A stretch of DNA of 41,408 nt from a virus. Its lineage: Duplodnaviria; Caudoviricetes. The stretch covers positions 1 through 41,408 of IMG/VR virus record IMGVR_UViG_3300032212_000049, one strand, 5' to 3'. Positions 1-41,408 of the stretch are shown piece after piece. The first letter of the stretch is position 1. Each line of letters opens with the position of its first letter. A program made the position numbers and the translations under genes. The notes under the pieces were generated by a model, which saw nothing but the letters and a program-made list of their open reading frames with translations, did not search any database and was not told where the DNA came from.

Positions 1-192
1 ATCAAACAGAAGCCATATGTCTAAAAGCTGTCGAAAATGACGGCAATGCTCTGCAATACGTCAATAATCAAACAGAAGCCATATGTCTAAAAGCTGTCGA
101 AAATGACGGCAATGCTCTGCAATACGTCAATAATCAAACAGAAGCCATATGTCTAAAAGCTGTCGAAAATGACGGCAATGCTCTGCAATACG
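1..192 (+). repeat. 66-bp coding tandem repeat, about 3 copies (continuation of 40861-41408)
   Basis: Unit atcaaacagaagccatatgtctaaaagctgtcgaaaatgacggcaatgctctgcaatacgtcaata repeated directly. Confidence 0.97.
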
Positions 193-266
193 TAAAGAGC
201 GCCACATTCGACGCAGCAAAGATCATCCTTGTTGAAGGCGTTAAATACACAATTAATAAAATGTAA
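3..266 (+). CDS. C-terminal part of the 22-aa repeat protein (DUF4116-like), continuing from 40726 across the circular join
   Basis: Frame 3 reads QTEAICLKAVENDGNALQYVNN repeats, then VKSATFDAAKIILVEGVKYTINKM-TAA. Not in the ORF track because its start is at the other end. Confidence 0.85.
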   Translation, partial: QTEAICLKAVENDGNALQYVNNQTEAICLKAVENDGNALQYVNNQTEAICLKAVENDGNALQYVKSATFDAAKIILVEGVKYTINKM

Positions 267-275
267 GCATATAGC

Positions 276-298
276 ATGAAATCAAACGGGCGAACATG
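276..298 (+). repeat. 23-bp direct repeat, right copy (left copy 40646-40668)
   Basis: atgaaatcaaacgggcgaacatg occurs exactly at both positions, flanking the repeat-protein gene. Confidence 0.9.
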
Positions 299-449
299 TA
301 AAGAATGCCATTGGCCACTAACCGGCAATAAAAAGCATTTTTGCAATGTAATGTGCAAAACGGATCACGAAAAACGAGCACGAAAAGCGAAATCGTTTAT
401 TCCAGATCCAGATGTTCAGATGAAAAACAGGTTTTTATTGGGGGTGTAA
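276..449 (+). CDS. Small putative zinc-finger protein (57 aa)
   Basis: Manual translation MKSNGRTCKECHWPLTGNKKHFCNVMCKTDHEKRARKAK...LLGV*. CxxC...CxxxC pattern; below the ORF-track cutoff. Confidence 0.6.
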   Translation: MKSNGRTCKECHWPLTGNKKHFCNVMCKTDHEKRARKAKSFIPDPDVQMKNRFLLGV

Positions 450-451
450 AA

Positions 452-670
452 ATGAAGACATCAGAAATCAAAACCGGGAAAACCTACGTAAATAAGGGCG
501 CAGGAAAAACGCGCAGAACAGTTATTGAAATAGGCAATGAGCACAGGCCGGAGACGTTTAACAGCATTAACGATGCGCCTAATGAGCCTGGGGTGCTATA
601 TGAGCAGAGCGGTAAGCATCGAACACTTTATTTGAGCAGTTTTGCGCAATGGTGCGGGAAAGAGTCATAA
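452..670 (+). CDS. Hypothetical protein (first ORF ending in an attC-like site)
   Basis: ATG 452 after GGGGTG. The stop TAA is part of TCATAAC. Confidence 0.75.
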   Translation: MKTSEIKTGKTYVNKGAGKTRRTVIEIGNEHRPETFNSINDAPNEPGVLYEQSGKHRTLYLSSFAQWCGKES

Positions 671-713
671 CCACCGCAATATACGGCTTGTCCCGTGGAA
701 TGCTTTGTTATGT
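665..713 (+). repeat. attC-like site 1 (49 bp)
   Basis: tcataac ... acgg/ccgt stem ... gttatgt; short and degenerate. Confidence 0.65.
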
Positions 714-748
714 GGGTAATTTATTTTACACAGAGGATAAGAAATATT

Positions 749-886
749 ATGAAAACGTATTATTGGTTGATGATTAGAAAAAATGGCTCTCATGTCGAGG
801 GTAAATTTAGTTTGGTTCGTAGAGTTTTTGGGCGTGTGTTTTTAGGCGAAACCTACCAGGTTATAGGAGATTGGAAAAATGTATAG
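749..886 (+). CDS. Hypothetical cassette protein (45 aa)
   Basis: GAGGA SD then ATG 749. The ORF-track start at 695 lies inside the attC. Confidence 0.6.
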   Translation: MKTYYWLMIRKNGSHVEGKFSLVRRVFGRVFLGETYQVIGDWKNV

Positions 887-1040
887 TTGCTATAGATTGG
901 TTTTAGTTGCTGAAGATGGCGAGTACGTTATTTCAGAATGGCAAACAGAAGAAAGAGCGTTCAAAGAATTTGACAGAATTAAAGGAAATTACGGCGAAGG
1001 GCAAAGGTTAACTATTCGCCAGGTTGCGAGGACGTTTTAA
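879..1040 (+). CDS. Hypothetical cassette protein (53 aa)
   Basis: Manual translation MYSCYRLVLVAEDGEYVISEWQTEERAFKEFDRIKGNYGEGQRLTIRQVARTF*, with AGGAG SD upstream. Confidence 0.65.
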   Translation: MYSCYRLVLVAEDGEYVISEWQTEERAFKEFDRIKGNYGEGQRLTIRQVARTF

Positions 1041-1041
1041 C

Positions 1042-1104
1042 ACATAACCGCTGCAATATGCGGCGTGAGGGACGAACGTCCTTTGCATGATTGCTTTGTT
1101 ATGT
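1042..1104 (+). repeat. attC-like site 2 (63 bp)
   Basis: acataac / gttatgt outer boxes. Inner gcaatatgc pairs with gcatgattgc leaving one extra G; ggacg/cgtcc terminal stem. Confidence 0.85.
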
Positions 1105-1125
1105 TGGGTATTGGAGGTATTAAAA

Positions 1126-1344
1126 ATGGTAGACGAAATTGAATTTATGCACATGGAAGAAGACAGAAATAGAGATCACAACACACCAGTCATAATCAAG
1201 TTTTTTGAGTTGTCTGGGAAGTGGTCTATTTGTCACCAAAAGAGCGGTCAAAACGCATTTAGAAAAGAAGTAAATATGTTTGATACAAAACAAGATGCGA
1301 TTGAATTTGCAGAAGATAACGATTGTGTCGTTTTCGACACATAA
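1126..1344 (+). CDS. Hypothetical cassette protein
   Basis: GGAGGT SD, ATG 1126; stop within acaTAAc. Confidence 0.75.
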   Translation: MVDEIEFMHMEEDRNRDHNTPVIIKFFELSGKWSICHQKSGQNAFRKEVNMFDTKQDAIEFAEDNDCVVFDT

Positions 1345-1401
1345 CCTTTCTATTTTGCGGCTCGCGTTCCTTTGCGAGTCCGAAAGAATGGGTTGTTATA
1401 C
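1339..1401 (+). repeat. attC-like site 3 (63 bp)
   Basis: acataac ... cggctcgc/gcgagtccg stem ... gttatac; near-identical core to site 7. Confidence 0.8.
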
Positions 1402-1419
1402 GATTTATTTGGAGGATTT

Positions 1420-1638
1420 ATGGGAACAGATATCCATGTTTTTGCTGATAATGTAAGACTAAGAGAAGAAAACGAAAAGCTAAGAAAAGGAATAAAGGCT
1501 GTGCGTGACCTGATCGATGAAAGTTACGGCATAGAAGGTTTACATCAAAGCGGTGAGGTTTGTCCTTGGCATGACTTAGAGCAAGGTGGCACATTTGAGG
1601 AATGGCTTTTAGAGTTTAACGAAGCTGAATGCGTATAA
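1420..1638 (+). CDS. Hypothetical cassette protein (short coiled-coil segment)
   Basis: GGAGG SD, ATG 1420; stop within gtaTAAc. Confidence 0.75.
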   Translation: MGTDIHVFADNVRLREENEKLRKGIKAVRDLIDESYGIEGLHQSGEVCPWHDLEQGGTFEEWLLEFNEAECV

Positions 1639-1691
1639 CCCCAAGCTTTGCGGCTGGCGATAGACAGTCCGATTAATGCGCCTTGTTAGGC
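1633..1691 (+). repeat. attC-like site 4 (59 bp)
   Basis: gtataac ... cggctg/cagtccg ... gttaggc (canonical GTTRRRY). Confidence 0.8.
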
Positions 1692-1704
1692 GATAGGATT
1701 GAAC

Positions 1705-2028
1705 ATGCAACAGAAATATAGGCGATGGATAGATGAGCACTACAGCACTGTTAAAAGCTGTAAAAATAGATGTAATGAAGCTGTTAGAGCTATGATTGCA
1801 AAGTTTCCAGAGCTGCGGGTTCGAGTGGGTATAGCCAATGGTGTAATGCACTGCTGGACGATAGACGAAGATCATAGAATTGTTGACCCAACAGCTAAGC
1901 AATTTGAATGCTTCACTGGTAAACGATACGCACGACAATCAACTATTAGATACACAGTTATTGCAGATAGATTTTTGCAAAAACACGAATATGAACCGGC
2001 AACTGGCGCTATATTTTTGGACGCCTAA
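1705..2028 (+). CDS. Putative transglutaminase/papain-fold Cys-His-Asp enzyme (cassette)
   Basis: RC...HCW...IVDPTAKQF motif order; stop within gccTAAc. Alternative TTG start at 1699. Confidence 0.55.
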   Translation: MQQKYRRWIDEHYSTVKSCKNRCNEAVRAMIAKFPELRVRVGIANGVMHCWTIDEDHRIVDPTAKQFECFTGKRYARQSTIRYTVIADRFLQKHEYEPATGAIFLDA

Positions 2029-2076
2029 CCACAAGCTAAAGGGCGCGATAGCGTCCGTTTGAGCGCCTTGTTATGT
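2023..2076 (+). repeat. attC-like site 5 (54 bp)
   Basis: gcctaac; gctaaa pairs with tttgagc (extra G); gggcgc/gcgtcc stem; gttatgt. Confidence 0.85.
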
Positions 2077-2097
2077 GATTATTTTGAGGAATTTAAA

Positions 2098-2442
2098 TTG
2101 AAAGAGTTAGAAGGAAAATATGTTTATCTTAGGCCAACCGCAAATCACGCAAGGAAAGGTAAAAAGGTTAAAAAGGCTTTGATAATAAAAGTTGCTAAGG
2201 TTTTTGTGACCCTTACAATTGAGGGTCTGAATTTGGCGCAAAAGTATCGTTTTGACGGTAATAGATTAAGCAATGAGCATAATGCTGGATATGTTGTCTA
2301 TGCAAACCAACAAGATCTTGATGAATATTATGAAGCAAACGAGCTAGCAGATAGGATTAACAGAAAATACCGCTACCAGCGCGATTTTGCGCAAGTAGAA
2401 ATAAACAAGCTTAGGCAAGTAGCTGAGATATTAGACATATAA
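2098..2442 (+). CDS. Hypothetical cassette protein (basic N-terminus)
   Basis: GAGGA SD then TTG 2098; ORF track 2059..2442. Confidence 0.75.
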   Translation: MKELEGKYVYLRPTANHARKGKKVKKALIIKVAKVFVTLTIEGLNLAQKYRFDGNRLSNEHNAGYVVYANQQDLDEYYEANELADRINRKYRYQRDFAQVEINKLRQVAEILDI

Positions 2443-2493
2443 TCTTGCGATAAACGGCAAATTTACGAGTCAGATTTAATAGCATTGTTATAC
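2437..2493 (+). repeat. attC-like site 6, degenerate (57 bp)
   Basis: Left box reads atataat instead of the expected acataac; right box gttatac intact. Confidence 0.55.
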
Positions 2494-2517
2494 GTAAATT
2501 TGATAGGTGATTATATT

Positions 2518-2688
2518 ATGACGACATTGTTAAAAATTCTATTTTTTATAGCTGTATGGATTGCGGTTACCGCATTGTTTATGGGGCCGATGAACTCAGA
2601 CGCATCACTTTTATTTGATGTGTTATGTGCAGCAGGATGGGCGCTTTTGACTCAGATTTTTGAAAAAACAAGGTTTGTAAGCGTATAA
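2518..2688 (+). CDS. Small two-TM membrane protein (cassette, 56 aa)
   Basis: AGGTGA SD; two hydrophobic segments; stop within gtaTAAc. Confidence 0.7.
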   Translation: MTTLLKILFFIAVWIAVTALFMGPMNSDASLLFDVLCAAGWALLTQIFEKTRFVSV

Positions 2689-2755
2689 CCTTTCTATTTT
2701 GCGGCTCGCGTTCCTTTACGAGTCCGAGCGTAGCGGCAAGAATGCTTTGTTATAC
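2683..2755 (+). repeat. attC-like site 7 (73 bp)
   Basis: gtataac cctttctattttgcggctcgcgttcctttacgagtccg ... gttatac; shares about 40 nt with site 3. Confidence 0.8.
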
Positions 2756-2769
2756 CGGAGGATTGGAAA

Positions 2770-3057
2770 TTGAACAGACTTGAACACCTACTAACTATTT
2801 TTAGTGAAGAATGCTCAGAGATACAGCAGGCCGTTTCAAAAGCGAAGCGGTTTGGTTTGGATGATGGTTATCCTGGAACTGAAAGAACTAATCTATCTGA
2901 TATAAGGATAGAGCTAAATCAACTCATAGCTATGGCTGAAATGTTAGAAGCAGAGGGGCTAGATCTGTCGCCTGATCATAGAGTTAGAGCCGAAAAGAAG
3001 GTTAAGGTTGAGCATTATTTAGAGTACTCGAAAGAAAGAGGCACTTTAAGCGTATAA
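2770..3057 (+). CDS. MazG-like nucleotide pyrophosphohydrolase family protein (cassette)
   Basis: EECSEIQQAVSKAKRFG...IELNQL resembles the phage MazG-like EExxE...ExxD pattern, with the last D replaced by Q. Confidence 0.6.
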   Translation: MNRLEHLLTIFSEECSEIQQAVSKAKRFGLDDGYPGTERTNLSDIRIELNQLIAMAEMLEAEGLDLSPDHRVRAEKKVKVEHYLEYSKERGTLSV

Positions 3058-3169
3058 CCTTTCTATTTTGCGGCAAACAAAGGACAAACCAGCTATGAAA
3101 GATGAATTACCAGAAATTACAGAAAACCGGACAGAAGAAGGTTTGTCCGACAAGAATAAGTTGTTAGAT
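3052..3169 (+). repeat. attC-like site 8 with a long loop (118 bp)
   Basis: gtataac ctttctattttgcggcaaac ... gtttgtccgacaagaataag ttgttagat. The loop contains an SD and ATG. Confidence 0.7.
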
Positions 3170-3382
3170 GCGATTCACACAGGGAAAGTGCTTGTTACTT
3201 GGAACGGTAACGAGTGCGGTAAATTGTGGGAACGTCTTTGGAAATGGACTGAAGCTGAAGGCTATCAAAGTAAGACTTGCGCAAGTGGCTTATTTGATAA
3301 CTGGTATACCTATAAAAACAGCGATGAATTTGTTTTACGCCTAAAGCAAGAGATTACTGAATTTAATTTTTGTGGCATCTAA
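3095..3382 (+). CDS. Hypothetical protein starting inside attC-like site 8
   Basis: AAAGGA SD, ATG 3095; reads through the GTTAGAT box; stop within atcTAAc (3377-3383). Confidence 0.65.
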   Translation: MKDELPEITENRTEEGLSDKNKLLDAIHTGKVLVTWNGNECGKLWERLWKWTEAEGYQSKTCASGLFDNWYTYKNSDEFVLRLKQEITEFNFCGI

Positions 3383-3459
3383 CACACGATTCAACGAAGC
3401 AATGTCGCTGTATTTTAGATATGGCGACTACAAATTAGATTTGAGAAGGGCAAGCGGAA

Positions 3460-3684
3460 ATGAGCGACTTATATTTAAGTGATGAAGAGGTTAAGACGAT
3501 CACCGGGAAAGTTCGGTCTTCATGGCAAAAAAAAGCGCTGGAAGAAATGGGCTACACTGTGAAAGTCAGGCCAGATGGATCGTTTTGGGTTCCTCGTGGT
3601 CAGTTTCTTGACGCCAAAAAAGTAGAACCAGAGAAAAAATACACTTTAAATTTGGAAGCATTAAGCGATGGTCAGGCAGCGTAA
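3460..3684 (+). CDS. Excisionase-like protein (DUF4224-type)
   Basis: LSDEEVKTITG...Q...L..MG...RPDGS motif; overlaps the integrase start. Confidence 0.8.
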   Translation: MSDLYLSDEEVKTITGKVRSSWQKKALEEMGYTVKVRPDGSFWVPRGQFLDAKKVEPEKKYTLNLEALSDGQAA

Positions 3685-4780
3685 CTCAGAAAACAATCCT
3701 TATCCTAAAAACTGGCGTATTCGGAAGCGCGGTAATAATGGCGATTATGTCATTTCTTATCGTGCCCCCAAATCCGCTAGACACCTATGGGGCGGTAAAG
3801 CAGAGCCCGAACTTGGCCGTGGAAAAACAAAAGGCGAAGCAGAAAAGAAAGCATTTGCTGAATGGAGTAAGAGAATATCCATCGATACTACGCCGATGAC
3901 CATGGCAGACTTGTTTGATAAATATAGCGCTGAAGTTATCCCAAATAAAGCACACAAAACGCAACTATCAAATAACGCAAGCATTAAGCGATTAAGAGCT
4001 GTTCACGGAGATATGCCAGTTTTAGTTTACGAAACATACATGGCTTATCAGTATAAAGAGCAATGCGCTAAAGATTACAGCAAAAAAATAGCAAATCTTG
4101 ACCTTCAAGTATTATCGCATTGCTTCACCAAAGCGTTTGAATGGGGCGTCCCGATTACTGAGCATCCGATAAAACAAAAGGTGACAAAATTTACAATACC
4201 ACCCAGAGACCGTTATGTAGAAGACTGGGAATTAGAAGCATTTCTATCAATCTGTAATCCAATGTTAAAGGTCTATGTGCCATTAAAGTATGCGACTGGC
4301 AAAGACAAATCTATGATTCTACGAATTAAAATGTCAGATATTACAGAAACCGGTCTAAGTTTCCCAAAGCGCGGCAAAATAAAAACTAGCGCCAATGCAA
4401 AGGCATCGTTTATGCCGTTTTACGATAAGCAAGGAGATTCTACTGGACTAAAAGAGATAATTGATGGCGTTATAGCTTGGCGTAAAAAACATTTAAAAAT
4501 CAGTTCTATTTGGCTTATCTGCACGTCCGTAGGTCAGCCTTATATAAAAGAAACAGGCGCAACAAGTGGTTTTGACTCAATTTGGAAGCGCGCTATGACA
4601 AAAGCGCTTGATAACACCAGGTTAGAATTGCGCTTTACTGAGCATGATTTGTGCTCTAAGTCTGCCAGTGATGTCGAAACAGTAGAGCAGGCAGCAAAGC
4701 TAAGAGGTCACACAAATACGAAAACAACACAGCAGAACTACAGGGTGAAACCTGAAATAGTTATGCCGATAAAATGCTAA
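3668..4780 (+). CDS. int: Phage tyrosine recombinase/integrase with atypical catalytic motifs
   Basis: 370 aa between xis and attP; RDRYV, ATG(KD), HDL(C)SKSASD and GH...Y boxes. Confidence 0.88.
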   Translation: MVRQRNSENNPYPKNWRIRKRGNNGDYVISYRAPKSARHLWGGKAEPELGRGKTKGEAEKKAFAEWSKRISIDTTPMTMADLFDKYSAEVIPNKAHKTQLSNNASIKRLRAVHGDMPVLVYETYMAYQYKEQCAKDYSKKIANLDLQVLSHCFTKAFEWGVPITEHPIKQKVTKFTIPPRDRYVEDWELEAFLSICNPMLKVYVPLKYATGKDKSMILRIKMSDITETGLSFPKRGKIKTSANAKASFMPFYDKQGDSTGLKEIIDGVIAWRKKHLKISSIWLICTSVGQPYIKETGATSGFDSIWKRAMTKALDNTRLELRFTEHDLCSKSASDVETVEQAAKLRGHTNTKTTQQNYRVKPEIVMPIKC

Positions 4781-4783
4781 TCA

Positions 4784-5019
4784 ATGGGGCAATCTATGGT
4801 TTATGGGGCAATCCAAAAAACGCAATGGCTGGAAAGCCCCGTAAAATGGCGCGGCTGGCAGGATTCGAACCTGCGACCACCTGGTTCGAAGCCAGTAAGT
4901 TTATTTCACTTTTTATTTTGCAAATCAAGTGCTTACGACAATATATTGCCCCATTCAAAACGTATCGCGCAGGAAAATAAACCCTTATATATCATAGATA
5001 TAGCTAAATCAATGGGGCA
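4784..5019. promoter_or_regulatory. Integrase arm-type repeats and an IHF-consensus site around the attP core
   Basis: ATGGGGCA at 4784, 4803 and 5012, inverted at 4947. aatcaagtgctta (4923-4935) matches WATCAANNNNTTR. Confidence 0.7.
4847..4895 (-). other. attP core: 3' half of a tRNA-Arg(TCG) gene
   Basis: Reverse complement ctggcttcgaaccaggtggtcgcaggttcgaatcctgccagccgcgcca contains the anticodon arm, T-arm and CCA but no 5' half. Confidence 0.88.
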
Positions 5020-5060
5020 CAAATTGGTCTATTTTTACGCCGACCTTGCATCAAAGTATT

Positions 5061-5714
5061 ATGCTAAGTGAATTAAGAATTAATCATAACTATCAAAAAA
5101 GTTTTGCCTTCACTGATGAATTGATTGTCAACAACTTTGCCGGTGGCGGTGCGAGTATTGGAATTGAGCTTGCCATGGGTCGCCCTGTTGATATTGCTAT
5201 AAACCATGACGAAAAAGCCATTGAAATGCACAGTAACAATCACCCACAAACGCATCATTATTGTGAAAGTGTTTGGGATGTAGATCCGCGTAAAGTCGTT
5301 GGAGACAGTTAGGTAAAACTTGCTTGGTTCTCGCCGGACTGTAAGCACTTCAGTAAAGCAAAAGGTGGCAAGCCTGTCGAAAAGAGCATTCGCGGTCTTG
5401 CCTGGGTAGCGATCAAATGGGCGGCAACCGTTAAACCAAAAGTGATTATGCTCGAGAACGTTGAGGAGTTTGCAACATGGGGCCCGCTGGTTGACGGTCA
5501 GCAATGCAAGAAGCGAAAAGGCAGAACCTTCAAATCATTTACCAATGCATTAAATCGTCTCGGCTACCAGGTTGAATACAGAACGCTTCGCGCTTGCGAC
5601 TATGGAGCTCCAACAATACGGAAAAGACTATTTATGGTTGCTCGGCGTGATAGCAAGTCAGTTGTTTGGTTCGCACCCGCACCCGCACCCGCACCCGCAC
5701 CCGCAAGAATATAG
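5061..5714 (+). pseudogene. C5 cytosine DNA methyltransferase pseudogene
   Basis: FAGGGAS, FSPDCKHFS, MLENV and YGAPTIRKR motifs in one frame, interrupted by TAG at 5310-5312 and truncated after a (GCACCC)n tract. Confidence 0.85.
5673..5705 (+). repeat. (GCACCC)5.5 hexamer microsatellite
   Basis: Five exact copies plus gca. Confidence 0.95.
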
Positions 5715-5722
5715 AAGGCATG

Positions 5723-5884
5723 CTATAGAACAAGTAGCAAACTGGCCAATGTCTCAACAATATCTCTTATAATCCATAAGCAAATTGTACCAACAAAGGC
5801 ATAAATTAATCGACGGGTGTGTTTTTGCTTGTCAATCCTGTTGGTAAATTTATTGACGGCTTCTACTAAGCGCCTATAATCCAT
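5723..5884 (-). CDS. Small hydrophobic protein (53 aa), candidate type I toxin
   Basis: AGAGGTG SD then MDYRRLVEAVNKFTNRIDKQKHTRRLIYAFVGTICLWIIRDIVETLASLLLVL*; not in the ORF track. Confidence 0.6.
   Translation of the reverse strand: MDYRRLVEAVNKFTNRIDKQKHTRRLIYAFVGTICLWIIRDIVETLASLLLVL
5853..5880 (+). promoter_or_regulatory. Near-consensus sigma70 promoter
   Basis: TTGACG-16 nt-TATAAT. Confidence 0.65.
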
Positions 5885-5885
5885 A

Positions 5886-5954
5886 TATCACCTCTAGTTC
5901 AGTTAGGGCGTGTTCACGACCTCGGTCAGTTGCACCTGATGCGGGGTCTTTTTT
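5886..5954 (+). ncRNA. Candidate ~70-nt antisense sRNA
   Basis: Lies between the promoter above and a GC hairpin + T6 (5918-5954); complementary to the SD/5' UTR of the 5723-5884 ORF. Confidence 0.5.
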
Positions 5955-6237
5955 CGCTTTAAGTCAAATTTAATACTTATACTTAATTCAACATTTCGTA
6001 ACAAATTACATTTAATAATAGTCCACATTGAAACGAATATCTTTCATTAGCTCCAAAATTCAATGTTTTGTCACAGATAATTACAAAGTTTATATTATTC
6101 ACTAAATAACAGATTGGAGTATTTGCAGCATTGTATTATTGAGAACCAAGACAGCTAGCTACTATGAACCAGTTAACTGCCCTGCCCTGGCAAATAGATT
6201 ACTCTACCCGCTCACATCAATTAAAAGGAATTTGATT

Positions 6238-6426
6238 ATGAAAAACGGAAATCTGGCACTTACTCGCAAAATCGGCGAACAAACTATCATTCAATTTGAG
6301 TGCAATGGGGAGTTGATCGAATTAGTGCAGACTATAATTGACATTGACCGGGGACAAGTGCGCATGCTGTTTGACGCGCCGAAGGAGGTGAAGATTACTC
6401 GGAGTGAGTTAATTAGTCATGATTAA
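6238..6426 (+). CDS. csrA: CsrA/RsmA-family RNA-binding protein
   Basis: LALTRKIGE...GQVRMLFDAPKEVKITRSEL matches the CsrA pattern; AAGGA SD before ATG 6238. Confidence 0.8.
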   Translation: MKNGNLALTRKIGEQTIIQFECNGELIELVQTIIDIDRGQVRMLFDAPKEVKITRSELISHD

Positions 6427-6673
6427 AAACCATTTTTACGCCGCAACTATTTAGTCCAAGCCCCTGTTCAAAATATGGAATTGAGCTTTGATGCTCACAG
6501 AATGCAATCCATCGCCCCTGCCTGTATTCTCCTCCTAATATACCTATCGGATTTGGCGCGAAAAATTCCGGAGCGTCTTGGCTTTCTAAATGAACTGATA
6601 CGCCGCCATACCACGAACAGCCAGATCCAAGACATAAAAAAAGCGCCGTAAAGGCGCTTGATAGTTTATTCAT
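6413..6673 (-). CDS. Small predicted lipoprotein downstream of the tail tip
   Basis: Signal peptide ending LGSG-C. Confidence 0.6.
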   Translation of the reverse strand: MNKLSSAFTALFLCLGSGCSWYGGVSVHLESQDAPEFFAPNPIGILGGEYRQGRWIAFCEHQSSIPYFEQGLGLNSCGVKMVFNHD

Positions 6674-6675
6674 AA

Positions 6676-9600
6676 TTAGTCTGTTATGAAGCCGCGATAA
6701 TAAAGAACTCTATCAGAAGAGCTGTTCATTGTGTGGTTTTCTAAATATGCTGACATTTGAAATTCATTGTTAGAGTTTAGCGGAATATGAATACGTGTTG
6801 TTTCAGTTATCCAGTCGATATCTGCTCCGTTTGAATTAAATTGCATCCTGCGCACTGCTGTCATTTCAGAATTAATGGACTTAGTTTGACCGCCTTTTGC
6901 AATGTCTATAATAGCTTGTGAATTTGATGTTGTATCACTAGGCTTTATTAATATTTTTAGATCACAGATCAATATACTAGCATTAGCTGGAATAATATCT
7001 AAAGCTGGCCAAACAGTATCAGTATTTGGGCCGCCGGTAGGCCCGTATGTTAGCAATAATTGGCTGACATTTACTGTCATGTCTGATGAGCTAACTGTTA
7101 TATCATCTGTGCCGTCAATAAGCTGCATGTTACCTGCGCGAACATGTCCAGGTTGCCTTGCTATTAATCCAAGTTGCGCGTCAGTAGCAATGCCTGGTAA
7201 ATTTTCTAAATTTATTGACTTACCAATTAGCGCTAAAATAGATGGCTCATTTCCGTTTACGAGATCTATCCTAGGTCTTGCAAACTGCGTTTTATTAATT
7301 GTATTATCGCCGCTAGAATTGCACATCATCCCCATTGTAGTTATCGTATTGTTTGTGAATCTAACGTCATTTGTAGTAGTTAAAATGGGCTCACCTGATT
7401 CAGTGTCATAAAATCCATTTCTATCTTCTATTCCATCGCCTTCTAAATAGTTAAAGGGAAAAACATACCACACAAGTAAAAACCATTTATCAAGTTCTGG
7501 AACCTGATCGCCGTGAATAAATCCTGTTCCAGTATTAATTATATTTCCATTACTAACTATTTGAATTGAACCATCAGGCGTAAACCCATAACTAACACTA
7601 GCATCAGCTAATTGCCCACTGCATTTTACCCAAACAGATAAGCGATATATTTTTCCAGGGTTAATTTTTATCAAGTCTGTATAAAATCCAACATCAAGCC
7701 CATTTTGAAAATTATCATGATTGCCTTCCCATAAGATTTCGTTTGTATTAAACGGCCCTATTCCAAGAATATGTTTTGCTTGATAGTCGTATCCTGTCGG
7801 AGTGAAGCCTTGAATAGCCCCGTCTTGAGCACCAGCAATCCACCCGCTTGTATCTAAAAGGTTGTTATAAAGAATGTCAGTCGATGGTTGCCCTGAAACG
7901 TTACCGTCCCAAGTGGCCCCGTTGGTAGCAAATATCTCCCACGTAGAGCCGTTAAAACGCTTAACTTCATTCGTGCTTGGTTTATACCAAAGATCGCCTA
8001 AAGACCCTGTTGGTTGGGATTCCTGAGTATATGCAACAGTTTTGCTTGCAATATCATTAATAACATCGGTTACAGGTGTACCATTTACGTTTGCTGTGTC
8101 GTTTGCTGTATTGTCTGCCGTAACATCCGCATTATCTGCCGGTCTATTACCGTTATCGTTATTTATACCTGACCAATCTGACGTTTTTGATGCTAATACA
8201 ATAGAGCTTTCAATTTCTGCACGTGATGTTATATAACGTAAGTTTTGCGAGTCATTTGTATATGACGCAGTTGCGGTAAACGTAACTTGAACGCCAGCGT
8301 ACAATGAAGACAAATTGTTATAATATTTAGAGACAGCTCTAACGCGGATTTCAAGCGTTAAATATTTCCCATCGCTACCAACAATTTTCTGATAATCACT
8401 AACGTTTTTATCGTAACTGTACTCATAAAAAGGACTAACTGATTTTTCAGTTCTGAGCAATTGAGCACCAGAATACATTTCGATTTCATAGTAATTGAAA
8501 TAAACTTTTTCCCCGTTATCATGATCCCATTGGAACATAGCCCCAGGCCCGGTAAAAGACGTTCCAGCTTCATTTAGTCCAAGGTTTGTAATTGCATTAA
8601 ATGGATAAATGGCGGCAAGCTGAGCATCTGTTCTGCCGTTAACGTCTGTCATTGTGATCGTTTGCATCGGTGCAAAATAAACTGACCTAAGCCTGCCTTT
8701 TTTTGAAACTGGCGATACATAAATCTCCCACGTTGAGCCATCGCTAGGAAATTCTATTAATGCCTCTGGTGAAGCTGGAATGTCGCCCTTATAAACAGTG
8801 TCGCCTGGTTTTTTATAAAAAACACGCGAATAGCTATAATTGCTGTCACTTGGAGGCGTTACGCTTACTTCAACAGTTGAAACGTTACCGTCTGGGGTTA
8901 CCGGGGTGTTGGTATATTCTGTTAACGTAAATGTGGGATCGTTTTCAACTAGGCCTGGCAAATCTTCTTGTGGAGTTGAACTTGTATCTAAAAAAATACG
9001 ATAAGCGTTTCGCTGCCAAACGTTTTCTACTTTTTTTAATGAGCCACCACCGCCATCTCCACTTGAAAACGGCATTTTTTCCCATGGGAATCTATCATCG
9101 AGATAATATGTGCGAATAGAAGACGCTGGAGCCCCTACCCCGATCTCAAATCTAACAAACTTATCATAAATGACTTCAGGAGATTTCCCGTGATTAAGTG
9201 ATAAAATAGAACCATTAAATGTTTGAAATGTTTGTGACGAATCGAGTATCCCAACAATCAACGCACCTGGCGCACCACCAGCACCGCCGCCAGCCTTTGC
9301 AAGATCGTATCCCTCAACTGTAAGTACTTCGCCTGGGAGTCCATCGTCGCCAGATAGGTCTATATTACCACTTGTGCCAAACATCATCCCTTTTGAGAAA
9401 ATTGCTAAACCAGCTCCACTATTCCCTCCGTTACCGCCTAACGCAGATATGTTGTTATTATCAAGATCAACACACGGGCCTCCTGACGAACCGGACGTTC
9501 CGATTAATGAGCCAGGAAGCCCATTAATAATGTTATCTGTTATATTAAGAATAGGTTCATTTTGTTTTTCCCCTGTTATAATTCGCGGTGAATGGCTATC

Positions 9601-11733
9601 AAATCTTGTTGATTTTCCGTTTGCGTTAGTAGGGTATATATACATAACTCCATAATATGACACGGCAAAATCTTCTAAAGAATGACGCATTCCACCTTGC
9701 GCCTGAGTTGTGCCAATACCTATCTGACCCAAATTAGATGCAACTGGATCTTTTGCATTTTCAAAAACATAGTCTGCAACACCGCCTGCAAACCCTCTTC
9801 CAGCGCCATCAATATTGCCATTTATTTGAAAAAATCCTTTAACTCTAATTTGAGTATTCAAGTTGACTGTAATAGTTGCAGACGCGTTAATTGTTAGATC
9901 TTCGGTACAATAATAAATAGCATTTACACTATTTAGATCTAAATCGCCTGCAAGATCAATCGTTCCTGTTACGGTCGTTATACCACCAGAGCTTGAAACC
10001 TGTCCCGGAAAATTAGTTTCGTTAATTTCTGTGCCTTGCGATGAAATAAAGGCATCACTTACAGTATCAGTATTAAGCGAAGACGTAATATTGCCGTTTG
10101 CTGAACTGCCGAATAATTGAACTTTTACATTACCTGTAATCCAATCATGCTTAACTGACTGAACTTCAAAGTTCCTATTTAAAGTCTCGCTTAACTCACT
10201 TGTTGGATCTTCGATATATGGCAAATTAACTCTTACAACGTCACCAACTTCTAAATCATTTTGGTCGGGTGTTAAATCAAGTGATAAAAGTAATGGCGGG
10301 TGAGAATAACGACTTCCAATAGCGTCGAACTGTAATCCAATTAAATAGTCAGAGCTTCGTGATCCATGTAGCGTTTTTAACTCAACAACTTTATTATCTG
10401 AAGCGCCATGTATATCAATCGAGTTTTGATCAAAAAATATACTTGTTCGAGTAAATTTATCTCTACGCTCATCCCAATTCCATTTCAAAATAAATCTATT
10501 GATAATGCTTTTTAAGTCAATTTTAAGGTCACTATATTTAACGATATTGGTTTCGTTTAACAATCTGTCATAGCTACCTTTTGAGCCAACATAGTCAATT
10601 CGTTTTAATGACAATTCGCCCGTACTTAAAATTGGCGCATATATGCCAAGCATATAAAAAATATTTTCTTCTATGTATTTTTTGCCGTCTTCTTCTTCTG
10701 GCCCTCTAATTGAAATAGGATAACCTTTGTCGTCATCTGTTAAATCCCAAATATCGGAGCCAATATTAATGAACGCAGACGTTTGAATATAATCTGTCGA
10801 AATGCCCAAGTTCCAATGATCAGGAATAAATTCACCTGCATGACCATATAGTGATCCAGTCATTAATGCATAAATCGCTTTCACTGCTGGCATTTCAAGA
10901 TAAATATATTCAGTGATTTTTGGTGCGTTCTGATTTGTTGCGCCAGCGTCAACGTTTACGGGTAATGCTGTTGTGCCAAAAATGCCTCGAATCAGACCGC
11001 TAAATGTATTTGTTGCATCATCTTTTGCTGTCCAAAGTGCTATTTCAAAATCGTCATCATTCTCAATTTTTATAAGTCCGATTTTATCAATGCCAATAAG
11101 TGACGGATACTTTATCGATTCATCATCATTCGTTTCAGATTGCAAACCGCGTAACAATGTTTTGCCGCCAACACTAGGTACTTGATAAACAAGTTCAAAA
11201 TCAGACGTGCTAAATACGCTTATTGAATCGTCTGTTGCGGTAATACTTGTAACTAATGACGTTTCTTTTGGTGTAAATATTTTTTTGCGCATAACGCGCT
11301 GGATATCAGCACATTGGAATGTATAAACGCCGTCTTTATATTGAATACTTGAATTGACTACTTGTGTTTGAACTAACTGAAAATCAGACCAAAGCATTCC
11401 AGAATAGCCCGCATAAACCCTAACTCGTTTACTGTTCAATCCATCGCCTGCCGTTAGCTTAGTGCGCTGCAATTCTGTTAAACCAATGTCCAAGCATTCA
11501 AATTTTATCGAGCCAATAGTTGAAAGAGCTTTATCAGGATTAATTTTTTGAGACGTAGACGAAACAATTTTTAAAGTATTGTTTATGATATTACCTGCGA
11601 GCCCGGTTACGGGTTTGCTAGTCAAATAATGCAAATCAGTATTAGCGGAATCAAATGCTAGCTCAACAACAAAAATTGGTTCTTTGTTTGTAGATTTATT
11701 TTCAACATTAAAGTTAGTCGAATCCAATCTCAT
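6676..11733 (-). CDS. Tail tip / central fibre host-specificity protein (1685 aa)
   Basis: Largest ORF, after the tape measure and distal tail genes; DLEVGDVV hub-like motif, Gly-rich and beta-rich segments. Confidence 0.8.
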   Translation of the reverse strand: MRLDSTNFNVENKSTNKEPIFVVELAFDSANTDLHYLTSKPVTGLAGNIINNTLKIVSSTSQKINPDKALSTIGSIKFECLDIGLTELQRTKLTAGDGLNSKRVRVYAGYSGMLWSDFQLVQTQVVNSSIQYKDGVYTFQCADIQRVMRKKIFTPKETSLVTSITATDDSISVFSTSDFELVYQVPSVGGKTLLRGLQSETNDDESIKYPSLIGIDKIGLIKIENDDDFEIALWTAKDDATNTFSGLIRGIFGTTALPVNVDAGATNQNAPKITEYIYLEMPAVKAIYALMTGSLYGHAGEFIPDHWNLGISTDYIQTSAFINIGSDIWDLTDDDKGYPISIRGPEEEDGKKYIEENIFYMLGIYAPILSTGELSLKRIDYVGSKGSYDRLLNETNIVKYSDLKIDLKSIINRFILKWNWDERRDKFTRTSIFFDQNSIDIHGASDNKVVELKTLHGSRSSDYLIGLQFDAIGSRYSHPPLLLSLDLTPDQNDLEVGDVVRVNLPYIEDPTSELSETLNRNFEVQSVKHDWITGNVKVQLFGSSANGNITSSLNTDTVSDAFISSQGTEINETNFPGQVSSSGGITTVTGTIDLAGDLDLNSVNAIYYCTEDLTINASATITVNLNTQIRVKGFFQINGNIDGAGRGFAGGVADYVFENAKDPVASNLGQIGIGTTQAQGGMRHSLEDFAVSYYGVMYIYPTNANGKSTRFDSHSPRIITGEKQNEPILNITDNIINGLPGSLIGTSGSSGGPCVDLDNNNISALGGNGGNSGAGLAIFSKGMMFGTSGNIDLSGDDGLPGEVLTVEGYDLAKAGGGAGGAPGALIVGILDSSQTFQTFNGSILSLNHGKSPEVIYDKFVRFEIGVGAPASSIRTYYLDDRFPWEKMPFSSGDGGGGSLKKVENVWQRNAYRIFLDTSSTPQEDLPGLVENDPTFTLTEYTNTPVTPDGNVSTVEVSVTPPSDSNYSYSRVFYKKPGDTVYKGDIPASPEALIEFPSDGSTWEIYVSPVSKKGRLRSVYFAPMQTITMTDVNGRTDAQLAAIYPFNAITNLGLNEAGTSFTGPGAMFQWDHDNGEKVYFNYYEIEMYSGAQLLRTEKSVSPFYEYSYDKNVSDYQKIVGSDGKYLTLEIRVRAVSKYYNNLSSLYAGVQVTFTATASYTNDSQNLRYITSRAEIESSIVLASKTSDWSGINNDNGNRPADNADVTADNTANDTANVNGTPVTDVINDIASKTVAYTQESQPTGSLGDLWYKPSTNEVKRFNGSTWEIFATNGATWDGNVSGQPSTDILYNNLLDTSGWIAGAQDGAIQGFTPTGYDYQAKHILGIGPFNTNEILWEGNHDNFQNGLDVGFYTDLIKINPGKIYRLSVWVKCSGQLADASVSYGFTPDGSIQIVSNGNIINTGTGFIHGDQVPELDKWFLLVWYVFPFNYLEGDGIEDRNGFYDTESGEPILTTTNDVRFTNNTITTMGMMCNSSGDNTINKTQFARPRIDLVNGNEPSILALIGKSINLENLPGIATDAQLGLIARQPGHVRAGNMQLIDGTDDITVSSSDMTVNVSQLLLTYGPTGGPNTDTVWPALDIIPANASILICDLKILIKPSDTTSNSQAIIDIAKGGQTKSINSEMTAVRRMQFNSNGADIDWITETTRIHIPLNSNNEFQMSAYLENHTMNSSSDRVLYYRGFITD

Positions 11734-12128
11734 AAATTAATTACTCTAAAACTAAACGAATAAAAACCAGATATTTCAACCAGAGATTCTGAATAATCGC
11801 CGTCAATTTCAAATGACAGCGGATTATTTGGCGCTGCAATTGTTCCGAATGCGTCTATCGTAAAAGTCTCACCAGCAGCAACTGAATCAATAAACTCTCG
11901 CATTTGATTAAGTAGAGTAGTATTTTTAATAGGCGCTGTTTTTATCTTGTAAAAATTATCAATACGATGCAAAACCGTATGACGAATGCCCGACAGCGAA
12001 GCAGAAACACTTTTTTTGCGCAGCGGCTCACGATCAAAATTCAATAAAGGTACTTCAAATGAATACTCAGTTAATGCGGATCTGCCGTCGCTAATATTTC
12101 GTTTCGCTGTGTAAGTGATCGCACTCAT
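11730..12128 (-). CDS. Putative distal/minor tail protein
   Basis: Position between tape measure and tail tip; coupled start/stop overlaps. Confidence 0.6.
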   Translation of the reverse strand: MSAITYTAKRNISDGRSALTEYSFEVPLLNFDREPLRKKSVSASLSGIRHTVLHRIDNFYKIKTAPIKNTTLLNQMREFIDSVAAGETFTIDAFGTIAAPNNPLSFEIDGDYSESLVEISGFYSFSFRVINL

Positions 12129-14032
12129 AACGCTAACAACCTCCCGTTTCGCGATGCTGGCGAAATAAATACGTAATCAGTTTCTTCTATGATTTCTCGA
12201 AATTCATCTAACTGCTCAACGACAGATAAATTCCCAAACGCGTCTTTTTGAATAATCAGATTGATAGGTCTTTTTGAGTCGTCATCAATTTTAGCGGGGA
12301 TTGTTGGCAACTGCTGGCTGGCTGTATTTCCTGAAAAATTCCCTCCGCCAACACCTGCACTGACAGATCCTCCCGAGCTGCCAATTTGTAAGGCGCCGTT
12401 CGCAGCAATAAGAGCCACATTTGCTGCGCCCATTGCCTGAATACCAGCAACAGCAGGCGGCCCTGCAATTGGCCCAAGTTGCGACATTGCAACCATAGAT
12501 GCAGATGCAGTATTTTGAATCGCTCGTGAAATATTTAGTGCGGTTTCGACAGCAATTACCGCCATTGCGGCTTTTTTATTTCCTGAAGCCAATGTTCTTA
12601 ACAAAGACAGTCCAGAAGTAGCGACAGATGACTGCATGTTTTGTTTTGCTTTAGTTACTTTTTCTTCAAGTTTAATTCTATTGTTTGCGCTTTTTTCTTC
12701 GATATCGATTAATGCCTGTTCGTGCTGTTCTTTGAGATTACGCTCAACTTCCATCCCAAATACGCGAAGCTCTTGGTTTTGTTCAATAAAGCTGCGAATA
12801 GTTTGTAATTTTCTGTTAAAACTTTCGTTTTCTAACTGCTCTTCTGTTAACAGATCTACGCGAATTGCATCGAAATTAGTAGCTACTCGTGACCTTTGTT
12901 CTTGCTCATTGTTTAATATTTCTTGTCTCTTTCGCTCTGCCTCTGTAGCCTGTTTTACTGCCTCAGTTTTATTTTTTGTAGCTTCTGTCGCCGATTTTGT
13001 TTTTCCAATAAAATCATTTAACGATAAGACTGTTTCCCCTTGTTCGACTCTAAATGTTTTTGATGATTTTTCAGCTTTTAGCATATCCTCAAAAATCATA
13101 CTGCTTGCTCCGTGCAGTCTTTCTTGAATCGTTGCTAATTCTGCGTCACGTTTTGCTAACCCGTCACTAAATCCAGCGGTAAATGAAGTGACAGATCGAA
13201 CGGCACCGACAACATTCGCAAGACTTTCAGTTACTCCGGCCGCCATGAGTCTAAACGATTTTGTTGTACTGCCTGCCGCATCTGGTATAAATTCAGTCAA
13301 TGCGTTTGCGATAGCAACAATCGTTGGCCCCATTGTGATAGCCATTTGATTTGTAACACCGGTTGTTGCCGTCCCAAGTTTGATCATCGCTTTGTTTGCT
13401 GCCGTTGCGCTTTCTGCAAACTCCTTGCTTATCGTGCCGCCTGCGCGATCTGATTCTTCGCCAAGCTTTCTAATTGCGCCTGCACCGCCCTTCATGGTCT
13501 GAAGCAATGAAACGCCTTCAGAGTCAAAAAGCTTCATCGCGAGACGAACTTTATCGGCTTTATTCGGAACGTCATCGAGCGCATCGGCTAATATCTCAAA
13601 AGCTTGTTCTGGGCGAAGTGCGTTCAACTTTTCTGCTGAGATTCCCAGCTCTTGAAGCGCACCAATTGCCTCACCAGATCCGTTTGCAGCTTCCGATACG
13701 CGTCGCGTCATGCGCTGCAAGCCCATCGCTAGCGTTTGAGTACTAACACCGGTTGTTTTTGCTGCATATTCAAGGCGCGAAAAGCCTTCAACAGACACGC
13801 CGAGTCGATCTGACAAATCATTTAATCGATTTGCTGCGTCAAGTGACCCTTTGATTACATTCGTAAAAGCAGCGGCGCCACCAACAGCAAGTAAAGAACC
13901 GAAAATACGGTTAACGGTTTGGGCTTGTTTTCCAAGCCCATTCAGTTTCCCATTAACTGTATTCATTTTTTGTTCAAATTTGGCGCTCATTAAGCGCAAA
14001 TCGACGCTTAACGCGCCTATTGTTTCTGCCAT
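12125..14032 (-). CDS. Tail tape measure protein
   Basis: MAETIGALSVDL start; Ala/Gly-rich helical protein following the tail chaperones. Confidence 0.9.
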   Translation of the reverse strand: MAETIGALSVDLRLMSAKFEQKMNTVNGKLNGLGKQAQTVNRIFGSLLAVGGAAAFTNVIKGSLDAANRLNDLSDRLGVSVEGFSRLEYAAKTTGVSTQTLAMGLQRMTRRVSEAANGSGEAIGALQELGISAEKLNALRPEQAFEILADALDDVPNKADKVRLAMKLFDSEGVSLLQTMKGGAGAIRKLGEESDRAGGTISKEFAESATAANKAMIKLGTATTGVTNQMAITMGPTIVAIANALTEFIPDAAGSTTKSFRLMAAGVTESLANVVGAVRSVTSFTAGFSDGLAKRDAELATIQERLHGASSMIFEDMLKAEKSSKTFRVEQGETVLSLNDFIGKTKSATEATKNKTEAVKQATEAERKRQEILNNEQEQRSRVATNFDAIRVDLLTEEQLENESFNRKLQTIRSFIEQNQELRVFGMEVERNLKEQHEQALIDIEEKSANNRIKLEEKVTKAKQNMQSSVATSGLSLLRTLASGNKKAAMAVIAVETALNISRAIQNTASASMVAMSQLGPIAGPPAVAGIQAMGAANVALIAANGALQIGSSGGSVSAGVGGGNFSGNTASQQLPTIPAKIDDDSKRPINLIIQKDAFGNLSVVEQLDEFREIIEETDYVFISPASRNGRLLAL

Positions 14033-14256
14033 TTTGTATAGTCGCCAAAAATTGTTGATAGAATCGCGTCTGACCGTTCGTCGTCAGTCATACGCTGCTC
14101 AGAGATCTTTTTCTCGAAGTATTCAAGGTTTAGATAGGCTTGCCATTCGCTTAGCTCACGCGAATCGTAAGATGCAAGTAATGACTTAACTGAAATGCCC
14201 CACCGATCCGCAAGAAAAAAACAAAACTTGCGAAACGGAAGGGCAATTAGTTTTTT
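14017..14256 (-). CDS. Tail assembly chaperone gpT-like extension via -1 frameshift
   Basis: Slippery A AAA AAC (14250-14256) just before the gpG stop. The -1 frame reads KLIALPFRKFCFFLADRWGISVKSLLASYDSRELSEWQAY...KWQKQ*. Confidence 0.8.
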   Translation of the reverse strand, partial: KKLIALPFRKFCFFLADRWGISVKSLLASYDSRELSEWQAYLNLEYFEKKISEQRMTDDERSDAILSTIFGDYTKWQKQ

Positions 14257-14606
14257 GCGAGTTCTTCAACTTGTTCTGAACTGCTCGCGTTTAACTCGGT
14301 AGCAAGACTATGAAGTCGATCTAAAACCAAACCGTTTTTTAGACCTAATTTTGCAATATCTTGCGATGCAAAAAGCTGCTTTCCGTTTTCATCAACGATG
14401 CAGGCTGCTAACAATTTCGCTCTCGAATTCTCAAGATTCGGCGTTGTCGAACCGTCTTTGTTGATTATAAATAAACTGGATTCATAGTTATCTCGCGCTA
14501 CACCAGACATAACAGACAAGCAAACTTTTCCTCCCCATTCAGGAACTTCGACAACGACAGTTTCTAAATCTTGAGCACTAAAAATATCTTCTTTTGATAG
14601 CATCAT
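14247..14606 (-). CDS. Tail assembly chaperone (gpG-like)
   Basis: VEVPEWGG motif; follows the tail tube gene and ends at a slippery site. Confidence 0.85.
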   Translation of the reverse strand: MMLSKEDIFSAQDLETVVVEVPEWGGKVCLSVMSGVARDNYESSLFIINKDGSTTPNLENSRAKLLAACIVDENGKQLFASQDIAKLGLKNGLVLDRLHSLATELNASSSEQVEELAKN

Positions 14607-14612
14607 TTAATC

Positions 14613-15032
14613 CTATGGGGTGATTGTTACCGCACCGGTGATTTTGATAGATACCGAACCGTCCAAAGCGGCATCCACGCCACCATTAATTGAACTTGCA
14701 TTTTTAACCAGCCCCGCAAACTGCGCAGTGGTGCCGTTTGGCAACGTTAATAAAAATGTTTTTGTTGCCCCAGATGATTGAGCCGCTCGAACGTCATTTT
14801 GACCGGGATCTGAAAAATCTGGATTCCATTCCATGGAAAAGCTGCCGTAATCTTGCAGCCCGACATCAAATTCTTTTGCGGGACTAGATAGATTGGTAAT
14901 ATCGACCTCAGTCGATTCGCCATCAAATCCAGAAAAACCTTTCAAATTTGCAATCACTGTATCCGGCGTTCCCGCCACCGCAATATCAGTTTGAATTGTT
15001 GAGCCTTGCGCTTTAATCGCTGTACTAGCCAT
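14613..15032 (-). CDS. Major tail tube protein
   Basis: Likely start MASTAIKAQG (SD AAAGG); VDITNLSSPAKEF..GLQDYG motif. Confidence 0.85.
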   Translation of the reverse strand: MASTAIKAQGSTIQTDIAVAGTPDTVIANLKGFSGFDGESTEVDITNLSSPAKEFDVGLQDYGSFSMEWNPDFSDPGQNDVRAAQSSGATKTFLLTLPNGTTAQFAGLVKNASSINGGVDAALDGSVSIKITGAVTITP

Positions 15033-15060
15033 AATTTTTACCTTTCTTTTAGATATAAAC

Positions 15061-15117
15061 AAACCCGCAAAAAGCAGGTTTGTTTTGGGCATAAAAAAAC
15101 CCGCAAAAAGCGGGTTT
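15061..15117 (-). terminator. Tandem hairpins/terminator upstream of the tail tube gene
   Basis: aaacccgc-ttttt-gcgggttttttt plus a second near-identical hairpin. Confidence 0.6.
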
Positions 15118-15134
15118 AATTAATTAGTTATAAG

Positions 15135-15494
15135 TTAATACCAAATTGAGAAATCAGTTATAAATCGATAAAGTTGTGTTTCGAGGTCTTTAACTTTTTG
15201 GGTTCCAAGTCGAACAAATGACACACCGCCAGTTTCTAATGCCGCAATAATGTCAGTTGTTATATCAGCGCATTCGCTATATTTAGATGAAAAAACATCA
15301 ACTTGAATCCGCTCATTTTTCGTTGTTGCTTCAGCTGTTAAATCATTAATCGGGTTATCAGAAACATCGTTTAACGTGATTTGAGGCATGGGCTCACTTT
15401 GCCCGATCTCATTCAAATATATTCGATTATTGACTGTTGCTGTAATCGCAGAGGCGCTACTTAAAGCAGCAAGCGCGATTGAAATAGCATTCAT
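15135..15494 (-). CDS. Tail terminator/completion protein (DUF3168-like)
   Basis: RIY...P.I...RIQVDVFS pattern and position. Confidence 0.75.
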   Translation of the reverse strand: MNAISIALAALSSASAITATVNNRIYLNEIGQSEPMPQITLNDVSDNPINDLTAEATTKNERIQVDVFSSKYSECADITTDIIAALETGGVSFVRLGTQKVKDLETQLYRFITDFSIWY

Positions 15495-15940
15495 GCTTTA
15501 CTCGCCTTTTCGATACCAGTCCAAAGTTTTGATGAGACCGCTCTCATTGCTCGTTTTTTTGATTTTTCCCATGAGCGTCTTAAAAATGGATTTGGCTTAA
15601 TGCCTGGGTGCTTTACGCGTGAATAAACGTTGCCGTTAATAGCTACTTTCCCTTCGATTGTGTGTGCGCCAGTTCCGTATTCTATGTACCATGCGTAAAA
15701 CGCATCTGACGTAACGCCAACTTTTGCTCTAAAACGCCCTTTTCGGCCGCGAATACGAAAACGGATATTTTTTCTTAACTTTCCGCTATCTCTTGGAGCG
15801 TTAGAGCGCATTTCTTTTCTGACAACGACGGCACCAGCGCGCAGAGCATCCCTTGAGACCTTTTTTGCGACTTTTGGTGCTAGTTTTTTAAGCTTTTTAT
15901 TTAGATCTTTTAATCCGTCGAGTTTAAACGTTGCGGTCAT
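15491..15940 (-). CDS. HK97 gp10-family tail component
   Basis: APRDSGKLRKNI, YAWYIEYGT and PNPFLRRS motifs. Confidence 0.85.
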   Translation of the reverse strand: MTATFKLDGLKDLNKKLKKLAPKVAKKVSRDALRAGAVVVRKEMRSNAPRDSGKLRKNIRFRIRGRKGRFRAKVGVTSDAFYAWYIEYGTGAHTIEGKVAINGNVYSRVKHPGIKPNPFLRRSWEKSKKRAMRAVSSKLWTGIEKASKA

Positions 15941-16259
15941 TGTGCGCGCCCGTGAATAGAAGCTCTCGATTTAGGTTTCTAACATTTTCGATACTCGTTA
16001 TTTCAAAATCGAGGCCGTTAAATCTTATTTTGTCTGCATAACGAATAGCGCCTGTTTTTTTGTCAAATCTGACTCTAAACGTATGGACTAAAACACTATA
16101 GTTACCGGTTTCAATATTGCGCTCTAAAGTGTCAGGCTTTGAGACATCAGCTTTTCGCGAAAGAATGACATCAAGTACATTCGTTTTTTGTCCGTATTCA
16201 TCTTTAGCATCGGTTCTGCGCAAGAATTCAATCCGACTGCTTAACCTGCCAGCTCTCAT
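15924..16259 (-). CDS. Head closure / head-tail adaptor
   Basis: MRAGRL..RIEF......DEYG start. Confidence 0.85.
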   Translation of the reverse strand: MRAGRLSSRIEFLRRTDAKDEYGQKTNVLDVILSRKADVSKPDTLERNIETGNYSVLVHTFRVRFDKKTGAIRYADKIRFNGLDFEITSIENVRNLNRELLFTGAHNDRNV

Positions 16260-16834
16260 GAGTGCGCCTGTAAATATGGAGACAATAAAAACTCTGCTGA
16301 CATAGGAATATTACCGACTGTAACGCCTACAATATGATTTTCGCGCTGATCGTACATCGTCCCCGCAATCATCATAATTGCGTGTTTTATGTCGCTCGGA
16401 ATTTCACCGAATGCCGCTTTGTATCCCGCTGTAAATGTAATCCTTACCTTATCGCGTCCGGTTTTTATGGCTGGCCATAATTCGCCATAATCAGGTTTTA
16501 TTTTTGTTATATAACGATTCGAATCAACCATAAAATTTGTAACAACCTGATCCGCCCCGTCGTCATCTGTATACGCGATTGAAATCGTCGAAATATCGAT
16601 AGGATTACGTCGAATTTCTATTTCATTCTTAAAATTACTCATATTTAGCGTAAAAGAGCGGTCAACAATGGCGCATTCTGTGTAATTTTCAGCAACTTCT
16701 CGCGATGCTTTGATTATCCCTAACAAATATACAGCGTCTTCATTATCTTCTATGCGAAGATGCGCTTTAATCTCATTAAGCGCTACAGGCTCTACAATCT
16801 CGGCGATTGGCGTATTTTGAGTATATTGGCTCAT
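16256..16834 (-). CDS. Head-tail connector (gp6-like)
   Basis: EPVALNEIKAHLRI...IPSDIKHAIMM...YDQRE; likely start MSQYTQ. Confidence 0.85.
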   Translation of the reverse strand: MSQYTQNTPIAEIVEPVALNEIKAHLRIEDNEDAVYLLGIIKASREVAENYTECAIVDRSFTLNMSNFKNEIEIRRNPIDISTISIAYTDDDGADQVVTNFMVDSNRYITKIKPDYGELWPAIKTGRDKVRITFTAGYKAAFGEIPSDIKHAIMMIAGTMYDQRENHIVGVTVGNIPMSAEFLLSPYLQAHS

Positions 16835-16992
16835 TATTTCGCCTTTTTTGCCTTTTTTGCTGGCTCTTTTATGATTTCGGCATAACCGCGAGCCGCCCAC
16901 GCTTCACAAACGTTAACAGGCCTTTCTATCTCGTCGCCTGGTTTCAGGTTTTCAAGACCACCAGCCATACTTATTAGCATTTTGATTTTCAT
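16834..16992 (-). CDS. Small basic protein after the capsid gene (52 aa)
   Basis: Manual translation MKIKMLISMAGGLENLKPGDEIE...GYAEIIKEPAKKAKKAK*; GAGGA SD and TAATG coupling to the next gene. Confidence 0.7.
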   Translation of the reverse strand: MKIKMLISMAGGLENLKPGDEIERPVNVCEAWAARGYAEIIKEPAKKAKKAK

Positions 16993-17053
16993 TGGATTTC
17001 CTCGAAAATGAATAAAATGGGAGCCGAAACCCCCATTCTTTTTTAGCTTACGA

Positions 17054-18301
17054 TTAGGTTGCTGAGTTAGCGTAATGCTTCATTGAGCTATTACTAGACG
17101 CAATGAAACGGCCGCCAGAGCGGGCAAACGCCAAAAATCCAACTTGACCATTTCGAGTAAATGCTGAATCGGTCATTCTGAATAACTGAGTTTGCATAAC
17201 GTTTCGAATGAGATACTTTGAAAAGTCGCCGAACAAAACGGATTTTGCATCTGCCGCCATTTGGGGCATTTGCTGGTTAATCGTGTAAGCATAGCCATTG
17301 ATCGTATTAGGCTCACTAACTGCAACGCCCGGCACCCAAAGTGGACGGCCCTGCCCATCTTTTAACTTTTTAAGCGCTTTTAGCGTTTGATCGTGGAACA
17401 TATATCGAGCACTTCCAGCTTCTCGATATGCCGGATCGATAGAATGTTCAAGATCGATTAGGTCATCTACTGTGATAGTAGTCGTTTGACCGACGATGCC
17501 AGTTGTCCCTACGGCTGACGCAACAACGACACCTTGCGGTTGTGCCGATCCAGTTCCCGTTGTATACATTCGGTTTTGAATACGTGCAATACGCTCAGCG
17601 AGTGCGCGAATAATGTAGCTTTCAAGATCAATTTGACTGTCTTGCAGCAACTCAAATGGAACGGCAATATCTTTTGAGCTAAATTTGAACACGTCAAGAT
17701 TCGTAATTCCGAACGTAATATCCTGATTGCTAACTGTCGCATTTTCACCAACAATCTCGCCCTCTTGTGAGGTTTCGTCAACGGTCGGCCATTCCATTGT
17801 ATTTCCGTTTTCCGTATTGATAATGGTTGCAACTGAAAGCATCCCGCCATATTTCAGCATTTCTTCAAACAAAGTTGCCTGAAAATCTGTTGGTGCGAGA
17901 TATCCGCCCTCACCTGGAACGCCGGTAGACATTGCGCCCTGAATTGATCGCGTTTTGTTTTCCATGAATAGACGCTGATCAGACGTTAACGCGTTCACAC
18001 CACCCCGTAAAAATGAATTGAAAATTTCCTTTTCTTGTGCAACTTTGCTCGTCGCTTCGTCAACAGATAAATCAGACTGATCGGCAAGTTTTGCGCCGCG
18101 ATCTTCGACTTTCGCTTCAACAGACAGTACTTTTTCAATACGGTCGATTTGGGCGTCAATATTGTCGATGTCAGACATAATTTTGTCATATTGATCTGTG
18201 TTTTCTTGCTTCCAGTCGTCACCCTTTACCGTGTCGATCATTTTCCGGGCTTCAATTGCGGCTAACTGTCGCTGTTCCCGTAGTTCTTGAATAGATTTCA
18301 T
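17054..18301 (-). CDS. Major capsid protein, HK97 family
   Basis: Coiled-coil delta domain, GGYLAP, LKDGQGRPLW and LFGDFSKY motifs; likely start MKSIQ. Confidence 0.95.
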   Translation of the reverse strand: MKSIQELREQRQLAAIEARKMIDTVKGDDWKQENTDQYDKIMSDIDNIDAQIDRIEKVLSVEAKVEDRGAKLADQSDLSVDEATSKVAQEKEIFNSFLRGGVNALTSDQRLFMENKTRSIQGAMSTGVPGEGGYLAPTDFQATLFEEMLKYGGMLSVATIINTENGNTMEWPTVDETSQEGEIVGENATVSNQDITFGITNLDVFKFSSKDIAVPFELLQDSQIDLESYIIRALAERIARIQNRMYTTGTGSAQPQGVVVASAVGTTGIVGQTTTITVDDLIDLEHSIDPAYREAGSARYMFHDQTLKALKKLKDGQGRPLWVPGVAVSEPNTINGYAYTINQQMPQMAADAKSVLFGDFSKYLIRNVMQTQLFRMTDSAFTRNGQVGFLAFARSGGRFIASSNSSMKHYANSAT

Positions 18302-18323
18302 ATCATTTACCTTTTTTTGGGCA

Positions 18324-18422
18324 TAAAAAAACCGGCTCAAGGCCGGTGTGGTGTTGATCGTTACGGGAACCCGTCACGGTCTAACTTTTTTCAGACATAA
18401 AAAAACCGGCGCTAGGCCGGTT
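18324..18422 (-). terminator. Two hairpin + poly-T elements between the protease and capsid genes
   Basis: aaccggc-ctagc-gccggttttttt and accggc-cttga-gccggttttttt. Confidence 0.6.
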
Positions 18423-18442
18423 CGTCTCTGATTAGTATGTGT

Positions 18443-19144
18443 TTATGCGGGCATTTTCTCCGCTAACGACAATCTCGCAAGCATTCGCGCTCTGTGTTGA
18501 TCGTATTGGTTTGTCGCTTTCTGTTTAGGTGCATTTTTATATGCACTTAAATCGAAATTATTTTTGGCACTGGTGCCGTCTTTTATCTTGTCAACAAAAC
18601 CAGTCGCTAACGCTTCGTCTGCTGAATACCATGTTTCATCAGACATTAACCTGAGTGCTTCATCGTTAGACATGTTAGCAATGTTTGCGTAATCCATAGC
18701 GATGGCTGCATCAACTTTGTTTAGCAGACTAGCCGTTTTCATAAATTCGTCAGCGTTTCCGATATTCAGAGTCCAACCCTTGTGAATCATAAAAAACGCG
18801 CCGGGGGATATCTGTCGTTCATTGCCAGCCAGCGCAACTGTTGTTGCAGCGCTCGCCGCTAAACCGTCAATATGAACAATGACATTTGCCGGATGCTCTA
18901 TTAAAGCAGACTGAATAGCGCGACCATCAAATACATCACCGCCTGGCGAGTTAATGCGTAAATTAATCTCGCCAACATTTAACGCAGCAAGCTCTTTATT
19001 AAATTCTTTTGCACCGACCCCGAAATAAGGATCGATTGCATCGTAAAGATAAATTGTTGCAGATTCATTGCCCATCGCTTCGATTTCAAACTTTTTGGGC
19101 TTATCTTTGTTGTCAATTAGTAGCTGAAATAATCTATTTCGCAT
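18443..19144 (-). CDS. ClpP-type prohead protease
   Basis: INSPGGDVF, DGLAASAA, MIH and ETW.SA.EA motifs. Confidence 0.93.
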   Translation of the reverse strand: MRNRLFQLLIDNKDKPKKFEIEAMGNESATIYLYDAIDPYFGVGAKEFNKELAALNVGEINLRINSPGGDVFDGRAIQSALIEHPANVIVHIDGLAASAATTVALAGNERQISPGAFFMIHKGWTLNIGNADEFMKTASLLNKVDAAIAMDYANIANMSNDEALRLMSDETWYSADEALATGFVDKIKDGTSAKNNFDLSAYKNAPKQKATNQYDQHRARMLARLSLAEKMPA

Positions 19145-19910
19145 TTAGTCCACCATTTTTCTCAAGCTCGTCAATCGGTAAAAGAGGCGCTAGCCCGCTT
19201 TCATAATTTGTGCGTATTTCCATCTGTGCCATCATGATAGATGAGGCGGCGAATGTTGAAACAATCATTTTGTCATTACTGTTTTGATCAACCGATAAAA
19301 ACAAATCATCATTACTCATGCTTTTTTTCGCATAGAAAAACTGAGCGCTCATAGATGCCAGCTTTGACTCAATCGCCTCTGCATGCTCTGGTTTTTTTGG
19401 CGTTAGAATAACGAACGTGTCAGGCCCACTGACACCGTTTACAACTGAAATTGGTTCTTCATTCGTTAGCGTGACATTTTTCAAGCCAATTCGCGCAACC
19501 GGCAACGTGTAAAGCATGGATTTCATATCATGCCCGATTTTTAAATAATCGAATGTTGGCGGCTGTTCTGGGTCTTTTGACCTAACGCCGAATTTTTTCA
19601 AATAAAAGAATCGGTAAAATAGATCCGTACCCTCTGTCGCATTAATTGCCAGCACTGCTTCAAATGTTTCTGGCGAGGCGATCCAGTCGTATTGTTTTAA
19701 GCGTTTCTTGTCTGTGCTTGTCATTGATTGCATCAACGACATAACAGCAAAAATAGTCTCATCTTCAATATTGACGATATGCTCTTTTGGTTTTTTCTTG
19801 CCTGGGTACAGCGCGATTGTTCCGTAATCACCAAAAGGCTCAACAATCTTTTTGTATTTCGGCGCGTTTAATGCGATTTGCTTTGCAATGCTAAGCTCGC
19901 CAAACGCCAT
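19134..19910 (-). CDS. Dam/D12-class methyltransferase-fold protein with degenerate active-site motifs
   Basis: VEPFGDYG, EHIVN, RFFYL, LKNVTLTN and PDTFVILTPKK align by eye with Dam-family EPFxGxG, E..ND, RFFYL, L.NV.IEN and DTFFYLDPPY. Confidence 0.55.
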   Translation of the reverse strand: MAFGELSIAKQIALNAPKYKKIVEPFGDYGTIALYPGKKKPKEHIVNIEDETIFAVMSLMQSMTSTDKKRLKQYDWIASPETFEAVLAINATEGTDLFYRFFYLKKFGVRSKDPEQPPTFDYLKIGHDMKSMLYTLPVARIGLKNVTLTNEEPISVVNGVSGPDTFVILTPKKPEHAEAIESKLASMSAQFFYAKKSMSNDDLFLSVDQNSNDKMIVSTFAASSIMMAQMEIRTNYESGLAPLLPIDELEKNGGLNAK

Positions 19911-21274
19911 TACTCGCCTTCCTCGATTTCAATTGCGGGTATTTGACTGGACGGCATGTAAATCGCGTCACCGCCTTCGATTGGTTCGTTGCCATCTAAA
20001 GCGCGTTTTTCATTAATCGTTAATGAATCTGGAAATGATGGTGAATCTTCGCTTTCGGCGTCGCCGGTTATCGGCTTATAAAGCGTATTCCCTTCTGGAT
20101 CCGGTGTTAGGTTTTCAAGTTTTCTAACTTCGTTTATCGTCATCCAGCCCGGCTGTTGATTTCCTCCAAGTGCAATCTGGTACGATTCGTGACGCGCTTT
20201 TGTGTCACCTCGAAGTAAAGCGGCAACATTGAATTTTGCAAAACTTCCATCATTTCTAAAAAGCTTTCGATTGATTTCTTGCTCTATCCGTTTTAAATAT
20301 CGACGCAGATTATAAGTGACAAATCCTATGCCTTGCTGCTCAATTCCGGTTCCCCATGATGTGCTTTTTTCTGTTTCACCTATCATGTGTGGTGGAACCT
20401 GGAACACTCGCGCTATGTCTGCAATTTGAAAGCGTCGTGATTCAATCAACTGCGAGTCAACTGCATTCATTGAGATTTCTTGAAAATCTCCGCCTTCCGT
20501 TAAAACGCCCGGAGTATGAGAATTCCCAGAGCCCGCGTGTTTTTTGTTCCAATATTCCAGAATCAGTTCGATTTGCTCTCTGTTCATTTTCTTATCGAAC
20601 TTGATTATTCCTCCAGGTACCGCACCGTTAGAGAAAAACTTTCCGCTATGTTCTTCTGCTGCAATAGTGATGCCGATGGTCTGCGCAGCATACGAGATAA
20701 CACTAAAGCCTTTAAGTCCGTCCCACCCGATACCAGGAATATGCAATATGTCGTCTTGGTCGAATACAACGCGCCGCCCTTCATCAAACAAAACATCATA
20801 CAAAAGTCGTCCGTCTTTTTTAAACGGGTAAACTTGTTTTGGGTTTAATAGCGTTAACGCGTTAGGTGTTGCGCCACGCCTACCAATAATCGAATAACTA
20901 TTACCAGACAAAAGCATTTGAGAAACAACAGTCTCCCAATATGTAATTGCTGAAACCATCGGGTTTGGTTCTGAATGCAAAAGCTTATAAACGGGATGAC
21001 TGTTGTTTTCTTCTCTGCCGTTGTCAGTCAGTGTAAAAACATTGACTGGCAGTGATCCTATTGCGCCTGAGATAAGTTGAACGCAAGCAAACACGGCGGT
21101 TGTTTTCATTGCGCTTGTTTCGTTAATAGCCACACCAGCTGAGTTGGTTTCTACGCCGAACAAATCAGAAAGGCTTTCACTTGTCGTGATTATATTATTG
21201 ATCGATTCCAGCTCGCGCTGCTTGTCTTCAAGCTGAGCTTCTAGCATTGCCTCTCTTTTTTTGCTTCTAAACAT
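19910..21274 (-). CDS. Portal protein, HK97 family
   Basis: [30 protein letters not shown] and LLRGD motifs; start at 21274 or 21304. Confidence 0.95.
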
Positions 21275-22964
21275 CGATAAAACCCTGATCAACATAGCTG
21301 TCATCGTTTAGCATTGCCTGCCCAATTGACATAATGAGCGCAACCGCACCGTCTATTTTGTTGTCCAGTCCTTCTTTTACAGGACGTACAACATCATCAT
21401 TTCCTAAAATATTCTTACCAACTACATTGCTTATACACCACGTCATGACCGGGTTTCCGTCATGATGAAATCGCCCTGAACCAATTGCCGCTTCAAGTTC
21501 CTTCATTGGGTCACTTAGGTTTGTGTAGTTCTGAGTAATAACAATGGGCTCAAGCCCTTCGTCGTCAAGCTGATGGCTGAGATTGGTTGCGCCATGCGGA
21601 TCAAGCGGACACGCAGTAACGCTATGGTTTTGATTAGACTGAATGGCCTCATCAAGTATGTCGCGATAGTCAATCTCAGCCCCGTAGCACGTCAGCATAT
21701 TCTCTGTATTCACCCACTTTTGAAATCGCTCAGCCATTTTGCGATTATCATTATCCATTACCGTATCTTCAGGCACCCAAAAACGAGGTGCGACACTGTA
21801 ATAGTGTCGCTTGCCGTTTATTTCACGCGTGAACAATCGTGACATACAGGTGAGATCTTTCTTTCTTGCGAGATCAAAGCCCAGCACACAATCATGGCCT
21901 TCGAACATTTCGAGCGTTAAGCTGTCGTCTTCGCAAGCTTTCCATTCTTCCATGTTGAAAAAGGCGCTCTTGCTCGTCACCCAGATGTTGCAATGTTTCG
22001 TTTTGAACGTGTTGGCAAGTCGAGCGTTTTTGATCGCTCTATTTTGCTGTGAGATAAGGTAATCTCGATAAACTGAAATACCAATATTCGGATTTGCTTT
22101 GACTAATGCTTTCGGATCTGTCCAGTCGTCCTCTGGATCGAGCGTATAAATAACGCCGAACAACTCATCATCTGGCGTTGTGCATTCCAGCATCTCAATA
22201 ACCGCGCGACGCTTGTCATAACACGGCCCTTCAATATCTGCACCGGCTGTTGTGATATACCAAATTAGTGCTTGAAGTCGTGCTCCCATACCTGAAAGCA
22301 TTGTATCAACCAAGCGATTGTCAGGATGCTCGTGATACTCATCTATTAACGCGCATGATGGACTCGCACCATCGCCTGGGTCACCGATAAGCGGCTCATA
22401 TCGTGAATAATCTTCAAGTCTGACCAGATTTTTTGCGTTAATTTCGATCCCGAAATGCTCGCACATATCAGGACGCTTTTTGCACATCAAACGACTAGGT
22501 CTAAAAACTTCCCAAGCTTGTTTTTCCGTAGTTGCGCCGCTGTAAACTTCCGCACCGCTTTCGCTATCGGCTACAAACATATACAAACCAACACCAGCGG
22601 AAATTGCAGATTTGCCGTTTTTTCTTGCGATTTCGGTATACACTTCGCGAAACCGCCTAAGACCGTTTTTCTTTTTCAGCCAGCCAAAAACATTGCAGAT
22701 GATAAACAACTGCCATGGCTCAAGCGTGATTAACATTCTTTTATAAAGCCATTCGCCTTTTGTATGTGGCAATAGTTGAATAAATGTGCAGGCGCGCTCT
22801 GCTATGTCTCGATCAAATTTGTATTTGAAATTGCGCTTTTTCTCATTCTTTAAATCATCGATATGGCGTTGACACGCAAGACGCACGTAACGACAAGCTA
22901 AAACTTTCCGCGCAATAACGTCTCGTGCATATTTATTCGCAGCATTTACGTTTTGATAAGACAC
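21267..22964 (-). CDS. terL: Terminase large subunit
   Basis: Walker A ARKNGKS, Walker B LIDEYH, GFDLA and KIDGAVA motifs. Confidence 0.96.
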
Positions 22965-23422
22965 TAAAAATCACTGAATTGATTTGAGCTTTTGGCAGAT
23001 TGCCCGATTAATCGCCCTCTGGACGCCGGGTCTAAACCAAGATTTCCGCCGAACAATGCAATTTGACGCATTGTTTCGTTTACAACTGTGCAAGCTGGAT
23101 TTTTAATCGGCCCGCCCGTTGCGCCTTCAACTACGATCCCATTAACCAGAACTTGCTGAACAGCTTCGCGCCATGTTGAATACGCAATACAAAATGATTC
23201 AAGATTATGTAAATCAGTAACCGCTAAAACTTTCTTTTTGCAAAGATGTGGACAGACTGTTTGCCACATTTGTTTTGCAAGATCTGGAAGCCAGCTTGGT
23301 GGTTCAACATTTTCAATAGTGTCAAATTCGATAGGAGTCTTATTTTCATTTCTTGATCTTGAAAGCTGCTTCTGGCTATTTGGTTTCGGCTTTGTGCCAG
23401 ATCTACCTTTTATGCCTGGCAT
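22964..23422 (-). CDS. terS: Terminase small subunit, P27 family
   Basis: PPSWL...KNPA...LGLDPASR. Confidence 0.92.
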
Positions 23423-23527
23423 ATAAATCGTCCAGTTTTAATTTTATATTCTGTCAATGTGAAAAACTTATGGGATGGACGGTACTGTGCGCAAAGGCTT
23501 TGAACTTTTGACCCGCCCCCACCCTGT
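23423..23527 (-). other. Probable cos region
   Basis: Intergenic between HNH and terS, with a GGGGGCGGGTCAAAAGT element typical of this position in HK97-like phages. Exact cut site not determined. Confidence 0.55.
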
Positions 23528-23872
23528 TCATTCCGCAGCTGTCTTGCGAAGATGACAACGATTACAAAGACTTTGCAAGTTTGCATTATCATCTGTGCCG
23601 CCCTTCGATTTAGGCTTAATGTGATCAACTTGAGTGGCTTCTATGAGGTGTCCAACTTTTATACAGATTTGACACAATGCCTTGTCTCTTTCTAATATTT
23701 GTTTGCGTAATTTATCCCACATATTGCCATAACCACGCTGATGCCTGTTACCACGTTTTGATTGCCATTTGCTCCAGCTTATATTTGATTGCTGGTGATC
23801 ATCACAATATCCAGTCTTATTGCGATGCAATGTTTTACATTGTCGGCAAGGTCGCTTTGGACTTTTAGGCAT
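23528..23872 (-). CDS. HNH endonuclease (terminase-associated, HK97 gp74-like)
   Basis: RD..LCQIC...VDHIKP..GG.D..NLQSLCNRCH. Confidence 0.92.
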   Translation of the reverse strand: MPKSPKRPCRQCKTLHRNKTGYCDDHQQSNISWSKWQSKRGNRHQRGYGNMWDKLRKQILERDKALCQICIKVGHLIEATQVDHIKPKSKGGTDDNANLQSLCNRCHLRKTAAE

Positions 23873-26651
23873 TAATTACATTTACAGATAATGAACTGTT
23901 TTGCATATCTTCATGCCATAACACAATTCCTTCAGGATCTGCCGTGCTATATCCTATTAGTGTTGTATTTGTAATACCCTGAACCGTAATAAGCGCCCCG
24001 ATATCAAATACTATTTCACCGTTACCATTATCCCAATCAAATGCATTAGAATACGTATTGCTATCAATAGGAGTGGCGCTTAACCCGATTAACTCAAACC
24101 GAATAAATGCTGTTAAATCGATAGGAATCCCTTTATGCGCAATTGCTATGCTAAACCTGTTTCCTCGCCCTTGATAAATAACAATATTTTGTCTATTAGT
24201 TGACAGCTCTGCTGGCATATATTGAATTTGATCGATAGGATTAGAAGTAGCAACAACAACATATATAGTTCTAACTGCCTGAATCGCAACATTTCCAGCC
24301 GCATCGGTAACATCATACGTAGCTGTGTAAGTGCCAATAATATTTGAATCAATATTGTTTACGACAACTACATCTGCTGTTATATCACCGTCATTATTGT
24401 CTACTGCGCTATATCCCGGCTCAGTCCACGTATCACCTTGAACGATTGTCTGATTGCCACCAACCAGCGATATTATCGGCGCAACTGTGTCAGCAAGTGT
24501 TGTTGACGTAAACGACCCAATTACACCGCCAATATCGAGCGTAGTTGTGGTGCCGGTTAAATAGGTTGCGGCGGTTAAATGCCTAACGCGAATCTGATAA
24601 TTAAGTCGAACATTTGTAGCCGTTGTCGTCCATACGCCCCACGTTGCGCCGTTGTCCGTTGACACAGAGTACTCGCCACCGCTTACCGAAACAGGGATGT
24701 CCAAACCTGCATCAACGCCCTGAACGGTAATCGTGTTTGATGTCACATAGACGGATCGGGGAACGCCTGTTTGCGCGGCAAGGGAAAAGGAGCTTGGTGT
24801 TGCATCAACTGCCGCGTCCGTTGTGAATGACGTGCTTGTAACAGTTCCATCAGAGCCATTGAGCATAGGCCTGATATCAAGGTTATAAAGTGTTGCTGCG
24901 GTTAAACCGTTGATTGTCAGAGGGGATGTTGCCACTAGCCAGCCTGCGCCAATATTATACTCGTAGCTTGTTACGTCAACGCCGGAATAGCTAAACTCGA
25001 CAATCGCACTTGTTTTTGAAGTCGTAACGACATCAATACTAACAAGATTAGCGGGCGCTGGGCCGTAAAGCGTATGATCTGCATAGTCACCCCAAATGCC
25101 GTCCGTTTCGTCCTGATACCATACGCGATATATCGCGCCTGCATCTGATTGTATTGCTCCATTTGCGAGATCGCTTGTCCCTGTTCCCGTCTCAAAATAA
25201 CCATAGGCATTGTCAGTCGCATCAAGACCGGGAGCGCTTATTGCGTCATTAATACCGGTTAACGCGACTGTTTCAACATAATCATGCCCAATATTAGGCG
25301 ATATTTGGAATGTGATTGCGTCCTGAGTTCCTGCATCATCGACAGTAATAACGATATCAGTATTATATCTGGTTGTTTTTGTACCGAATATTTTCGGATC
25401 AGGTACCGTAATCGTAATCGTGTTTACGTCTTGCGCGGTTACAATTAAAGCGCCTGCCTGAATCGATGCGGTTTTGCCGGTCGCATTCGCATTGCTTACA
25501 TTAAGCGTAATTGAGTCACCAGCGTAATATGGGCCAGCACTAATACTATCGATTATAAATGCTGGCGCGGCTGTTGTTGCACTAACAAGCGCCGGGCTAA
25601 CTTGAATATTTGGCGTGGCTTCGTCATCTTCTGCAACAACATAATAATCATACGAAGTAGATGCTGATGCACCGTTAAATGTCATTGACGCCTGTACACT
25701 TGCTGTTGCAGCTACATTTTGTGCCTCAAACGCCGGTGAACCAGTAGAATCCTGTCCAGCTTTGACCTGTGCCGAGCTTGGTGCTGCCGATCCGCTTGCT
25801 AAGCGTACCGCATAAATCGTTCCGTCCTCATCAAGCGTTGTTGAAATATCGTGCCCAACCTGAGTAGGATTACTCGCTATAGGCGCAACTGTAAAAACAG
25901 GAGCTATTGTGTCGGGCGGTGCTACCCAATTTGCGTCATTATTAGCAATAAGCGCGGTATAACTATCGCTGATTTCTTGAGCTGTAAGCGCTGCATCGTG
26001 TAACTCTGCAAAATATAATGAGCCGCGCGCATTTCGGTTTTGTGTTGGGCGGTTAAACAGTGAAACATATCGGCCAGTGTCATTGACTGCTGTTAACGAA
26101 TCGTTTTGAGTAATTGTATTTACTGACTGGCCTTGAAGCGCATTATTGTAATAAATTTTGATTCGATCTGCCGCCACCGCTTGCGCTGTATCAATAATAA
26201 TATGGATTACACTCAATCCAGATGGATAATTGTTTGCTCGTACATAGCCGCCGCCAGCTTCATTATTCCAGCGAACCTGGAATTTTGCCGCCATTTGAAC
26301 ATTTAAATCGCCGTTTCCAGAGTATGTTCCCAGATGAAAAACATGATCTTCATTCGGAGCCGTGTTATCTAAATCGGCGACTAAAATGATACTTGCCTGC
26401 GTTGCATTGTTTAGTGCCGAACCGATGTTTCCGTTTGCAACAATGTCCGCTAATTCTGCAATCATTGAACCTGACGTTTTGCCTGCTGCATTTGCGGTTA
26501 GGCCATTGCCTGCCGCGACAGACGTCCAGCTACCATCTGAATTCGCATTATCAATCGTCAGGTTATTGCCGTTACCAGTGTCGTCAACAATAACCCCAGA
26601 CATAACGCCAGATGACGCATTGTCAATTAACCATCGTGCTATTGCGGCCAT
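23865..26651 (-). CDS. Large multi-domain beta-rich protein (LamG-like, Fn3/Ig-like, DUF5011-like)
   Basis: DTVAPIISLVG...EPGYSAVDNNDGDIT...GTY..TYDVTDAAGN Ig-like repeat; Thr/Ala/Ser-rich. Confidence 0.7.
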   Translation of the reverse strand: MAAIARWLIDNASSGVMSGVIVDDTGNGNNLTIDNANSDGSWTSVAAGNGLTANAAGKTSGSMIAELADIVANGNIGSALNNATQASIILVADLDNTAPNEDHVFHLGTYSGNGDLNVQMAAKFQVRWNNEAGGGYVRANNYPSGLSVIHIIIDTAQAVAADRIKIYYNNALQGQSVNTITQNDSLTAVNDTGRYVSLFNRPTQNRNARGSLYFAELHDAALTAQEISDSYTALIANNDANWVAPPDTIAPVFTVAPIASNPTQVGHDISTTLDEDGTIYAVRLASGSAAPSSAQVKAGQDSTGSPAFEAQNVAATASVQASMTFNGASASTSYDYYVVAEDDEATPNIQVSPALVSATTAAPAFIIDSISAGPYYAGDSITLNVSNANATGKTASIQAGALIVTAQDVNTITITVPDPKIFGTKTTRYNTDIVITVDDAGTQDAITFQISPNIGHDYVETVALTGINDAISAPGLDATDNAYGYFETGTGTSDLANGAIQSDAGAIYRVWYQDETDGIWGDYADHTLYGPAPANLVSIDVVTTSKTSAIVEFSYSGVDVTSYEYNIGAGWLVATSPLTINGLTAATLYNLDIRPMLNGSDGTVTSTSFTTDAAVDATPSSFSLAAQTGVPRSVYVTSNTITVQGVDAGLDIPVSVSGGEYSVSTDNGATWGVWTTTATNVRLNYQIRVRHLTAATYLTGTTTTLDIGGVIGSFTSTTLADTVAPIISLVGGNQTIVQGDTWTEPGYSAVDNNDGDITADVVVVNNIDSNIIGTYTATYDVTDAAGNVAIQAVRTIYVVVATSNPIDQIQYMPAELSTNRQNIVIYQGRGNRFSIAIAHKGIPIDLTAFIRFELIGLSATPIDSNTYSNAFDWDNGNGEIVFDIGALITVQGITNTTLIGYSTADPEGIVLWHEDMQNSSLSVNVINA

Positions 26652-27877
26652 TAGCCACCTCCAATGCCGGGATAACCAGCACTTGTCAGTGGAATACGAA
26701 TTTCTCTAAACCTTACCGCTTCATCTTGATGCTTGATTGCAATGTAAATCGCATCCTGCCCGGTAATATCTATTGCATTTGTTCGATACTCAACGCCGTT
26801 ATATCCATCTAAATTTTGTGGATCAATATTCTGCCCTGCTGGAGCATTAAAACCGTAAGTCCATCCGCCATTTCCATAAAATGAGTCAAATGCATATTTG
26901 ACGTCAAACGTTTTATCATTTTCAGGCTTTAATCGTCGCCAGCTAACAATGACCTCTCCAGTAATATTGGATCTAACTCCGGTTAGCGAATAAATATGGT
27001 TGATGTCTTCGTCTGCCGTTTCTTCGTAGATTTCGAACCCGTCAAGTAAAAATGTTCCAGGATATAATGAAAGCCCTTCTTTATTCGTAACATAAAAATA
27101 TGTTGCCAAGTCAAAATAATCGTAACCCGTTTCAAGTGTTGTTTCGTCTTGTATTCCCTGCTCCTGCGCCCCACTTTCACCGCGCTGGTGATCTGGATGC
27201 GGATCGATAATGATCTGCTGCCAATTACCCGTATACTCTAAATTTGCATAATGGTAAAAATGCCAATTATCAGATTCATTGTTTGTACGTGTCGTTGATG
27301 TATTTCTTAAATATATTCCTGTGTGCCAGTTTGCACTACCTATCGGTGATTTTTTAACAATTGTCGGCGGGACTTTTACCCAGTAACGCATCCTGTTATA
27401 TGTTTTTAATGTCGTGTAGTTAACGTGTTCACGAAGATAATTCCAGTCGTTTGATACAGCGCCTTTGTTGTTATAGAAATTGATGAACATGCTGCCTGCT
27501 GCGCCACCGCTAGTTACATCATCCTGTAAACTTTGGCTTCCAAATAACGACTCTGTTGTATTAAGCGATAGCGTTCCCTCCCGCAAGTTCCCGGCGCTGT
27601 CGTCGTCATCATGCTCCCACAAATAGCGTAATGTGCCCCCGCCTTCGGTAAACACAGCAGGAATAGATCCGTATTCGAACGAATCCAAAATTAACGAATT
27701 TGCAAATTGCGATGGCGGACTATATTCGCCCCCTGGCGCACAAGCTGTATGCAGTTTCCCGTCAGCACATAATGTAAGCTCGCTGTTTTCCCAAGTCTTA
27801 CTAACGCCCGATACTTCAGCAAACGCAGAAATCGCAAATAAAAACGCGAATAATCCTGCCATAAATCTACTTTTCAT
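26651..27877 (-). CDS. Secreted beta-rich protein with a Sec signal peptide
   Basis: MKSRFMAGLFAFLFAISAFA-EV; aromatic-rich; function unknown. Confidence 0.7.
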   Translation of the reverse strand: MKSRFMAGLFAFLFAISAFAEVSGVSKTWENSELTLCADGKLHTACAPGGEYSPPSQFANSLILDSFEYGSIPAVFTEGGGTLRYLWEHDDDDSAGNLREGTLSLNTTESLFGSQSLQDDVTSGGAAGSMFINFYNNKGAVSNDWNYLREHVNYTTLKTYNRMRYWVKVPPTIVKKSPIGSANWHTGIYLRNTSTTRTNNESDNWHFYHYANLEYTGNWQQIIIDPHPDHQRGESGAQEQGIQDETTLETGYDYFDLATYFYVTNKEGLSLYPGTFLLDGFEIYEETADEDINHIYSLTGVRSNITGEVIVSWRRLKPENDKTFDVKYAFDSFYGNGGWTYGFNAPAGQNIDPQNLDGYNGVEYRTNAIDITGQDAIYIAIKHQDEAVRFREIRIPLTSAGYPGIGGG

Positions 27878-28122
27878 TTAGATATTCTCTCGAAAATTTT
27901 ATCTAGTCGCGTTGTAATATCGCGGAATTGACTATCCATTTTTCTTTCCAGGCGCATGTCTCGTTTATCGACATCGCCATGCGTTGCAGACTCTTTTTCA
28001 AGCTCGGTGACCCGCTCATGCAACTTGTCATATTTTGCAGCTGATCTACGCGTAAAAATTAAACCGATGCCGAGGATTAACGATGCAATCCAACCGCTGT
28101 GAAATGGATCTTCAGGGGTCAC
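27874..28122 (-). CDS. Single-TM coiled-coil membrane protein (lysis region)
   Basis: N-terminal hydrophobic helix then a charged coiled coil. Confidence 0.7.
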   Translation of the reverse strand: MTPEDPFHSGWIASLILGIGLIFTRRSAAKYDKLHERVTELEKESATHGDVDKRDMRLERKMDSQFRDITTRLDKIFERISK

Positions 28123-28367
28123 TCGTCAGAGCCTCCATTGTGCGCGCTAATAACATCGATTAGCGTTTGTATGTATTGATCTCGTCTTAACAAATGCCGA
28201 TAAACACTTTTTTGAACAGGTATTGGACACTGGACAATTTCAGATCGCTTAACCGTGCCAGAATACATTGCGGGCGGAATTTCAACGGGAACCACTATTA
28301 ATTCAGACGCACACGCACTAAGCATCATCGAAATAATCGAGATACGAATCATCTTTAAGCGCATCAT
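28119..28367 (-). CDS. Putative o-spanin lipoprotein (Rz1-like)
   Basis: Lipobox LSA-C, proline-rich, overlaps the i-spanin 3' end. Confidence 0.7.
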   Translation of the reverse strand: MMRLKMIRISIISMMLSACASELIVVPVEIPPAMYSGTVKRSEIVQCPIPVQKSVYRHLLRRDQYIQTLIDVISAHNGGSDE

Positions 28368-28560
28368 CTATTTCCCGTTGATATTGCTTTTGGTGTTTCA
28401 CCGCTGCGTTTCGCTGTGCTTTCAGGTTTGCCGCTTCTGCCTTTGCTTTCACGACGATATTCTGATATTTACGCGCTTTGCTTTGATAGTACTTTGCAGA
28501 AAATAGCGCTAGCAGAAAGGCTAAAAGTGCTGCTCCGTAAAGTTTAAATTTTGTCAGCAT
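28318..28560 (-). CDS. Putative i-spanin (Rz-like)
   Basis: N-terminal TM plus an Ala/Lys helical domain. Confidence 0.7.
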   Translation of the reverse strand: MLTKFKLYGAALLAFLLALFSAKYYQSKARKYQNIVVKAKAEAANLKAQRNAAVKHQKQYQREIDDALKDDSYLDYFDDA

Positions 28561-28765
28561 CTGACTTGTCGCCTAGCGGCGTTTTGGTCAGCTCTCGAAG
28601 AATGAGAACGGTTAATCCAATAACAAAGTTAATTGTGCCTTGATACTCGCCCAAGAAAGTACCAAGCATTGAAATATTTTGTTGAGCAAATCCAAGTGCC
28701 ATAATCAATATGCCAAACAAATATGTTTTTGATTTAAGTCGATGTTTGATAATTTGCTCAGTCAT
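28544..28765 (-). CDS. Putative holin (2 TM, 73 aa)
   Basis: Likely start MTEQII coupled to the endolysin stop; KSKT-TM-TM-LRELTKTPL. Confidence 0.7.
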   Translation of the reverse strand: MTEQIIKHRLKSKTYLFGILIMALGFAQQNISMLGTFLGEYQGTINFVIGLTVLILRELTKTPLGDKSDADKI

Positions 28766-29181
28766 TATTTGCCGCCATAATATTTTTGATTTAATTGAAT
28801 ATGAACTGAGTCTGGCGAGTTTTTCCCCCGGAACGATTTCCACAAATGCCCGAATTCGAGTTGGACACCAAGCGCCGTACCGGCAACAATGAATGCCTGC
28901 ACAATCGGCCCGTAAAATCGGTTTTCCCATGTCGCTTTATTGTTTATATACGCAAATATATCAATTGCGTGTGCATATCCGTCTGATTGCACTAGATGCA
29001 AACTATTACGAATCTCTGCCTTATGCTGACGTAGTAGCTCGTCTTGTTCTTCAATTGTTCGCAATCCGCTCGATACGCCGAAATCAACCGTTGTTTCAAT
29101 AATTGCTCTGCGTGCAACTTGCGCCAGATCAGGGTGCACCGGGTCGAGTACTCTTAATGAGCGTGTTGAAAGTGAAAACAT
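28765..29181 (-). CDS. Endolysin, M15-family L-Ala-D-Glu peptidase
   Basis: VHPDL, GLRTIEEQ, SLH, HAID and DSVHIQL motifs. Confidence 0.9.
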   Translation of the reverse strand: MFSLSTRSLRVLDPVHPDLAQVARRAIIETTVDFGVSSGLRTIEEQDELLRQHKAEIRNSLHLVQSDGYAHAIDIFAYINNKATWENRFYGPIVQAFIVAGTALGVQLEFGHLWKSFRGKNSPDSVHIQLNQKYYGGK

Positions 29182-29207
29182 AGGACTGACGTCTTTCGTT
29201 TGGGCAA

Positions 29208-29241
29208 TAAAAAACCCCGACTTCGTTAGAAATCAGGGTTT
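29208..29241 (-). terminator. Terminator before the lysis/late operon (tR'-like position)
   Basis: Imperfect hairpin followed by tttttt on the minus strand. Confidence 0.5.
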
Positions 29242-29278
29242 GAATTTGTTTTGAGCGCAGAATCTCAAACTAGAAAAA

Positions 29279-29752
29279 TCATGGCATATTTAGTGCCGTT
29301 TTGTCAACACTACATAATATGTAGTTTTTTGGCGCTTTCACAGATGCTAAATTTGCAAAATAAACAACAAACTTTTTTGCTTTATATTTGCGCTTTTTGT
29401 ACTGATCGAGAGTTAATTGACATTCGGCTGCAAGAACTGACTGGCAAAATTGATTGTTGTAAAGCGCATCGAATTTTATATAAGCGCTAAATCTTATTGG
29501 TACTCTATTTAAAATATCCGCCGCCTGGCGTTCTTCATGCGATATTCTAACTCGACGCTGTTTATCAACTCTTGCGCAAATTGTTTCCGGTTTAAATAAC
29601 CCAGGTGATGGCAAATCGCCCTGAAAATCAAAAATCTTGCCAAAGATTGACTCACCCGTTTTCGCTATCTCTTCCTGAAAACGTATTGCTTCATAATAGC
29701 TCACCCATCTTGACATGATTAAATCAAACAGTTCATTTTCAGCTCGGGTCAT
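29279..29752 (-). CDS. Putative late-gene regulator (Q-like antiterminator)
   Basis: Position directly upstream of the lysis genes and an HTH-like C-terminus; positional inference. Confidence 0.5.
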   Translation of the reverse strand: MTRAENELFDLIMSRWVSYYEAIRFQEEIAKTGESIFGKIFDFQGDLPSPGLFKPETICARVDKQRRVRISHEERQAADILNRVPIRFSAYIKFDALYNNQFCQSVLAAECQLTLDQYKKRKYKAKKFVVYFANLASVKAPKNYILCSVDKTALNMP

Positions 29753-29775
29753 TATTTAACTCTCTGTAATTGTGA

Positions 29776-30147
29776 TTATCGTGTTGAGTTTATTAACCGT
29801 TCTATTGTTTTTAATGCCTCTCCATTTTTAACCAGCTTTGCTCCGCATCGATAAATATTCCAACCAAGACGCATTGCCCTATCGTATTTTTCAAGATCGC
29901 CTTCAAAGCCTGCGCCGCGATTATGGCTCCCGTTTATATACGCACCGCCTTCGACCTCAACGGCCAATTTAATATCGGGCCATGCAAAGTCAAAACGCCA
30001 GTCTCTAAGTCCAGCTTCTTTAATTCGCTTTCGTGAGCCTTTACCGGTGCCACCCGTTTCAATCGCGGCGAATCGGTATTCCTGGATAGGGTCAGGTAAT
30101 TTAAGCGCCATCATTTGTATTTTTAATGACTCTTCTAAATAGCTCAT
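29776..30147 (-). CDS. PD-(D/E)XK / Vsr-like endonuclease
   Basis: WRFDFAWPDIKLAVEVEGG...H...D.EKY. Confidence 0.8.
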   Translation of the reverse strand: MSYLEESLKIQMMALKLPDPIQEYRFAAIETGGTGKGSRKRIKEAGLRDWRFDFAWPDIKLAVEVEGGAYINGSHNRGAGFEGDLEKYDRAMRLGWNIYRCGAKLVKNGEALKTIERLINSTR

Positions 30148-30455
30148 TTAATTCCTGAGACCGTAATGACGCCCATATCAAACAATTTATTCAGCGTTCG
30201 TACGATTGCGCGGCAGTTATAAAACCATCGGTGGTCATCATACTCGTAAGAATAAACACGCCCGTCTATCGCATCATGGCAGTTTGAGCAGCCAAACGCG
30301 GTACTGCCTAAATCGCTTGGTTTACCGCCCATAATTCCGCCATCAACCTGAACGTGACATAAAACCGTTGTCTCGTTATCGCAGCTGCATATACCGGCAA
30401 TATGGAACGTACATTCCTGTCCTTTTGCCGCTTTGCGCAGCGCATTCGATTTCAT
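30144..30455 (-). CDS. DUF1364/YbcO-like zinc-binding putative nuclease
   Basis: LRKAAKGQEC...GIC...ETTVLCH...KPSD...CSNCHDAIDGR. Confidence 0.8.
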   Translation of the reverse strand: MKSNALRKAAKGQECTFHIAGICSCDNETTVLCHVQVDGGIMGGKPSDLGSTAFGCSNCHDAIDGRVYSYEYDDHRWFYNCRAIVRTLNKLFDMGVITVSGIK

Positions 30456-30667
30456 TCTATCACCTCAGTTTGCAGCCAATCATCAATACTATATGCGCCA
30501 AACACAATTCGCATTCCTAGCCACTTAAACACGGTTTTGCGACACTTTGTGATCTCGTTATAACCAAGACACGGGCATTCGCCTGTGTACGTAATTGCGG
30601 TATAACAGCCTGTTTTGCCGTCATACTTTACTGCTGTTTTCTCAGTGTGAATTTTTGGAATGATCAT
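30452..30667 (-). CDS. Hypothetical protein
   Basis: ATGA-coupled to both neighbours. Confidence 0.6.
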   Translation of the reverse strand: MIIPKIHTEKTAVKYDGKTGCYTAITYTGECPCLGYNEITKCRKTVFKWLGMRIVFGAYSIDDWLQTEVIE

Positions 30668-31122
30668 TCTGCCGCCCTGTTTTCATTAACGTACTCAATC
30701 GTTTTTTCGCTAAAAACTGCGCCGTGTTGCGAGCCCCAGAAATATAAAAATTCAATAAACTTGCTGCCTTCATGCTTTTTAAAATTTGTCGTGGATGGCC
30801 GGATCGTGACTGCACGCTCTTGATCAAGACTGATCGTTACCTTGCCCGGCTTACTGAGCTTCTCTCCGCCGCGTTTTAGCTCTTGCTCGAACTCATCCAC
30901 TAATAACGCTTTCCAAGCTTCTACGCTGTACGTAACGCCGATATTCACCGTTTTTGCGATATCGCCAATAAGCGCATGATATTTTTTTTCTTGCTCTCGG
31001 CTTTTTGATTCGCGGCCTAGTGTGATAATCACATTTCCACGACTTAGACCCTTTCTAACCAATTGATCGATTTGCTTGATAACGGGCGTTACAGAGCCTT
31101 GAGTTGAGATTGTGAAATCCAT
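30664..31122 (-). CDS. NinB-family protein
   Basis: KSREQEKKYHALIGDIA...WKALL...STT...FIEFL. Confidence 0.75.
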   Translation of the reverse strand: MDFTISTQGSVTPVIKQIDQLVRKGLSRGNVIITLGRESKSREQEKKYHALIGDIAKTVNIGVTYSVEAWKALLVDEFEQELKRGGEKLSKPGKVTISLDQERAVTIRPSTTNFKKHEGSKFIEFLYFWGSQHGAVFSEKTIEYVNENRAAE

Positions 31123-31123
31123 T

Positions 31124-31387
31124 TTAATTGCACATATTCGATTGATACTGGTCTATTCTATCCAGCAAATACCTAACACCACCGTATCGATTTGCATTTG
31201 CAAGAATTGTTCGCGCTCGTTCTTCTGCGCTATTTGCGCTCTCAAATTTGCATATTTTTTTATGATCGTTAATCGCAACATCAAGATTAAAATCATTGCC
31301 TTCTAATACAGCGCTGTAGATCTGTCTCCATGAATTGAAGAAACTGTTATTTGATGGAAGTCTGTTTTTTTCTTTTTTTGGTCTCAT
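31124..31387 (-). CDS. Hypothetical protein
   Basis: Coupled to the helicase stop. Confidence 0.6.
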   Translation of the reverse strand: MRPKKEKNRLPSNNSFFNSWRQIYSAVLEGNDFNLDVAINDHKKICKFESANSAEERARTILANANRYGGVRYLLDRIDQYQSNMCN

Positions 31388-32679
31388 GCTGTTTTACTTT
31401 CGTAAATATTTGATACGTTTTGAAAATCCTTGAACTGAAAATACTTACCAATGAATAGCGTTTTAATAAGGCCGGTAGGGCCATGACGGTTTTTGCATAT
31501 ATCAAGTTCTGCAATTCCATAATCTTGCGTATGCTCGTCGTAAACTTCGTCGCGATACAGCGTTATAATTACATCAGCCTCTTTTTCAATCTCTGACGCG
31601 TCTGACATATCGCCCGCTTTTGGTCGTCTGTCGCTGCGTGATTCTACATCGCGTTTAACCTGTGCCAGCGCAACGACCGGAATGTTAAGTTCTCTGGCAA
31701 GATTCTTTAGCGACTGCGTGACTTCGGTTACTTGTTCCGTTTTTGATTTGCTTGGATTTGAGCCTTTGATTTTTTGAATATAATCAACGTAAAGTATTTT
31801 GATATCATGGTTAAACTTCCATTCACGCGCTTGTCTAATTAGTCCGGTAATCGAAATACTTGCTTCGTCATTCAACCAGGCTTGACGATCTTTTAGCGCC
31901 AGTGTTGAGCCTGATACCATCGACCAATCGTGATCGCTTAAATTGGCTGTACGTAGCTTTTGCGAATCGATTGAGCCGTGTATTGACAGCATTCTCAAGC
32001 CTGCCTGAGCCATGCCTTGCTCTGCTGAGATAATGCCGCACGGCATGTTTGCAGCATGAGCCATCGAAAATAATAAACTGGTTTTGCCCATTGCCGGACG
32101 TGCGCCGATAACAGCCAGATCGGTGTCGTGAAATCCACCGGTTGATTCATCAAGATCTTTGATTCCTGTTGTAATCCCAACTAAACCACCGTCTTTTTCG
32201 TGGGCTTCTTGAACAAGCGTTAAACCGGATTCAAGACATTGTTTTAAAGTGTGGTTATGGTTTTTTTGCGACTTGTCGATTGCGATTAATTCTTTAATCG
32301 CCAACGCTATTGGATCTGAGTCAGAGCCGCTTTGTAGGCTTTGCTGAAGCGTGTTAGCAATATCGACGCCCTTGCGTTTCCGGGCGGCTTCTTTGATGCT
32401 TGCGCAGTATTCCGAAAGATACCTGCCAGTCCCAACCCCTTTTTCGATTAGCTGACCAAAATAATTCATATCAACCGTTCGATATTTTTGCTCGATATCT
32501 TCGCTTACGGTGATGATGTCAATTGCTTTTCCGTTAGCCGCAACCGCTTGGATAGCTTCGTAAATAATTTTGTGTGACTGAGTCGAAAAATCACTACTGT
32601 CCAAATTACATTCTGATAATCTCGAACCATCGGTTAGCAGAACGTAAAGCGCTGCTTGCTCAGATGCTAATGAATTCAT
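31384..32679 (-). CDS. dnaB: DnaB-like replicative helicase
   Basis: GARPAMGKT, VDYIQ, LAQ, IEKEAD and KNRHGPTG motifs. Confidence 0.95.
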   Translation of the reverse strand: MNSLASEQAALYVLLTDGSRLSECNLDSSDFSTQSHKIIYEAIQAVAANGKAIDIITVSEDIEQKYRTVDMNYFGQLIEKGVGTGRYLSEYCASIKEAARKRKGVDIANTLQQSLQSGSDSDPIALAIKELIAIDKSQKNHNHTLKQCLESGLTLVQEAHEKDGGLVGITTGIKDLDESTGGFHDTDLAVIGARPAMGKTSLLFSMAHAANMPCGIISAEQGMAQAGLRMLSIHGSIDSQKLRTANLSDHDWSMVSGSTLALKDRQAWLNDEASISITGLIRQAREWKFNHDIKILYVDYIQKIKGSNPSKSKTEQVTEVTQSLKNLARELNIPVVALAQVKRDVESRSDRRPKAGDMSDASEIEKEADVIITLYRDEVYDEHTQDYGIAELDICKNRHGPTGLIKTLFIGKYFQFKDFQNVSNIYESKTA

Positions 32680-33506
32680 TGGATAGGCTCTCCCGGTTTT
32701 GGCATCATTCGCCGTGAATGCTGGACAGTTGGATTTGGGTTTTTATCAACAAACCATTCTTGCGCTTTTCGCATTCCACCACGCCATGTTGCTTCCCAGT
32801 TGGTGTATTGATATTTGGATTCATTAGACCGCATTGCATCAGCCCATTTTTCAGTTGCAGAGTTAATTTCAATTTGAAAGTTTTGTTTTTCAAACCACGT
32901 AACCATTTTTTTTGTAATTTGAAAATCTTTTGGGAGGGGGTGTTTTTTTCTTTTATTATTTTCTTTTATCTCTTCTCTTCTCTTCTCTTCTCTGCGGTTA
33001 CTCGTTACGTCACGCGTTACGTCACGCGTTATGTCACGCGTTACGTCACTTGTTACGTAACGTTCTTGTTTTTTTCGCTCCCTATATTCTTTCTGACGCT
33101 GTGCTGCTGTCTTTGATATTGCGCTACGAGATGCCCCGGAAGTATTGTATTCACTGAAGTTAGGAAGAATTACGCGAGAATTTTCACTGTCATATTCAAG
33201 CCAACCCATCGACTTCATTGCTGCTGCAAAACCGGGAATGCTGACCATGTCATCAATGTCGTCAAGGTCGGCATTTTCAAAAATGCCGTTCTTTGTGTGT
33301 TCGTTTGCAGCACCCCATATAACGAGGAGTGACGACACCGTTACGTGACGCATAACGCTACGCGTAACGATTTGTGACATAACGCCAACGAACCCTGTTG
33401 ATAACGCACTACCAACTTCAATCGAATTTTCAAGCTCACGCGCAATGCCGTTTACCTTCGGGTTTGTTAGTAAGCTTGTGCGCATCTTTATCCAATCACC
33501 CGCCAT
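32676..33506 (-). CDS. Replication initiator (lambda O-like position)
   Basis: MAGDWIKMR..L...PKV start, internal iterons, upstream of the helicase. Confidence 0.85.
   Translation of the reverse strand: MAGDWIKMRTSLLTNPKVNGIARELENSIEVGSALSTGFVGVMSQIVTRSVMRHVTVSSLLVIWGAANEHTKNGIFENADLDDIDDMVSIPGFAAAMKSMGWLEYDSENSRVILPNFSEYNTSGASRSAISKTAAQRQKEYRERKKQERYVTSDVTRDITRDVTRDVTSNRREEKRREEIKENNKRKKHPLPKDFQITKKMVTWFEKQNFQIEINSATEKWADAMRSNESKYQYTNWEATWRGGMRKAQEWFVDKNPNPTVQHSRRMMPKPGEPIQ
33003..33062. repeat. 12-bp iterons, probable replication origin
   Basis: cgttacgtcacg x4 (two with one change each) plus tgttacgtaacg, next to a (tcttc)n and T-rich tract at 32941-32992. Confidence 0.8.
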
Positions 33507-33699
33507 GTCTTAACCCCGCCCTCTCTTCCATCTGTTTAATGCTGTCAGGGCTTCTCTTGGCATGAATACGTGACAATAAGACACACGCCAGGCGTCGAGT
33601 GCGCCGACCTATAGTCTTATTTGAAGCGATTCTAAGGCAGGATTTAATGCCCTGTTCTATAGCTTGTTCCGTCACAGAAAACCCTTGTTTCGTTTATAG

Positions 33700-34056
33700 T
33701 TATGCAACATTTTTATTTTGCTTTAAGCGTATAATCTCAGCCTCTAATTGCTCGATTTTGCTGATGCTCGCCGTAGCTAAATATCGGTCAATGTAATATT
33801 CAATAAGTCGATAATCTTGAGTGACATTCATCCATGTCTCTGCGTCATCAAGCGTAAATCTTGCGGAATCATTTGGGCTTTGTGCTAACTTTCTTGTTAA
33901 CTGTGATGGCGCTAAATCCATATCAGCTGCAATTGCTTTTTGAAGTTTGTTTTGTTGGTGAACTAGCGCCTGTATTAACTCTCTGCCAGAGGCGTAACAT
34001 TTAGACAGGCCAGCCTCAAAATCCAAGGTCAACTGGTGCTTGCTAGCGTTTTGCAT
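33700..34056 (-). CDS. CII-like regulator
   Basis: QKAIAADMDLAPSQLTRKL HTH; downstream of cro. Confidence 0.7.
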   Translation of the reverse strand: MQNASKHQLTLDFEAGLSKCYASGRELIQALVHQQNKLQKAIAADMDLAPSQLTRKLAQSPNDSARFTLDDAETWMNVTQDYRLIEYYIDRYLATASISKIEQLEAEIIRLKQNKNVA

Positions 34057-34144
34057 TTTTCTGCTTCCCCCACTTTCCTTGACTTTCCTCTACCATTTTT
34101 ACGAAAAATAAAACCCTCAAAAAGAGGGCTTTATTTGTTTTCGG

Positions 34145-34336
34145 TTATGCTGCTTTTTGTTTTGCGTTATTGTCTACGGTCAGCTGACCGTCACTTAATA
34201 TTTGCAACTCAAACTGTCTGCCTTTTGGAACTTTTCCTGATTCTGTCCATTGCTGTACGGCCTGGTAAGAAATATTTAGCCGTTTGGCAATCTCTGCTTT
34301 AGTTCCGAAATAATTTATTACTTGATCAACGGTCAT
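34145..34336 (-). CDS. cro: Cro-like repressor
   Basis: FGTKAEIAKRLNISYQAVQQW...VPKGRQFELQ; divergent from cI. Confidence 0.88.
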   Translation of the reverse strand: MTVDQVINYFGTKAEIAKRLNISYQAVQQWTESGKVPKGRQFELQILSDGQLTVDNNAKQKAA

Positions 34337-34364
34337 AAGATCGTCCTCTTCCACATTCAGTAAT

Positions 34365-34402
34365 TAAAGCATACTTTATTTTCAAAAGTAAAGCATGCTT
34401 TT
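34365..34402. promoter_or_regulatory. OR-like operators (TAAAGCATGCTTTA palindrome)
   Basis: taaagcatacttta at 34365 and taaagcatgctttt at 34389. Confidence 0.8.
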
Positions 34403-34427
34403 AAAGTAATCTTGTATCTTTATTTAT

Positions 34428-35096
34428 ATGGAAACGATAATTGACCGAATTGAAAAACTACTCTTGGGTGCCGGAGTTCCTCCTAGACGTGTCAGGCGAG
34501 AGCTTGCCGATACTTGTGGTATAACTGTTCAAGCAGTGGGGGACTGGTTTAAGGGGGCGACCAAGAAGATTTCACCAGAATATCTTGCCCTAATAGCTAA
34601 AAAGTGGAATACATCTACAGATTATCTAATCACGGGTAAATGCAATAACGCTGATTCTGACAATGTTTCTTTCAAGGGATATAAAGAAACAAATAAAGTT
34701 CCTCTCATCTCCTGGGTCACAGCGGGAAACTGGGAAGATCCCATAGATAATTATGCTGTAGGTTATGCCGAAGACTGGTTGCCGTGCCCTCCAAACTGTA
34801 AAGAAAAGACGACGTTTGCATTAAACATAACTGGCGATTCGATGGATGACGGCACGTCGTCCGGGTATCGAGATGGTGAGATTATTTTCGTAGACGGATC
34901 AAAGTCCGAACCTGCTCACAACAGCGATGTTGTGGTTAAGAATGGTGGTGGCAAGGTCACATTTAAACGGTTAATCAATTCAAATGGCACCTGGTATCTA
35001 AAACCTTTGAACCCAGATTGGCCAGACAAAATAATTGAACTTGACAGTAACTGTCATATCGTTGGACGCGTGATGTTCAGCGGTATGCGGCGCTAA
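34428..35096 (+). CDS. cI: CI-like repressor (HTH + S24 peptidase)
   Basis: N-terminal HTH, VPLISWVTAG cleavage region, GDSM Ser and TFKRL Lys. Confidence 0.93.
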   Translation: METIIDRIEKLLLGAGVPPRRVRRELADTCGITVQAVGDWFKGATKKISPEYLALIAKKWNTSTDYLITGKCNNADSDNVSFKGYKETNKVPLISWVTAGNWEDPIDNYAVGYAEDWLPCPPNCKEKTTFALNITGDSMDDGTSSGYRDGEIIFVDGSKSEPAHNSDVVVKNGGGKVTFKRLINSNGTWYLKPLNPDWPDKIIELDSNCHIVGRVMFSGMRR

Positions 35097-35137
35097 AAAA
35101 TAGAGAACTAACTAGCCCCATAATATAGGGAGATGGC

Positions 35138-35869
35138 ATGAATCTTATTGACCAAATAAAAGAGGTAATGGCGGATCATAGTGGAGCTGCTCATGTTAAC
35201 GATATATCACAAATGATTATCGATAGGTTCCCAAATATACATATTCAATCTGACGCCCTTCCAGCAAAAGTTTCTGCAATATTAGCTGCTGATGCTAGAA
35301 AAAAAGGAACCAAATCAAGTTTCTCTAAATTAAAAAACAAACAAGGTGGATTCAAAAGAGGGATATATAAATTAAAAAGAAAACCTGCCGTTAAACCCGT
35401 GCCGACAGTTTCTCCAAGCGTTTCAAGTCAATATACAGGTAAGGCGGGAGAAGCCGCAGTAATTAGCGAACTGCTTTTTTATGGATTTAATGCCTCCGGG
35501 ATGGCTGTCGATGACGGAATTGATGTCATTGCCGGGAAAAATAATAAATATTTCCACATTCAGGTTAAAACGTCGAATCCTTCAGAAAACGGAGCTTTTG
35601 CATTTTCAATAAAGAAAAGCAGCTTTACGGCTAAAGACTCATTCCAAACTTTCTATATTTTTGTCATTAGAGAAAAAAGTGACTGCCGTTATTATAATGA
35701 TTATTTAATTTTTCCTAGTAGCCAAGTGAGACAACTAATTGAGGTTGGAGTTATCAAGGATGGACAAAGCTTATCTATAAGAATTCAGAAAGACAAAAGA
35801 GGGCGGTATCTTTTAAATGCAAAGCAAGATGTCACCATTTCAGTAAACACATTTAGTCAAATAGCATAA
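35138..35869 (+). CDS. Winged-HTH + PD-(D/E)XK nuclease-domain protein
   Basis: GKAGEAAVISELL...DDGIDVIA...IQVKTS; N-terminus resembles HARE-HTH. Confidence 0.7.
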   Translation: MNLIDQIKEVMADHSGAAHVNDISQMIIDRFPNIHIQSDALPAKVSAILAADARKKGTKSSFSKLKNKQGGFKRGIYKLKRKPAVKPVPTVSPSVSSQYTGKAGEAAVISELLFYGFNASGMAVDDGIDVIAGKNNKYFHIQVKTSNPSENGAFAFSIKKSSFTAKDSFQTFYIFVIREKSDCRYYNDYLIFPSSQVRQLIEVGVIKDGQSLSIRIQKDKRGRYLLNAKQDVTISVNTFSQIA

Positions 35870-36125
35870 GGATATTGACATGGAAAAACACACATCCCCA
35901 TAAAAACCGGCGACCTACTGCTTGGAACGCTACTTGTACTGTATATACATGTGATCTTAGTCAAGGTTTTTGCTTAGCAAACGATATAAAGTGTAACGCA
36001 ACTAAAACAAAAATAGGTTGTACAGACTAGATAAACAGGTCTACTATCAATAAGACTCTTATTGTGTTTAATGCAATCTTTATTTAGTATACGCAGCCGA
36101 TATGAACTTCAAGGACTGATAATCC

Positions 36126-36485
36126 ATGGCTGGTAATACTGAATCTGCTCTAGCAAAAGCAGAAAATATATTAGACGAACAGATTGACGTGCTCGCTAAA
36201 GATACTCTGTATGTTATAGCAAGGCATGAAATTAAAGAGCTTGCAAAGCGAGATCCATCGTTTGAAGAGATCGTTCAAGCCTGCAAAAAAACCATTGTTA
36301 ACCTAGAAGAACATCTAGGTGAAGAGGCAATGAGAACCAAGATAGTTAATAATTTTGTAGAATTGGTAGGAATTTTGGCATCAATAGCACAAAGCATTGT
36401 GGATTATGACGAGAAGCTACTAATAGATTGTTGTACACATCTTGAAGAATTTTTAGAAATACGCGCAAATGGAGGTAAGAAATGA
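36126..36485 (+). CDS. Hypothetical acidic helical protein
   Basis: AAGGA SD; 119 aa ORF. Confidence 0.75.
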   Translation: MAGNTESALAKAENILDEQIDVLAKDTLYVIARHEIKELAKRDPSFEEIVQACKKTIVNLEEHLGEEAMRTKIVNNFVELVGILASIAQSIVDYDEKLLIDCCTHLEEFLEIRANGGKK

Positions 36486-36604
36486 AAGAACTAGCCCTAG
36501 TAAATATGATGCTTAAAGATATTCGCCACCTTCATAGCTTGGTGGAAAAAGTCACTAAGGAGCTTGAAAACGACGCAAAAAAGAGCCCACAAAAGGCCGC
36601 TTAA
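36482..36604 (+). CDS. Small protein (40 aa) coupled to the upstream gene
   Basis: GGAGGT SD, ATGA overlap; MKELALVNMMLKDIRHLHSLVEKVTKELENDAKKSPQKAA*. Confidence 0.65.
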   Translation: MKELALVNMMLKDIRHLHSLVEKVTKELENDAKKSPQKAA

Positions 36605-36620
36605 ATAACTCATTTTGAAG

Positions 36621-36644
36621 AACCCGCCAAGTGCGGGTTTTTTA
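36621..36644 (+). terminator. Rho-independent terminator
   Basis: aacccgc-caagt-gcgggtt followed by a T run. Confidence 0.85.
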
Positions 36645-36692
36645 TTGCCAAAACCTTACAGCCTGTAACCCTGTCGCAGAACACAAAGCCAC

Positions 36693-37031
36693 CTAATTCT
36701 CAACCTTCCACAAATCAATTGGCAGCTTGTAATGATCAACAATTGAGTTGAGCTTATGCCAGTGTTTTAACCCCTTTTTATTCTTGATAATCAAAACGAT
36801 TCCGGCTTTTTTGTTTGTCTCGAACGCATAGCCCAATGACTGCCCGATTGCCTCAGCCCATTTTTCAGAAAAATCATATTCTATTGCATGAGTGTTAGTA
36901 ACGCAGTCAACGCGCGTCCTGTCATGCAATACGTATTCTATCGCGCCTTTACAATATTTATTCTGGTAATAGTTTTCTGGTTTACCGGCAAGCGCCATAC
37001 CAGCAAAAAGCAATAATATGAGTATCTTCAC
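36693..37031 (-). CDS. Exported protein with a restriction-endonuclease-like motif set
   Basis: Signal peptide MKILILLLFAGMALA; E...RVDC...AIEYD...EAIGQSLGY. Confidence 0.7.
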   Translation of the reverse strand: MKILILLLFAGMALAGKPENYYQNKYCKGAIEYVLHDRTRVDCVTNTHAIEYDFSEKWAEAIGQSLGYAFETNKKAGIVLIIKNKKGLKHWHKLNSIVDHYKLPIDLWKVEN

Positions 37032-37141
37032 AAATCAATCCTCGTAATAACACCTTTATTTTATCCAAACAGGACCAACAGCGCTCCGAATTCGCTCCAA
37101 ACTACAAATATTTTGCAGAAAAATAAAAAATAGAATTTATT

Positions 37142-37210
37142 TAAAGAATGCTTTACTTTTAAAAATAAAGTATGCTTTAATTAATACCAACAAACTTAAA
37201 GCATGCTTTG
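37142..37210. promoter_or_regulatory. OL-like operators (three copies)
   Basis: taaagaatgcttta at 37142, taaagtatgcttta at 37166 and taaagcatgctttg at 37197. Confidence 0.82.
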
Positions 37211-37255
37211 GTTACCACTAACACAGTGAACCAAAGAAGAAACGGAGTATTCGGG

Positions 37256-37444
37256 ATGAACAAAACGCCACTTGATGAAAAAATCAGACAGATTGAAAAC
37301 AGCATTCTGTATTTAGTAAAGGCGCTGCCGTATGCAGACCACGGCGCATATCAGCAGGACAAGGAGCGTATTGCTAGCCTGAAAGGCGAACTGTCGTACT
37401 GGGAAGGCTTAAGAGCATTAGAAGCGCAGAGCAAGGCGGCATGA
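37256..37444 (+). CDS. Hypothetical early protein
   Basis: GGAG SD before ATG 37256. Confidence 0.7.
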   Translation: MNKTPLDEKIRQIENSILYLVKALPYADHGAYQQDKERIASLKGELSYWEGLRALEAQSKAA

Positions 37445-37551
37445 CGCTAATTATTATCTGGATACTGACAATGGTTGCCATGATGTTTATCGGCAGAAAG
37501 TCAAAAGAACGTAAATCACATTTTGGTAGGAGCAATGAAAATGAGCACTAA
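37441..37551 (+). CDS. Small single-TM protein (36 aa)
   Basis: ATGA overlap; MTLIIIWILTMVAMMFIGRKSKERK... Confidence 0.5.
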   Translation: MTLIIIWILTMVAMMFIGRKSKERKSHFGRSNENEH

Positions 37552-37816
37552 ATTATCAATTTGGTTGGGCATAGGGCGTCTTAATAAAGGCGATATTACG
37601 GCCAATAATTACGATTTTTTTGAAAACGTTGAGGTTGGCAGTATTAATGGCGATTCAGGCGCAGAAAAAGTAAAGCTTGCTGATTCTCTAATTGAGCTTG
37701 GCGAACTGCCAGATATTGACGCACTAATAGCGCAGCGTCATCAAGAACTTATTGATGCTGAAGAAAGTCGACATCAAGAACGCATGGAAGAACTAAACAA
37801 AATTCAGGCCGCTTAA
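37535..37816 (+). CDS. Hypothetical early protein
   Basis: AGGAG SD; acidic, with a C-terminal coiled coil. Confidence 0.7.
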   Translation: MKMSTKLSIWLGIGRLNKGDITANNYDFFENVEVGSINGDSGAEKVKLADSLIELGELPDIDALIAQRHQELIDAEESRHQERMEELNKIQAA

Positions 37817-37873
37817 TAGAGCGAGACTTTTACGGCGATGTATGTAGTGCCGCTTTTTTTAATTAGGTGATTT

Positions 37874-38077
37874 ATGGATATTTTAGCGCAATTAAATAAA
37901 AGCTTTATCAATATATTTGGTGAGCAAGTAAAAGACAGTCTTTTTCAGCAGGGCATGATTGACTGCACCAATAATAAAGCTCCTGCTTCTGATAATCACG
38001 AATATTTAAACGGCTACGCTGCTCAATATGAGCACGAGCAAAAATTAAGTAGCTTAGAAAGATTTGAGGGATTTTAA
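37874..38077 (+). CDS. Hypothetical protein
   Basis: AGGTGA SD; 67 aa. Confidence 0.7.
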   Translation: MDILAQLNKSFINIFGEQVKDSLFQQGMIDCTNNKAPASDNHEYLNGYAAQYEHEQKLSSLERFEGF

Positions 38078-38078
38078 G

Positions 38079-38717
38079 ATGGGCATTCCAATTTTAGTTT
38101 TAGGTGAGTCTGGCTCAGGAAAATCAACCAGTTTACGCAATATGGATTCCGCCGAAGTTGCGTTAATTCAAGTTATTAAAAAGCCATTGCCATTTAAGTC
38201 AATCGACTGGAAGCCTTATACGACCGATGACTGGAATCATATAAAACAGGCAATGGACAAGGCTGTTGCGGGTGGCCGCTCAATTATTGTGATTGACGAT
38301 TTCCAATACTTAATGGCAAATGAATTCATGAGAGCCCATAACATTAAAGGCTTTGATAAATTTACAGAAATTGCGTTTCATGCCTGGGATGTTATGCGTC
38401 ACGCTCAAAGCCTGCCAGAACGCGTAAGGGTATATTTTTTAAGCCATACATCAACGGATGATCAGGGTACTACGAAAGCCAAGACTATAGGCAAGATGCT
38501 AGATGAAAAAATCACTGTTGAAGGGCTATTTACTATCGTTCTGCGAACACTGCGCAACGATCAAGGCTATTTCTTCACAACTCAAAACAACGGCCAAGAC
38601 ACTGTTAAGTCGCCTATCGGTATGTTTGAGCAGAATCAAATTGAAAACAACTTAGATTACGTCGATCAACAAATAGTCGAATATTACGACTTAATACAAA
38701 AGGAAAATGCAGCATGA
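38079..38717 (+). CDS. AAA ATPase, Sak4-like single-strand annealing recombinase
   Basis: GESGSGKST Walker A, VIDD Walker B, KTIGKMLD and KSPIGMF motifs. Confidence 0.82.
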   Translation: MGIPILVLGESGSGKSTSLRNMDSAEVALIQVIKKPLPFKSIDWKPYTTDDWNHIKQAMDKAVAGGRSIIVIDDFQYLMANEFMRAHNIKGFDKFTEIAFHAWDVMRHAQSLPERVRVYFLSHTSTDDQGTTKAKTIGKMLDEKITVEGLFTIVLRTLRNDQGYFFTTQNNGQDTVKSPIGMFEQNQIENNLDYVDQQIVEYYDLIQKENAA

Positions 38718-39352
38718 ATTATTCACTAGATACTAAGCTAGCACGTGAAGGCTCCGGCAATACTGGCGGACGAATTCAAGAAACAGGCCCGTACAAAGGC
38801 GTCATTGAATGGGCAAGAGAGCAGGTTAACGCTAATGGAACGCATTTAATTGAGATTAAATTCCTAAGCGTTGATAACCAGTACGCAAATATAACCATCT
38901 ACACGCAAAATGCGTCTGGTGAACAGTTGCATGGAATGAGTCAAATACATGCGCTTATGTCTTGTCTAAAAGTTAGGTCAATGAATGCAATTCCTGGCGA
39001 AGTAGAAGCCTATGATTTTGATTTAGGGCAAGTTACTAAGCAGCAATCAATGGTGTTGCCTGAGCTTGCAAATAAGCCTATCGGAATGCTTTTACAGAAA
39101 GAGTTTTATACTAACAGCAAAGGTGAGCAAAAAGACCAGATGAATTTGTACGCCCCTTTCACTTCTGACACTGAACAGGTGTCAAAAGAGGTACTTGATA
39201 ACAAAGGCGAATCTGAAATGCTGGTCAAGTTGGTTGAAAGCGTTAAGGACAAATACCGGAACAACGTGAAACCTATTAACAGTGCGCCTTCATATCAGAG
39301 TCAAGAGCCTGCGCCAGCAATTAACGAATTTGACGATATCCCTTTTAGCTAA
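38714..39352 (+). CDS. Putative ssDNA-binding protein
   Basis: Follows the Sak4-like gene; acidic DDIPF tail. Confidence 0.7.
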   Translation: MNYSLDTKLAREGSGNTGGRIQETGPYKGVIEWAREQVNANGTHLIEIKFLSVDNQYANITIYTQNASGEQLHGMSQIHALMSCLKVRSMNAIPGEVEAYDFDLGQVTKQQSMVLPELANKPIGMLLQKEFYTNSKGEQKDQMNLYAPFTSDTEQVSKEVLDNKGESEMLVKLVESVKDKYRNNVKPINSAPSYQSQEPAPAINEFDDIPFS

Positions 39353-39360
39353 GAGGACAC

Positions 39361-39837
39361 ATGACAACCTCGAAAAAAACATGTTTTAAATGTGAGATAG
39401 AAAAGCCTGTTGATAGCTTTTACTCACACTCAAAAATGAAGGACATGCGTTTAAATAAGTGCAAGGAATGCACTAAAGGAGATGTAAGGCAGCATAGGCG
39501 TGATGATAGGTATAGAGAAAAGGTGCTTGCTTATGATCGCTTGAGAGGTAATAGGCAAAGCCTCTCATATAAGCAGCAACACAAGAAAGCCCATGAAAAT
39601 CAATACAAAGCAAGACATGCAGTTAACAATGCGGTCAGGGATAAACGAATTATCAAACCTAATCGTTGTGAGCATTGCGGAATAGAAGCAAGACTTCACG
39701 GCCATCATCATGATTATGATAAGCCGCTGTCAGTTATCTGGCTTTGTGTTCCTTGCCATAGGCAGATTCATGTGTTCATGGATTTAGTCAAAAAGGCAGA
39801 GCAACGAAACGAAAGTAAAGAGGAAAAAGTTTCATGA
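39361..39837 (+). CDS. Zinc-binding HNH-like protein
   Basis: CFKC...CKEC...CEHC...HHHDYDKPLSVIWLCVPCH. Confidence 0.75.
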   Translation: MTTSKKTCFKCEIEKPVDSFYSHSKMKDMRLNKCKECTKGDVRQHRRDDRYREKVLAYDRLRGNRQSLSYKQQHKKAHENQYKARHAVNNAVRDKRIIKPNRCEHCGIEARLHGHHHDYDKPLSVIWLCVPCHRQIHVFMDLVKKAEQRNESKEEKVS

Positions 39838-40622
39838 TTACATTTTTAGATATTGAAACCATACCTGGCCAAAGCTGTTTTGATTCATTCATAACTGAAG
39901 CAAGGGAGAATTTCAAGGCACCAAGCGACCTTAGCAAAACAAAAGCTTGTTCTGATCTTGGGCTAACCGGCAATGATGCAAAGTATATATCGAAAGCGGA
40001 TGCAATTCTGAAATGGGAAGAACAATTTGCTCAAGAAAAAGCGCCTGAAGTTGCAGAACAGGAATGGCGCAAAACGTCATTTAATGGCGCTATTGGAGAA
40101 CTTGTCTCAATTGCTTGGGCTGTTGAAGATGACGAAGTTCAAAGCATTAATCGACAGTCAGATTTTAATGGTGGTGAGCTTTTACTTAGCTCTGAGACGG
40201 AAATGTTAGAAGATTTCTATTCGCAGCTAAAAAAGCGATTGAATAAACGAAAGCCATTTTTTATCGGGCAGTTTATTGGTGGCTTTGATCTTCAGTTCCT
40301 GTTTCATCGATCAGTAATTTTAGGAGTTCGTCCGCCTTTCGACCTGCCATTCAACGGTCGCCATAATCAAAATTTTTATGACACTCAGATAGCCTGGGCT
40401 GGTTATAAAGGCCGTATGTCACAAGACAACATTTGCAAAGCGCTTGGAATTGAAGGTAAGCCTGGAGACATTGATGGCTCGAAAGTATGGGATTTTGTAA
40501 AAGCGGGTGACATTAAACGAGTTGCTGAGTACAACCGTGATGACGTTAAAAAGAATCGCGAGATTTACAAGCGCATTAACTTTATTGACCGTGTAGGTTC
40601 AAGCCCCCTACAAAGGGCTTAA
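39834..40622 (+). CDS. 3'-5' exonuclease (DEDDy, PolB-exo-like)
   Basis: LDIET, FDL, YDT and YNRDDV motifs. Confidence 0.85.
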   Translation: MITFLDIETIPGQSCFDSFITEARENFKAPSDLSKTKACSDLGLTGNDAKYISKADAILKWEEQFAQEKAPEVAEQEWRKTSFNGAIGELVSIAWAVEDDEVQSINRQSDFNGGELLLSSETEMLEDFYSQLKKRLNKRKPFFIGQFIGGFDLQFLFHRSVILGVRPPFDLPFNGRHNQNFYDTQIAWAGYKGRMSQDNICKALGIEGKPGDIDGSKVWDFVKAGDIKRVAEYNRDDVKKNREIYKRINFIDRVGSSPLQRA

Positions 40623-40645
40623 TGATGAGTCGCGACGACTTATGT

Positions 40646-40668
40646 ATGAAATCAAACGGGCGAACATG
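40646..40668 (+). repeat. 23-bp direct repeat, left copy
   Basis: Identical to 276-298. Confidence 0.9.
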
Positions 40669-40725
40669 ATCAATTAACTAATTAACATTAGTGACGAAAC
40701 TGTCATTATTGACCAGGTAAATAGA

Positions 40726-41408
40726 ATGAAAACAATAGAAATATTACTAACTAAAGAACAGAAAGAGCAAATTAACAATCATTCCATGACCCTCGAAGAG
40801 TTTCTTGCAAAGGTCGGTGGAAGCAAATCATCTTTAAAAGAATTGTCTTGCAATGAAGCCCTAAAAGCTGTCGAAAGAAACGGCTATGCTCTGCGATACG
40901 TCAATAATCAAACAGAAGCCATATGTCTAAAAGCTGTCGAAAATGACGGCAATGCTCTGCGATACGTCAATAATCAAACAGAAGCCATATGTCTAAAAGC
41001 TGTCGAAAGAAACGGCAATGCTCTGCGATACGTCAATAATCAAACAGAAGCCATATGTCTAAAAGCTGTCGAAAATGACGGCAATGCTCTGCGATACGTC
41101 AATAATCAAACAGAAGCCATATGTCTAAAAGCTGTCGAAAGAAACGGCTATGCTCTGCAATACGTCAATAATCAAACAGAAGCCATATGTCTAAAAGCTG
41201 TCGAAAATGACGGCAATGCTCTGCGATACGTCAATAATCAAACAGAAGCCATATGTCTAAAAGCTGTCGAAAGAAACGGCTATGCTCTGCGATACGTCAA
41301 TAATCAAACAGAAGCCATATGTCTAAAAGCTGTCGAAAGAAACGGCTATGCTCTGCAATACGTCAATAATCAAACAGAAGCCATATGTCTAAAAGCTGTC
41401 GAAAATGA
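40726..41408 (+). CDS. 22-aa repeat protein (DUF4116-like), N-terminal part; continues at position 3
   Basis: MKTIEILLTKEQKEQ...NEALKAVERNGYALRYVNNQTEAIC... open to the window end. Confidence 0.85.
   Translation, partial: MKTIEILLTKEQKEQINNHSMTLEEFLAKVGGSKSSLKELSCNEALKAVERNGYALRYVNNQTEAICLKAVENDGNALRYVNNQTEAICLKAVERNGNALRYVNNQTEAICLKAVENDGNALRYVNNQTEAICLKAVERNGYALQYVNNQTEAICLKAVENDGNALRYVNNQTEAICLKAVERNGYALRYVNNQTEAICLKAVERNGYALQYVNNQTEAICLKAVEN
40861..41408 (+). repeat. 66-bp coding tandem repeat, 8 full copies plus a partial
   Basis: Units differ only at three positions (AGAAAC/AATGAC, TAT/AAT, CGA/CAA). Confidence 0.97.

Follow-up and report, generated by a model that had tools for sequence, protein, structure and literature searches.

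A temperate lambdoid phage carries in its early operon an array of eight gene units separated by hairpins (665–3382), which appears to consist of integron-type cassettes with reversed attC sites. Each unit was likely once circular, and a host IntI, cutting AA|C at the stop-codon box, likely put it in place; to this reading we assign a probability of about 0.7. Its support comes from boxes that pair per unit, arms that pair per hairpin, a minus strand with attC anatomy, the lack of an IntI match in the phage, and a unit that recurs in another neighbourhood. The window, the 41,408-nt stretch of DNA analysed here, is the whole phage genome. The array precedes xis-int, and the same operon carries sak4 and ssb. 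The features are listed in Table 1.

Table 1. Cassettes, hairpin sites and flanking genes of the array.
Feature	Position	Strand	Description
Gene preceding array	452..670	+	terminal box present; no opening box or hairpin
C1	671..1047	+	J0 and ORFs 749-886, 879-1040; no assigned function
C2	1048..1344	+	ORF 1126-1344; no assigned function
C3	1345..1638	+	ORF 1420-1638; common phage domain, usually within longer phage proteins
C4	1639..2028	+	ORF 1705-2028; phage family, YunG-like lead
C5	2029..2442	+	ORF 2098-2442; phage ProQ-C-like domain, PF24203, phrog_3032
C6	2443..2688	+	ORF 2518-2688; small hydrophobic protein, no family
C7	2689..3057	+	ORF 2770-3057; phage nucleoside triphosphate pyrophosphohydrolase, phrog_4856
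C8	3058..3382	+	ORF 3095-3382
J0	665..713	-	attC-type, 49 nt; precedes C1; distal array end; extra C in L''; 5/7 L pairs
J1	1042..1104	-	attC-type, 63 nt; precedes C2; extra C; 7/7 L pairs; spacers 5 + 6; fold z -3.15
J2	1339..1401	-	attC-type, 63 nt; precedes C3; fold z -2.94
J3	1633..1691	-	degenerate, possibly hybrid, 59 nt; precedes C4; T at extra position; 3/7 L pairs
J4	2023..2076	-	attC-type, 54 nt; precedes C5
J5	2437..2493	-	degenerate, 57 nt; precedes C6; crossover triplet AAT; fold z +0.8
J6	2683..2755	-	attC-type, 73 nt; precedes C7; extra C; 7/7 L pairs
J7	3052..3169	-	attC-type, 118 nt; precedes C8
J8 half-site	3377..3395	-	L-like box, 5-nt spacer, GTT box; no hairpin
Excisionase	3460..3684	+	phrog_1266; DUF4224
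Integrase	3668..4780	+	prophage-type tyrosine integrase, not IntI
tRNA gene, 3' part	4858..4911	-	

The outer boxes pair by unit. A sequence-only reading of the window had listed seven units in which the 5' box is the reverse complement of the unit's own 3' box (707/1041, 1098/1339, 1395/1632, 1685/2022, 2487/2682, 2749/3052 and 3163/3375); all are present, with perfect complementary runs of 8, 7, 8, 8, 8, 7 and 9 nt, respectively. An eighth unit, omitted there (2070–2443), has a degenerate 3' box that ends in AAT and is complementary at 6/8 positions; it was kept in all pairing tests. In an exact permutation over the 40,320 assignments of eight 5' to eight 3' boxes, scored on the four variable bases after GTTA, own-unit pairing reaches 29/32 bases, a value attained by 36 assignments (p=0.0009). 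Boxes within single hairpins are often mismatched, as had been noted (19/32, p=0.45); two other scores gave the same p. The inner arms follow the hairpin (196/40,320 assignments, p=0.005) and not the unit (p=0.28), completing a double dissociation. When the units are circularised in silico, R-box pairs rise from 5–7/7 to 6–7/7, reaching 7/7 in six of eight units, and folding energy is lower or equal in 8/8. Unit-wise pairing thus upholds the proposal of integron-type cassettes with a circular stage, and neither terminators nor RNA hairpins explain it. In other viral arrays, neighbouring-site pairs show a 3/3 match unit-wise in 31/47 cases and within the hairpin in 7/47.

The pairing had also been offered as evidence of site-specific insertion. 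Alone it is no proof, because exchanges anywhere within the hairpins would leave it intact; it is the inner arms, paired within the hairpin, that put the crossover at the outer box. Being symmetric across the two strands, box pairing establishes a circular stage without identifying the box that was cut. Circularisation in silico was also tried as a test of crossover side and was set aside, the two sides being indistinguishable.

All eight sites lie on the minus strand and all ORFs on the plus strand. The minus strand is assigned as attC top strand by the extra base of L'', the 5-nt spacer that starts with AA, and L-box pairing. Read this way, the L boxes form 3–7/7 pairs (5–7/7 in seven sites, 3/7 in J3) and the extra base is C in 6/8 sites and T in 2/8; the plus-strand reading gives 2–5/7 pairs and never C. 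For the second extra base, a top-strand A is found at +7 in 4/8 sites, at +8 in 3/8 and at neither position in J6. The AAC triplet is kept in 7/8 sites, J5 having AAT. Spacers are 5 and 5–7 nt, and site lengths span 49–118 nt, with two sites (49 and 54 nt) below the 57–141 nt range given for attC (PMC5027507). Of the circular forms, 5/8 fold more stably as the plus strand than as the minus, with a GC skew of +0.09 to -0.13.

The array therefore departs from the canonical cassette layout, in which the ORF lies on the attC top strand and ends at R''. The sequence-only reading had implied a crossover at plus-strand G|TT; the attC anatomy fits the minus strand instead. IntI cuts the attC bottom strand at AA|C (PMC5027507), so that the minus-strand anatomy and this strand choice together would place the crossover at AA|C of each stop-codon box, and each hairpin would consequently belong to the gene behind it. 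The array ends fit such a site-in-front layout. At the start, a full hairpin stands ahead of the first boxed unit and the preceding gene, which we read as a resident phage gene, lacks an opening box; at the other end the final unit is terminated by its partner box alone, without a hairpin. The half-site J8 is a candidate attI-like or secondary entry site. Similar ends are seen at eight other viral junctions, which were chosen by eye and carry no statistic.

Our attC scanner identified 6/8 sites, all on the minus strand, and nothing else in the 41 kb at an equal threshold (scanner null, 4 hits versus 113). It did not pick up J3, and J5 is predicted to be inactive. Having more than one attC site inside 3 kb and lacking intI, the array qualifies as a CALIN. 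J2 and J6 have 43 nt in common at 98% identity, and a 28-nt stretch common to J6 and J7 straddles the inferred crossover, with 11 nt lying in front of it. J4 belongs to a widespread family that also occurs in bacterial integrons, with ~80% identity to bacterial sites; IntI is encoded in 4/5 bacterial genomes with J4-like sites. No intrinsic terminator is found on the plus strand at the junctions, the single match being on the minus strand inside J1, and no Rfam family is matched.

Some hairpins extend into the translated region. The J7 loop contains the ribosome-binding site and ATG (3095) of the C8 gene, whose reading frame crosses the right arm and box of J7; among C8 homologues, conservation starts only at the box. 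The C3 homologues P0131–P0133 have no other Met, and their leader resembles a hairpin arm. The cargo is phage-type, with un-boxed, longer native phage relatives, and the hairpin is absent from many cargo homologues. Searches with the ten ORFs gave no match in PADLOC and none by tblastn in 131 bacterial loci, a small sample that is no test of absence from bacterial integrons. None of 50,697 GenBank phages matches positions 600–3500 at the DNA level. Neither the integrase nor C5 gave a viral locus, so that no relative with an empty site emerged. Contigs of the single DNA run that carries the stretch, and may be its source, contain no excised or rearranged forms of the array, which does not show their absence; no RNA run is listed as carrying the stretch.

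Viral loci are as a rule reversed in polarity, bacterial ones rarely so: among 30 scored viral loci, 24 are reversed, 3 canonical and 3 tied, compared with 6 reversed, 79 canonical and 2 tied among 87 bacterial loci. The C4 unit recurs in another phage at 82% nucleotide identity, among other neighbours. Between two other phages, L016 and L025, a block of 99.7% identity begins inside the hairpin and extends through it into the following gene; the DNA ahead of the block is unrelated. Two C4 homologues have opposite arrangements: in L180 the hairpin comes before the gene, with a partner box at its stop and no hairpin after it, and in L177 the only hairpin comes after the gene. In L172, which holds the only close homologue of a window cassette, the front hairpin matches J4 at 35/40 positions and J3 at 32/45. 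J4 is the nearer of the two, yet it represents a common family and J3 is decayed. End asymmetry across viral loci is weak (18 versus 10, p=0.18), and 10/75 viral sites pair solely with the gene in front. Arm similarity was also compared, by a Mantel test, with the bases outside the boxes (106 viral and 235 bacterial sites); this was uninformative, with both sides weakly correlated and no asymmetry even in the bacterial control.

Clusters of attC sites in phages are already known. Qi, Rajabal, Ghaly, Tetu and Gillings (2023, PMC9892861) described 17 clusters lacking intI among 10,705 genomes, and 5/6 phage sites assayed recombined with attI1 by IntI1. These included two PH101 sites, where the bottom strand was favoured over the top; an active TJE1 site is only 50 nt long. 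The present array likewise has an attC cluster and no intI, but it has eight sites, compared with 2–4 in Table S1 of that study, and its genes all run antisense to the attC top strand. The text of PMC9892861 treats TJE1 and PH101 as typical. On re-check the TJE1 array is canonical, whereas that of PH101, a virulent phage, is reversed, with sites on the plus strand and annotated genes on the minus. This polarity is not stated in the text, which does not use 'antisense', 'opposite' or 'reverse'; its figures may show arrows. Our search of mainly open-access literature revealed no account of phage cassettes with reversed sites. Our scanner detected no convincing sites in Vibrio phages H188 and jenny 12G5, for each of which Qi et al. 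list two.

The units share with bacterial integron cassettes, as described by Nivina et al. (2016, PMC5027507), the R and L boxes, the extra base at position 4 of L'', 5–6 nt spacers, unit-wise box complementarity and one small promoterless ORF per unit. Common attC families also link the two, as for J4. They differ in that the gene lies on the bottom strand, the site comes before the gene, no intI is present, the cargo is phage-type and the start codon is sometimes in the hairpin loop. Inversion by top-strand insertion, discussed in PMC5027507, flips gene and site together and does not yield this layout. IntI is also reported to insert cassettes outside integrons, at GWT (attG; bioRxiv 10.1101/2022.09.11.507474). 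The outer box fits GWT; unlike attG insertions, eight cassettes are stacked at one spot, and the candidate half-site for entry combines an attI-like L box with a spacer of 5 nt.

Several observations weigh against the preferred reading: the L172 hairpin, the 28-nt block of J6 and J7, L177, the weak end asymmetry, the strand folding in 5/8 together with GC skews close to zero, the two short sites and the lack of excised forms in the contigs. The first three, together with the 10/75 sites pairing solely with the gene in front, favour an ordinary layout of gene then hairpin, cut at plus-strand G|TT. Such a layout would call for a recombinase able to read the extra bases from the opposite strand, or for IntI to act on the top strand, where wild-type sites recombine 1,000–10,000 times less (PMC5027507); PH101 sites favour the bottom strand (PMC9892861). 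It also requires a lost hairpin at 3380 and a lost box before 452, and L016/L025 and L180 place the hairpin with the gene behind, so that we consider it improbable. RNA elements between early genes (terminators, RNase sites or antisense targets) would account for hairpins between co-transcribed genes. As the sole explanation they are largely refuted by the box and arm pairing tests and seem to us very remote: RNA function cannot select pairing of boxes 200–370 nt apart at the expense of pairing within hairpins, the sites conserve the extra C and 5-nt spacer, which are determinants for IntI, and the terminator and Rfam searches described above point the same way.

The same anatomy would arise if the enzyme were phage-encoded, whether it was the phage's own integrase or came from a co-infecting phage and was IntI-like. 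A distance of 290 nt separates the integrase from the array, and its clade is unusual in that both usual catalytic arginines are replaced (HDLC in 33/102 homologues), and L191 repeats the array-before-integrase layout. We nevertheless find this an unlikely source: the integrase is accompanied by an excisionase and by a tRNA attP core (the tRNA fragment is the likely core), the L191 integrase is ordinary, and reversed arrays also occur near terminase genes (L172, L189) and in virulent PH101. IntI model TIGR02249 has no match in this genome (0/1), nor does an IntI model in five related viral records (0/5), mostly fragments; the integrase itself matches nothing in NCBIfam or the PDB. The units might instead be former IntI cassettes or circles, now fixed or reshuffled mainly by the phage's Sak4/SSB between similar hairpins, which would be retained as translation-start modules. 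The hybrid look of J3, the loss of AAC in J5, sak4 and ssb in the operon, start codons in loops and the hairpins missing from cargo homologues would suit such a history. Exchange inside loops would, however, scramble arm pairing, and the arms pair within hairpins; full anatomy is kept at six sites, leaving this account a slim chance.

Under insertion by host IntI, a cassette would comprise a hairpin, then a translation start, then a gene ending at TAA, and the recombining (bottom) strand would be the coding strand. IntI would act in trans, plausibly during the SOS response, which also induces prophages. Entry would be at the half-site 3377–3395, and the cassette genes would be transcribed from the phage early promoter en route to xis-int. 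We suggest tentatively, and with less confidence, that phages may keep their own mirror-polarity cassette pool of trimmed native genes, shuffled via borrowed host IntI. Polarity could then serve as a firewall: cassettes from a host, often with anti-phage cargo, would be antisense to the early transcript in a phage array, as would a phage cassette to Pc in a host integron. Pairs of native gene and cassette (C3, C4, C8) would represent substrate and product of cassette genesis.

We know of no explanation for the origin of integron cassettes, and any model of their genesis must account for a polarity that is inverted relative to the mRNA. Integrons are viewed as bacterial devices and, lately, as anti-phage gene stores (bioRxiv 10.1101/2024.07.02.601686). 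If phages do hold a pool of opposite polarity, one recombination chemistry would serve both sides of the arms race, and it could be a mechanism for part of the mosaicism in phage early regions. Calls of attC sites in phages call for caution, as gene and site are mis-assigned by such programs. In a related viral locus, an Acb2/Tad1 anti-defence gene lies behind a hairpin of the reversed-array kind.

The array lies within the phage's early operon, immediately upstream of xis, and all ten ORFs between 452 and 3382 are on the plus strand. The window is a complete viral record with direct terminal repeats, encoding an HK97-type head, a long tail and a lambda-like repressor/replication block. The plus-strand early operon starts at ~37.5 kb, takes in sak4, ssb and an exonuclease gene, crosses the record join and continues up to xis-int. 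The array is a real feature that works like an integron cassette array, with recombination of its own sites predicted from their sequence, and it qualifies as a cluster of attC sites without an integron integrase gene (CALIN).

Each of the eight hairpin junctions (J0-J7) was parsed as a box, a 5-nt spacer, an 8-nt L'' arm with an extra fourth base, a loop, a 7-nt L' arm, a spacer and a box; the spacer, extra-base and L-pairing features follow PMC5027507. On the minus strand the spacer begins with AA in 8/8 junctions, the extra base is C in six and T in two, and the L arms form 5, 7, 6, 3, 6, 5, 7 and 6 of seven possible pairs from J0 to J7. The plus-strand parse gives 2-5 of seven pairs and an extra base that is never C. 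The eight junctions fit attC anatomy on the minus strand; a canonical cassette array was rejected because the genes are on the plus strand. In the same paper the integron integrase IntI is described as cutting the bottom strand, in its folded form, between A and C, with attC top strands recombining 1,000-10,000 times less. In the window it is the bottom strand that codes, and the AAC concerned is the one overlapping each stop codon; together with the A/C cut this yields the putative cassette limits in the table. Crossover would occur at the AAC of the stop-codon box, and each cassette would consist of a hairpin followed by a gene.

Features of the array, its surroundings and comparison loci
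Feature	Position	Strand or remark
C1	671-1047	putative cassette, hairpin first
C2	1048-1344	putative cassette, hairpin first
C3	1345-1638	putative cassette, hairpin first
C4	1639-2028	putative cassette, hairpin first
C5	2029-2442	putative cassette, hairpin first
C6	2443-2688	putative cassette, hairpin first
C7	2689-3057	putative cassette, hairpin first
C8	3058-3382	putative cassette, hairpin first
Excisionase	3460-3684	plus
Integrase	3668-4780	plus
tRNA gene, 3' part	4858-4911	downstream of integrase
PH101 CALIN	L196 1498-2963 = KR534323 about 75,900-77,400	reversed relative to annotated genes
Loci with long sites showing the N-terminal leader (L006, L008, L010, L027, L176, L186)		

The sequence-only reading had proposed that each unit starts with the reverse complement of its own end, and the seven box pairs it quoted lie where it placed them, in perfect runs of 7-9 nt. 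The degenerate eighth unit that it omitted (2070-2443) was counted in our pairing tests. Scored on the four variable bases after GTTA over all 40,320 permutations, own-unit pairing matches 29 of 32 bases, a value reached in 36 permutations, which upholds the proposal; pairing of boxes within hairpins matches 19/32 (p=0.45). Inner-arm duplex energy favours the same hairpin (196/40,320) and not the unit (1,426/5,040). Because boxes pair by unit and inner arms by hairpin, the arms move as one and each gene body takes its boxes along, which places the exchange at an outer box. Among 47 neighbouring pairs from other viral loci, with the window and five duplicate loci set aside, 31 match 3/3 unit-wise versus 7 within the hairpin.

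In the window phage each hairpin likely belongs to the gene behind it. The array opens with a complete hairpin, a search of 2.1 kb upstream found no opening box for the preceding gene, and the array closes with a partner box that carries no hairpin. C8 has its ribosome-binding site and ATG inside J7, and in one C4 homologue (L180) the hairpin stands in front only. All-against-all BLAST also paired two loci (L016 and L025) through a common block of 297 nt (99.7%) that starts within the hairpin, a few bases from its edge, and extends into the gene behind, the DNA in front being unrelated; a further pair (L004 and L024) has common DNA from box to box only, at 70%, which fits either owner. Ownership by the preceding gene is favoured by a second C4 homologue (L177) with a hairpin behind only, by 28 nt common to J6 and J7 that span the crossover, and by the front hairpin of the C4-bearing locus L172, which is 35/40 like J4 versus 32/45 like J3. 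The end-asymmetry count splits 18 to 10 among 75 viral sites (p=0.18). Among 115 bacterial sites it splits 8 to 29, a difference (Fisher p=0.0008) in which gene length and locus ends act as confounders. A Mantel test comparing arm similarity with the bases beyond each box gave weak correlations on either side in 106 viral and 235 bacterial sites, and the bacterial control likewise lacked asymmetry. An ATG whose frame continues beyond the box occurs in 18 of 40 long viral sites, a raw count without chance control that includes some false calls among the 40. Because of start codons within attC loops, many phage proteins carry a common N-terminal leader, which the hairpin arm encodes and which closes with sequences resembling PVEPVVM or GRVDPLV; it offers a protein-level marker for such arrays.

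Reversed polarity, with genes antisense to the attC top strand, recurs in other phages. One 21-letter pattern modelled on the window sites, with gene direction left free, matched 37 viral and at least 131 bacterial loci, and another search added three viral loci; our own scanner gave 113 hits versus 4 in resampled sequence. Of 34 non-duplicate viral loci, 30 were scored: 24 reversed, 3 canonical and 3 tied. Of the 131 bacterial loci, 87 were scored: 6 reversed, 79 canonical and 2 tied. By site, reversed-only, canonical-only, both and neither numbered 54, 6, 19 and 14 in viruses and 14, 171, 19 and 81 in bacteria. A Fisher p of 8e-16 overstates this difference, since the loci are not independent, many being from Colwellia. 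One viral locus (L191) has the same layout, a reversed array upstream of an excisionase-like gene and an integrase. According to the accessible text of Qi et al. 2023 (PMC9892861), there are 17 phage CALINs, with five of six sites active with IntI1. Of two of those phages checked here, TJE1 is canonical, unlike the window, whereas PH101 has three sites on the plus strand with the intervening annotated genes on the minus strand, and is thus reversed like the window. Two of the three PH101 sites recombined, bottom strand more than top, which provides bench support in one phage for the strand choice of reversed sites; that text carries no remark on their polarity. Our literature search found no description of reversed phage cassettes, and the layout is apparently not in print. 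New here are the reversed reading of PH101, the box-versus-arm dissociation and the native-versus-cassette forms of cargo.

The simplest source of recombinase is a host IntI, which would act in trans on the phage cassettes. No IntI was found in the window genome, and a complete integron was rejected on that ground; five viral records of relatives, most of them incomplete, gave none either. IntI is encoded in 4/5 bacterial genomes with J4-like sites, and one homologue of the phage integrase is named from a gammaproteobacterium. SOS induces IntI as well as prophages (PMC9892861). The phage's own integrase has an HDLC motif and a first catalytic motif lacking arginine. Tyrosine recombinases usually carry HDLR and an arginine in the first motif. 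HDLC is common to 33/102 homologues, so by sequence this integrase is assigned to a conserved atypical clade rather than being a single broken gene.

The cargo looks phage-derived, coming from the pool of phage genes and not from bacterial integrons; tblastn of the ten ORFs gave no hit in the 131 bacterial loci compared. C4 is present in L172 at 82% nucleotide identity (450 nt), where different genes flank it on each side; the sequence-only reading would have been refuted by homologous ORFs always keeping their order and context, and this case breaks that pattern. The nearest Atlas clusters of C4 are mostly viral. Thirteen other metagenomic relatives, the window's own record excluded, have hairpins in some cases and none in others. 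The C3 domain occurs in 36 viral loci, with a scanned hairpin nearby in 1/36; its ORF is at least 115 aa from the first start in 25 of 28 measured loci (29/36 inspected). Relatives of C8 agree from the box onward only; three of them end in identical residues encoded by the box, and another is a longer form with different ends. C5 and C7 match phage families. Adjoining the C4 homologue in L172, an Acb2/Tad1 anti-defence protein (771-995; PF24729, E 3e-18) lies immediately behind a reversed hairpin.

A hairpin of 10 pairs (3404-3428), lying after the putative entry half-site and ahead of the excisionase start, is a possible regulator of xis-int read-through. Directly past the putative attP, a cytosine methyltransferase gene (5115-5714) is stop-broken and truncated in a 6-nt repeat. 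A DUF4116 gene straddling the record join (40726-41408 plus 1-266) contains about eleven 66-nt tandem units, a number that could reflect misassembly. The lysis-to-packaging interval (23865-27877) holds two large genes, of 928 aa with an Ig-like domain and 408 aa with no family.
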